64,000 bases of DNA from Podospora anserina (Eukaryota): assembly GCA_017654855.1 (NCBI GenBank), contig CM030337.1:1860001-1924000 (forward strand), read 5' to 3'. The position numbers were made by a program, and so were the translations under genes. The notes beneath the pieces are model-generated. The model saw only the letters and a list, made by a program, of their open reading frames with translations. It was not told the DNA's origin and ran no database searches. Shown here piece after piece: positions 1-64,000 of this stretch. The stretch's first letter is position 1; every line of letters begins with the position of its first letter.

Positions 1-603
1 TATACTCGTTGGCTGAGGTCTGGCATCAAACAAAGGTGGCCCAGTGCTCGGTGTTGGATTGAGTGACCCTTTGCAAACAGCTGGCTCGAGGCGCTTGGCG
101 AGATCGAACGAGTGGCAGAAGGTGGGCTGGTTGGCATCTCCTCGTGGGGTATTTCCTGACGCTGCTGAGTTCCCAAGAGCTTCGTATCTCCATGCAATCT
201 TCATCTTTTCCTCTTGCGCCGGTGGTGGTTGTTCTGACTTTGATTTCTTGTCGGGTTCGGCTAGGCCCGGGAGGTTCCTCCTCCATTGTGGTGGGTAGCC
301 GACGAGGTGTACTTGGTGCCCTTGGACGAGGCCTTCGGCAGCATAATATCTGAGTAGGATACCTGAAAAGTCTGTCGTCCCTTGTTCTTCCACCAAAAGA
401 CAGGTTCCTAGTGGTAACCCACTGTGACCAGCAAGGAGTTGATCTAGCGATGCGGTTCCGGTAGACGTTGTTGGTCGACCGTCCAGCGGCGACGGTCTCA
501 CACCCGGCGGTGGTGGTTGATTCTCGGCATCTGGTTGCTTTGCCCCTGGGATGGCTCTCCCAGGTCTCGACGATAGTACTGTATTTCTCTTGACGAATGA
601 CAT
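1..603 (-). CDS. ELP4: Elongator complex subunit 4 (PAXNEB family), 5' part; runs off the window edge
   Basis: Manual translation from ATG 603 is open to position 1: MSFVKRN...GVRPSPLDGRPTTSTGTASLDQLLAGHSGLPLGTCLLVEEQGTTDFSGILLRYYAAEG...MKIAWRY...FCHSFDLAKRL. Absent from the ORF track because there is no stop in the window. Confidence 0.93.
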   Translation of the reverse strand, partial: MSFVKRNTVLSSRPGRAIPGAKQPDAENQPPPPGVRPSPLDGRPTTSTGTASLDQLLAGHSGLPLGTCLLVEEQGTTDFSGILLRYYAAEGLVQGHQVHLVGYPPQWRRNLPGLAEPDKKSKSEQPPPAQEEKMKIAWRYEALGNSAASGNTPRGDANQPTFCHSFDLAKRLEPAVCKGSLNPTPSTGPPLFDARPQPTSI

Positions 604-957
604 GTTTAAAGATTGGTCCGAAAAGTGTAGCTGTCGCGGAAGCTATGGAGGGGTCAATTGGAGGGGTTGGTGACCGATAAGCTCAAAAAGTTTCGATATC
701 AGTTGCAAGGGACAGCCCCGCCGCCAGCCTCAGTGACAGGGACCCCTGCCCGTGCGGCCCCCACCCGTTTCCCCAAACCTTAGAGCGCTAGTCGTTTTCA
801 GCCTTGGGATTTTTTTGACTTCAGTCGCAACCAGCAAACACCGGCCCATCACACAAGAGCTCTTGAGTCGTCCAGCACAACCAATTGCTTTATTCTCGCC
901 AACCCCGTTTACCCTCGCTTCACCACCACCCCCCCTCCCCCCAATACCACAATCAAA

Positions 958-1470
958 ATGGCCGGCCTCGGCTCCGACGCCCAGCTCTTCGAGGACAACT
1001 TCCGCGTCCACAAGCTCTCCGACAAGAAATACGACCGCGTCGACCGCATCTACGCCACCTCGGAAGACAAGTCAATCGAGATCACCCTCGACATCAACAA
1101 CGAGCTCTTCCCCTGTAAGGAAGGCGACGAGCTGAACATGCTCATCGCCACCTCCCTCCACTACGACGGCACCAAAGACGACGAGCGCGGCTGGCGCGAC
1201 GTCGCCAAGATGGGTGCGAGCGAGGGCTCGCTTGCCGACCAGTACGACTATGTCTGCTACGGCAAGATTTACAAGTTTGAGGATGGGGAGGACGGGCAGA
1301 CTATGTATGTTTCGCCGACTGGTAACATGGAAAGTAACGGCTGACACGAGTGGAAATACAGCAAGGCATACATCTCCTTCGGCGGGCTGCTGATGTCTCT
1401 TGTCGGGCCTTACAAGAAGCTCACCCCGTTGAGGGTGGAATACGTCTACCTCTTAGTTCGCAGACGATGA
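958..1470 (+). CDS. RPB8: RNA polymerases I/II/III shared subunit RPABC3; exons 958-1304, 1362-1470
   Basis: LFEDNF...KYDRVDRI...ITLDINNELFP...LADQYDYVCYGKIYKF. Intron GTATGT 1305 to CAG 1361 restores the C-terminal AYISFGGLLM motif. Confidence 0.96.
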
Positions 1471-1779
1471 TCAACTTGATTATGGACAGCAAACCACACC
1501 ATCGGACGAGAGCGCTCATGTTGGCTAAACGAGAGAGGGGAAAGACTTTGCTTGCGTCTATAATATGAAATCTATCAAAGGAATAGCCATTTCTCCAAGC
1601 GCGCCCGCAACCAAAGACCTTTTCGAGAAGCAAGAAGAGAGACAAGGAGTAGTACAGCATGGGGAATCTGGCGTTAAGGGTGCAAAAGGAACAAATTTAT
1701 GGACAGGAACAAAAAAAAAGCTGGCGGATAGGGGCAATGACAGAAGAGATACCCAGAAACGGAGCTAGCTTCTTCTTCT

Positions 1780-3104
1780 TCAACACCTCGTATCAGGGTG
1801 CTGGTAATCCCAGTGTGGTCCAGGAAAGGGAATGAAGCGATGGGCCCGGGCGCAAATCTGGTCATAGTATGGCTCGTTTTCCGGAGTGTAGACACCGTGT
1901 CTCGCAAAGAAATCGAGCATGACCATGGCGCAATTGGGCTTCCACAACCCCTGGGCAAGCTGCTCCTGGATCTCCTCCACCGTATGTAGACTAAAGCTCT
2001 CCACCTCGCCATCCTTGGGCTTGGGGACGACGCTCCCATCAGACGGCAGTTCAAGATCATAGACCCATTGGCACTCGGGGTAGATGTACCCTGGCTCTCC
2101 TCCTGACCGTTCATCCGTGATGAAGATGTAAGTGACAGTGCCGGTTTCCACCGCGCTCCGGCGCATGACATCTTCGGGGAGGGACGCCTCCTCGTCAGCC
2201 TCGCGGATGATACATTCGAAGGGATCCTCGTGGGTCATGAGCCCGCCGGCGACGGTGTTGTCCAGCATGCCGGGGTAGGTTGACTTGTTGCTGGAGCGCT
2301 TGGGGACCCAGATGCGGAAGTCGTAGTCGCTCATGTTGTCTTTGCGACGGAGGTAGGCCGTCATGTGTACTCCGTAGCGAGTGGTGCCAAAGAGGCCCAT
2401 GGCTGCTCGCTCGATGCTCATGAGGAGCTCGCCGTTGCGGCCGTAGACGGGCCACATTTCGTTACGCCATCCTCTGAGGAGGCGGAAGGTTTGGTTCTTG
2501 CGCCAGTAGGAGGTCAGTTGGGCGGCTTGCTTGGTGCGCTCTTCGTAGGACTTGAGGTTCTGCCATAGGGCGGCGGTTCTGGCGGTGGGGTTGATATCGA
2601 GACGGCCGCGGATACTGGCGGGGGTCTTTCTGAGGGCATCGAGGACGGTGATGGGGAGGTAACCGATAGGGAAGGCGCCTTGGTCATCTTCCCAGACGAG
2701 GGTGTAGAGTCTGCTTAGCTGGTCTGCGTATCCTCTGGGGTTCGTCTCGAGGTCGGGGAAGCTGCGTCATGGTGTTTAGTCAAAATATTCTGTGAAGTGT
2801 ATATGTCTCAGATCTAGACCCGCGCGTGCGTGGCGGCAGAGGTGGCAGATCCGGCAGGTCTCACAGATGCCAACGTCACACAACGTCTCGGTAAGGCAGG
2901 CTTTGGGGGCCAAGCATGATGATAGGCGTCGGCACATCCATTCAATGCGGCCGGTTGGATGAGTAGTGCCAGCTGCAGGGTCGCCGGCTGGAATAGCTCG
3001 TTGCTAAGAAGAAAAGGGTGTGTAGCTGCACGGAATAGGGTATTGTGAACTCACCCATCACAGTCGTTCACCATGTCAATGGTGGCCAGCCGCTGTTGTG
3101 TCAT
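1780..3104 (-). CDS. NUDIX hydrolase, thiamine-pyrophosphokinase-related (yeast YJR142W-like); exons 3104-3055, 2761-1780
   Basis: RGWRNEMWPVY, YGVHM, WVPKRS..KSTYPGMLDNTVAGG, Nudix box READEEASL. GTGAGT donor 3054, CAG acceptor 2762; spliced frame is continuous. Confidence 0.88.
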
Positions 3105-4750
3105 GATTGCTTTTTGGCCACGAGTTTGGCTGCTCAGCACGTGTAACTTTCGGAACTGTCTCGGAGATGGACTGAGAAACAATGGCTCTCTTGCGACGGA
3201 TGCGCGCCGGTGAAGATGAAGTTGCAACGACAAGACTCGGGTTCCGTTTAAATGGAGAAGTGGATCGAAGACTGTGCGGTGCGCGGCGCTGCACGGCAAT
3301 GAGACCAAGACTCGATCTCGCAACAACTTTAACAACCGAGTCGAAAGAAACAAGCTTTGAAGGGAACAGAAAATCAGAAAGACGGCAGGCGAAGATCCAG
3401 ATGATGATAATAATGATGAGAACAGACAGGCAAACTGAACAGCCAAGCAGAACCAGCAAACGGCGATACATGCGAGATATAAGCTGATATAAGTGGGAAA
3501 AGACTTTGCCTGATACCGGGCCTACCTCCCGTCCTAAACGTTAGTCCCGTTCATCACAGCCCTCCCGCTGTGCATCCCGGACAGCCGGGCAGACGGACAA
3601 TGGGACAATGGGACAAGGATTGGATTTGCAGAGGTAAGGGATGATGAGAGATGGACGGATGGATCCTACCTGGCTCTTGCAGGTGGTCCCCAGTAGGACC
3701 AACGCCGGGTGGCATCCATGGTTCACGGCCTTCTCCAGCGGGAAAACAGGAAAACAGGGATTGCGATTTGCAAGGAGAGGCAGAGCTGATGGAGTGATGG
3801 AGTGATGGAGGGATGAAGTGGTGCATATGTGAGTGAGGTGATGATGGCCGTGACCTAAGCGTATGCGACACCCCCGCCGCCGTCCGCTGGCAGTGCTGCA
3901 ACTGAACTGAACCCCACTGCGGGCCGGCACAGCACAGCGTCCAAGAAATGCTTCGAGTTCTTGACATCTTCCAGTTTGTCTTGGCACCTTTGTGTGGAGC
4001 GCTCTAGAACTGGGAAGGTGATTCTGTGGATTCGACTTCTTTGAAGCATGGTTGATTTGATTGATTATTTGCACTAGAAGCACGCCAGGAACAACTCGAG
4101 ACGTCTACCGGCCGATCATATAAGCCTGAACCCGGTCACCGTTGACAAATACTGGCAAACTATTCAACTCACACAACACTCATTCATCTGCATTGCATAT
4201 ACATGCTTCCCTAGTTGAGACGACCACCACGAACGACAGCTCCTCACCAAAGCCTTCGTGTAGCCATCGGTACCACCAATCCTCGCATGTGCCGGGGAAC
4301 ACACGCGGACCTCCTGGGCACTTATACAGCAGCTTTATCGATTTGGGAGAGCGCATGATCTGAGTTGAGCACCCAGTTCGAGCCTTGCGATTGGTTACCA
4401 AACACATCGACCGTGGAACCACCCAATCCGTCAGCATCTCGTCATTAACCACCACACACTGAGCAAAAGATAGGATCGTCTTTCACAAGCCTCGGCCTAC
4501 CAACCATCCGAACCCACGGGTTCTCTATCCGGCGGCATTAAACCACCCAAAACGGCTACCTACCTTGTCAGGTAGTCACCTGAGCAAAAGCCCAACTGGC
4601 AACCTAACCCCCACTCATCCTCCCGAACCACCGGACGGAATTATCCCGAACTTTGAAAGCCCAGGCAGGGTTATGCTCCCATAGTGTAGCCAGCCTCGTC
4701 ACACACCACCATTCATCCCGCTTGTTGTGTTGATATCTCACCCATCAACA

Positions 4751-5356
4751 ATGTCCCAAACCTTCGGCCTCGTCCCCGCCGGCCAACCCGTCATAACCAC
4801 CCCAACAAAAATTCTGTCTGACACCTCCTTCATCTACTCCATCCCCCCCTCCCCCAACACAAAACCCTTCTCCCACATCGTCGTCTTCCTCCTGCCGGGT
4901 ATAACCCTCCCCCCCGCCCACGCAGCAGCAATCCACCTCCTCACTCCCTCCACGGACCCCAATTCCGGTCAAGAATTCGACATTGCCTTCCTCGGCGCCC
5001 TAGGCCACGGGAAACCCTCTGCAATCTTCAAACTCAGCAACGATACGTCCAAGGGGGTGGCAATAGGGATAAGCGTCGAGCCAGAGGCGGCCGTCGGGTT
5101 GAAGATGCAGGAGTTGGCCGAGAAGCAGTCCAAAGCTTTGGTTCCAACAGCAGCAGGGACGGGGAGTAATGGTGGGGGACAAACGTTGCAGCTGGCTCAG
5201 AGGATAATAAACAATGCGTTTAACTTTTTGAGCAGTTACTCGGGCAGGATGCACAACGGGGAGGAGGTGGTGCCGATCAAGGCATTTGAGCAGTGGTGGA
5301 GGAAGTTTGAGGGGAGGGTGAGGGCTGATCCGGCTTTTCTTGAGAGGGATGTTTAG
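4751..5356 (+). CDS. OPI10: Hikeshi/OPI10 (DUF775) Hsp70 nuclear import carrier
   Basis: FSHIVVFLLPG, FLGAL...KPSAIFK, IGISVEP, LAQRIINNAFNFLSSY, VPIKAFEQWWRKFE..V..DP.FL. Confidence 0.9.
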   Translation: MSQTFGLVPAGQPVITTPTKILSDTSFIYSIPPSPNTKPFSHIVVFLLPGITLPPAHAAAIHLLTPSTDPNSGQEFDIAFLGALGHGKPSAIFKLSNDTSKGVAIGISVEPEAAVGLKMQELAEKQSKALVPTAAGTGSNGGGQTLQLAQRIINNAFNFLSSYSGRMHNGEEVVPIKAFEQWWRKFEGRVRADPAFLERDV

Positions 5357-5986
5357 GGTATTGAGCTTTGAGGAATGGGGGTTAGATGACAGAGGGAAAT
5401 TAGCCGGGAAGTGTATGAACTGAAGAAGGAGGTTTGGAGGGTGCATCAAAGGAGCCAGTGTCTTTAGGGGGAGTTCTGGGCTGCTCTTTTTTTTTTCGGT
5501 TCATAGAATAATGTTACATCCAAAAGAATTGTTCAGGAAGAAGTCAGTAGGAGAGGCACCTACTTTGGGCTAATTAGCAGTAAGTATGGATTATTAACCT
5601 CGACATGGGCCTCGGTGCAGGATTGCATAGACTGGATAGAGTGATGGGGAGTATTTGGACAAATATATATCCGAACAATCCAAAACTAGACATGACAAAA
5701 TCGCAAGCATGCCAAATATAGTCAAGCAATATCCGATGGAAATGCATCCCTTGAATCGAAAGAATACTAAACTCCTAAATGCTAAATGTCTTTGCCCATC
5801 CCAAACAACGAAAAAGGACTTTTTTGTGAACAAGAAAAGTAAACAGATACTAAAAGTGATACCACACCCAATAACCAGTCGCTAGCAATTCATCATTCCT
5901 ACATCTCTTCCATGTTCCATCACAAAAAAAAAAAAGGCAGTCCATATCACATATACCCATTTCACATCTCTCTCCCTTCACACAAA

Positions 5987-8212
5987 TCACCTGTCATCCA
6001 GCGGTGATATCCCTCCCCCCAAAGGACTCTTCATCCTAGTCGGACTCCCCGCCCTGCTCCTCCTCCCAGTCACCCCTCCCACACCCCCACTCAACGGCAG
6101 GCTCAACCGCTCCCTACTATCCGTCCTCACCACTAACCCGCTCCTATTCAGCGCCGACATCCCCCCTCCCACCGTCGTCACAGTCTCAAACCCATACCCC
6201 CCACCCAGCCCACCCCCGCTCGTAGCAGTAGGCGTCGCCAGGCCCGAGCTCCTCCCAAACTGAGATCCGGCTTTCGATCCGCGGGAGTGGTCACTGCTCG
6301 AGTCCTCATCAGAATACTCCCCACTGCCGCTGCTAGACGCAACATCCCCCAGCTCAAACCGATCGAGCTCCCCTTCCTCCATCACCCTCTCATAACCCCC
6401 CCCACTTGACGATCTCCCCCCAAAGAGCTTGGTAGTGAGTTTCGTCAACGGACTCCTATTCCCACCAGGTACATACTTTCCGGTATGACTCCTCCTCCGC
6501 CTCGTCAAGCCCCTCACCCGGCTGTAAACCCTCATCCTCCTCTCCCGTTTCCTAAACCACCACATCACCAACCCCACCAACCCCAAAAACACCCAAAACC
6601 CCATCTGCCCTCCCCTCGTCCTCGCCCGATCCAAAATATCCTCCGCGTCCAAATCCCAGTCATCGTCATCCCCCCCCACCGTGCCATTATGGTGCTTCCC
6701 ATTATCACCGCCCAATGGCCTCCAGCTCGAGCCCGCAAACTGAAAATCATCCGGCACCGCCTTCCCACTCACAACATTACTCCCAAATCCCACAGGGTAC
6801 CCATCATCCCCACTCTTCGGCGGCACCTGCCCAGCAGCGTAAAGCACCATCTTCCCCAACGTCCAACTAACCTCAATCCCATCAATCTTATCTACCGCAT
6901 GGAACGGCTCCAAAAACCCCTTTTCTTTCGCATGTTCCAACGCCCCCTGCGTGCCCTTGGACACATTAACCTGGGGTAAATCCTCCATCCCTATCCTCGG
7001 CACCCCAATCCCGTCATGCAGCACATTGATCAACCAGCTCGCCTTGAAGCACGCCTCCTGCGCATTCTTGGCGGCGTGCTCCTTTTTCGGATTCAACCCT
7101 TTCGAGATGGACGTCCAGTCCTGGCTGCAGTAGTCTTTTACCCTCTTTTGGTAGGTGGTAAAGTCGTAGGCCTTGTCGTCTTTCCCGCCAAACACGCCGT
7201 GGGTGGTGTGCCAGTATTCGGAGACGCCGATGAAGTGGTTGACGTCAAAGTCGATGGCGGGGACGTGCTGCCCGTTGATGAGGCAGGGGTTGTCGCTGCA
7301 GGGTTTGTCTTTGCCGAGGAGGGGGTAGGTTTTCTTGAGGCACTCGTCAAAGTGGCCGGTGCCGATGAGGGTGGTATTTTTCGGCTTGGGGGTTTTTACC
7401 GGGACACCGTCGAGGGTGGTTCTCAGGCCTTTTGGCAAGCAAGGGTCCGGGAGTTCGGTGGAGGAAGATGGATACAAATCTTCGAGAGATTCGACGTAGG
7501 ATTCGCGGGCTTGGTTTACGCCAAAGCCGAGCCAGGTCGTGGTGAATATTTTGTATTCCACAGGGGAGCCATCGAGTGTTCGTAATCGTAAGAGCTTGAG
7601 GTCGTCGGCGTGCTTTTCTGCTTCGGTGGCGTTGGGGGCAAAGGCGATTTGCGCCGAGGCACCGCCCATGTCGAGGAAGCCATATGTGTGGTGACCTTTT
7701 CCATGCTGGTGCTTATCGGGGTTGTCGAAGCCGCCAAGGAGGTAGTTTGAGGCTATCCAGCCATACAATCCTTCTGTTTCCCCCTTGATAACTTGAATGT
7801 GCATGTCGCAGTCTGGCAACGAAAATTGTGTGTTTGATCGTAGGTAGTAGCAGACCTCGCGCGTTAAGGCTGATTGTTGAACCGCGGGAAGCAGGCGCAC
7901 ACCGGCCGTCGCCATTAAGAATATCGGGGTGTCCCTGATCTTGTCCTTGGGGATGATCTCGAGCGCATGGTCAATCAGGGACTGGAGGTGATCCGGGCCG
8001 ACCTGGTCAACCTTCTCCCCAAATGTCGAGATTCCCGGCCTGATCTTTTTCGTCCATATCTTTTCTGTCATCAATTTTGGCAAACTGGCGAGATCATGTT
8101 TTGATGCGCCCTTGAGCGCCTTCTCTGGGTCTTTCCATCGGTAGATATGTAACCTGGTTCCGGAAGATCCGGCGTCGAGTATAACACCCCATCGCCACTT
8201 CTTGCCGCCCAT
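5987..8212 (-). CDS. YND1: Golgi apyrase (GDA1/CD39 family) with C-terminal TM helix
   Basis: 741-aa ORF with ACR motifs DAGSSGTR, ATAGVR, EGLYGWIASN, DMGGASAQ, SWTLG; single C-terminal TM helix and cytosolic tail. Confidence 0.92.
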   Translation of the reverse strand: MGGKKWRWGVILDAGSSGTRLHIYRWKDPEKALKGASKHDLASLPKLMTEKIWTKKIRPGISTFGEKVDQVGPDHLQSLIDHALEIIPKDKIRDTPIFLMATAGVRLLPAVQQSALTREVCYYLRSNTQFSLPDCDMHIQVIKGETEGLYGWIASNYLLGGFDNPDKHQHGKGHHTYGFLDMGGASAQIAFAPNATEAEKHADDLKLLRLRTLDGSPVEYKIFTTTWLGFGVNQARESYVESLEDLYPSSSTELPDPCLPKGLRTTLDGVPVKTPKPKNTTLIGTGHFDECLKKTYPLLGKDKPCSDNPCLINGQHVPAIDFDVNHFIGVSEYWHTTHGVFGGKDDKAYDFTTYQKRVKDYCSQDWTSISKGLNPKKEHAAKNAQEACFKASWLINVLHDGIGVPRIGMEDLPQVNVSKGTQGALEHAKEKGFLEPFHAVDKIDGIEVSWTLGKMVLYAAGQVPPKSGDDGYPVGFGSNVVSGKAVPDDFQFAGSSWRPLGGDNGKHHNGTVGGDDDDWDLDAEDILDRARTRGGQMGFWVFLGLVGLVMWWFRKRERRMRVYSRVRGLTRRRRSHTGKYVPGGNRSPLTKLTTKLFGGRSSSGGGYERVMEEGELDRFELGDVASSSGSGEYSDEDSSSDHSRGSKAGSQFGRSSGLATPTATSGGGLGGGYGFETVTTVGGGMSALNRSGLVVRTDSRERLSLPLSGGVGGVTGRRSRAGSPTRMKSPLGGGISPLDDR

Positions 8213-9479
8213 CGTGAATGAAAGCCTCGGGTGTTTAGGTGTTTAGATGTTCTCGGGATCGAGTAAAATCGGATTGCTCAGCGTTTGCGCCGTGGGGGTT
8301 GGGTCGGGGTGGTACTACAGGCTCCTTGGTCGCAAACACATCGAGTCAATTGATCGCTGTTTTGGGAAATAGGTATCGGATAGGTTCGACGTCGAGAGTC
8401 GTTATCCTCCTGGTTATCTATCGCGAGTGCACGCAAAGCGAATGACGAATGAAGCGGAAATTAGGCAAGTTGATGGAATTAAAGGCCGTATAATAATTTG
8501 AAGGTAGCAAAAGGCAACGTAACGTGGACCGCAGAGGTGTCAGCCGTAGGAAGGAGGAATTGAGGGAACGAGTGTCGGTTTGAGGAATTACTACGACAAA
8601 AACGAAGGAAGAACACAGCCTGGATGGCGGCTGAGTTGCGATGCCTCTCTCTTCTTTCTTTGGTCAATCGACGATTGGCGCTTCGGACTCGAGCGGCTGT
8701 CTTTGGAAAACTCGCAGGCACAAACATCCATGGGAACGATAACGTCAGGGGGGCGACGAATCACTGCTGCAGCTCTAGCGTGTTTAGCGTCAGGAGAGCG
8801 TGGGAGGTGTTCGGCAGAGGCGCCTGGATCGCCGAAAAAGGAGGGGCAATCATTCTTGGTTGCGGCCACACAGTGTCCACGTGGAAGGAATTGAGACGTT
8901 GTTTGGCCGGTTTGTTACTATGGAATGGCACAGTCCGTTGCACCCGGGACACTGTGGAAGCCCCCACAGCCCCGAACCCGCAAATCTGGCCGGAAAACGG
9001 TTTGAAGCTTCTCGAAAAACAGCCAAAGCTTGGGAAACCGGGCATCTTTCCTGCGACAAAAAGTTGTTTGCGACCAATAAATGCATCGCCAGTTTGAGAC
9101 GGTTTCCCAGCGACGCGCAATCACACCCCGCTCATGAATACGGTAGAATCCCACAAACCGGATCATCCCAGTCTCAAATCGGAAGGCTACATTCGATATC
9201 CAGGTTGTGATGCATGTGCATTCTCGTATCTGTCCCAGTTCGTCGCTGACTTGCAGCTTGCGATAAGAGGGAACAACAAGACTTCAGATTGCCCCGCTTC
9301 CATGATTTTCACCTTGGCTTCCCTGGCCTCCACAGTGATCACAGTGAACACAGTGACTAACTGCATGTCACTAATGTCCAGGGCTGAAAGTAACAACAAC
9401 TGCGCCCGTCTCAACCTTGGATTTGTCCATGAACTCATGTCTATTATTGTAAGGTTGGACATATGCTTGCTGATAACGC

Positions 9480-10399
9480 TTAGCTCGTAGCTTCACCCAG
9501 GCACTCAACAAGCACCCGGTTGGCGGTTCTTGAAGCTTGAATGCCGTTCTCCACCAACTGCGTGTACAGACCAGCATCGGCGGCTGGCAGATCACCCTTG
9601 AACCACAAGTTGGTGACCTCGTCTCTTGTGGGCAGATAGGCTACGCAGCAAGCCCCCAATACCTTCTCGTGATCCGACGGAATGGGGTCAACGACAATCC
9701 TAGGCGTTGAGTCCTCGCCGGCATCTTGAACGAGTGCAGCAACACCTCCGGCAACAGTGTCCACACAATCGATACCAGCGTCTGCCAATGCAGCTGAAGC
9801 CACTGTGATGCACCCACTCAACACGTTCATCATGTCCCAAGTCTCATCTCCTTGAGATTTTGATGTCTCTCTGTCTTGGTCTCCTTCGATGATCGAGATG
9901 ATAATATCGACACCGCTCTTCGGCCAGCGATCTGCAATGATGGCCCCACGAAGAGCTGTTTCAAGATGGGTGCCGAGATCTCTCTCACTGGGGTCTCGTA
10001 GATAGCCCCGTCTCTGCTTTGTAGCAAACGGCGCATATTTGACATGGGCTGACAAAACGATGTGAGGTGAGAATGGGCTTGATCTTGGGAGAGACCGTGG
10101 CCCATGGACTGTGCAGCTGAGCTTCAACCCTGAGACACCACTCTTGCTGGACCCTTCAAACTCCAGATAGGCGGAACCAGAAGCTGATGGAGTTACGCCT
10201 GTCTTGAGAACTGAAAGAGGTGTCAGTGGATGAGTGTGTACATTAGAAGAAGGATAGGCCACTTACACGTTTTGCGAATGATATTTGGTGCCCGATCTCT
10301 TCCCTTGCCGTTCTTGATCTCTGGTTGACCGGCGTCATCTTCAAATACTGGCGCCATTGTGGCCCCAGGAGGGCCGTTGATACGTCTTCTGTCAGCCAT
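9480..10399 (-). CDS. MTR3: Exosome RNase PH-like subunit Mtr3; exons 10399-10267, 10210-9480
   Basis: N-terminus MADRRRINGP; LKTGVTPSASGSAYLE, VHGPR, VKYAPFA, RWPKSGVD, ASAALADAGIDC. GTAAGT...CAG intron 10266-10211. Confidence 0.9.
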
Positions 10400-11043
10400 T
10401 GTGGTTTGATATCAACTGGGTAAGTTGAAAGCAGGTGAAAATGCCTTTTTCCTTGAAGTGAGATATGTGGAGAGAGGCTGGTGGAAAAAAGTCGTGCAGT
10501 TTCCGTGAAGAAGATTCTAGCGATGAGATCTCCGAATTCGAAAGTAGAAGATCACTGAGCTTCTGTCGACTTTGTCAGTGATGTTGATTTTCAGTTCAAG
10601 TCAAACCAAAGCCTGAGGTCGCCTGTGGCTTGCCTGCAACGCCTTCATCTTGGATTTCCAGCAAGCCACTTCCGGAACCCCACTACGAAGCTTGGACCAC
10701 ACACGCACAAGCCACAGCTCTGGGAAAATGTTTAAACTTCTGAAAAATTTATCGCGACTTGCTTTTCCTCTCTTCCACACAACACTGCAACCTTTCCTCA
10801 TGGCCAACACCCGACTTTACAACCGACAAACCAATCCTTTTGCGACCTCCTTCTCCTTTCAAGTTTAGCCTCTCTTGAAAGAGCGTCTATTTATCATGGA
10901 CTCGCTTTGGTCGCTAGGAACCTGATCGGAGAGGTGGTTGCAAAGGCTTGGCCAGGCAGAGGGGTCGCTGGACTGACAACTAACCCAGCTCTGGCCAGCT
11001 CTACGCTGGATACAGTACGTTTTTTCTTCACCTTCCCCGTCCT

Positions 11044-11114
11044 ATGATGATCTTATACACACAGTTCTCGCGATTTTCTCTGAGCGCTTTTGAACTACAT
11101 GCACTACCATCTGA
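11044..11114 (+). ncRNA. snR55: Box C/D snoRNA, snR55/SNORD33-like (18S Um1269 equivalent)
   Basis: C box ATGATGA 11044, D box CTGA 11111, terminal stem GTCC/GGAC. Guide CATGCACTACCA pairs with 18S UGGUGGUGCAUG (one G.U); the D+5 rule selects the U equivalent to yeast Um1269. Confidence 0.85.
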
Positions 11115-11286
11115 CTGGACACCCTCTTTTCAACTCGTCACAAGCCCACCTTGGTTGACAGCTTTGACTAACAAGTTGTAGCAGGATTTCTTTCTTGACC
11201 CAACTGACAGCTACATCCCGCCATCGCTTCGACAACATAGTAACACAGTCAAGGTACGAATGGCTTTTTCCTCATCCCCGGCTTTT

Positions 11287-11360
11287 ATGATGAAAAAAAT
11301 ATTTTTCAGTTCTGCTTCTGAATTATAATGAGCGACAACCCTATACCAAAACTTTTCTGA
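11287..11360 (+). ncRNA. snR61: Box C/D snoRNA, snR61/SNORD38-like (25S Am1133 equivalent)
   Basis: C box ATGATGA 11287; guide CAGTTCTGCTT 11307-11317 before D' CTGA 11318 pairs with LSU AAGCAGAACUG; D box CTGA 11357; GGC/GCC terminal stem. Confidence 0.85.
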
Positions 11361-11527
11361 TGCCATCTCTCTTTTCTTTCACATTTCACCACTCCCCAAT
11401 TATTGACAGTTTTTGCTGACTGTTATCAAAGTTAGGGACATTGACTCGTCGACGACTGTGGTCACACCTCATCTACCGGACTGTCTGGGTATGTTTTATC
11501 GTCAAACTCGCGCCCCCTTCGTCCATC

Positions 11528-11732
11528 ATGATGACAATAGTCTATCCATTCAACGATATTGTGCGACCGAGCCATTCATCCGCACTGTAGCGCCTTCGGG
11601 TGGGATGATCAGTTGTGGTGTTTTTCCTTCGGGGATGTGATTTGGCTTCCGTTGTTCGGGTCTGTCATGCACCGTTATGGTGTACGGCAGCTTGGGCCGG
11701 TCTGTACGGCTGAGTAAAAACGGCTTGCCTGA
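11528..11732 (+). ncRNA. Long (about 205 nt) structured box C/D snoRNA, target not identified
   Basis: C box ATGATGA 11528, D box CTGA 11729, terminal stem GTCCA/TGGAC, two cUUCGg hairpins; lies in the third host intron. Confidence 0.7.
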
Positions 11733-12637
11733 TACTGGACCCAACACATCAACTTTTCAAAACAATTCGTCCATGACTATTTGCTGACCGTCAGCAGCTT
11801 GACAGAAGACGTACCCTTCCAAGCGCGACCATGTAGACCCGGACCAGGTGAGTTGAGTTGATGCGTTGTAGGTATCATCCAGATACAACCTTTGAGCCCG
11901 AGGCTTTTTCTGCAAGAGAGGATTTAGACACATAGTAGAAGAATGCAATACAATTATGTCCTCCACCTCATTGCTGTCCTCTGTTCATGTGTGTGTATGT
12001 GATGTATATGGGATTTTTGCCAGTCTATAGCAGCTGCAGATGGACGAGATTCTGGTAAATGAGATGGCTACTTTAATATACGGTACCTTCCGAGACAATC
12101 TCTGCGACCCATCTGCGGCGCAGAAATGCAAAACGACATTGGTCATAGGTACCCGCTTTTCGGCAGTCAGGCAGTGGACCCAGCAAATGCGCCAGCCAGG
12201 AGTTGGACACTGCCAAGGCCTCCGGGGGGTCCCTTTTCGAAATCAGAAACGAAACGCCACGGGTTGCCGCTGCACCGTGAGGCTGATGCGAGCGAACACC
12301 TTTTGCCAACCTGACCCATCCATCGCCAACACAAAGCCACCTCAGCGAGTCTTGTTCCTCGTGCCACGCCATTGCCTATTTTTTTCGTATCCGTTGCATA
12401 CAACGGGCGAGCCATGCGTTGACCGACGACCACAACGGAATTCCAGACCGGTCCCCTCCTCTCCCCCCCGTTCACCGTCACCCCGTCCCCCCGAAGAGAT
12501 AACGCCCAGGGGTTCAAGCTTAAGCTTTCCCACGTCCCAAGGTTGCGCGCGCAACGAAAGGGGGCGAGGAAACTATCCCATCGGTTTTTGGTAGTGACGC
12601 CTTCACACCCACTCCGGTGCACGCCACACAAAAACAA

Positions 12638-14358
12638 ATGCTGCCCTTCACATCGTCGGGGTCCAAAGTGGTCCCCCGTCACCATGTAAGCGGGTACTCT
12701 AACGGTTATCCGCGAGGGAACACATTTGAGATTTCTCCCCACAGGTGCGCTCTCTTCTTTTTTCTTTTCTCCTCAGGGCGGCGCTTGGTTTCGGGGAGAC
12801 TGGTCTAACTTGTGATTTGAAAACAGATTCACACCACGAGGCACAACACCGATATCCCGAAGACGAAAACGCTTATTCGTACGGCTCGGCATCGTCGCGG
12901 CCATCCTTTTCCTCTTCGGTCTGATCACCTGGAACGGCGGCTCGGTCCTCTCGGTCCTCTCGCTCGGCCTGCTGTCGAGCAGCGACGACTTCCAGCTCGA
13001 GACGGTGCGATACTATGACCTGTCTAACGTCCAGGGCACCGCCAGGGGGTGGGAAAGGGAGGAGCGCATCCTGCTCTGCGTGCCCCTGCGCGACGCCGAG
13101 TCGCACCTGGGCATGTTCTTTTCGCACCTGAGGAACTTTACGTACCCGCACAACCTGATCGACCTGGCGTTTTTGGTGTCGGACTCCAAGGACAGGACGC
13201 TGGAGGTGCTGACGGAGAGCTTGGAGGCGATCCAGAACGATGTGGATGACAATCAGCACTTTGGGGAGATTTCGATTATTGAGAAGGATTTTGGACAGAT
13301 TGTGAATCAGGATGTGGAGAGCAGGCATGGGTTTGCGGCTCAGGCGCCGAGACGGAAGTTGATGGCAAGGGCGAGGAATTGGTTGTTGAGTGCGGCGCTG
13401 AGGCCGTATCATTCTTGGGTGTATTGGAGGGATGTGGATGTGGAGACGGCGCCGTTTACGATTTTGGAGGATTTGATGAGGCATAATAAGGATGTTATTG
13501 TTCCTAGTGAGTATTTTCTGTGGTGGGTGTCGATGTCTGTGGGGGTGGTTGACTAACGGTTCTTGTGTGATCAGATGTCTGGAGACCTCTTCCCGACTGG
13601 CTAGGTGGAGAGCAGCCTTATGATCTTAACTCGTGGCAGGAGTCAGAAACCGCCCTTGCTCTTGCCGACACTCTTGACGAAGACGCTGTCATTGTGGAGG
13701 GTTATGCCGAGTACGCGACATGGCGGCCTCATCTGGCATACCTGCGTGATCCTTACGGCGACCCAGATATGGAGATGGAGATCGATGGTGTTGGTGGCGT
13801 CAGCATTCTGGCCAAGGCGAGAGTTTTCCGTTATGGTGCTCATTTCCCGGCTTTCAGTTTCGAAAAGCATGCCGAAACTGAAGGTTTTGGAAAGGTATGT
13901 CGCAATTTCTGAGTGGCTGCTGAGGTACACAGCTAACAACTAGCAGATGGCCAAGAAGATGCAATTCTCGGTCGTGGGCTTGCCACACTACACTATCTGG
14001 CATTTGTACGAGCCTAGCGTTGACGATATCAAACACATGGAGGTACGCTACTCCCTCCACAGACTCTGTTGACCGAATATCTGCTAACGTATGATGACAG
14101 CAAATGGAGAAAGAGAGGTTAGCGAAGGAAGCCGAAGAAAAGGAAAAGGCAGAGAAGTCCAAGAAGATCAAGGAAGAGTTTGGTGATACCACGGGTCAGT
14201 GGGAACAAGATAAGACCAAGCTGCAGAACATCGCGTTGCAAGATAAGAAGGAGAAGGAGGCTCAGGCGGAGAAGAAGGCTGAGGCTCAGCCTGCTGCTCA
14301 AGCGCCAGCGCAAGGGCAACAGAAGGTTGAGGGGAAGCAGGAGGGTGCCAAGACGTGA
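12638..14358 (+). CDS. ANP1: Mannan polymerase subunit Anp1 (GT62); exons 12638-12744, 12827-13506, 13575-13894, 13947-14042, 14101-14358
   Basis: Type II TM anchor; ILLCVPLRDA, YPHNLIDLAFLVSDS, RRKLMARARNWL, WRDVD, YATWRPHLAY, WHLYEPS. Four canonical introns keep the frame. Confidence 0.9.
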
Positions 14359-15307
14359 TCACGATAATGGTTACGTCTGTGTATCTATCCCATTCTTCTT
14401 CTTCCACTTTTTGTTTACTATTTCATCCGGCTCTTTTAGAACTTTGGAGGCTGGAAGGGAGGGGGGAGGTGGGTGGGCGTTTTTGCAAAGCCAGACCGGG
14501 ACGGAACACGGCAAGACAAAAAGGAACGACATAATATCATGTACACTAGGTGTCACTTTCTTGCAACAGGCCAGCATTCATGGCAGAGGCGTTTTTCAAG
14601 TTTCTTCTTCTTTTTGTTTAAGACTACCTATGATAAAGATAAATGAACTGACTGGGTCATGTCATCGACATCTTTTTTTGTCCCCCTATTCTGTTGTAAT
14701 GAGTTTGTCTCGGTGGCATATTCAGGTGGCAGTTGAGTGGTTGCCTGTAGCTGTGGGGCAATGACCGCTGTTTAACCGATTGTGGCCGCTGGAGTTGACC
14801 ACCTAAACAAGGAGCTTGGATTCGCTACCTGACAATTCATTGGCTTTCGCGGCTTTGAGCCTCAAGGTGTCCTATCCACCCACCCCAGGGACCAGGATTG
14901 TACCTACAGTTGACGACGAGGCGCAACCTACCCCCCGAGTGCCAGCCAGCAGCAAGTGACGACGCTGACGCTTCGAATCAAACACATCTCACCGAGACAG
15001 CTTCGCGACATAATTCTTGCTGACGCGGTTAACGGGTATAGACCTTTTCTTTTGGGAGTTGCCTGGCAGTCACGGCGGAACAAACAGATGGGGGGAAGTT
15101 GAGAGTGTGTCTGTCCTCTTCTCACGAACAAATATCGTCACAAGGGCAATTGTTTGCCTTTCGAAGTCGCAACCCAACTACTCGACCCCTCGGTCGAACT
15201 CGAGCGAAACCCGACAAGTTATATATCCAACCACCCCACGTCGAAGGGCGATTCCTTTCTCCCAACACCGAGGGCGACAAGTTAGAAGCGCAAACTAAAC
15301 CAGCAGC

Positions 15308-18300
15308 ATGGGCAACGATGCCCTTCCCGCACCACCCAACATGGACACCGTCAACATCAACCACAACATAACAGCCCCCTCTGCCCCAGGAACCCCTCTC
15401 CCTCGGAACAGCACCACCGTCACAACAACTAGAGGAGGGGGCCCGATCGTCTCCTCCCGAATGCAGTACCGCTCCCGCCCTGTTTCCGTGGCCGTCGACC
15501 CAGTCTCGCTGGTGATATCCGAGTGCATAGCAATCACGTCGGCCATCCAGAAGCACGCCCGGTCCCCGCACTCGTCCGTGTCGGCCATTCTAGGAGGGAG
15601 CCCCAACCTCATCCAGCTCGTCCCCCCGCCGTCTCCCTCGTCCAGAGCGAGAAGCAAGTCCACCGCTGGCCAGCAGCAGCAACAGCAAGACGCGAACGAG
15701 CTGGCAACAAACAGATGGGGTCTGAGAGGGAAAAAAGGAAAGTCATTGGCGGACAACCCCCTTATTGCGGGTTTCGGACGGCTTCGTCAGGAGCTGGCGG
15801 GGGTGAAGGACATTCACCGGTTTGATTCCCTCGTGCTGCTGTATCCCTTCTTGCAGATTATACAGACCAAGGGGACGGCGGCGCCGGTGACTGTGCTGGC
15901 GCTGAGGGCTATTCAAAAGTTTTTGGCGTATGGGTTTGTCGCGCCGGTGAGCCCGAGATTCGCGCTTGCGATGCAGAGCTTGAGCGCGGCGATTACGCAT
16001 TGTCAGTTTGATATTAGTGATCCGGCGCAGGAGGAGGTGGTGCTGTTGATGATTTTGCATTTGATGGAGGATATGCTTAGTGGGCCGGGGGGGGATATTT
16101 TGAGTGATGAGAGTGTTTGTGATATGATGGGGAGGGGGTTGACGATTTGCAGCCGGCCGAGGTTTTCCGAGGTGCTGAGACGGACGGCGGAGGCGAGTAT
16201 GGTGAGGATGGTGCAGATTATTTTTGAGGATTTGAAGCATTTGGAGGTTGAGGCGGAGGAGGATGGGGAGGGGGGGCTGGAGGGAAAGATGGGGGGGGAT
16301 GATGGGGTGAAGATGGAGACTGGGGGTGAGGGGACGGGGAGTGAGGAGGCTGTGGGGGTTTTGGAGAAGGGGGAGGAGGGGGAGGTATCGGTTGAGGGGG
16401 GTGATGGGGTGGTTGAGGGAGAAGGGGGTGAGACGACTGAGAAGACGGCTTTGTTGGAGACGTCGGCGGTTGATGAGCCGAGGCTTTCATCGAGTTCGGA
16501 AAAGGCGAGCAGTACTGAGGAAACGGCTGCTGCTGGAGAACAGGGGAGGCCGAGTACGAGTTCTAACACGGAAATCAGCTCTGAGTCGTTTGACCTACGG
16601 CCTTATTCGTTACCATCGGTCCGCGAGCTTTTCAGGGTGCTGGTTAGCTTCTTGGACCCTCATGACCGCCGCCATCCCGATCAAATGAGAGTCATGGCTC
16701 TCAGGATCATCCACGTGGCGCTTGAGGTGGCAGGGCCATCGATTGCGAGGCACCCAGCGCTTGCGGCGATTGCAGAGGATCAGCTGTGCTGCTATCTCTT
16801 CCAGCTTGTACGCTCCGATAATATGGCCGTGCTGCAGGAAGCGTTGATTGTGGCCAGCACCCTTCTTTCCACCTGCAGACATGTTCTAAAGCTTCAGCAG
16901 GAGCTGTACCTGTCTTACTTGGTCGCTTGCCTTCATCCGGCGGTGGAGATCCCTCGAGAGCCAGGCATTGACCCCAGTCTTTATTCGGGCATCCCACAGT
17001 CGCCAAAGTTGGTCAAACCACCACCATCGCAACAAGGTAGTGGCCGTTCTACGCCTGTTCCAGTCAAGGACCGCCAAAAGTTGGGGCTGGAAGGGGGCGC
17101 GCGCAAACCAGATGCCAGACAGGCCATGGTTGAGAATATTGGAGTGCTGGCTCGCATGCCTACCTTTATGGTGGATCTGTTTGTCAACTATGACTGCGAT
17201 GAGGACAGGGCTGATCTGTGTGAGGACATGATCGGTCTGTTGTCAAGAAATGCGCTCCCAGACTCGGCTACTTGGAGCACGACAAGCGTGCCACCTCTCT
17301 GTTTGGATGCGCTACTTCGCTTCATCCAGTACATTGCAGAAAGACTTGACCAGACCCCTGAAACAGAGGGCTATCCCGACCCGGAAGTACTCAGAGAAAA
17401 AAGGCGAAGGAAAAAGCTCATCATCAAGGGCGCAAACAAGTTCAACGAAAATCCAAAGGGCGGCTTGGCATATCTCCAGGAAAAAGGGATCATTGCCGAT
17501 GCTAAAGACCCAGTCTGTGTGGCCAAGTTCTTGTCGGGTACGACAAGAGTCAACAAGAAGCAGCTTGGCGAGTTCCTCACCAAGAGAGGCAACGAGGCTA
17601 TTCTAGATGCGTTTATGGACCAGTTTGACTTCTCTGGAAAGAGAGCAGACGAGGCGCTGCGCATGATGCTGGGAACTTTCCGCCTGCCTGGCGAAGCGCC
17701 TCTGATTGAGAGGGTGGTTGTTTCATTCTCGGAGAAGTACTTCAAGTCGGAGCCTGAGGGCATCGCAGACCAGGACTCGGTCTATGTCCTCTCCTACGCG
17801 ATTATCATGCTGAATACGGACCAGCATAATCCAACCATCAAGAAAGAAGCTCGCATGAACGAGGCGGCCTTTGCGAGGAACTTGCGGGGTGTCAATGGCG
17901 GGAAGGATTTCCCTCCGGAGTACATCCATGACATCTTCCACGCCATCAGCACGAACGAGATCATCCTGCCTTCTGAGCATGACAACAAGCATGCGTTTGA
18001 CTATGCCTGGAAGGAGCTGCTTCTCAAGTCTGACTCGGCCGGGCCGCTGGTGTTGTGCGATACGAACATTTATGATGCCGACATGTTTGCCACGACGTGG
18101 AACGCGATTGTGTCGTGTTTGTTTTTTGTTTTCATGTCGGCGACGGATGATACGGTTTATGCGAGGGTGATTACCGGGTTCGATGAGTGCGCAAGGATCG
18201 CGACCAAGTACGGAAATAGCGAGGCGCTGGATGAGATTGTGTATCGGTTGGGCTATATCTCGACTCTGAGCAGTGAGGGAGGGTCGAATACGACGCTTAA

Positions 18301-20345
18301 TACCGAGGTGCAGGTTGGGGAGAATAGTGTTATGGTGAGTGAGCTGGCGGTCAAGTTTGGGAGGGATGTGAGGCCGCAGTTGGCGACGTTGGTGTTGTTT
18401 AGGGTTGTTACTGGGAGTGAGCCGGTGATCAAGAAGAGCTGGAAGCATGTGAGTTGCCCCCTGAGCATCCTAGGCCATATATGGGTTTGGTATTAATATC
18501 GTCTTTAGATCATTCGGATATGGCTCAACTTGTTTGTCAACTCGCTTATACCGCCGTTCTTCTCGACAGAAGCGGATAAGCTCTCGCTGCCGCCTATTCC
18601 TCTGCAGCCGCCATCTCAGGTCATTGATCGGGGTGCCAAGCAGAACGAGACAGGCTTCTTCTCGGCATTCACCTCGTATATCTCAAGCTATGCGGCCGAT
18701 GACCCGCCTGAACCTTCAGATGAGGAATTGGAGAGCACGCTCTGCACTGTCGACTGCGTCAACCAGTGTCACATGGGGGATGTGTTTGCCAATGTCTCGA
18801 GCCTACCAAGTCACAATCTTGAAGCACTGGTAGATTCTTTGCTGGCACAAATTCCAGAAGACAATGGGTCGACCGTCATCACTGTCAAGGCCGAGAATAT
18901 CCCACCGTCTGGAACTAACGGACAGAAACCTCGTCAGACCACCGCCGTCTACGACCCGGGGTTGGTATACATCTTGGAGTTCTGCACAGTCCTCGCCCTT
19001 CGTGATGAGACCACCATCGAGGTTCTCGGCAAGCGGGTCGTGGAAGCTATCCAGGAGATCCTGAGAGATGTTCCTCGGTACCACCCTGTCCTCATCGAGA
19101 GAGCCACCTTCTACCTCTTCAACCTCCTCCAAGCAAGCTACGACTTTGACTACGTCCGCGTTCCCATCCTCCTTCACACCGTCTCCAGCTTCCCCAAAGA
19201 CACTCTCATAAAGACGTCTGGTCTCGTTCTCCGCGGCCTAAAGCTCTGCATCGAAAAGCCATGCCCTCTCCGAAACGAGATGATGACCTCACCCGACTTT
19301 TGGGTCATCCTCCAGACCCTCGCCACCAACCCAGACTCAGCAGAGGCCGTCTTTGAGATTCTGGAGAAGGGTGTTATCAACAGCAACCCCTCGGCAATCA
19401 TGGCGGACAACTACGAGGCGTCTCTCTCGTTGCTCAACGAATATGCCAGCATGGCGAGCGTCGGCGCGGTAACAGAGCAGCAAAACGACCGCAAGGTCAA
19501 GGGCCGCAAATTCATTGCCAAGAAGCTTGAGAAACCAAGCGACAACAAGGTTGTCGAAAGGGGCGTTAGGGCACTGGAGGGAATCTACAAGCTCACGTCT
19601 CGCATCCCCGGTCTCATGTCCCAGAGTCATCTAGAGAGCAGGGAGGCGTGGTCGGCGTATTGGCTTCCTGTTTTCCAGGCCCTAACAACGCAGTGCACGA
19701 ACCCCTGTCGGGAAATTAGACATTTGGCGTTTTCTAGCCTGCAGAGGACGCTGCTCAGCCCAGATCTGACGTCCCAGGAGGAGCATGATGAGTGGACGGC
19801 GATTTTCGGGGAGGTGCTGTTCCCGCTTATCTTGAGGCTGTTGAAGCCGGAGGTTTTCAGCTCGGATCGGGACGGGATGAGCGAGACGAGGGTGCAGGCT
19901 GCGAGCTTGCTGAGCAAAGTTTTCTTGCAGTATTTGGTCATGCTGAGCGAGTGGGAGGGGCTGTTGGGGTTGTGGGTGAGGATTATTGAGATTATGGACC
20001 GGTTGATGAATAGTGGGCAGGGGGATAGTTTGGTAAGCTTTCTTGTCGAGATAAAGGGGATTCTTTTGCTAACGATTGACAAAATAGGAGGAGGCTGTTC
20101 CGGAGAATTTGAAGAATGTGTTGCTTATTATGGCGAGTAATGGGTACTTGGTGCCGCCGAGCAAGAAGCCCGAGAGGGAGGAGCTGTGGAACGAGACGTG
20201 GAAGAGGATTGATAGGTTTCTGCCGGGGTTGAGGGCGGATTTGGCGCTGGATGTGCCTGAGGAGGTGGTGCCGGCGGCTAGGGGGGAGCAGCAGGCGGTG
20301 CAGCCTCAAGGGGAGGAGGGGAAGGTGGAAGGGGCGGCGGCGTGA
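15308..20345 (+). CDS. GEA2: Large Sec7-domain ARF-GEF, Gea1/Gea2/GBF1 family; exons 15308-18448, 18509-20032, 20088-20345
   Basis: DCB/HUS region with LFVNYDCD, Sec7 glutamic finger FRLPGEAPLIER, IIMLNTDQHN, C-terminal HDS region; two canonical introns. Confidence 0.93.
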
Positions 20346-20638
20346 TTTTGATCTATTAGATGTGGATGGATTCGGACACCAAGCTGTGAGCATGTTTGTT
20401 GTTGTGGGGGGGTTATATACCATAATAGACTTTGGAATGCCTTTTTTGCAGGCTGCTTAAGAAATAGGAGGTAATGGTAAGGGTCATGACTGTCAAGGTG
20501 TGTTGGATCTTGTGTCGTGAGCTAAGGAGGAACGTCAAGCGTGATTGGTTGCTGGACAAGCTCATTGATAAAGACACCTTACTTCACCAGGCCCAGTTTC
20601 CAGCATCTCCAACGTTCGTCAAGTGATTGAGATAATTC

Positions 20639-21808
20639 ATGAAGTTCAACGGTGCTTCCCGGCGGAGCCACAGACATTTTGTTGCCATTGCAACACTTAT
20701 ATTCTCGACGCTCGCCATGTCGACTCCTGGGCCTGTCTCCAATGGCCAAGATGGCGAACAGAGAGTTATCAGTGACGGAGCAAAAGATGAGACCCAGACA
20801 TCTCGGGAAAAAAGCAGTGATAAAGAAGGGACAATCAGTGGCTTCAACCCTCCAGACTTTGAACTTCGCATTCTGGCCCTTGGTGATTCCATCACTTATG
20901 GGCAGGGCTCAAGCCATGGCAATGGGTAAGCTGTCAATCTTGAGTTGCATAACTAACCAGCCACTCAAACTGACTCATCTCCAGATACCGCAAATACCTC
21001 CGAGACTCCCTCCGGCAGGCAGGCTACAAAGTCAACATGGTCGGCAGCAAGCAGCACGGCCTCATGAACAACAACCAAGTCGGGGCACGCGACAAGATGG
21101 ACCAAGTCGCCACCATCCACGGATTATCTAAGCACTCGGTCAAGTACCAGCCCAACGTCATCCTCATCCACGCCGGCACCTTCGACACCCTCATGCAAAA
21201 TGATCTCTACGAGACAGAATACAACTATTCCATGCCAGCATTCGGGTCAGGGTCATCACCCTGGATCGGCGGCATCTACCAGCGATACGCCGAGATGGTA
21301 GACTATCTTTTCGATCAGGTGCCCAACACAACCATCATCTTGTCCACCATCATCCCGACCGGGGAATCGAATCATTTACAAAAACATGGACTATGTAACC
21401 TCCATGGCCCGAGAGGTTGTTGCCGATCATCTTTGGGTTCTCGAGCCTGAACGGCCCCAGAAGATTGTGCTCGCAGATATGTGGGCGGTCGGCATCGGAG
21501 CAGCAGAATTCGAGGTGATGGGTCGGCATGATTTCAGGTCGGATGGGATCCACCCCAACGATTCTGGATACGAGAAGATGGCGAGTATCTTCTTACGGGC
21601 GATTATCGGTCCCGGTGAAAGTGGCTTTCTTTCCCCGCCGAGAGATTCGGAGCATGTGGAAGACATGGCGGAAACTTACGGTGACGACCTTGACACCTTC
21701 ACTGTCGAGGCGCAGGTCCCGTCACCACTAACTGACGAGAATGTGATGATATATATGGCAGCACGGGCAACGGATATGAGGGGCACGGGGGGGCAAAACT
21801 CCAGATGA
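20639..21808 (+). pseudogene. SGNH/GDSL (CE3-like) esterase, frameshifted; intron 20926-20984
   Basis: LALGDSITYG, GYRKYLRD.L...VNMVGS, ILIHAGT, DGIHPNDSGYEKMA. The last block is in another frame; removing one G from GGGG 21361-21364 joins them (TGNRIIYKNMDYV). Confidence 0.75.
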
Positions 21809-22689
21809 TGGTATATGGAGTAAAGCAGAGGATTGATAACTGGGGCCCAAAAGAGCTACTCGTGTCCTTCAGATAATGAAGCTAATGCAGATATCAAGGA
21901 ACATGGAAAATGCCACCGTGGACTCCTGACAAGATTGTGGCTTCAACACGAGGCCACACGGGTGATTGAACACAAACTGGGGTTTCAAACTTTATTTCAG
22001 GCCACATCGGACTCCCACAGATATTAAAAGTCAAGCCCATCTGCACACATATTTCCTCCTTTCTCTTGCCGAATCCGACAGGACAAGGTCCTCAAAATTC
22101 CTCCCGCAACGCGCATCAAGATACAGACACAGCAAACATCACAGTACACTCAGCGGCCACTCGACACAGCAGACAGAACAGACACAGCAAATAGCACTCT
22201 AATTCAGACGACTATCACATCCACCACCCTCGCATCCCTGCCGTCTCGTCAGCCATAGCTAAAAGTTCTCACGCGTCAAACTCGTTCATCGCCTTCAGAT
22301 TCAATCCCTTTCTCTCAAATCCCGTGGGACGTGGGCACTGACCACCCACTGCCTTGCTCCCAGGTCCTCTTGATCTTCCAGCCTGGGCTACTTGCCTTTT
22401 CCTTCCTTTTCCATACCATCACAATATTCATCACTTTGTCCACACCTGCGTTGCGTCCCATCGTCCCATAAATCCAATCCCACAAATCCTTACACAACCC
22501 GCAAGCTCAAATGAGCAAACCTTTGTCATCCAACCACCCACGAACCATGAAAGTCAATGATGCAAAGCCCTCGACAACCCAACCGCCACCGTGCCAAGGT
22601 ACAAGTCGAGTCACTGGAGTAGCTGAGGCCAAGCCAATGACGAAGCCGGCCAGCCGTGAAAAGTCGTCAACATGGCACTTGAGCCACCG

Positions 22690-23535
22690 AGCCTCCGAGG
22701 TTGACCAAACCCATCCACCCCTCTTGCTTGTGTACACGATTGAACGCCAATGATGAAGCCGAGCCATAAGACACGTCGTCGGCATCGCTGATCGCCACTG
22801 AGGTTGATCAGACCGGCCGGGGAATGACTTGTGATAGTGGTAGCTAATGGCTATATGGGGTCCTTTGTTGTTGGCTGAACAAAATATCATCGCTAGGCCA
22901 AATTGGCCTTCAAAAAAGGAATTTCAACAAAAAGGAGCACCCACCTCGAACAAAGAATCTGGCCAATGATGAAGACCTGGCCGGTGTCAACACGCAGATC
23001 ATGTCAAGACAAGCCGTGCCTCTGAGGCTATCGATCGAACCCGGGGCAAGAAACCTGTGAGAGTGGTAGCCAACGGCTACGTGGGGGTCCCTAAGCATCC
23101 GCTAAGAAATATCATCACCGCTCAACAACGCTCAGAAAACAACAGACTTCTCAGCACAAGGAACATCCACCTCAAGAGAAACCGGCCAATGATGAGGAGC
23201 CGGTTAGCGTCGAGATATGCCGTGCCCCTGAGGCTATCGATTGAACCCGGGGGAGAGGACTTGTGAGAGTGGTAGTCAATGGCTCCGTGAGGTCCTTTAT
23301 TCCGCTTCTTCTAAAGCAAAAGTAACGATAGCATCGCTAGGCCACCGGCCTTCAGAAACACACTCTCGTCAAAAAAGGAGCAACCACCTCAAGAAAGGAA
23401 CCTGGCCGATGATGAAGAGTTGGCTGGCGTCGAAACAGGTCGTCGAGATCATGGTGGAACAAGTCGAGCGAGCCTCTGAGGCTGTTGACCGAACTGAGGG
23501 GACAAGAAGCTCATAAGAGCGGTAGCCAATTGCTA
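22690..23535 (+). repeat. Degenerate tandem repeat, about 205-250-bp units, probably a decayed repeat-protein gene
   Basis: Core GCC.CTGAGG.T..GA.C.AAC...G...TGTGA.AGTGGTAG.CAA recurs at about 22794, 23018, 23224 and 23472 (partial at 22691), with linked CCACCTC and GATGA(A/G)GA blocks. Confidence 0.75.
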
Positions 23536-24865
23536 TGTAATACGATCCTTTGATGTCTCAGTGATCGATGATGAGTTGACTGGCAGGGGAGGTCGTCATG
23601 AGGCCTGCGAACCTGTTGATTGCCGTCTGATGAGGCTGTCAAGTCTGCCGCGATGTCAAGTGACAGGTCGATGGAGGTTGATGAGTGTTTGAGGAGGCGA
23701 GGGTCGAGAATCCAAGGAAGAAGACTGAAAGCTGACTGTGGACAGACATCATGATAGAGGGAGAAGGATGACAAAGTCAAGAAGCGGTGGTGCAAGGTGA
23801 AGAGAAGAGAAGACGAAGGGGAGAATCCTGGGAAGATTGGAAGAGTCTTATGGTGCGCTCCATTGCTCGGCACTGACTTCCCCTTTTTTGATGGTTCTCA
23901 ACATGTGAGGCAAGTTGTTACTGAATCAGGTCATTAGCTTGCTGGTCCTGTGGAGCAATCGTGATGGCATCGTTCCATGAGGCTATTCAAGACAGTTGTG
24001 GGAAGAGCTTGGGAGGTCAAGGTGCAGGAAAGGGAGAGTTCGTTCCGGTGCTGGCACTTGCATTTGTTGACATATGGCTGGCCATGTTGAAACCCGTAAG
24101 CGGAATGGCTTCATGGGGACGTTGCCACCAACTGTAAGGGTTGCGACAGGAGCCGGAGGACAGCATTGTCAGAGAAGGTTTACACAACAAGGGGTGGCAT
24201 CATTCTGTCAAAGTTGGTAACGGTATTTCAGGGAAGGATAGCACATATGCACTCGAGTTGAGACTTGGGCAGGAATACACCAGGTACAGCAAGTATTGGG
24301 ACATGGCTTCATGATTTGGAACCCCTCAGCAATCGAAAGGACAGTTGCCTTGTGACATGAGGGTGAGCCCACGTTTATGAACGAAGGAAATGACGGACCA
24401 AGTCTCATTTCTTGGGTAGACACTTGACGAGTGATATGCTCTTGCGTTTTAATTCAAAGTACAATTCAGACCCAAAGCTCTGCTTTGCTATCGTGCCTTA
24501 GCGTCGAGGGGATTCCAAGGCCAAGGAAGGAGGATAAATTGTTCAAGGTGGCAGCAGCAGCAACAGCAACAACGGGTTCTTAAAAGGTTTGCTAGGGTAG
24601 GTAAACCCCGGAGCTTTTCTTCATTTTCATATTTTGTTTTTGATGAAGCCACCGGTGCGGCATGAGGATTGCTTCCAAACTCAGCATCACCTTCATCATG
24701 TGTTGGACATTCCTCCTGTGTAAGGGCGTTACTCGTTGGTCTGTTGATCGTGGGAAAGACCGCATAGAGGAAGGGTAACAGCGCGATTCTCAAACAGGTG
24801 CGGCTGTTTTTTGTGCACAGAGAAAGTACCGATGGTTGAAAGAAGGATCCGGGCGCATGGAGATA

Positions 24866-24909
24866 ACGTACATTATAAGCGAGTCGCGCATATAAGCGAG
24901 TCGCGCACT
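24866..24909 (+). repeat. Left TIR (44 bp) with an internal 17-bp direct repeat TATAAGCGAGTCGCGCA x2
   Basis: ACGTACATTATAAGCGAGTCGCGCATATAAGCGAGTCGCGCACT, the exact reverse complement of 26684-26727. Confidence 0.96.
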
Positions 24910-24964
24910 AGCCATCGCGACGCGTTCTCTCTACACTTAACATCATTTTTCTCCACAACCCAAC

Positions 24965-26644
24965 ATGCCACCTACTTTAAAAGAAGCGAGGGTAATCTTA
25001 GCCCTCGAAGCTCTTCAGAATGATGAGCGTTTAAGCGTCAGAGCAGCAGCGAGGCTCTACAATATTCCAGAATCAACGCTCCGTAACCGACGCGCTGGCC
25101 GGCCTGCACGACGCGATACCACGCCCAAATCGAAAAAGCTCACTCAATCCGAAGAGGATGCTATTGTTCAATACATTATTGAGCTATGTGCGCGAGCTTT
25201 TCCACCAAGATTGCGTGGTGTGGAAGATATGGCCAACCAACTGCTACGTATACGCGACGCGCCCCCTGTTAGCAAGCTTTGGGCACACAACTTCGTTAAA
25301 CGCCAGCCACAACTCCGTACACGTTTTACGCGTAGATACGATTACCAGAGGGCTAAGTGCGAGGATCTAAAGGTCATGGCCGAGTGGTTTACGCTTGTAC
25401 GGAATACTAAGGCTAAGTACGGTATTATAGATAACGATATTTATAATTTCGACGAGACTGGGTTTATGATGGGCATTATCTTCGCGGGTATAGTAGTTAC
25501 GACCTCGGACGGCCTTAATAAGGCAAAACTAGCCCAGCCTAGTACCCGCGAATGGGCAATAGTGATCCAGGGAGTTAATGCCTTCGGCTAGGCTATCCCT
25601 CCTTTTATTATTTTAGCCGCGCAGTACCACCTTACTAACTAATATACCGAATATAACCTACCGTCTACCTAGCGCATCGCAACCACCGATAATAACTGGA
25701 CTATTAATCTAGTAGGCCTAGATTAAATTAAGCACTTCGATTATTATATAGCGTCCCGTATAAAAGGTAAATACCGGTTGTTGATCCTCCACGGCCACGA
25801 AAGCCACTACTCGACCGAATTCGAGCGCCACTGCCAGCAGAATAATATTATTACGCTCTGCATGCCTCTACACTCCTCCCACCTCCTCCAGCCACTCGAT
25901 ATTAGCTGCTTTGGGCCGTTAAAACAGGCGTACGGTCGCCAGATCGAGGACTTAATGCGCATGCATATCAACTATATAAGCAAGCTCGAGTTCCTCTATG
26001 CCTTCCGCGAGGCCTTCATTACCTCTATAACAAAGAAGAATATATAGGGTGGCTTTGCGGGTGCTGGCCTTATACCGTACGATCCAGAGAGGGTGCTTTC
26101 CAAGCTGGATATAAAGCTTCGTACGCCAACACCTCTAAACTCGCGGCCCGGCACTGCACAACCTTAGGTCTCCCAGACACCACACAACCCTCGAGAAGCC
26201 AACTCACAGTCAACGCTCATCAAGACTCGCATTACCAACCATCAAAATAGCTCCCCGACTTTAATGCTGGCTGCGGTAGACCAGCTTACTAAGGGTACAA
26301 CGGCTATAATGCACCAGGTGGCTCTCCTTCGTGCAGAGGTCTCTTCGCTCCGTAAGGCCAATGAGGCACTAAGTAAGCGCCGGAGAGCCAAAAAAACACG
26401 TGTGAGGCTTGAAGGGTTACTTACTGTACAAGAGGCACAGGATCTACTGGATCAGAAGGCCGTGGATAAGGAGGGAGTGCAAGAAACGCAGCCGGATAGT
26501 AGTAATACAGGGGGGGCTCGTACGAAGGTTCAGTGCTGTGGTGTATGCGGTAAGCCTGGCCATAATGCGCGCACTTGCCAGGAGGCTGCAGAAGCATCTG
26601 ATTCAGCTGTTTCTGATGTAATTATAGTTAATTCCTTGTGTTGA
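24965..26644 (+). pseudogene. pogo/Fot1 DDE transposase (HTH_psq, CENP-B HTH, DDE_1, C-terminal zinc knuckle) with premature stops
   Basis: YNFDETGF, LIL(H)GHESH, HLLQPLD, CGVCGKPGHNARTC in one frame. In-frame stops at 25589, 25640, 25670, 25724, 26045 and 26165. Confidence 0.93.
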
Positions 26645-26683
26645 TGTGGTGTAATTGAGGATAGTATTCGTAGGGTGGTAGAG

Positions 26684-26727
26684 AGTGCGCGACTCGCTTA
26701 TATGCGCGACTCGCTTATAATGTACGT
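26684..26727 (-). repeat. Right TIR (44 bp)
   Basis: Reverse complement of the left TIR, followed by TA. Confidence 0.96.
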
Positions 26728-27699
26728 TAGGGACAATCCTTCTTTGAACTTTAAAGGCGGGCACACGTGTATGCTTTAATAGCATGGAGGTCACAAATAT
26801 TATATCCCCCATTGAGTTACAATTATTTTTTCATGAACACAACTGTGTCCATGGTGTTTGCATTGATGAGCGTGATAAAAGTATGCAAGGGTTCTGTTGC
26901 TAGGGGTAATTAAGGGGTAAGTAAACAAAACCCTTGAACTCCACAGCGGGTACAACGGACACCTTGTCCACCACCTAGGTGCATCAAGCATAGTATAATG
27001 AGTATACTGATGAAGGGTGCGATTCCACAGCTGGGTATACTCCCAGGTCCCTTCCACTGCCGCAAAGCACTGTACAGCACATCACAGCACAGCTATTGAA
27101 TTGTTTATGCAAATGCAATAAAACTATTCTATAGACTATGATCCTCATCGTCCAGTTCTCAGATATGCTTAGGACAACCAGGTTTTTATTTGTAACAATC
27201 TATATCTGGAAACCACACGAATGAGTACAATCCAGCCATTAACTGTTCCTTGTCTCAGCTACCTATTCACTAGCTCTTTGGACTGGCTTATCTGCTGCGA
27301 GATAATTTAATTATGTGTTGTACCGCCTGGCATCACTCCTTTGATCACATTTTGTCTGGTAATAGTTGCAATACGCATATATACGGTCTGACGAGTGTAA
27401 AACTTGGGTATCTCGGAAAACTGTAGTCTCTGCATCAACAACGCATGTTGTGAAGAAACAGATAATACTTCTGACCACCTATTTCTTATGCAGATATACA
27501 AACTATAAAGCGTTATCATTAAATTTTGATCCCTGGTATTCAGACGCATCAGTTCATAAGGCTGAGCTGGCAGACTTGGGGCGAGATTGCCTCAATTCAA
27601 CCCGCAGGTGGGGGGTTCTCATTCTTCATCAACAATACAGGGCTTGACAACAATCCGCACGACAACCTGACACAGAGACTCATCTGGTATCGAATCTCA

Positions 27700-28200
27700 T
27701 TTCAACTACCTCATGGGACAAAGTCAATGTGGCGGTAGCCCAGCCATGGTGCTTGGCTCATTGTGCGCATCCCTAGTGGCATGTGGATGTCGTGTAATGA
27801 CATTTAGTAAATCATTCACCTACCCCCGTTTTTAGCATTCTCCTGACTTTGTCTGTGCAGATAGATCTCTTCGGTAGGGGATGGCCCGACATACCAAAAG
27901 GCACGGTGGCGCATGGCACCCGTCTGTACATATCGCAAATGCTCTATGTGGCTCGCTTCATCCTCTCTTCCCTGGACCAAACCCGCTGGGTTCTCCACCT
28001 CTTCGGATGCTCTTTTGGCGGTAGCCTTGCCCTCTCATTTGCGCAGTACTTCCCGCACCCATCCGGACCCTTGCCCTGTTTGCTCCTGCAGGTTTGGTTC
28101 ACCGCCGGCATATTAATCGGAGGGGGAGGCTGCTCTACCTATTCGGCCGACATCCTCCCGCACACGCGTCTTATCATGGCCCGTGAGAAAGGCTCTCTCG
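27700..28200 (+). pseudogene. Alpha/beta-hydrolase relic
   Basis: PAMVLGSLCASLVACGCRVMTF, a degenerate intron 27807-27864, then LFGRGW.D.P...RLYISQML...LFGCSFGGSLALSFAQYFP (GxSxGG elbow). No valid start and no C-terminal half. Confidence 0.7.
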
Positions 28201-28942
28201 GCAATTACTCTAGTCAGCCCGATTGTTACACACTTAACAGGTGATGCTACCGGTGCAGGTGCATTTGACAATGCCATTTCTCTCATCCACACAACGTCCT
28301 AACGTTCACGGTGGTGCTGTTGGAAGGGGGTTACGAGATTCCAATTACAAGAAGCGCCGTGGTCGCCGAAGCATTGATTAGGTTCTGGGCAAAAGCCTCC
28401 AAAATACCTAGGTAGATATCTCTTGAAATATCGAGTTTTGGCAGAGGCGCAAGGTTTGTCCGGTTGCGTAAAGGTAACACCTTCTATCGCGATGCGACGT
28501 TTTGCTGGAGGCCCCAAAAAACCAGTGTTCTGTATAACCTATTTTTCTCTTGTATCTAACTATTGTTGGTGACTCAAATATTCTCAGCGCGAGTTGCTCG
28601 GACGACATGTTAATTGTTGACTGCACGCCTCTAGCTGCAACTGCGTCTTGGGGTTGGGTTGGGAGGGGGTGGCTAGGAGCCAGTAGAGCCAGTTACTGGT
28701 AGCCTTCTCAACAGGAGGCCGCTTGAGCCCCCTTGGCAGCAGAAGAGGCGTTCGGTGAGCTGCAAGTTTATCATCAACCTGACGCTTTGCTATAGACCCT
28801 CCGTTCAGGTCCTTATCTCCTCAAGTGGCTGACGATGTTGTCGATCTGAGAGCATTACTGTTCTAGGTAGCCTGCGAGAAATAGCAACAATATACTCAGA
28901 CGTGCGTATTACCCATCACACACCCTACACGCGTCCTCGAAC

Positions 28943-31209
28943 ATGGCTGACCCGCTGAGTCTTGTGGCCAGCGCTATCGCCATTATCCAGGGTGGTGAAA
29001 AGCTGCGAAAGCTTGTTCGTAAGGCTCAGCAACTTAATAAAGTACCCGTAGAAGTCGAGCTTCTTCTTCAAGAGATCTCGGAAGCCAGGACATCCTTCAC
29101 CTCTCTCCAATCTACCGTCATTGCGGCTGCCCAAGGTGCCAGACCCATCAATTTTGAGGCATTACGGAGCCTGCTTCATCAATATGCTTCTCTCCTTGAC
29201 TCTATGGAGCTGCTGGTGGACAAGTATCTTCTCAAATCGCCCAAGCAAGATGCTGAGGGGGGAGATGAAAGGGCAGGAATGGGGAGGTCTGTTGTGAGGC
29301 TGGGATGGGTTCGGAAAAAGACAAAGGTGCATGAGATGCAAGACAAGCTTCGGAATGTCCGCTTTCTGATCGTTGGTGAGCTGGCAGTTATGTCTCCGTA
29401 AGTAACCATGGCATGGGCCTCTTCGTAAACTGGCAACGGACTGACGTGTACGCAGATTCTCCCAGGCTGAGCTGTGTAAAACAGTCCAGACTCATCTATC
29501 TCGACAGGAGAAGCTTCTTACACAGATACTACATACCGCAGAGAGCGAAAACTACGCGTCAGCGGCTCTAGGGGTAGTTACTACCGCATCCAAGCCAAAC
29601 GAGTTACCACTGGCCAAGACAGAGGAAACCCAGACAATAGCAGAGGGAATGACAAAGGTGAATCATCAGAATCTTCCTCTTGGGCCTATACCATCGACTT
29701 TCATGTGCGGCCCATGCAAGTGTGCCTGCCGCAGCACATGGACACTGCTGTTAACGACATGGAAGAATCTCGGTGGCACAGTAGCCATGCGATCTCGTGG
29801 ATCCCTTTCCAACACAAGGACTGCGACGTCTCGTCTTGCAAACGCAGATCACAACCCATGATTAGCGGCGCATTTCACCTCCCACACTGGATCGCCTCCC
29901 GCGCGATCATACTCACCCTCATCAACGGACCCTCCATATCCGTCTCGCTGACAGTCGCACACATTGTCCCCCCCGACTCGGACATCTTCCGCTACATCCA
30001 GACGGGCAACTGCTCTCGTCTGCAAACCCTGCTCCTCAAAGGCCAAGCTTCTCCCGCAGACATGATCGAGTCTCTGTACGGGACCCTCGACGCCCTCCTT
30101 TTCGCCCTCAACTGCAACCAATACGAGATTTGCCAGCTCCTCCTCTCCTGGGGTGCCGACCCCATGCTGAAAACAGCACCAAGCTGACCGACTCGGCCGC
30201 CAACATGGCCTGGAATCTTTCCATCGAGTGTCCGTCCCCAGCCAACAACGCACGGAAACACCTCATCGAGTCTACATTCCTGGCCCCGTTGGACCTCGAC
30301 CGCCGCCAGTTCTCACTCCTGCACAAGACTGTCCTCGGTCTTGCCTACACCAACCTCCCAGCACTGCTCGCTACCTGCTCACCCGACGCCCTCAACGCCC
30401 GCGACTGTCATGGCCGTACCGCTGTCCTCATGGCCGCCTGGCGCGGCGATCTGAAAGCCGTGACTGAAATCCTCGCAGCTGGCGCCGATCCCGACTTGCA
30501 CGATGGTGGTGGCCGCTCCCCGCTGCATTACGCAGCTATGACGGCATCGGATGTTTGTACTCGGGCCCTGGTGCGGGGTGGTGCGGATGTCAACAAGGTC
30601 GACAATTATGGTGAGACGCCGCTGCATTGTGCGTGTAGCTGCGCCCGCTTGGCCAATGTAGAGTACCTCCTATCTGTGGGGGCGTGGCTGGACATGGCAA
30701 ACGAGGGGGGAGTGACGCCTCTTATGGCGGCAGTCATGGCGGGAGATGTGGGGGTTGTTGAGGCGTTGATAGCATACGGGGTGAACGTGGAGGTCAAGAA
30801 TAAGGGTGGTGAGACGGCGGTTGGGCTGGCGGTGTGGGGGGACCAGACGGATATTGTGGGGGTGTTGGTCGATAAGCACAAAGGGAGAGCGAGGCTTGAT
30901 GTTCACAATGATAGTGGGAGAACGGTGCTACACACCGCTGCGAGATATGCGGGGGTTCAGACAATGAAGAGGTTGCTGTTGAGCTTTGGAGAGCAACCTC
31001 CAGGGGAAAGTGGTGTTAGACTAGGAAGTAGGGTCGACGGGCAGGGGATGACTGCGCTGGAGAGGTTGATGGAAAGTGGGGACTTGACGAGGGAGTTGGT
31101 CAAGTGTTTTGAAGCGTTGTTGGTCAAGTCTACAAGAATCAGTCCTTCGAAGGATGTGGAGGAATTGTACAAAGCCTGGGGAGGAAATAGAGGGATTAAG
31201 CTCAAGTGA
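28943..31209 (+). pseudogene. HeLo-like/SesA-type N-terminal domain + Cys-rich linker + ankyrin repeats; intron 29398-29455; two single-base frameshifts
   Basis: MADPLSLVASAIAIIQ N-terminus, CKCAC/C...C linker, about 6 ANK repeats (GRTAVLMAA, GRSPLHYAA, GETPLHCAC, GVTPLMAAV, GETAVGLAV, GRTVLHTAA). Frame breaks near 29800 and 30160. Confidence 0.8.
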
Positions 31210-31414
31210 CTCGGATGATGAGGTCTTGTGACGGCTAAAGAAAAGGTAGAGTCGCTGGTTTTGGTTTTATACAAGGAAACAAACCCATCTCCTTTGCTAC
31301 GAGCTTTTTACGATGAACTCTCTGCGCCAGAACTTTGATCAGATTCGGCGCCGCTGACGTCGAAACAAAGCTTATGCCCGGTGAGAGCCGAGCGTGAATT
31401 TGTTTTAGCATCGG

Positions 31415-31421
31415 TTATAGG
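31415..31421 (+). promoter_or_regulatory. TATA-like upstream element of the 5S gene (about -29)
   Basis: TTATAGG at the position where dispersed Neurospora-type 5S genes carry a TATA-like box. Confidence 0.5.
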
Positions 31422-31444
31422 TCGCAAAACGAACAGGAGTTATC

Positions 31445-31512
31445 ACATACGACCATAGATAGCAGAAAGCTCGGGATCCCGTCCGCTCTCCCTTAGATAA
31501 GCTGCTAATCGC
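31445..31512 (+). rRNA. 5S rRNA gene, 5' half (nt 1-68), interrupted
   Basis: ACATACGACCATA...CTCGGGATCCCGTCCGCTCTCCC.TAGATAAGC matches ascomycete 5S; helix II GATAGCAG/CTGCTAATC pairs; similarity stops abruptly after 31512. Confidence 0.93.
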
Positions 31513-31775
31513 AATGTTATCTTCCGGGATGGCTTTTGCCCCACTCTTTTGCTGAGTCAGCACCCGAACGTTTTGGCTTCCGCAAGAGGCTCAACACCAC
31601 CTTTTTCAGCAATCGCAACGGACGGCACCGTCTTGTTGGCTTCACCCCTCTCGCTCTCACGCCGTGGCCTCCCATGATGGCCGGCATTTTCTGCGCCCGG
31701 ACAGGGCGGTATTTTTGGCTCTTATCTTCCCCGCTCCCACCTGCCGTTGTTCGCGCCCTAATACCTGGCTAACCT

Positions 31776-31866
31776 GCTCATCGTCCGTCCTGCGCTTCGT
31801 CCTGCGCTCCTCATCGTCCTGCGCTCCTCATCGTCCTGCGCTCCTCATCGTCGTGCGCTTCTTCGA
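31776..31866 (+). repeat. 17-bp minisatellite CCTGCGCTCCTCATCGT
   Basis: Three perfect copies at 31801-31851 plus degenerate flanking copies. Confidence 0.9.
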
Positions 31867-31898
31867 CCCCGCGCTCTCGCTGCTTTTGCCTACCCACG

Positions 31899-32683
31899 AT
31901 GGTTGATCTGGACGCTAGACGTCGTCGCGCTCAACAGGGCCCCCAAGCTACCGATGTCGTTCCCTCCTACCCGCGCAGGCTTGGTCCTAGGATTGAAGAT
32001 GATCAATAATGCGTGGCCGAGTCTGCATTGGAATGTGTGGGATTATTACATGAAGGCTGGGGGGAGTTATTTTGGGGCGAAGGTGGGGGATAAATTAGTT
32101 GCCTGGGTGCACAGTCTGGGCTTCAAACCAGGTAAGCCTCTTCTGACGACATCCCAGTTGCGCACTCATCACATGGCATGCATGCATCTAACACATTGAA
32201 ACCAAAGAGGACTAACCCCCAACAATAAGGGCTCTCATGCTATCCCGGCGCGGGCCCTTGTTTCGTGCCAACGAGCTGGAGGACAAGATCCGCGCTTACA
32301 ACATCAAGCTTGTCCTGGACGAGTGCGCAACCCACGACGACCTCGACAAGTCGATGGAGCAGTATCTGACGCCAATCAAGGAACTATCGCTCATGGACCA
32401 CGAAGATGCAAATAGCCAGGCTATTAGGGCCATTGGGTTTGTTAGAGAGTGCTTGGTCGTGCCGTCGTCCAAGGAGGTGACGAGGTTCCATAAGAGGACG
32501 GACAAGAAGTTTGATGAGCTTCTCAGGGAGTTGATTCACTCGGCCAACTCGAGGGGTGAAGGGGTGAACAGAGATGGCCTCCAGCGCGCGTTAAACTATG
32601 AAGCGGAGAAGCTTGAAAAAAGAGGGCTTGATGACTGGTTTTGGCAGACGCGCGAGTATTTGGAGACTTTGATGGAGCATTGA
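31899..32683 (+). pseudogene. Two-exon gene of unknown function with disrupted exon 1; possible Myb/SANT-like N-terminus
   Basis: ATG 31899; GTAAGC donor 32132, CTAAC branch point, AAG acceptor 32229 splice in frame to the 148-aa ORF. Exon 1 has two in-frame stops. Confidence 0.5.
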
Positions 32684-33840
32684 TTGATGTGGGTAGCCAG
32701 AAGATGTACGTTCAATTGTTGACCCGAAAGGTGCAAAACGATGTGTAGAATAGGTAGCTATCGCGCTACTCTAGTAACAATCCCAAAGCACGAATTTCCC
32801 TTCCTCCTTCACACTGTGCTCCGCAGCCAGTAAACTCCTCAAGGGCAGGGCATGGCATCGTAAGAGCCCTGTTGCCGCTTATTATCCTTGATACGAAGCG
32901 CTGGTAGAGCAGGTGGCTTGCCCGCAATCCACTTTCTTCGTGGTGGTAGTCGTTGTGGTTTTGCCATCGGTGGTAGTGACAACCTTGGTCGTGGTAGAGG
33001 TGGTGCACCTGAATGTTATGTCAACTCTAGGACACTTTTCTATGGTCGACTCAGCTAGCTCACATCTTGAAAGACTAGATTTGTGGCAGGAGCTTTGTTC
33101 AAAGGTCAGTACCGTAGGCACGCATGTCTAGTTGCTTAAAGCTTCTTAATATGATGACAAAGTAGAAGAGGTTGATAGGTACCTAGGTATCCTGAGCTGG
33201 TCACTAACCCTGGGCTTCTGGGATTGAATGCAGATTGCGGCGTGGTTGGTGTTTGCTGTAGCGTTTGCAATGATGAAGAAAAGGAGAAAACATATTTGCG
33301 GCATAGGGGAAGTTACCCCAGGCTTTATAGACAGTGTCCAACACCTTAAACCCAACCACCTCCCACTTGTCGTCACCAGGGACTTTCCTCAAGCAGGCAG
33401 GCTCTCGTGCTGACCAAACATTGAATCAAGCCGCAGGAAAAGTGCATTTTTCTTACTTTGGCCGATCATATTGGTCATAGATACGGCGACCGGCTGCAGG
33501 GAATAGTACATTTGCAGCGAGAGATCACCGAGGGAGGTCCCCGTAGACTGGATAACTAGCTTGGTGATAATTGTGGCGTTTGCCCAAACCCAGTTGAAGA
33601 GCCGTATAATAACATGGTGTTGAGCCACCTAGATAAGGTAGGCTTCCAGCCAGCACGGGCCACCTAATGAGGCTTTTGTCCCACCATCCAATATTGATGC
33701 ACAAATCGAAAGTGCCGGGGCAGTTTCACTTGTTGTTGGTCCCACCACGACAAACACAAAAACACAACACCAAACACCTCAACGTGCCGGAGAGACATGA
33801 CTGCACAACCATCAGAGCTTTCAAGTTAATTTCTAGTACC

Positions 33841-34683
33841 ATGGCGAACGATCATGATGGAACTCACACGGTGGTCGAGAAAACACAGCCAACCATTACA
33901 TCCTACCATGACCTGACCATCGTGGAGTCACAGGACGCCGAAACTGGACTCGCCAAGTCTTGCATGTTCCTGCATATCACCCAAGATGAAGAGGTCTACT
34001 TCGGCAAAACTACACGCAACAAGAGAGAATTATCTTTTGACGAGATCGGCCAACTCCTTACCCGCATCCCGGATGAGGAGATCTTCCCCGCAATCCCAAA
34101 AGACATCGAGTTGACCCTTGCACCTGATCACATCAACGACGCGAACTCCTTCCTCAAACGACCTGGTATACAGCACTATGACGACTTCGTCGGTACAGAC
34201 TTTGTCTGGAAGGAACTCCTTCATGAGACCCTTATCATGGAGAAGATCTCCAAGGCACCGCACCCGTATATCATCCGCTACCTTGGTTGTCGTACTTGCC
34301 GTGGCCGTATCACATCCTTCTTTGTGGAACGACTGAACCAGACGCTTGATCAGTACGTCAATGCCCCCGATGGGTTTGAGCCTCTTGACAATGAGAGGTT
34401 TCTTGCTGGTGTCCAATCAGCGATCGACTACCTTCACTCTTTGGGACTGGCACACAATGACTTGAATCCGCAAAACATCATGGTTCGGGACGGGATGCCG
34501 GTGCTGATTGACTTTGGGGGATGCGCTCCGTTTGGAGAAGTGGTGCAATCATGTGGAACGCCTGGTTGGTGCGAGGAGTTCATTCGTCACTCCAAAAAGG
34601 AGCATGATGAGTATGGTTTGAGGAAATTGGAGGAGTGGTTAAGGGAGAAGCAGGAGGGGAATAAATGGGGAAAAGTCGAATGA
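33841..34683 (+). CDS. Fungal protein kinase-like protein (about 280 aa, intronless)
   Basis: FLKRP (beta3 Lys), alphaC LHETLIME, HPYIIRYLGC, catalytic HNDLNPQNIM, DFG, GTPGW. Confidence 0.85.
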   Translation: MANDHDGTHTVVEKTQPTITSYHDLTIVESQDAETGLAKSCMFLHITQDEEVYFGKTTRNKRELSFDEIGQLLTRIPDEEIFPAIPKDIELTLAPDHINDANSFLKRPGIQHYDDFVGTDFVWKELLHETLIMEKISKAPHPYIIRYLGCRTCRGRITSFFVERLNQTLDQYVNAPDGFEPLDNERFLAGVQSAIDYLHSLGLAHNDLNPQNIMVRDGMPVLIDFGGCAPFGEVVQSCGTPGWCEEFIRHSKKEHDEYGLRKLEEWLREKQEGNKWGKVE

Positions 34684-35398
34684 GGCTTCTGTGGAGGTGA
34701 ATGATGCTGTATCCCAGAGCTAGAGCGGCCTTGACTACATCCCACAATCGGGTTTCGATGGGTGAATACCTTACCTTATGTTTGTCATCTTGGCGGTCAG
34801 ATTTGGTTGGCGGGTCTGCGGGCCGATGTTCAGGGTTGCTGTTGGTGTCAGACTTTTTAACGTTGGTTGATTTGAAATAATGAATGTGCTTCAGCTGGGT
34901 CGGTTTTGTCAAACATATTTCCTTTGGATGTGTGTTGTTGTGGGCTCACGGGCTCAGTGGTAGCATATTTGGAGCTAATTTTGCCAGCTAACGTGCTGGC
35001 AATGATGGACCTGTTCTGTCAGTCTTTCGGAGCTTCCAAATCCAAGCCTGTTCTACCGTAGCATTTCTCCGTCACTAGTATAGGGCTGACATGTGCGCTG
35101 TATAATGTGTGCACAGTCAGCCATAGTTCCGCTGTTGTGTCTCGTTTGGGCATCTCCAGCGACGATCGTGCATCGCTGAGAGACACACACCCTCCGGCTT
35201 TCCGAATCATATCAACGGTTCTGATTTGCTTAACCGGTTCTGATGAAACTGCATGCAAGGCATTGGATGTCACCCTTCAAGACTGCGACTTTGGCCAGAC
35301 GATAAGAATTATGACATGAACCGAACGAGACACTTGAATCCTTTCTTCTCTCTCAGACCTCTCAGAGCTTCACGTTTTACTCAACCATTGACATAAAA

Positions 35399-36661
35399 AT
35401 GGATCTCTTACTAGATAAAACCCCCCCCATGAGCTGGACCCTAGCCATCCAGATCATCTTCGCAACCCTCACATCCATCATCCTCCACCGCCGCCTCCTC
35501 CACCCCCTCTCCCCCATCCCCGGCCCAACCCTCGCCTCCATCTCCCGCCTCTGGCACATCCGCCACATCCTCAAAGGCGACCAAAACACCCAACTCATCT
35601 CCCTCCACAAAAAACACGGCCACTTCGTCCGCCTCGCCCACAACGAAGTCTCCGTCTCCCACCCCGACGCCATCAAAAAGATCCTCGGAAACTCTCACCT
35701 CAGAAAAGGTCCCTGGTACCGCATGACCGCCATCCCAGACTACCGCTTCCAAAGCCCCATGGCCACCACCGACCCAAAGAAGAAGATGGGAAAAAGCAAG
35801 GCTTTTGCCTCGGGGTACGCCCTCACCAACGTGTTACGGTCAGAACCCCAGGTCGACAACGTCATCTCCTTGCTTCTCAGCCACCTCGACCGTTTTGCCC
35901 AAACAGGGGAACAGGTTAATCTAGACAAGTATTTCACATTCACGTCCTTTGATGTAGCAGGGGAGATCCTCTTCTCCAGTCAATTCGGCTTCTTGAAAAC
36001 AGGGACTGATATTGGGAACGCAATTGCGAATGGGTACTGGTTGTCAATGTACGCTTCTGCCATGGCATTTTATTATTATTTTCATGTTGCGCTGCTGGGG
36101 AACCTGGTGGTTACCTGGTTGAATATTCTGCCTTATGGGCATTTATTTGAGACGACGATTAAAGCGATGAAGACGAGGTTGCGGGATAAAAGAGATGATG
36201 AGTCGAGGTTTGATAGTGTGGGGTGCTGGTTTAGGGCGATGGAGAAGGATCCTGAGAGAATCAAGTGGCGGGATGTGCAGGCTGTGACGGTGAGTACGGT
36301 TGGGGCGGCGAGTGAGACGGTTAGTTGCGCTTTGCAGAGTTTTGTGTATTATATGATACGGACACCGGGGGTTTGGGGGAGGGCTAGAGGGGAGGTGTTG
36401 GAGTTGCAAGGGAGAGAAGGGGGAGGGGAGGGGAGGGTGGTGAGTTGGGGACAGGCGAAGAGGTTGGTTTATCTGCAGGCTTGTATTAAGGAAGGACTGA
36501 GGATGTTTGCGCCTGTGGCGATGAACTTGCCTAGGGTGGTGGGACCGGAGGGGTTGGAGATTGGGGGGAGAAGGTTTGGAATGGGGACGATCTTGTCTGT
36601 GAATTCTTGGGTGATGCATTTCTCTGAGGAGATATGGGGCAAAGATGCGGGGGAGTTCAAA
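35399..36661 (+). pseudogene. Cytochrome P450 (pisatin-demethylase-like), 3'-truncated
   Basis: TM anchor, IPGP, I-helix GAASET, K-helix KEGLR. Similarity ends at WGKDAGEFK, so the PER motif and heme-binding Cys motif are absent. Confidence 0.88.
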
Positions 36662-37008
36662 CTGATCTTTTGCTTCTTGCATATCGATATACACTCAAAG
36701 TACACACCGGACAACTTTTTGGGGAGCATTTAGAAGTGGAGATAAACACTTTACTAGGGTTATTCGACACCCTTATCAGGCCAGATCACACGCAGTATCT
36801 CCTGCTCTTTCCTTGCTTCTTAACTGGGCTGGCATGTCCGCGGAAAGACCAGCAGCAGAGAATAGAGACCCTTATTCTGGGGATCTATTCTTATACACAG
36901 TTCAACAACGCGTTGCATGCACTCAACTTTCTTCGGAACACTTGGGAATCTAGAACGAGGGGGGCGAGACCACCCCTTTGGGGCTTTGAGGGTTTTGTAC
37001 CAGCATAG
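36661..37008 (+). pseudogene. C-terminal fragment resembling a fungal transcription-factor domain (Fungal_trans_2-like)
   Basis: LLLLAYRYTL...LLFPCFLTGLAC...QQQRI...FNNALHALNFLRNTW, in a different frame from the P450. Confidence 0.6.
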
Positions 37009-37069
37009 CTGTGATCTACACCGTTAGTTTACCCTAGCAATCCACTTTTATCCTGCTACCTTATTACCT

Positions 37070-37145
37070 ATCATCACCCAACCATTCCAAGTGTCCAATC
37101 AACCTATCACCAACCCATCGTCACCCAACCACTCCAGGTGTCCAA
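37070..37145 (+). repeat. 29-bp direct repeat x2, subterminal in the insertion
   Basis: ATCATCACCCAACCATTCCAAGTGTCCAA (37070) versus ATCGTCACCCAACCACTCCAGGTGTCCAA (37117), three transitions. Confidence 0.85.
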
Positions 37146-37387
37146 CGTGTCAACCAACCATGCTGCGGGGTTTCTGTGGGCCTACCTCAAAATGATCGGT
37201 ACCTTGGCTTAGCCCGTATCTTGTGCTCGGCATGGGTGTGTCCGCATTGTCCGCCAACTAACGGTGGAAACGGGCTCAAGCTGTGCCGTTCCATATCCGT
37301 TTACCGGCATAGTGTCTTCAATATCTTGAGGTAAACAATATACTCTTTTTGGAGCTTCCCATCCTCACAGTTATCCTACATGACCGC

Positions 37388-37438
37388 CAGATCAGTACTC
37401 AGGTGGGTGACCACTGGGGAATCCCTGGTGTTGTATGT
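37388..37438 (+). rRNA. 5S rRNA gene, 3' half (nt 69-119), followed by oligo-T Pol III terminator
   Basis: CAGATCAGTACTCAGGTGGGTGACCACTGGGGAATCCCTGGTGTTGTATGT then TTTT; its 3' end pairs with ACATACGAC at 31445 (helix I). Confidence 0.93.
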
Positions 37439-37872
37439 TTTTGGCTCCATTCTCAAGACTTGGCACTAGCCCCCTTTTTGTCCGTGAGCTGTCACCACCC
37501 TTCTCCTGTTGAGAAAAACAAAAGCACAAAGAAGTAAGTTGAGGATAGCAGCCTGTTTGAAAGGAGTGACTTCTATTCGACTTGAAATGAGAAGACTAGA
37601 AATACAGGAACAAAATGCAAGCTATATACACATATACATAAGAGGCAGACTCTCTGCTCTAAACAAATGGCCAGTTACTTGGGTATCAATGAGTGTAGCA
37701 TTGGCCACCTGTGCCAACAAGACAAGGAAAAATGTTTCTCGACCATCAGGAAATGACACAGGAAAAATGAATGTTGTGCCTTGGTGGCCTGCCATCCAGT
37801 CACCTGTTGTTCATGTCGGTTTCGTGTCGTCAGCTCTTTCCACCCCGGAGCTCCATATCCACACAGCCTTGC

Positions 37873-38761
37873 TTAAGCCTCAAAGTCCTCCAAGAACTCA
37901 GCCAGCACATCGGGATCCCTCAAATCACCATCAAGCTCGACCGCCCTTTGGATGAGCGCCTGCAGCTTCATCTCCGACGCCTTCACGCTGCGAGCGAGGA
38001 GGCGTCTGGCGTTCGCAGCTCCAGTGTCAGTGCCGTTGTTTCCATTGCCAACCTCCACATTGTTGTCAGCGTTGTTGTTACCAGCTGCGCCAGCCATCTG
38101 CACCGGCACAACACCCCCGAACGGTCCAGCTCTGGCGCTGTTCTGGCACCTCACAAGGCAGACATTCTCCTGACCAGCGACAGTCCCCGTGCACTGCTGG
38201 TTAGCGGGGATGCTAGCCGTCAGGGGGAAAGCGGTAGTTTGTCCTTGCTGTAATCCTCATTGTCAGTCATGATTCCTCGTGATATAGTCTGAAATCGCTG
38301 GAGAGACTTACCCGATTGCGAGAGTTGCGCCCTGGGACATTTTGTGTGACTTGGATGTTGGACCATTGTTGGCCTGTGGCATCGGCATTGATCATGCACT
38401 GGTAGGGACCACCGCCATCGGCGTTGACCTGGTGAAGCATCATCGAGACCTCACCTCCTGGGGTGACCTGGGGAAGCTGGTCTCCTGTCTCAGCGAGAAT
38501 AGCCCTCGTGCCGGCTTCAAGCTGGTTATCGCCGGCACCGATCGTCTCGCCAAAGGTTTGAGCAGACGAGCCACGGAAGCGGGTGGAGTCCTGCTGGAAG
38601 GGACGGCGGCGGGTGCCGTCACGGGGAGTGGTGGTGTCGATGCCGAGGGCCATGCCGGAGCCGCCTGCGTTGCCGGTTGCTTGGACGATGGCGCCATGGG
38701 CGGTGACGAGGGGGAGGACCGGGAGGAGGAGGGTGAGAAGGGTGGTGAGAGAGGGAGACAT
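37873..38761 (-). CDS. Secreted Egh16/Gas1(MAS)-like protein (DUF3129); exons 38761-38312, 38247-37873
   Basis: Signal peptide then [39 protein letters not shown]...AGPFGG. Confidence 0.88.
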
Positions 38762-40653
38762 GATGAGGAGGTGAGGTTGGTGTTTTTTGAAGAAGTGAAT
38801 AAAGTGATAGAGGTTGTAAAGGGGACCCTGCCGGCGGGAGGTTGGAAAAGATAGATGTGAATAGAAGAAGGTGCTGAGTTGGTCTCCTGGACGCTTGAGG
38901 GTGAAGGTGAGGATGAAGATGTAGAACTGGCTGATGAGAGAGGGATGGTAATGGCTTCTTATAGACAATTCTCTCAGCCCTCTCGTCCATATCGTTGTGA
39001 TCATGAGTCCACCACATCTTGGTCGACTGCCGCCCCTGTGAGCCGACACCCGAGTTTGCCAGCACATTCTCTCTGTCTGTTTTCATCCGATGTTGTCGAA
39101 ACTTACCCCTCAAGTGACGAGAAATCGCTCAGGCACGTAGCAACAACCGCTTCGGGCAAGTTGCGTCGACTCCAAAACACTTGCCCAGGAGCTTCATCGT
39201 GAGGCAGTGCTGAGCGCCAGAGTTTCGAGGGGTCTTGTCGACGGCCTCCTTCCCCTCCGCAGCAGATACCAAGCAGTCAGTACTAGTGCATCTCTCGCCG
39301 TGCTGTCATCCAGGAAGACCGGTGAAGCTTGAAGAACTGCTGACTTTAGCAGCCAGCCAGCTAGAAGTTGTAAGTACGCTGAACTTCATTTCCTGGGTGA
39401 TCCACAATAGCCATGAAGCTGATCTGGGGATCACGATAGTGTTAGCAGGAGAGATCACCTAGCCTGTTTGCCAATGCATGCATTCAACTTACAGATCTAC
39501 AAACAGAGTCTTCCTGTCGTGGTCCCTGATGGCAGACCCGAGATCCGTCTTGGCTCCGGATGCCACACTACTCGCTTTGACTGTTCGGTTGGACAAATAA
39601 GCTTTGACAGGTTGGCAAACCATCCATCACCGTCGCCGAGATATCCCGTAAGCCAGTAAGAACTCGTGATGGCTGCCCAGAGTTGTAGTTGCAAGACGAA
39701 ACATCTGTGCACCAGAAACAGTAACCCGGTTAGACATCTTGGCGATAAAATCCCCGAGAGCTGTCACCCTGATGGCAGGTTTCATCGTGTTCGACCAATA
39801 GGGCTGCAAGACTTATTGCACCCCAGCAAAGTCTTGAAAGCGATGCCAAAAAGCAGTTTGAGGACTCGGTGAGTTATCCTTGTGGCTTGCTGTGCTCTAA
39901 AAAAGCCTTTTTACGCGACAGATCTCATTCTTTAAAGACTATCCTCATCATCAGTTCATTTTTGGACATAGAAGTAAGACAAGAAAGCGCTGTTGAGGTT
40001 ATCAGTCGCAGGCGGAGCCTCGATAATTGGCTGCTCAAAATCAGTTTCACGAACTCTTCTCTTTCCCTACAAGGGGATTTTTTGGGAGTGGCTGTGCACG
40101 CATGATTATTCTTTTGTTCTTTTGCTTCTAGTTTCGAGCAAAAAAACAAGGGTGAGAAATCCGGGGATCTGCTGAAACGTTTGTTCGATCTCGCAGCCTT
40201 GCTGTCGATCAAACGCGGCGAACCCCTTTCACAAGGGCTCAAGAAACCACCACCTGCCAATCGCATCAGCACCGCTATCGAGAAAATAAACCTGAAGAAA
40301 CATTTCAACATCACATAAACTTAGATATTGGTATGCTGCCGGAAGCGCTAAAACGCATGGATGGTTATTCGCAGGTTTCTCAGCATGTGAGCACCAGGCC
40401 ATGCCGGAGATCCAGAGCGGAAACACCATCCATGGTGTGGCAGCCATAGAAAATATTTGAGCAGCGATGAAATAACAGAGGGCTTCCCTTTGAGCTTCTC
40501 AAAACAGGATATTGTCTGGTAGTTTCACCGTCCACTCAGAAGGGGGCCCGATGGTCTCTGCCCCTGAGGATGTCGAAGTATTGACCGGGACGGGTCAAAG
40601 TATCGTATCGCGAAGTTGGCCGTTCTGCTGCCCGTGAAGACATGAAAGTGGTG

Positions 40654-41983
40654 TTAGGTTGTACTACCAAGGCCTGTTGTCAGTACGATGCGCGCCAATG
40701 AGAGCATTTGCACACTGACCTCTTTTTCGACCTAGGGCAAGTTGTAACTCTCCTGCGTTTGCCATGGATGTGGATCTCGTGCTCATAGACGCCAAGGGCG
40801 CATTGACAACATGTCTTGGGCCACCTGGTACATTGCTCTGAGGGGGAAGTGTTGCATGATGAGCTCGACCTGAGCCTGGAGCATATCTATTGGTTCTCTG
40901 TTCAGCTCTTGGGACAGACATGTATGTTGGTGATGCAGTGGTGTTGAAGACTTGTGGCTGAATGAGGTTTTCTGGTGGTCCTGTACCATAACGTCAGTTC
41001 GATGCGCCTGTTGATATGAGAATAGTATGACCCAATCACTTACTTTGGTGACTGTAGCTTTCTGGGACAGGCATGCTTCTTTGAACAGTCTGAGCTTGTT
41101 GGTCAGGGGCCACTGTCACATATCTGGGCCTATTGATCCGGTCGGCCCCTGAAAATGCAGCGCGCGGCAGTCTTGTATCTCTGACTCCATGTCCTGCTTG
41201 TGGAAGATCTCTTGGGCGAAGACGGCCTGAGGAGACTTGCTCTCGTTGTGATGTCCCTTCCTCGGCACGCATCTGATAGAGCTGCTCCTGAAGTTCTCGA
41301 CACTTCTTTTTGAGTTTGTCGTAGACACTCCGAAAATGTAGCAGTTCCTTATTTCTTTTTTCCAGATCTCTGTTGAGATCTTCACACTGGCGCGAAATAG
41401 TTTCCTCCTCCCTTTGTATTGCTAGATGGGAAGTAAGCAAAGGGGAAAGGACCCGGGGATATTCTGGCTATCTGCAACATACCATCATATTTAGCTTTCC
41501 AGCCAGCACAGGTTCTCGACAATTCCGCCTTTTCTCGACCGTCCTTTGATCTTTTGCAGTGAGCATGTAGCTGTCAAAAAGATAGGTATATGAGGGAGCA
41601 ACTGACATTTGTACTTCTAGTTGCTGTGACCAGAACGCCATCGCACTTGAAGCAGCTTCCATGATCATTGTTGGGCTGAGCCCATACATCAACTGGACCG
41701 CATCTTGAACCGATGATTCCCAGTCCTGATGATTGCAGATTTCTTCTTCCTCAAGATGTTTTCTGCACACCGGGCAGCTCCATGGTGGCTCATTTCCGAA
41801 GCCATGGGTGATGGCGCATTGGTTACAGAGGATGTGCCTGCTCCCAAAGTTAGCCGTCTCCCTGATTGACATTCGCCAGATACCGAAAATAAAAATTGAG
41901 ACTTACATACAGGAGGTGACAACCATGCCATTCACCAACTCGGCATCGCAGCCCTGGACCTTGCACTTCAGATAAACAGGCAT
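40654..41983 (-). CDS. HEI10: HEI10/CCNB1IP1-like RING E3 ligase with coiled coil, about 6 exons; 3' exon tentative
   Basis: Spliced LKCKVQGC...VVTSCMHILCNQC...CPVC, GLSPTMIMEAASSAMAFWSQQ, VYDKLKKK. Donors at 41906, 41606, about 41482, 41043 and about 40719. Confidence 0.7.
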
Positions 41984-42607
41984 TTTGACTGCGGCGCAGA
42001 TGCTGAGACCGTCGTTCAAAGCGAATTGCAGATAACAGCAATCAGTTTGACGAAAAGATTGCTAATCTGATGCTCTGATCTATCGGTGAAGATTCTGAAG
42101 TGCAATGGGAATGGAAGGTGGGTGGCTTGATGGCCATCCTTGTTCCTTCCAAACTCAATGGTGCAGGTGGATATGGTGCCTGGAGCCATGTGATGGCTGG
42201 AAACTCAGCGATCGTTCCGTGAATTCATCGTAAGAGAAGTAAATTGTCTTTGTCTCTTTATCTGGACTCCAATCACTGGTATCTTATTCTGCTACCTCTT
42301 CTCTCTCTCATCATCATCGAGTGAGGTTGATCTCAACAACTGGGTTAGGGTTCTTTCCCAGCCACGGCAAGCCACGCCAAGTATCCCTGAAGCACGGACC
42401 GAACCGTTAATTCTCCACCGAACTCCCCCAAGTGCCAGGATCTTGGTTGGCGCCTCGACTCCACCTCCCCGCCTTGTGGCTGTGCCTCTCACTCAGGCAC
42501 CCTCACCCACTCCCTGAAGCTTACTGAAGCAGAGCCTCTCGAGTTAACGGCCGACGACAGTAAACTAACATCTCGCTGTGCGACACCGTCAGCGCGATTC
42601 ATCAAAC

Positions 42608-44728
42608 ATGACCGAAATCGTAATGAGCCAGACACCACCGATTCTGCATGGCCCTTCAGAAAAGGAACGGAAATATGATCGTCAGCTTCGCCTATGGGCT
42701 GCCAGTGGCCAAGCTGCCCTCGAGTCAGCCAATATCTTGCTGGTGAACTCTGGCCCTGGCACAGTGGGTGTTGAGACTTTGAAGAACCTGGTGTTGCCAG
42801 GTACGTTTACTCGCTCTTATATCTCATGCTATGAGTTTGAAGCTAACATATGTATCCAGGAATTGGTCGCTTTGCCATTTATGATGAAGCCAGGGTCGAG
42901 GAAGCAGACTTGGGCGTCAACTTCTTCCTGGATGAGGACAGCCTGGGAAAGCCGAGGTCAGAGAGTCTCACAGGACATCTGTTGGAGCTGAACCCAGAGG
43001 TCCAGGGTGACTGGTATCCGAATGAGGTAGGTGGACTCATCCGTGACTCTCAGTCAGTTATCACGCTGTAAGTGTGAGCTCTCATCACACAACTATACTC
43101 ACATACGGTGGTGGTGAATATAGAATGTCAAGACTTTAGACTCCCTCCTCACGAGTTCCCCCGTCTTCACAACCATCATATATACACACCCCATCACACC
43201 AGAGAACCTCTCGCTTCTGGAATCACATGGGCAACAACACCAAACCCCGCTGGTGGCGATACACTCCGCTGGCTTCTACTCTTACTTCCGCATCAACCTC
43301 CCAGGAGCTTTCCCCATCGTCGACACACATCCAGACGAGACAGCCACGACAGACCTTCGCCTCCTCACCCCATGGCCTGAGTTGGCTGTGTTCGCGGAGG
43401 AGCTAACGAAGAACATTGATGATCTGTCTGACTTCGAGCATGGTCACCTGCCTTATGTCGTGATATTGCTCCACTATCTTGAGAGATGGAAAGCGGAGCA
43501 CGATGGCAGCTACCCCTCAACCTACAAGGAGAAGACCGAGTTTCGTCGGATAGTCCAGGGCGTGGCGAGGACCCAGAATGCCGAGGGTGGCGAAGAGAAC
43601 TTTGATGAAGCGGCTGCTGCCGTGCTCAAGACCCTTGTGGTGCCATCACTACCGTCAGGGTTGAAGGAGATCTTCGAATACGAGCGCACAAACCCAGTAA
43701 GTCACAACCTTGGTTGGAGAGATGGGCCACCCCTCTTTCGTGATGGTGTCATCGTCGACAGCTACCCCTCTTTGATGAACGTGTCAGGCAGATGCTGACG
43801 AGGCTGCCCCAGGCGGAGCAAAAGTCCGGGTTCTGGGTGATCGCCGACGCGGTCAAGGCCTTCTACGAGAAGCACAAGTGCTTGCCCCTCCCGGGGAAAG
43901 TCCCTGACATGAAGGCCCAGTCCAAGGTGTACATTCAGCTCCAGAATATCTACAAGGCAAAGGCACGCAAGGATGCTGCTGAGATCTTGGAAACCGTCCA
44001 AGCCACGGCCGGTGGCCAGACCATCGATCCCGCAGAAGTGGACCTCTTCTGCAAGAACGCAGCCTTTGTCAAGCTCATCAACGCAACGACAGGGAAGATC
44101 AGCAGGGCAGATCGCTTGAACGAGGTAGCAGGTAAGTTCCCACAATATTCCCCATTCCCGTCCGTGGTTGTCGTCGAGGACGACATACCCCTCCCCATAT
44201 TGGCCACTCCAGACGTCCATTGGGCGCACGGAGGGGCGAGGTCATGAGACGAGGAGGGGTGTGACAGGAACGAGGAAATTCGGACGAAGAAAGAAACGAG
44301 AGAGAAAAGAAAGGCTGGCTGACAATAGAGTGCCATTTTCGCCACTCGCTTTTACAGCCCAAGAGTTTCGCAACGACGAGCAAGCCGAAATGACCCTCCA
44401 GCCACTCTCGCTTCTCCCCATTTATCTCGCCATGCAGGCAACAGCCCACCAAGTTGAGACAGAAGACGGCCGCGGCTGGCCTAGACAAGAGGAGGTGTTG
44501 GCAAGGGTAGCCAAGATGGTGCCCGGGGCAGACGAGAACGAGAGGGTTCGCCAGGCGGTGGAGGAGGTGGCTCGCGCCGAGGGGGGCGAGCTGCACAATG
44601 TTGCTGCGCTGACGGGGGGGATGGTGGCGCAGGAGATGATCAAGATCATTACTAAGCAGTATATCCCTATTGATAATACTTGCTTATTTGACGGCATTAG
44701 CAGCCGGTGCCAGATCCTTCGCCTATAG
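42608..44728 (+). CDS. ULA1: NEDD8-activating enzyme E1 regulatory subunit (APP-BP1); exons 42608-42800, 42860-43026, 43124-43696, 43813-44131, 44358-44728
   Basis: [80 protein letters not shown]. Confidence 0.95.
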
Positions 44729-45802
44729 GGTATCGGGGAAGGAGGGCGGGATGTATTATGGGGAGCAGGGCATCAGCAACAGGTGATGGGGGAGGTGGAT
44801 CAGCAGCAGGAAATTGAAGGGGTAGTGATGGTAATGGATGGTGATGATGACGGAGTGATGGTGAAAGAGGCAAGAGGGAAGAAGAGAAGGGGGGGTGAGC
44901 TGGAGCTTGTGGATATGGGTAGGGAAAGGGAAGCGCCGGCGTTGCGGCTGGGGACAAAACTGGAGGAGAAGGAGCCTGAAGGGGGTGCTAGCCGGCCTGG
45001 GCTTGCTGGGCTCGCCAGTAGGGAACTCAAGGGAGAGGCCTGCTTCTTGTGTGAGGAGGATGAGGAGGAGGAGACATGATTGGATCTGGGCTTCCCTTTC
45101 CTGCTTGGTGAGGTGCTGGATATGGGGAGTGAAGGGCAGGCTGAGAATAGAAATCAAGGGAAACGAGGGAAGGAAGGGTGTATCTGCCGTCATCATAGAG
45201 TACTCTATAGAATGGGGAGAACAGAACAGAAGAGCAGAGCAGAGCTAAATAACGTCAGGGACCCTCATATGGTGGCCAGGCCAAGAAATTATTGTGGTAT
45301 CTTGATAAGGGAGTGGTTGGCTGATAGATGGATGATAAGCAGCAGCAGTTTCAACGATCGTGTTTGGCCATGAGCTGTTTGCATCATCGCATGTCTGTTC
45401 TGTAAGTGCCTGTCAGCCAGTCAGTCGGGTTCGTCACCCAGTTAGAATCTCACATTTGTTTTCGTCTTTGGATCAGGCTGATATCAAACAAAATGACAAT
45501 GACGACGTGGTTGGTGTGTTGTGTGTGTGTTTCATTGGAGGTTTTTCTTTTCGGCATTGAAGGGTAGCTGTTCCGATGGAATATCCCGCTTGGCTAGGTA
45601 GGTGTGTTTGTTGGGCTTTTTATGCAAAATTCAGGCACGGATAGCTGCTTATGCAGGGTGGTTTTCTAACCCTTTTGCACATCACGCTAGATACCAAGAC
45701 ACCGTAGCTACGCTTTTCTTCCATTCGTTCTATTCCGTTTTGGTACTTGGTGTTTGGGGTCATGTTGGGGAAAATGAAGGGACTTGCTCCTGGTGGAGAC
45801 TG

Positions 45803-45812
45803 GAGAGAGAGA

Positions 45813-45877
<65 letters not shown>

Positions 45878-45884
45878 GGAGAGA
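45803..45884 (+). repeat. (GA)n microsatellite, about 80 bp
   Basis: Near-perfect GA run. Confidence 0.97.
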
Positions 45885-48800
45885 AAAAGTTAGGGTATGA
45901 CGATACCCAAATGGGTGATAGTTTTGGGGGAGAGACAAGTCGAGTGATATGTTGGGTCTGCTCCATCTAAAAAATGATGTTTTTTTTCTTGTTTGTGAAA
46001 GCTACTCTGCCTTGTTGCTGTCAATGTCATCGTCAGTGTGTCTCGTTTGTGTCTTTGCATATACATATATGCATGTATCTGTAGGTAGGCAGAGATGCAA
46101 GGCAACAAGCAAGTAACCAGCAGCAGCACAGTCACCGTTTTGTCTCTTTTCAGCTGGCTACCCTTCCCCAAAATGAACAAAAATTGTGGGTTTGGGAGAC
46201 TGGATTCACTGCTTTGGTAATAGGCTGACAGACTTTTCTGGCAGGCGTAGTATCCTGGGCCGCCTTTTTTGGGACCGTCATCGTCGAATCTGGCGTGGTG
46301 TCTGGCATCTTGTTGAGTACTACTCCAGCCAATGGGACCAGTCCGTTTTCAGGCATCTTCTTCAGCCTTCCCGTTTTTCGATGCAGACCTGGTAAACCAG
46401 GTTAGGTCACCCGGTTTTGCAGATACCTTCTGCTTCCCTTGATTCCCTCTGTAAACAGTACGGGTACAACACAACCCGCTCGGCTGCTGTCGTTTGGGCT
46501 CAGGGGATGAGGAAAACGAGCAATTCAGAACAGAGAAAAAACCTGGAAGTAGTACTAATGCAGACTGCAATTGGTAGCTTGCCATGGCATGGCATGGCAC
46601 ATGTATGGTATATGCAAAATGCAGCTACTGTCTGCAGCAAGCCAAAGACCGTTGCGACCAAGATTTCAGCCATTTCTCACCCACCTATTTCTTTTCGGAC
46701 CGCAGAGCCTGGGTGGCACCCTTTCGTTTCTGCTTCTGGTTGGAGAGTGGGCCACTGAAAGGCAGCTCATGTGTATGTAAGCATGCGCCGGCCCTGCGTG
46801 TCGGCCTCGTTTGTCGATGTTGTCTGTATGTATGTCCGCACGTGCATGCTCAGCGTCTAGCCCAACCTGATGTAGCGAGAGAGTGGTTGTAAACGAAAAT
46901 TTTCGGCTGGACCTGAGCATGTAGGACCTGAGGCGATGCCTCTGGCGCTGCCCCATCTGAACCAGATGTCGAGGCAAGTTGGTGAGGAATATTGTGTCCT
47001 TTGGTCTTGCTGTGTTCACCTCAGACTACTAGAGAATATGGAAGCAGAAACCGCTTTTCCGGTCCTCATGATGGGCCGGCGGGGGGGAAGTGAGGTTGTG
47101 AGACATGCTTCTGGCACGATGTCGACGTTCTGGTCCTGAAATCTCCGAGTAGGAGGTGAGGGAATTGATGCAAGCCACAGAAACCAGGTGACTTCGACCT
47201 CATGTTGTGCGGCCTGAGAATGAGAGTGAAATCTGGGGATGGTGGTGGGCGGTATCGAAGCTACAATTCTGGGGTGACCTTGCTGAGCCCGCCTTGCCAA
47301 CCCTGTCGTCTGGCGGACCGCTGTAGCGGTTATTCCGAGGGCCATCCGGAAGTCTGGCGTGAGGAGGCCGATGGGAAAGGTGTAACTCACTACATTAGCT
47401 GCATATCAAGAGCTGGCCCTGTCATGAAGTTGCTCTTGGCGCCCATGTCAAGTTTGACAGATGGAGCACAACTAGCATACCTGTTAGAGGTGTGGCAGCA
47501 TGCATCAGCCTCGCTTGTAAGATGCGAGATGTCAGTTGTCAGAGGCTGCGGGATATAGGAAGAAAAAGCAGGAATATTCCAGCAAGAAGTGTAAAACTCA
47601 AACAGAAGCGGGAGTAAAATGATGTAGGGGTCAACAGTGGAGATAAGTAGACATAGGTTTGACCACTGACAGGTCTTGATGGTGTAAGTACACGCGTAAG
47701 TTGATATGACTCTATCAGTCCAGGGGTGCATTATGTATTGATCGGCCAAACAACTTGTTCGGCACCATGTCATGCAAAAACTGGGCACATGGAAATGCGT
47801 AGGGGCAGTGATGTTTGGGTGATACAGGCACGGCATCGGGCAACTAGGACAAGGCCAGGACGGGAAAGATAGAAGCTGGTCCTGGAATTTCCAAACTTGT
47901 TCTTCCGGCCGGCGACAGGAGCAGATGCGATAGGTTCGTGCTGTGTCCCGGCCGCCTTGTTGGATGACCTCGGTACGTTTTGTGGTTTTGAAACCGGTGT
48001 AGCTTGTAGCTGGTTCCCCGCGAATTCATGTCCGTAGCACATCGCATGCGCAGAGACAACCTGAGTGGAAGTGTCCGGCTCCGCGGCGATACCAACCCGC
48101 CCACCCGTCGTGGTGTCAGGTGCCATGCCGAGCATGCCCGCCCCATGCCATGACTGACCGCAACTTAGGATTTGATGCCGACCACAGCCGCGGCATGTGT
48201 TGCTACGAGCCTCATCGATATCGCCGCGACAGCTCATGGCGATGGTTGATCAATGCGGTGACTACACCTCGGCGCCTCAGTTGTGGTTGACCCCTCCATC
48301 AGCTCGAAGAAGAGGGTGGGCAGGAAAATAGAACGAAGGCATGGACACGGGATCCGAGAAAGGAAATCCAGACACCCATCGGTCACCGACGGCTAGAGAT
48401 GGGATTGGGATAGTGAATGGCATGGCCAAATTAATTCAGAACAGCCGAGTTAATATCGACGACTCTGCGCTGTCCACTGAGACGGCCATGAGTGATAATT
48501 GCTGCATTCCTGCTCCTTCTCCTCCTTCCTTCTCTGATGGTCTGACCAACACTGGATGAGATCAGTCGGCTCCTGCAATCTTGATCGGGGAAGGGTGAAG
48601 GTGTAAGGTGTCTGTGCGGTGCTATCTCCGGCGTTAAGAGCAGGGTAAAAGTCGACTAGACTCGTCGAGACTGGCGGTTAATATGACGTGAACCCAACGG
48701 CGGTGATGTTTGGTCGTGCTGATTTGCTTCTCGCACGAGTGGATGTTTGTGGGGAAGAGCCGGTGTGTTAAGCCACATCTGGGTTGGCGTGCGCCACCGC

Positions 48801-49938
48801 TCGAGCTTAAGTCAGAGGGTTAAGCACCCTTGTAGACAGGTCCGATGAGACATCCACCAACCTTCATTGATGATGCTGCACACCTAGCTGTGTTTGGCAT
48901 GTGTCACCGACGAAGGATAATTAGCAGTTGACAGGTTCCCTACGCTAGAGAGATCGAGACTCTCGTCGTCGATGTCGAGGTTGTGGCACCAAATCTATAC
49001 GAGTGCAACCGCAGAGAATGACCACGTTGGGCCAATATGTTTGATGCCAGGAATAGAGTCATCGGCTGAGGAGATCGACGACTGGACCTGACTGAATGGG
49101 CAAGACACAGGCGCGCACATGGCCCTCGATCAGGAAAGACGAAAAGAGGGAAGAGACAGCAACGACAAGCAGCCGACGACGACGCTAGGCTTGCTTTGCC
49201 GACATTCCAGGCGGTGCTGCACCTCTGATTGGCTGACGAGAATGTGGGGAAATAACGTTGGCTGCCGAGCTTCGGCGCCTTGGCGGCTGTTTGAACTGCA
49301 CTCTTGCGAAGCTCACAGAGATCTTGCTCTGCATTAATCATCAGAGAAAAGAGGGTGTGGTGGTGAGGCAGGGATCTTGCGAACGGTAAGTCACCGTCAA
49401 CTACTGCAACACACAAACGGAGACGCGCACGTGGAATTCACCGTCCAAAAGCGCCACAGGGTTTCACTGGGAGATCGCCTTCAGTTCAGGAGAAACAGGC
49501 CGACCACCCGGAAATCGGACAGCTCACCTCGCACTCGCCTTTGCCCTCACTGATGAGCAAGACATTATTCTCTCGCTCGCTCATGCACGACATCTCGGTT
49601 GCTTCTCGCCAGCACAGCACAAGATCAAGACAGCAGCATATCACTGCATATCGGATAGGCCGTTAGTTTTGTCTGGTCTTGCTTACAAGCTAAGCTTACA
49701 GCTGAAGCTTCGTCATGCTATTCTAGAAGACCGCCTTTTGATTCCGCATGAAGAGCACGGATGTCGATGCCCAGTTCCTAACCTAACCCGCAACAAGGAA
49801 ATGTCAAGTCTCAGGTGGTGGTGATGCCCTGAGCTCGAACTAGTGGTTACACTAACAATCCTCCCGCACTGACATACCACGCTGTGTTATGGTGTAGTAC
49901 AAGGGTCGTCGCTTGCTTTTCCGACCCCCTCGTCGATT

Positions 49939-49965
49939 CCGGCTGCTCGGCCGCGGCACAGCCGG
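49939..49965. promoter_or_regulatory. CGG/CCG-triplet cluster, candidate Zn2Cys6 binding site upstream of clr-2
   Basis: CCGGCTGCTCGGCCGCGGCACAGCCGG contains CGG-N8-CCG, CGG-N11-CCG, CGG-N5-CGG and 7-bp inverted arms. Confidence 0.4.
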
Positions 49966-52667
49966 TAATTAGAGACAGGGCAGGCTGCCCAATGCGACAG
50001 CAACTGTTCAAGGACCTCATCAAGCTCAGCTTTTCACTAGGGTCGACCAGAAATGTTGAGATGGGATATCTCGATACCCCAAGAGATATCAACACAAGAA
50101 CCATTGATGAGGTCCTCCTCACAGGCAAAATCGCGGGAGCAAGCGGCTGCAGAGGACAAGGCAGCGTCCGCGGCTGCGGCGAACTGGCCAAGGGGTCCAC
50201 AAGAAAGACGGCAACGGCGACGGGAACAAAGAGAAGCGCTAATCGTGGTACCTTGTGTGTATGCTGGAGGTACAATGTTCCAGCAGGATAACCGCCTTGA
50301 CATGCCGTACCAGGGTACTTACACAACCAGCCCCATATCCACGCTCACAGTCGAGAGGACCGGCGGGGCAAGTCATAGAAGCATGCTCCGTTCGCCAGCC
50401 ATCAACGCTCTCAGCCCGTACGACTGGTCAGTCGATAGGACCATGGCCGGTACCGCGCGGTGATGGAGCTGGGCGATGACGAGAGAGTGGGCTTCTACAG
50501 AGCACATGCATATATGCTATGCTGACTGCGTACGGCTCAGTTCTTCCCAACATGGCAACCAACACCGTCTAGATATTAAGCCTCGCAGGCTCGCAGTCAT
50601 GTGTCTCGTCCATCAGCTGGGAAATCGCCACATGCCATCTATTTACCGCTATTTTTTTCTCCTCAGCTCTCAGAAGCGAACGGCGCCGTCGTCTTCGTGT
50701 CGCCGTTGAAGGTGGATTCGCTTTGCTAACAGCACCTTCTAGTTCACACTCACCGCATGCTCAATGTTTGGTTCAGGTGCTATCGGGAAGGGTCCTCATA
50801 GGCGATGAAATTTGCTACTGTCGCATGCACCGTATTTTCCACCTGGCCGAGGCGGGCCAGACTGCCAGATCTTTAGAGGCTATCTGCGAGTATCCGAAGC
50901 TCATACAACACCACTGGAAGAAGAGCATTATCGTGCGGCTGCTGCTATCCTCCGCTCCGTTTCCTCTTTCACCAGATCCAGCAGAGCTCAGGGGTTTGGG
51001 TCGAGTCGAACCTGTGGAGGACCTCCCCCTCCATTGACCCCTGTCTGCCCTGATCGGAGAAGGAAAGCGGGCAGATCCCTGGGCATCAACCGTTGCGGGC
51101 GGCCGAACGCCAATCAGCTCTTCTGGACTTGGCATATCTCCACCAAACCAACGGCGCCGTTCTTCAGGGCACAGACTGGCGTCTTAGAAGAGGGGGAGTG
51201 TGCCTGGGGCCGACGGCCCCTCTTTCCAACCCTCCCCCAACTTCAAGTTTTTTTTTCTCTTGCTACGGATCATTTTCTCCAAATCCCTAGCTCCTCCTCC
51301 TGGTTGACACACGCCCCTAGTTCTTAAGGGGTGCTATTACAACAGGTCGGTGGATGTTTTGGCCAAGCCTAATGACGGCCTTCCCGAGCATACTAGTCCT
51401 CTCATCTCGCTCTTGTTATACTAGCTGTCCAGGAACACGGCAGAATCATGCTTCCCGGCGCGGCGATATGGGACGAAATCTCCACATCCTGTGACGTTGC
51501 ACAGTTTCTGCGAGCAATTAGCTAGCTACCTATGTTGCGCTGCTGTTGTTCAACTCGTCAGGCATCGGCACCAGATGCCACAGGAGACTGTGCCGGACTG
51601 GGGGGTGCAACATCATCAGGAAAGACGGCTGCTGTGCCTCGATGGCAAGCCGCTGTACAACGAAAAAGATGGAAAACCCACGTGCAGCAATAAGCATTCA
51701 TGGTTGACGTGCAGCAGTACACAGTTACAACTCATGCACCCCGGTCCCAGCGTGAAACGACACCACCACAACGAGCAGAGGGATTCGCTGGTATTGGCTC
51801 TGAGCTAATGCTCCCCAGACTCTGCCCCAGATTCTTCCCCAGACCGACCTACGGTTTCTCCAACAAATTGCCCTCCCCCTTCCGCAGGTACCTCTTCTCG
51901 GACTGGCTGGCTGGCGTGACCTCTGTTGGGCATGAGATTAATATGGACCGTCCAGGTACTGCGGCTCGGTCATGCCTGATTGGTGGTGGTTCCCAACTTG
52001 TGCCTGGCTAAGCAGCCTCGTCCCCCCCCTGGCTATCCCGTTGTCCTCGTGGCTTGACACGGCATTGAGCAGCAACGTCGTCCATTTCGACGGGCTCCTT
52101 GCTCACTTCCTACCTCTGACGGAGTCCACTCTATCTCAACCTTACTCGGCAAGCTATACCTGGGGCCCCCATAGCAATGTACAGTACCCCATCGTCCTGC
52201 ACAAGCGCCCGCTACGCTAGGTAGGGCCTTCCCAGAGCTCTTGGCCCGACTTGACAGGACGTTGCAACGTCGAACAAGCTTCTCCACACCACGGGTCCAA
52301 GGAAGGCGGCCTCGAAAGCCGGGGCATGGTCCAAATCTCTGCTCTCTCCACAATGTACCATACCTACAACTCCAGCTGCATGCCATGGAGATATATAAGT
52401 CTGCGTCTGCTCCCCATGTTCTCGCCTCTCTTCGTCATTACCCACATCTATCTTTATCCAAGTGGCTACCATTGAGCGCTTCTACCCCAGCTCGTGGTTA
52501 CTTTTCATCTTTGCCATTGCCACTTACCCCAGCTTCTCGCTTGTAACCGGTACCCGGCGGCGTCCCCGGCATCGCCAACCTGTCGTGCTCATAAATACCG
52601 TGTGGCCGTCTGGGTTGCGTCTTCCCCAGAACCACCTTTGGCACTTCACAGCTTTGGACTTTCCAAC

Positions 52668-55098
52668 ATGGCCCCATCAATCCCAGTTCCCACCCAGGGT
52701 GGCATGTTCCACACCTTCCAAGGCGTCACCCCACGGAAGCAGTCAACAGACTCTCAAGATAGCACAAAGACCAGCTCCACAGGTACAGCCAAGAGGATAA
52801 CAACACCACATGCTTGTGCCGAGTGCAAGAGACGGAAGATGTAAGTCAGATCAGATCCTCAGACAGGAGGAACATATCTAACCAGGTGTGCTCAGCCGCT
52901 GCGATGGTCAACAACCATGTGGCCAATGCCTCTCCAGCCGGGCTCCCAAGAGATGTTTCTACGACAAGCACAGACAAAGAGTGATCCCATCACGCAAGAC
53001 ACTCGAAGCTCTATCACAGTCCCTCGAAGAATGCCGGTCGATCCTGAAGCGGTTATACCCAACACAAGATGTGCAGTCTCTTCTGCCTCTCTCCAGACAA
53101 GAACTCCTCAGCCTTCTTGACAGGCCAACAATAGATACTTCGGTCGGCGGCTTACCATCACCACCATTAAACACCAGTCCCATGTCGGACTTGGACTCAC
53201 CAATGATGCCAAAGACGGAGAACCTGCTCGAGCAGATGCCATCCAGAGACACAGAATGGGACGAGGAGCGAAGAGGAAGAGACCCGATCCCAGCCGAAGC
53301 CGACGACATCAACGCTCTTTCGCTCTCAGTAGACCGCCAAACATCCTATCTCGGTGCCTCCTCCATCAAGGCCGCCCTCATGGTCATGCTCAAGGTCCAA
53401 CCCGGCCTCCGAAACTCCCTCGCAGCCCCATTAAACGGAGTCGAGATGTCCCACAACTACCCAGCCATCCGCCAGAAGCCCACCACCCAAAAGGACCCCC
53501 AACGCATCCCATGGTCCTGGAAGGGCCAAACACTCATCGACGCCTACTTCAAACGCATCCACGCTTTCGTTCCAATGCTCGACGAGTCCACCTTCCGCGC
53601 TGATTACCTCGAAGGCCAACGAACCGACGCCCCATGGCTCGCTCTGCTCAACATGGTCTTTGCCATGGGTTCCATCGCGGCTATGAAATCGGACGACTAC
53701 AACCACATCAACTACTACAACCGCGCCATGGAGCACCTTCCCATGGACGCCTTTGGCTCCTCCCACATCGAGACGGTCCAGGCCCTCGCCCTCATCGGAG
53801 GTTACTACCTCCACTACATCAACCGGCCCAACATGGCCAACGCCGTCCTCGGCGCCGCCATCCGCATGGCCTCCGCTTTGGGTCTTCACCGTGAGTCCAT
53901 CACGGTAGGTCTCCCAGGCAGCGACATCATCGCAGCCGAAACCCGCCGCAGAACCTGGTGGTCCCTCTTCTGCCTCGACACCTGGGCCACCACCACCATG
54001 GGCCGTCCCTCGTTCGGCCGCTGGGGTCCCGCGATCAACATCCGCCCCCCCGAGTTCGGCATCAACGCCAACCGGGATTCATCCCAGCACGCAGGAATCC
54101 TCCCTCTGATCGAAAACATCAAATTCTGCAAGATCGCCACTCAAATCCAAGACATGCTCGCCATCACCCCCCTTCTCAGGACAGAAGACCGCTGCGCCAT
54201 CGACGCCCAGCTCGTAAACTGGTACACCTCCCTCCCTTGGCTCTTGCGGACAACCGACCCCTGCGCGGAACCGCTCTACATGGCCCGCTGCATCATGAAG
54301 TGGCGCTACCAAAACTTACGCATGCTCCTCCACCGCCCCGTCCTCCTCTCGCTTGCCTCCTCCGGCCTCAACCCCCACACCCAAGCCTGCGACGCGGACC
54401 TCCAAGCCATTGAGACCTGCCGTGAACTCGCCGCGGCCACCATCGAAGACGTCGGCCGTGAATGGACCCGCAACCAAATGAGCGGCTGGAACGCAGTCTG
54501 GTTCCTCTACCAAGCAGCCATGGTCCCGCTCGTCTCCGTCTTCTGGCAATGGGGCTCTCCCCGCGTGCCAGAGTGGCTCAAGCAAATCGAGCAAGTCCTC
54601 GACCTCCTCGAGGTCATGGAGGAGTGGTCCCTCGCCGCCCGGCGCTCAAGAGAGGTAGTCTGGCGCATGTACGAAGCCTCCCGGGCAGTCCAAGCCCAAG
54701 GCGCCGCTGCCCGCTCCCAATCCCCCGCCGGCCTCCACATCACCACCACAGCCGACAGCATCGTCGTCGGCGGCGGAGAGGTTCACATGAGCCCCATTGG
54801 TCTCGAGCCAGTCGACGGAATGGGGGGTATGATGGGCCTGCTTGATCAAGGGGGTCTATGGGATCTAGACGGGATGTACTGGGGTGGAAATGGCCCTCAG
54901 TCCCCAACACACACTGGAAACCCAGACGACAGCGCCGCCGCCGCCGAGTTTGCCGCTTACGCTGCTGCTCAACAAGCCGCCTCCGCCGCTCATCACCACC
55001 ACCCCGAGCTGATGCAGCATGTGGACTATGGGATGATGCACCACCACCACGCTGGACATCATCACGTGGGGATGGAGGGCTTTGGGTATGTTCAGTGA
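52668..55098 (+). CDS. clr-2: Zn(II)2Cys6 transcription factor, CLR-2/ClrB cellulase regulator; exons 52668-52840, 52896-55098
   Basis: MFHTFQG N-terminal motif, HACAECKRRKIRCDGQQPCGQC...C cluster, YLGASSI, ETRRRTWWSLFCLDTW, GWNAVWFLYQA. Orthology is from recalled CLR-2/ClrB sequence. Confidence 0.82.
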
Positions 55099-58000
55099 GC
55101 TAGCTGATTACCTAACAACACCATCTCCCTCCCTCCCCGGCTGTATTACAATCCCACCCGGAACATCGGCCCCCTTCATATTCCCCAGCGCTACCCTACC
55201 GTCACACCCAGTGGCGTCTCAAGCAACTCAAAAAAAAAAGTCTGGGGTAACCGGGCAGTCTGGGGTAAACAGGGATTATTTTGCCCCTTCTTCACTTCTT
55301 CTTCTTTGTCGTCATCATTTTATATGACAATTCTTTTTTTAACACCCCAAAATTTTCACTTTATTTCATTACTACTCAAAGCAAATGGAACGGATGGAAA
55401 CGGATGGAATCGGGGCCGGATATACCACAACTTACTTTTTTACTTCTGGAAACGAAATTTGTTTGGGTTGCTTTTTTGCTTTTTTCTCTTGCACATATTT
55501 TTTTGTATAAACAATGATGATGAATGAGAGAAAGAGGATGAAGCAGGAAGGTCGGTTGGGGAAAAAGATCGGAAAAAACACACACGCACGCAAATCTCCT
55601 ACAACAAACAAAACAGGAATTGGGAAAGTTGGAAAGGACAGGACAAGGGGAGTTCTCAAATTAGGTTTTCTCTAGGCTTATACCCAATATTCCACTTTTT
55701 TACAACACACTTCACCATCATGTCTTTGACTGTTTATTCGCCCTCTTGGGTTTGATGCGATGAAGAAACAATAAACATGGGCAAGAACATTGAGTCAAAG
55801 GGACACATCGGGCGTTTACTCGGCCCTGTAGAAAATACCCGGAATGACCACTCCCCTATCCCACAACTGATTGGACTCTCACCATCATCACTATTACTTC
55901 CCTTGCCCCTCCTAGCCATTCATCTTCCCTCTCTCTCACACACACAAGTCCGTAATTCGAAGGTTATACCTAGCTAGCGAATACATTCCTTCCTTCTTCC
56001 CCGCATTCTTCTCTCATGCAACCTTGACGTCCACCATCAAAACATAGCCCATCATCAAACACACAGACCCTTCAGCGACTTGGTACAGTATCACTGTGGA
56101 TATTATGGAAGCGTTCACAAAGGTTTTCAGCCAGGCCTCATCATCCAATAAGAGTCCACCGGTCTTGCACCCCGAAGCCGACATTCCAGAAAGCTTTTAC
56201 ACCTTCTTGGCTACCCTTCGTGTCAGTGTCAAAGTCGCAACATCCGATGGCGACGTGACATGGCTTCCTCAACATACCAGCCATCTTGAGGCAGCATCTT
56301 GAAGATCACTACGACCACACACACTGAGAAGACTTCACTTCCGGGAACTACGCTCGTCCGTCTCCGGCTCAGCCACCCCTAGATACAATACAACCACCAA
56401 GATCATCCGCACTAGGTATTCTCAGCTGTACAGAAGACAACCCGGATGGGCCATATCTGCCGTGTCAGCAATGCGACAAGTCAGTTTCCTCTAGTCTTGG
56501 GTTCCTGTATGCTGTACATCTCTGGAAGGGGAGAGGAGGATATGAGGGCCGATCCGCCAAGCATTTGGTAGATGTGGGGAGCATCGTCCTGACAGCTTCA
56601 CACCACGTGGGAATCCAAAATGCTATCCGGGCAGATTTCGCCTTTTGATGTTAGGCGAAGGGTCAAGAAGGAGCAAAAGATCGACAACTCCCGCCCGTAG
56701 TCAACTCAGCCACTTTCTGGGGAAAGATCGGTCTCTGTGTGTCACCATCATGGTCGCCTCTGGGGACTTTTGGAAGGTATCCGGAAGGACAAAAGAGGTG
56801 ATCGCCGGTTGGGCTGGTGGCAGGATCAGCCGTCAAGCCGTCTGCTAGACTCAGGGGGAATGTCCTGCCATGCGGTCGGTTGTGTCCCTTGCTGTCTGCA
56901 TCTGCATCTTCGAGAAAGTCGCTGATGTCGGAGACTGTCGTGCAAAAGTTGGAGTTGGTGGTGGGGCAGATCATCGATCGACTTGGAAGAAGCAAAGGTG
57001 ACTGGGAGTGAAAACGGTTTCCTGAACGGGGCCCCGTCAGGCCAAAAAAACGGTGTTGTCTCATTGGTTGGCTGAATCTGTCGGGTGTTCGCGTCGAGGA
57101 TGTTGCTGCAATCTGGAGTGACGGCCCGAAGCGCAGAGGGCCCTGCTGGGTACCTCGGCCTCTCAAGCAGACTCCGCCTGTTTGACCCCCTGTGCTCAGG
57201 TACCTGAGACGTTGGACATGTCAGCCACCCCTGTTCAACGGTTTTGAGATGTGGGGTAAATGCACCCCAGGTCTTCTCCAAGCTGGGGGAAAAAATGAAA
57301 TTTGACAGGGGTGGAGGGGGGAAATGCGGGGTTAAGCCATCGTTCCAACATTCTCATGCCTCTGGATCGCGAAAAACGCAGCGACAACCCACCTGCCTCT
57401 TCTAGCCCAGCATTGGTGAGAGAGAAGCAATAGGAGACGAGGCGTATAGGGGGGCTGGCTCACCTCGTCATCATCATCCTTGTCGAGGTATCGAATCTCG
57501 TGTGTGCAACCACTACACACCACCTGTTTCGTTGATGATCGCCCGTGCTTGTTGATACTGTCGGTAGATGGAAGCAAAATGCGGGGTATCCAACCCATGC
57601 CTGGAGATCACAGGTTCTTGGTTCTTTTTTTGTTTCTCCTCTTTTCTGTTTTTTCATCGGTCCTTTAGGCCGTCATCAAAGCTTGGCCCTGACGGCATTG
57701 TCATCCGCCGACAGGCTCTCCACCCCATTGCCGGCCTCTTGATGCAACAGACCTATTAGGCTTGCAACTGTCCAACTGCACGCCCGGACCTCATCACACC
57801 AGCAGGTCGTCGACAGCACATGCCATCACCGCTTCTTGTTCACCTTCGGATGCGGTGGGGCTGGGAGGCCGGAGAACGACGGGTCTGGGGGCAGCCACGT
57901 CGGTAGTAACAAGTTGTGGTATTCCGTACTTTGAGACCGGGGCCGTCGATGTTCTGCTCCGGGGCCGGCATGATTTTGGTTCTGAAGGACCCTTGGTGGT

Positions 58001-61000
58001 TGTGGCAACTACCATGTATGGCTAATGTTTGGTGCGTGATAAAGTCTCTGTCGTGTTGTGTCGTCATGTCTTGTCTTGTCCGTCGGGCTCGTACCAAACC
58101 CCGACTCCTCTTGTCTTATTGAACTTCAGCCACAAAAAAGCTTCGTCCTGTGCCCAGAGATTGCTGGGGTGGCATTTACCAGTGGTCAAGTTAGATCGGC
58201 TCAGGGTCGCGAGTGTGCTGTCAATCGGCCAACAGGAGGGGTTTGAAGTTACGTGCACCGAGAGCAAGCAAAACACATTCAGCCGGTGCGGACAGAAGGA
58301 AACAATTGGCGAGAGGCCGACAGCGTGCATCAAGATGTGGTAAGCTTTGGTGGTCGAGGTGAGAGGAGCCTGCAGTTGCCAGATCATGGTTCGGTCCGGA
58401 GCTGCCTACCTCAGGAGCACCTGCCATTGCAATCATGAAATCCGACGTCTGCACCTGCCTCCTGAAAAATCCCAGAAAGGAACTGGCAAGCGCGGGGGGC
58501 TGCAGGCTCACTTCCCTCTCATGTCGGTACTCGTTTCCATCATTCCAATCCACCACTGACACCGACGCCGGCACAGCAATGCAAGCCATTGCAATCAATC
58601 TCCGGCTTCCGGACCCGCCATGCCGCATCAGGAGCCGGAGATGTGGAGACAGGGAATCCCCCAACTATGACAAGTTTTCTGCGCACACCGAGAGCCTGTT
58701 CCGTGGCGGTGATAGGTCACCATGGATCACGAAACATGTTTCAGGGGCTTTGAATCTTATCTCTTCTGTCGTTGTTATCTCTTTATTTCACGGCGCGAAG
58801 ATCCCGCGCACAGACTTGCTGTTACTGTCTCGATATATTGTCTTGTTGTGTTGGCATGTTGCTAACAAGCTTCTCTAGGTGGTTGGCGTTTCATACGTGC
58901 AGCGCGCGGTTGGGAACGTGGTAGGGCAGCCTCCAGAGCAAAGACAGCTGGGGAGCATGACGCGGCCGGAGCAAGCCGTTGCTGTCCACTCCCAGTCGTG
59001 GGAGCGCCATCACCTGAAACGTCATCGCCGTGCATGTGGTGGCGCTCAAGTTCAGGAATCGAGGAGAGATAGCGCCGGCTCTCCCGTCCCCTCCATCTGT
59101 CGAGCTCTAGATACGACAGATGGCATCTCCTCGCCGGGGACATGGAGGTTTCAGACCTGCAGCATGCGACTCACCGTCTTGTCTTGATCTGGAAGTCTGG
59201 TCGGCGTGGACAACGCCATCGGTATGACAGAAAATAAGCTTTGGGACCGCTGCCTTGCTAGGCGCGATAGAGACGCGCCCTTCCAGCGACTCGTCGCGGC
59301 TCTGCGAGAGAGCAACAAGCAGGGACTGGGCTTGATTGATGGACCAATACGTGATATCGTAGAGAGGGGTGATGTTGTGATGATGATTTCAGACATTGTT
59401 TTCATTCTCTCGCCGTATCGATGTACCAGCGTCTCTGAGATGGCATGTGATGTTGCCACAAGAGGCTCTCGTTGTCGATACGGTTAGATAATACGAGCTG
59501 GATACTCGAGAAATACGATCAAAGAACACGAGCAGGATGTTTGAGAGCCTTGAACTGGCAGAGATGGAATTCCATTCCTTGTTTTTCAGCTGCCTCTTAG
59601 TCCATACTCATTGAATTCTTTCAAAACTCGAGAGTCCAACACCAAGATGGTCGTGACCTATTAAGGTCATTTTAAAGCGCCCGAGAATCTCAAAACCAAA
59701 TTGTAGTTAGATTGGAGATGCTGATTCGAAGTAACTAAGGTAGGTGGTCCCGTTTTACGTGTGTTGATTAAGTGGTTGGTAAGAAGATAGGGGCAAGTGG
59801 CCCCCATATAAATACCGTTGCTACAGCACCCTGAGTCGCTTAAAAGACAAATGGCCACAGTCGAAGTGCAATTCTGTCGCCAAAATCAGAGTGTAAGTCT
59901 GTAACATTGGGTAGTACAGCATCTTATTACCGAACGGTTGCTTGTAAGACAATACTTCCCAGGATGAATAAGTTTCTGCCAACACCATCAACAGTCCAGG
60001 CCAGTTCATGATCAGTCTTTCGATTCTTCATTATCAATCGAATTTACAAACCAGATGACCATCAGGAGGACTCGGCTGCCCCAGCCCCTGGCTCAAGGCA
60101 TATCAATACGCGATGGCGCCTTTTGATTTACGGCCGTGCAGCTCTGAAAATAAGGTTTGAGGATCTGCGGTGCAAAGGGACGACCGAGCAAGTGTCACTC
60201 GCACTGGGACCAATCAAGTAACTGCTATTGCTTAGTGGTCTCCAAACAGCCATGGAAAAAGCGTTTGCAGTCGGTTTGGGACGGCTTCACGCTCCAAGAC
60301 AGCTGTCAGAAACGGGTGATGGCGGCCCGCGGGGAGATTCAGCCCCATACACGGCGCGCAAACCGAGGTTGGGATGGAAGCGGAGCAAGATCCAGAATAT
60401 TGGGAGTCTCTCCCAGGGGCATGGATGGGCATAGGTGGGAGATACGGTCACACAAGACACCCCATGTCTCGACATGACGCAGCGGTGTCTGCTCCTCGTC
60501 CATTGCCACCAGCAAAGATGCATGCCTGTCGACAACAATTGAAGCTAACAACAGAAATCCCTCCTGCGCAATCCTTGATTCCGAGCCTCTCACTGCATCT
60601 CTACGGCGGGGTTGAAGGGGTCTCTGTGAACTCTAACGGGCGGTATCAGCTACCGGCCGTAGCACTGACTGTGTGGGCGCAAGGGAATGAGCCAGGTACA
60701 CAAACATCGATTCTCTCGAAGTTTCCCTTATCCTCGGAACCCCCCTCATTAACCTGCATGCTGGCTCCAGTTCCCTCGCCTCACTTCATCTGGATGACGA
60801 TGTCGGATCGAGGATCAGGGTCGGAGCAAGTTCCTGGCTAGGCCAAGTTTGGGATTTTATGATTTCAACACCTCTCTCAAAGATCAAGTATAACTAAGGC
60901 AGGCATTCCGTGTTACTACCTCTTCATTCTCTCAAACAAACAACAGAAGTATCTATCAAGTACATACAACTCAACACTTTACACATCGACCCAACAACCA

Positions 61001-61009
61001 AGCCTCACC

Positions 61010-63286
61010 ATGAAAGCCAAACCTTCAGACCCGGTGGTGACCGTCACTCCAGTGGCAATGGACTCTGAAAAAGAGGCCATCGCTGTCACCGAAACCACCA
61101 TCGACTCTGCAGATGAGAAGCCCCCGGTTACCAGCACCCCAGCGAACTCGGAAGCAGAGAAATCTCCTTCTGTTCGCGTTGTCCAACTCATCGCGAACAC
61201 ACCTCCCTCCACACCCAGACCTTTCTTTGTTGAGGGTAGGCCTACCATTCCACGCACCCGCTACCTCATTCTCGTCTTTGGGTACGTCTTTATTCATGCT
61301 CCAACGTCCTCGACTTGAAACACTAATACACACCAGTCTGACATCCGGTCTCTTCCTCTCCATGCTCGATGCCTCCATTATTGCGACCTCTCTGTTCAGC
61401 ATTGCTAGTGATATGAAGAATTTTGAGCATATAAACTGGGTGGCCTTGGCCTATGGTCTCACTTACCTCGGTTTCGCTGCACTTTTTGCCCGCGTGTCCG
61501 ATGTGGTTGGCCGTGGAGATGCTTTCGTCGTTGCATTTTGTATCTTCATTGCATTCTCTCTTGGCTGTGGTTTCAGCGAGACTATTGAGCAGCTTATCAT
61601 TTGTCGTGCTTTCCAAGGAGTGGGCGCCGGAGGTAAGTTACCTAGTCTCTATCCGGGCCAGTTTGATAGGTGAGGAGCTGACGCGAGAACAGGACTTTAC
61701 AGTATCAGCATGATCGTCTTGCCCGAGCTGACTCCGGACAAGAACAAGAAGTACATTGGTGCCATTGTCGGCATGGTGATTGCCACTTCAGGTGTGATTG
61801 GGCCTGTCCTGGGTGGGGTTTTGACTCAATACATCACTTGGAGATGGGTCTTTTGGATCAAGTATGTTGTGAAACTAGGTCCGCGATAAGATTGAGCATC
61901 CCGCTAACTTGTCTGTAGCGGCCCTATTGGTGCTGTGGCTCTCATGCTGTTTATTCCGGCTTGGCCCGCCGAGGAATATCTGCCCATTTATGAGGACCGG
62001 TCCTGGAAGGAGCTGGACTATCTTGGGTCTTTCCTTCTGTAAGTCATGCTTCCCCACACCTCTGCCGGTATTTGCTAACATTACGAACAGTATGGCCTTC
62101 GCAGTCCTGGTTGTTTTTCCCTTCCAGAACCTATCAAGTCAAAAGGCAGAGGGCGACTTGTCCAGCTTGAATCCATACGCCCAGCCAACATTCATCTACC
62201 CCCTCGTCGGCGCCGCCCTTGCTCTCTTGCTGCTCATCGGTTGGCAAACATTTGCTATCCGTGGCCCTCGGAAACTCAAGTCCCTCGCCTTTGCCTTCCC
62301 CCCTTCCCTTTGCAACCGAAAGTACATCGCCACAATTTTGGTCACAGCCCTAACCGGCTTCCCTTACCTCTTGTCCGTGTACGCATTTCCCATCCGCTTC
62401 CAAGTCGTCCACGGGAAATCATCCCTCGAAGCAGGCCTCATGCTCCTCCCTATGCTAGCCTCCTCGGCCATCGGAACTGTCACAGCCAGTCTAGTCAACA
62501 ACGGGTGCATAACAGGGCAGAAGAAACCTCGCTTTTTTGAGACGTTTCTCCTCGCCTGTCTGACTATGCTCATCGGCTGCGCCGCCCAGACAACACTGGG
62601 TGACACCGATGACGGGAGCATCACCGGGTTCGACGCCAAAGATGTCGGGTTGTTGTCCCTCATTGGCTTTGGGTTTGGCATGTCGGCCTGCGGAGCGACA
62701 ATGTTTATCAACCTCGAAAGTCCCATCGGAGATCACGGTATGTCTTCCCCTTTTATTTCCAACCCCACACAATCGCTTACAACCCCCCCTAGCATCCGCC
62801 CAAGGAATCATAGCCCAATTCCGCATCCTAGGCGGCTCAATCGGCATTGCTGTCTCTTCCGCCATCTTGGGGGGGAAACTCCGTCCTTCAACAACCCCCG
62901 AAATGAGCTCTCTCGTCCTGGCTCACATTGTCAGCCCAACGCCAGACTTTGGCGATGATGACTGGGCCGCTGTTCGCAAGGTGTATACCTCTGCGTTGAG
63001 GGAGGACATGAAAGTCTGCTGCGGGGTGTTGGCTGCGGCGGTGGTGTGCAGTCTGTTTGTTTACCGCCGGTACTGGCTCACGACGGGGGAGATTATGGAG
63101 TTGAGGTATGAGGAGGAGCTGGATAGGAGGATTGGGCTTTTGAGGGAGGATGTGGAGCCTCATGTGATGGCGGTGAGGGATAAGTTGATCAAGATTAGGG
63201 AGGAGATCTTTGAGGGGAAGCGGAGGCCTTTTCCCGGGATTAAGCGTGGGAGGACGAGGTTGGGGGAGGAGATTGAGGGAGTTTAG
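61010..63286 (+). CDS. MFS multidrug transporter (DHA2-like); introns about 61282-61336, 61633-61692, 61863-61918, 62038-62090, 62738-62792
   Basis: GLFLSMLDASIIATSL, ARVSDVVGR, LIICRAFQGVG, GPVLGG...WRWVFWIN, PIRFQVV, QFRILGGSIG. Confidence 0.9.
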
Positions 63287-64000
63287 GGAAAAGCAACGGG
63301 GTCGATGGAGGGTGAAGGGTAGCGGTGGGAGTTGGAGTGATGGTCGAAAGAGTGGGTGGATGGGTGGATGGGTGGAAGAGATGAAAAGGGTTTTTTGTGT
63401 TGAGAGGACGGTGGTTCCTGATCATCCATGAGGACATCGATCTTGATGGCATTCTTTTGGGTCTTTTCTTCTTCTTTCTTTTCTCTGGTAAATTCTTGCA
63501 AGTTGGATATTCAAGACTCTCAATCTATTTCTGTGAATAGTTACAAAGCCTGCAATGCGACCAAATCCGAGTTTTGTTTCGGGTTTGGATCGACCAGGTC
63601 TTGCGTGCCTAAATATTTGTCCAGGTTGACATGTGATCCTCTTGCAGCTCATCATCCGGAGGTCCTTGACTCTACCTGTTTGGCTGAAAAGTACCTAGCT
63701 CCTGTAATGTATACCACTAAACGTTTAATGTAGCGGTCGACATCTAGACCAGGGTATCTGTAAATTTGGGAAATAAAAGCAGAGAAAGCATCTACTGTCT
63801 AAGGTATACAAAAGGTGGACCGACCAAGCCACGGCCCAGCATGCACCATGTAACGTCACTTCCACCTCTGCCTCACGAAATATCCCGCGTCGAGATCGCC
63901 TCTATCCTTTAATTCTCTGAGTTGTTCCTCCAACTGGGAGGAACTTTGCTTCGGGTCGATGACCAGCATTCTGTGCTGAATCAAATCCAAGAAATCGTGG

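Follow-up and report, generated by a model that had tools for sequence, protein, structure and literature searches.

A 5.9-kb mosaic of expressed genes and gene fragments interrupts a dispersed 5S rRNA gene of Podospora anserina

Bacterial tRNA-gene integrative elements (ICEs, prophages) integrate site-specifically in a conserved small-RNA gene; they carry their own copy of part of that target, and the two repeat copies can differ. Starships have been likened to these elements (PMC9156397), and several Starships target 5S rRNA genes: Voyager of Macrophomina phaseolina, Osiris of Aspergillus fumigatus and members of the Arwing, Enterprise and Voyager families (PMC9156397, PMC11162782, 10.1101/2024.06.28.601215). 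In the curated survey, 23% of 222 insertion sites lie in 5S rDNA, at least five 5S target sites are reported, and the elements that use them are flanked by direct repeats of 6-16 bp (PMC11162782). Captain-less ‘derelict’ Starships have also been documented (PMC9156397). In the genus Podospora itself, the Enterprise/Spok block is a cargo transposon of large size that lacks terminal inverted repeats and is flanked by a short repeat; decayed Enterprise copies as well as a pseudogenised captain homolog, Pa_5_10116, are known from P. anserina (Vogan et al. 2021, PMC8092012). We describe here a dispersed 5S rRNA gene of P. anserina whose two halves are separated by 5.9 kb of DNA with both expressed and broken genes, and compare it with these systems.

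The window, that is, the whole 64-kb stretch of DNA that was analysed, contains no 5S match at the gathering level of Rfam model RF00001, which is 38 bits and which neither half of the split gene reaches alone. In E-value mode, the only 5S matches among the four Rfam matches in the window are the two halves, both on the forward strand (31445-31528, 35.9 bits; 37338-37439, 28.3 bits), with true 5S letters stopping near 31512 and restarting near 37381-37388. These partial matches confirm the division into nt 1-68 and nt 69-119 that the first-pass annotation had read from the sequence, and the TATA-like box and T-run terminator that it had described are likewise found. Its claim that the joined halves make a complete 119-nt 5S RNA holds as well: joined by coordinates they take up the canonical three-helix 5S fold at -36.3 kcal/mol, versus a shuffle mean of -30.9 (sd 3.5). 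Between two anchors, at 31496 and 37388, intact 5S paralogs in run contigs have 16 letters, the same number as the two halves add up to, so that no 5S letter is missing or extra in the split gene. The halves are thus exactly complementary, with the spacing of intact paralogs, in support of the reading that DNA was inserted precisely within a dispersed 5S gene. The 5’ part belongs to a minor 5S isotype, whose helix II strands, GATAGCAG and CTGCTAATC, pair in the fold of the joined gene.

A gap of 5875 bp had been proposed between the halves. The halves themselves were borne out, but the 3’ piece begins 7 nt earlier, at 37381; positions 37381-37387, too, come from 5S nt 62-68. Both pieces therefore contain these seven positions, as an imperfect 7-bp direct repeat (TAATCGC left, TGACCGC right), which leaves 5868 bp of unique insert. 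The repeat copies are identical at 5 of 7 positions, with CGC as the only exact stretch, and both represent 5S nt 62-68, so that the insert, as is the case for Starships, has flanking direct repeats that match its target site. The left copy is native and the right copy derives from another 5S isotype. A join that keeps the left copy folds canonically with helix II formed, whereas a join that keeps the right copy has no helix II. TGACCGC is the form present in other 5S copies, seen in both DNA and RNA runs: contigs of intact 5S genes from X4, X15 and X20 align from 37381 onwards, one of them an abundant 5S contig of X20 (depth 1480). The chance expectation for this 7-mer is roughly 6e-5 per position (8 occurrences among 128,000 positions). 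The junctions had been put forward for checking, with an outcome that differs by side: on the left, an independently assembled DNA-run contig bridges the junction (31463-31826), but on the right the contig (36455-37415) extends 28 nt beyond it, just short of the 31 nt required to count as bridging.

The insert begins with AATGTT and ends with CTACA. No terminal inverted repeats were found among the 25 longest of 92 inverted pairs, and by eye the ends share only ATGT/ACAT; Helitron-type ends (TC...CTRR with a hairpin) are not present. At 90% identity or above, the insert has one copy only, with a DNA-run depth of about 44-59 in interior bins and 80 in the left-end bin, versus 46-53 in the flanks.

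Table 1. Features of the split 5S locus, with positions in the 64-kb window.
Feature	Position	Strand	Basis
Ankyrin-repeat gene (host gene), left flank	29866-31209	+	Pfam Ank_2, E = 3.5e-33
TATA-like box, about -29 to -26 of 5S start	31416-31419	+	read from sequence
5S rRNA gene 5’ part, nt 1-68	31445-31512	+	Rfam RF00001, 35.9 bits
Left repeat copy TAATCGC, native to the split gene	31506-31512	+	pairs with own helix II 5’ strand
Inserted segment, 5868 bp, single copy, without terminal inverted repeats	31513-37380	+	depth and inverted-pair listing
Left-end stretch, 92% relative elsewhere in the genome beside another 5S 5’ part	31588-31649	+	run X4 contig 21
Five tandem copies of a 17-bp unit, near left end	31774-31857	+	repeat family D3
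GH2 exo-beta-D-glucosaminidase-like gene, internal fragment	31993-32091	+	PDB 2vzs residues 641-673 of 1032, E = 7e-6
Intron, 76 nt, GT..AG	32132-32207	+	RNA joint, boundaries checked
ORF, 148 aa, without known family (Pa_6_2040 type)	32237-32683	+	exact sequence in protein collection
Spliced transcript	32839-33304	-	CT..AC joints in 3 of 3 ‘RNA?’ runs
Protein kinase-like gene, 280 aa (Pa_6_2030 type), intact	33841-34683	+	Pfam Pkinase, E = 7.8e-15
Cytochrome P450 pseudogene; ORF continues to 36733	35399-36661	+	Pfam p450 positions 6-384 of 462
Fungal_trans_2 transcription factor, C-terminal fragment, natural stop codon	36679-37008	+	Pfam PF11951 positions 274-365 of 384
Last 5 nt of insert, CTACA, common to a related right end elsewhere	37376-37380	+	run X15 contig
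Right repeat copy TGACCGC, other-isotype form of 5S nt 62-68	37381-37387	+	intact-5S contigs align from 37381
5S rRNA gene 3’ part, nt 69-119	37388-37438	+	Rfam RF00001, 28.3 bits; sequence reading
T-run after 5S 3’ part	37438-37442	+	read from sequence
Egh16-like gene (host gene), right flank	38267-39082	-	Pfam PF11327, E = 4.5e-40

The content of the insert is a mosaic of two intact ORFs, one spliced transcript and three gene fragments. Its only Pfam matches are Pkinase, p450 and Fungal_trans_2, which confirms the kinase, P450 and transcription-factor fragment first noticed in the sequence; a GH2 fragment and a spliced minus-strand transcript can now be added. The 148-aa ORF has no Pfam match at E values up to 10. 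Relative to Pa_5_10450, the P450 pseudogene is 86% identical over residues 1-421; the alignment ends at GEFK, where the gene is truncated and fused to the transcription-factor tail, so that some 92 residues at the C-terminus are lost, the haem-binding end among them. In a tree, this cargo P450 is placed outside the whole-complex clade of Pa_5_10450 (support 98/94 and 98/98). The relatives of the Fungal_trans_2 fragment are only weak, at 40% identity or less.

In agreement with the first-pass annotation, no transposase, reverse transcriptase or recombinase was found among the ORFs scanned with Pfam. For DUF3435 or any other recombinase, the scan was negative for 8 of 8 ORFs of the insert, for 6 of 6 ORFs of the end regions (E up to 1) and for 16 of 16 other ORFs of the window; none of these 30 window ORFs is a DUF3435 captain, which in a Starship comes first, at the 5’ end. 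The insert also has no DUF3723, FRE, PLP or NLR gene, the markers of Starships, whereas the derelict Starships, which are large, are defined by at least three such hits without DUF3435 (PMC9156397); the insert is recognised by its target and ends only. Neither does it have terminal inverted repeats, an optional Starship feature that Enterprise also lacks, and its 5868 bp compare with 15-511 kb for curated Starships, the smallest being 15,020 bp in a survey that discarded all elements below 15 kb (PMC11162782).

Orthologs of the kinase-like gene at 90% identity or above are found in P. pseudopauciseta and P. pseudoanserina, and of the 148-aa ORF in P. pseudoanserina (QC764_602040, in the same protein cluster). 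P. comata and P. pseudocomata are absent from both clusters, while both are present in the cluster of Pa_5_10450. This pattern conflicts with the species tree (PMC10936905), a hint of what might be expected for an insertion polymorphism. Within P. anserina, each of the 14 high-share DNA runs carries the insert, and none of them showed an empty site. P. pseudoanserina has the same P450 break. The sharing of this decayed structure marks the insert as an old, fixed relic, which speaks against the initially suggested ‘mini Starship’ as a currently mobile element.

Two contig fragments suggest that ends related to those of the insert may adjoin 5S pieces elsewhere in the genome. Contig 21 of run X4 (5627 nt, depth 52.7) carries 25 nt of 5S sequence (corresponding to 31472-31496), about 95 other letters and then 62 nt that match 31588-31649 with 5 mismatches. 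In run X15, a contig matches from 37376 on, with what appears to be a related right end finishing in the same CTACATGACCGC, followed by a 5S 3’ part; the 30 letters that precede the match score 9 against 37346-37375, where the null mean is 2.4 and 0.15% of 8000 null windows reach 9. These two fragments (25+62 nt and 30+12 nt) make up all of the related-end data.

We propose that the insert is an old and now immobile remnant of a mobile element specific to dispersed 5S genes; this element was most likely of the Starship type and driven by a tyrosine recombinase, and we give this reading about an even chance. The other-isotype right repeat copy and the apparently related ends at other 5S pieces support a mobile element. 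Like the 5S-targeting Starships, the insert sits inside a dispersed 5S gene and fragments it, has flanking direct repeats that match a 5S motif, with 7 bp falling within their range of 6-16 bp, and carries unrelated host-type cargo genes that are patchily present among close relatives (PMC9156397, PMC11162782). Unlike them, it is 5.9 kb long and has no DUF3435 captain, no DUF3723, FRE, PLP or NLR gene and no terminal inverted repeats; these differences, together with its single copy and a repeat that agrees at only 5 of 7 positions, count against a Starship. The position also differs, as Voyager inserts 20 bp from the start of the 5S gene and the P. anserina insert lies at nt 62-68. With the derelict Starships it shares the loss of the captain, the persistence and continued expression of cargo, and differences in gene content between relatives (Gluck-Thaler et al. 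2022, PMC9156397). The comparison with Enterprise concerns structural features, and here too there are differences: that element targets RGGTAG in a palindrome rather than 5S, and Kirc is its first ORF (PMC8092012). Bacterial integrative elements usually restore the tRNA gene that they enter, whereas this insert, in a eukaryotic host and without an integrase, leaves the 5S gene split. The earlier proposal of a captain-less deletion derivative of a Starship thus stands in part: the internal gene fragments (the P450-transcription factor fusion and the GH2 piece) and the 7-bp repeat fit it, but neither a captain among the ORFs scanned nor marker genes or terminal inverted repeats were found to support it. 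A Starship origin is plausible, with the balance close to even, and unproven.

Based on these observations we can outline how the locus may have arisen; we infer the involvement of a recombinase, the loss of the captain by deletion and the silencing of the split gene. The element would earlier have resided in another 5S isotype, or derived its attachment end from one, and its right end would for that reason read ...CTACA-TGACCGC. It would then have integrated at nt 62-68 of a minor-isotype 5S gene, leaving the TAATCGC of the target on the left and its own TGACCGC on the right, and separating the 5S start from the downstream part of the internal promoter, so that this copy should be silenced. 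Internal deletions could have removed the captain recombinase gene and most of the cargo, with the GH2 fragment and the P450-transcription factor fusion left over beside the intact, expressed kinase-like gene, the 148-aa ORF and the small antisense transcript. This decayed state would predate the separation of P. anserina and P. pseudoanserina, and every P. anserina run examined now carries the insert.

Other origins have to be weighed against a remnant of a 5S-integrating element. We consider it unlikely that a 5S gene, transcribed by Pol III, suffered a double-strand break that was repaired with patchwork genomic DNA (filler DNA) and that no mobile element was involved. Filler DNA would suit a single-copy mosaic of unrelated gene fragments with abrupt joints and without terminal inverted repeats or transposase genes, but here no 5S nucleotide was lost and 7 nt were duplicated, and the fill-in of a staggered break cannot yield a right copy of a different isotype. 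It would be unusual for filler DNA to contain two complete ORFs together with a spliced transcript, and for all of them to be transcribed; the apparently related ends beside other 5S pieces also argue against it.

Slightly less probable still is that ectopic gene conversion or a double crossover copied the insert and its TGACCGC end from an older split 5S locus, with the 5S halves as homology arms and no transposase acting here. Such copying would resemble the 5S-rDNA-assisted spread that has reportedly been proposed for the wtf genes of fission yeasts, and would account for the other-isotype right copy, the second locus with apparently related ends beside 5S pieces and the lack of a recombinase among the ORFs scanned. 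However, a first insertion into some 5S gene by other means would still be required, and the donor must since have been lost or have strongly diverged, given that only one copy of the insert exists at 90% identity or above. The left 5S part is moreover native up to the junction, so a conversion tract would have had to end exactly at the edge of homology.

We hold it a shade more doubtful that a non-autonomous DNA transposon with a 7-bp target-site duplication captured gene fragments, in the manner of Pack-MULEs or of Dada. Dada elements make 6-7 bp duplications and target small-RNA genes, which a 7-bp duplication would fit, but they are not known to occur in fungi. An insert of less than 10 kb with gene fragments would also be in line with Pack-MULEs and Helitrons (PMC11162782). 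Against this, the characteristic ends of Helitrons, Pack-MULEs and DDE non-autonomous elements, inverted or Helitron-type, are absent, and the scanned ORFs hold no transposase remnant; a true target-site duplication should consist of two identical copies of the target sequence itself, whereas here the copies differ at 2 of 7 positions and the right one is foreign. Finally, two separate 5S genes, one truncated at its 3’ and the other at its 5’ end with 5.9 kb of ordinary ancestral sequence between them, would explain why the overlapping 7 nt differ as if from two isotypes, and 15 of 87 P. anserina 5S genes are indeed not full length according to the genome paper (PMC2441463), but this is very improbable, as two independent truncations would have to coincide in orientation and at the same nucleotide with a 7-nt overlap, the intervening genes are absent from the P. 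comata and P. pseudocomata clusters, and related ends appear to occur at other 5S pieces.

A more speculative variant of the mobile-element reading, for which we see little probability, is that the insert belongs to a compact, captain-less ‘shuttle’ family of Podospora and related Sordariales, whose members a trans-acting recombinase would have carried from 5S gene to 5S gene, always to nt 62-68. Such a family would keep just two recognition ends, the right one being ...CTACA-TGACCGC, and would depend on a full-length relative for its recombinase. It would be a natural non-autonomous, MITE-like Starship, of which only an artificial example, miniHephaestus, has been made so far (PMC10104507).

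Sequencing-run contigs show that the insert is transcribed and spliced. RNA contigs cover the kinase-like gene over approximately 33732-35051. The joint of the intron at the left of the insert (32129 to 32206, cut +2) was found in 3 of 3 ‘RNA?’ runs and in 0 of 1 DNA run, and the GH2 fragment now serves as an upstream ORF within exon 1 of a transcript, with a stop codon after splicing. The minus-strand transcript has two introns, 33093-33182 and 33009-33063, and possibly carries a putative 106-aa ORF. Beyond the insert, RNA contigs also reveal an intron of the Egh16-like gene, at 38248-38311.

A single plus-strand 5S rRNA gene is split by a unique insert of 5868 bp (31513-37380). The Rfam scan of the window returned no 5S gene at the gathering threshold; in E-value mode it gave partial plus-strand matches at 31445-31528 (35.9 bits) and 37338-37439 (28.3 bits; gathering score 38), which are the only 5S matches among the four matches of the whole-window scan. 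Joined by coordinates, the two halves make 119 nt and take up the canonical three-way fold of 5S rRNA, with a folding energy of -36.3 kcal/mol (shuffle mean -30.9, sd 3.5). A firmer check of completeness than the fold is letter-spacing: in contigs of public sequencing runs, intact 5S paralogs have 16 letters between the anchors 31496 and 37388 and 22 between 31496 and 37394, and the split halves contribute exactly 16 and 22 letters over the same anchor pairs. Apart from a 7-bp repeat, no letter of the gene is lost or doubled, and it retains both the TATA-like box and the T-run (directly after the 3' end) that the first-pass annotation had described. That annotation's view of a complete 5S gene split into nt 1-68 and 69-119 holds with one correction, at the boundary of the 3' piece: 5S-derived letters begin at 37381, not at 37388. 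Independent contigs from the DNA run X4, which is not flagged as a possible source, bear out the left junction in full (a contig spans 31463-31826) and the right one in part (a contig covering 36455-37415 extends 28 nt past it, 3 nt under the bridging rule).

The displaced boundary bears on where the insert came from. Contigs of intact 5S genes in X4 and in two further runs (X15 and X20) align to the window from 37381 and not from 37388, one X20 contig being abundant (depth 1480), and for contigs of isotypes that have TGAGG there the alignment starts only at 37386. Because the intact-5S contigs align from 37381, the letters at 37381-37387 are 5S nt 62-68 in the form of other isotypes. An imperfect 7-bp direct repeat borders the insert, with TAATCGC at 31506-31512 on the left and TGACCGC at 37381-37387 on the right. 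In the split gene itself, the helix II 5' strand pairs with the left copy; helix II forms in the join that retains the left copy and is absent from the join that retains the right one. TGACCGC is rare, with 8 occurrences in 128,000 window positions (chance placement ~6e-5). From the helix II pairing, the isotype match and this rarity it follows that the left copy is the target's own and that the right copy came in with the insert. Run contigs over 31445-31512 and 37381-37438 reveal several 5S isotypes in the genome, with compensating changes in both helix II strands (for example, GGCAGTTG with CAATTGACC versus GATAGCAG with CTGCTAATC); the isotype split by the insert seems to be a minor one.

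Features of the split 5S gene and its insert; insert content was read from Pfam, a PDB sequence search and run contigs
Feature	Position	Strand	Source	Remark
TATA	31416-31419			upstream of the 5S 5' part
5S 5' part, nt 1-68	31445-31512	+		actual 5S letters
Tandem repeat, 17-bp unit (CTCCTCATCGTCCTGCG-like), five copies	31774-31857	+		260 nt inside the insert's left end
GH2 exo-glucosaminidase, internal fragment	31993-32091		PDB sequence search	now an upstream ORF
Intron, 76 nt	32132-32207		run contigs
148-aa ORF	32237-32683			no known family
Spliced transcript	32839-33304	-	run contigs	possible 106-aa ORF
Kinase-like gene	33841-34683		Pfam	intact
P450 gene and tail	35399-36733	+	Pfam	p450 match stops at profile position 384 of 462
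Fungal_trans_2 transcription factor, C-terminal tail	ends at 37008		Pfam	fused to P450
5S 3' part, nt 69-119	37388-37438	+		actual 5S letters

The unrelated genes first seen in the insert (kinase, P450, transcription-factor fragment and a gene of no known family) are all present, joined now by the GH2 fragment and the minus-strand spliced transcript. The 148-aa ORF has no Pfam match at E up to 10, and its atlas matches (at most 0.87, with recognition below threshold) were disregarded. The P450 is 86% identical over residues 1-421 to Pa_5_10450, a P. anserina paralog, and ends at GEFK. For the transcription-factor fragment, a search for longer homologs scored none among 219 candidates, and a representative search gave five matches at E up to 1e-3, the best at 40% identity. 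The match of the P450 to the P. anserina S mat+ protein is given as 100% by the search, with Ala at residue 167 in the window and Ser in the protein; the codon includes the variable position 35897. In the P. anserina annotation the truncated P450 and its out-of-context tail make up a 444-aa ‘Putative Cytochrome P450’, and in that of P. pseudoanserina the P450 is joined to the kinase in a model of 604 aa; both models are probably artefacts of annotating a pseudogene. No listed run containing the locus is recorded as RNA; nevertheless, in three runs of presumed RNA content spliced contigs cover the region of the 148-aa gene, that of the kinase and that of the P450 and transcription factor. A literature search on the gene names Pa_6_2020 to Pa_6_2050 found no relevant paper.

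When the 24 runs listed for 29500-39499 were compared by the share of its words that they contain, 14 reached 0.99-1.00, six runs of presumed RNA content 0.56-0.77, and four at most 0.03. In the alignment of the window to four runs (X4, X15, X17 and X20), depth is ~44-59 in the insert interior, 80 in the left-end bin and 46-53 in the flanks; since interior and flank depth are equal, the insert is single copy. The three presumed RNA runs with spliced contigs, from three studies, differ alike from both the window and X4 by 35897 G>T and 37847 G>A, so at least two genotypes carry the insert. The first of these changes replaces Ala with Ser in the P450 pseudogene, in agreement with the deposited strain S protein.

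The species distribution, judged by protein clusters at 90% identity, is patchy. The kinase cluster holds P. pseudopauciseta (QC763_602030) and P. pseudoanserina, and that of the 148-aa ORF holds P. pseudoanserina (QC764_602040); P. comata and P. pseudocomata are in neither of these clusters, and the Pa_5_10450 paralog cluster includes both. The P. pseudoanserina model, a kinase fused to the P450, has the identical truncation and the identical tail, and because these are common to both species the decay of the insert is older than the split between P. anserina and P. pseudoanserina. In the published tree (PMC10936905), P. anserina and P. pauciseta are sister to the remaining complex and gene-tree conflict is widespread; the patchiness is compatible with an insertion polymorphism that was sorted or introgressed, or with repeated loss. 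In a tree of 15 rows, chosen among the top matches (of 212) and the cluster members, the cargo P450 branches as sister to the Pa_5_10450 clade of the whole complex, with Triangularia placed outside and a long branch (0.18); this points to an old paralog or to a copy that came from a lineage beyond the complex. Triangularia verruculosa has a kinase with 70% and a P450 with 82% identity. The insert accounts for two lineage-restricted genes, that of the kinase (6_2030 in sister-species annotations) and that of the 148-aa product (6_2040), and also for the P450 pseudogene that the P. anserina annotation treats as a gene.

Two contig fragments suggest that this insertion was not a one-off event. 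In contig 21 of X4 (5627 nt, at a depth of 52.7), 25 nt of 5S (31472-31496) are followed by ~95 letters (vs 91 nt at the split 5S) and then by 62 nt that differ from the left end of the insert (31588-31649) at five positions; the remainder of the contig has no alignment to the window at 90% identity or more. An X15 contig matches the window from 37376, with CTACATGACCGC followed by the 5S 3' part, and the 30 letters before this match score 9 against 37346-37375, a score reached by 0.15% of 8000 null windows (mean 2.4).

A 5S-specific integrating element is favored over random break repair by the exact split, by the foreign right copy of the 7-bp repeat, and by the related ends beside 5S pieces elsewhere. 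The nearest known system is the 5S-targeting Starships: according to PMC11162782, 5S rDNA harbours 23% of 222 curated Starship insertion sites, the reported 5S target sites number at least five, and the direct repeats measure 6-16 bp. The insertion point of Voyager is 20 bp from the start of the 5S gene and ‘derelict’ Starships that lack the captain, a DUF3435 tyrosine recombinase, are documented (PMC9156397), and on an engineered mini-element a captain is able to act in trans (PMC10104507). The first-pass annotation had proposed a very small, captain-less derivative of such an element, and the 5S target, the 7-bp repeat and the related ends agree with that proposal. No claim of membership in the Starships can be made: the insert lacks a captain, the marker genes of degraded Starships and terminal inverted repeats, and in size it falls outside the range of curated elements. 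We consider the chances of a Starship-type origin to be even, the remaining probability being shared by recombinational copying between 5S genes, filler-DNA repair, another class of transposon, and two independent truncated genes; a Helitron was rejected, as the ends do not fit.

In agreement with the first-pass annotation, Pfam finds no transposase, reverse transcriptase or recombinase in the insert (0/8 ORFs), and the same holds for the end regions (0/6 ORFs at E up to 1) and for 16 other scanned ORFs of the window. The idea that an end region (490 bp on the left, 370 bp on the right) retains part of a captain was rejected, as none of the six ORFs matches any recombinase. Terminal inverted repeats were not found among the longest 25 of 92 inverted pairs, nor was a compositional anomaly found in the insert, and the GC content of the insert (0.48-0.54), which resembles that of the flanks, makes heavy repeat-induced point mutation unlikely. 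Exact searches of metagenome contigs gave no match to the right junction (23 nt) or to the 5S core with TGACCGC (23 nt). The one Kirc homolog recovered from P. anserina strain S, Pa_5_10116, is reported to be pseudogenised (PMC8092012), which fits a now immobile element.

Literature searches on Podospora 5S rDNA or 5S rRNA with Starship, supplementary tables aside, returned nothing on the locus. Since Starship surveys begin from the captain gene and drop elements under 15 kb, they miss small relics that have no captain. What gives this relic away is its target, a split 5S gene whose direct repeat is mismatched, and the target also preserves a record of the element's origin in another 5S isotype. 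Should the related ends be independent insertions, P. anserina would be a tractable model host for a 5S-specific element family, with 5S nt 62-68 as the defined attachment core and a naturally minimal element on which to test mobilisation in trans.

Around the split gene, which lies on chromosome 6 between an ankyrin gene and an Egh16-like gene, the window has the content of an ordinary core chromosome (GDA1, Sec7/GBF1, Anp1, RNase PH and NUDIX genes). About 6 kb to the left of the split 5S, a plus-strand ORF (24941-25591) has HTH_psq (E = 3e-8) and Tc5-transposase DNA-binding (1e-5) domains; it is the remnant of a pogo/Tc5-type transposase or else a CENP-B-like gene. A plus-strand box C/D snoRNA of the snR61/Z1 family lies at 11282-11363 (70.2 bits, above the gathering score), and with a weak SNORD33-family match 160 nt upstream (11039-11120, plus strand; 29.9 bits, E = 0.31) it may form a small snoRNA cluster.
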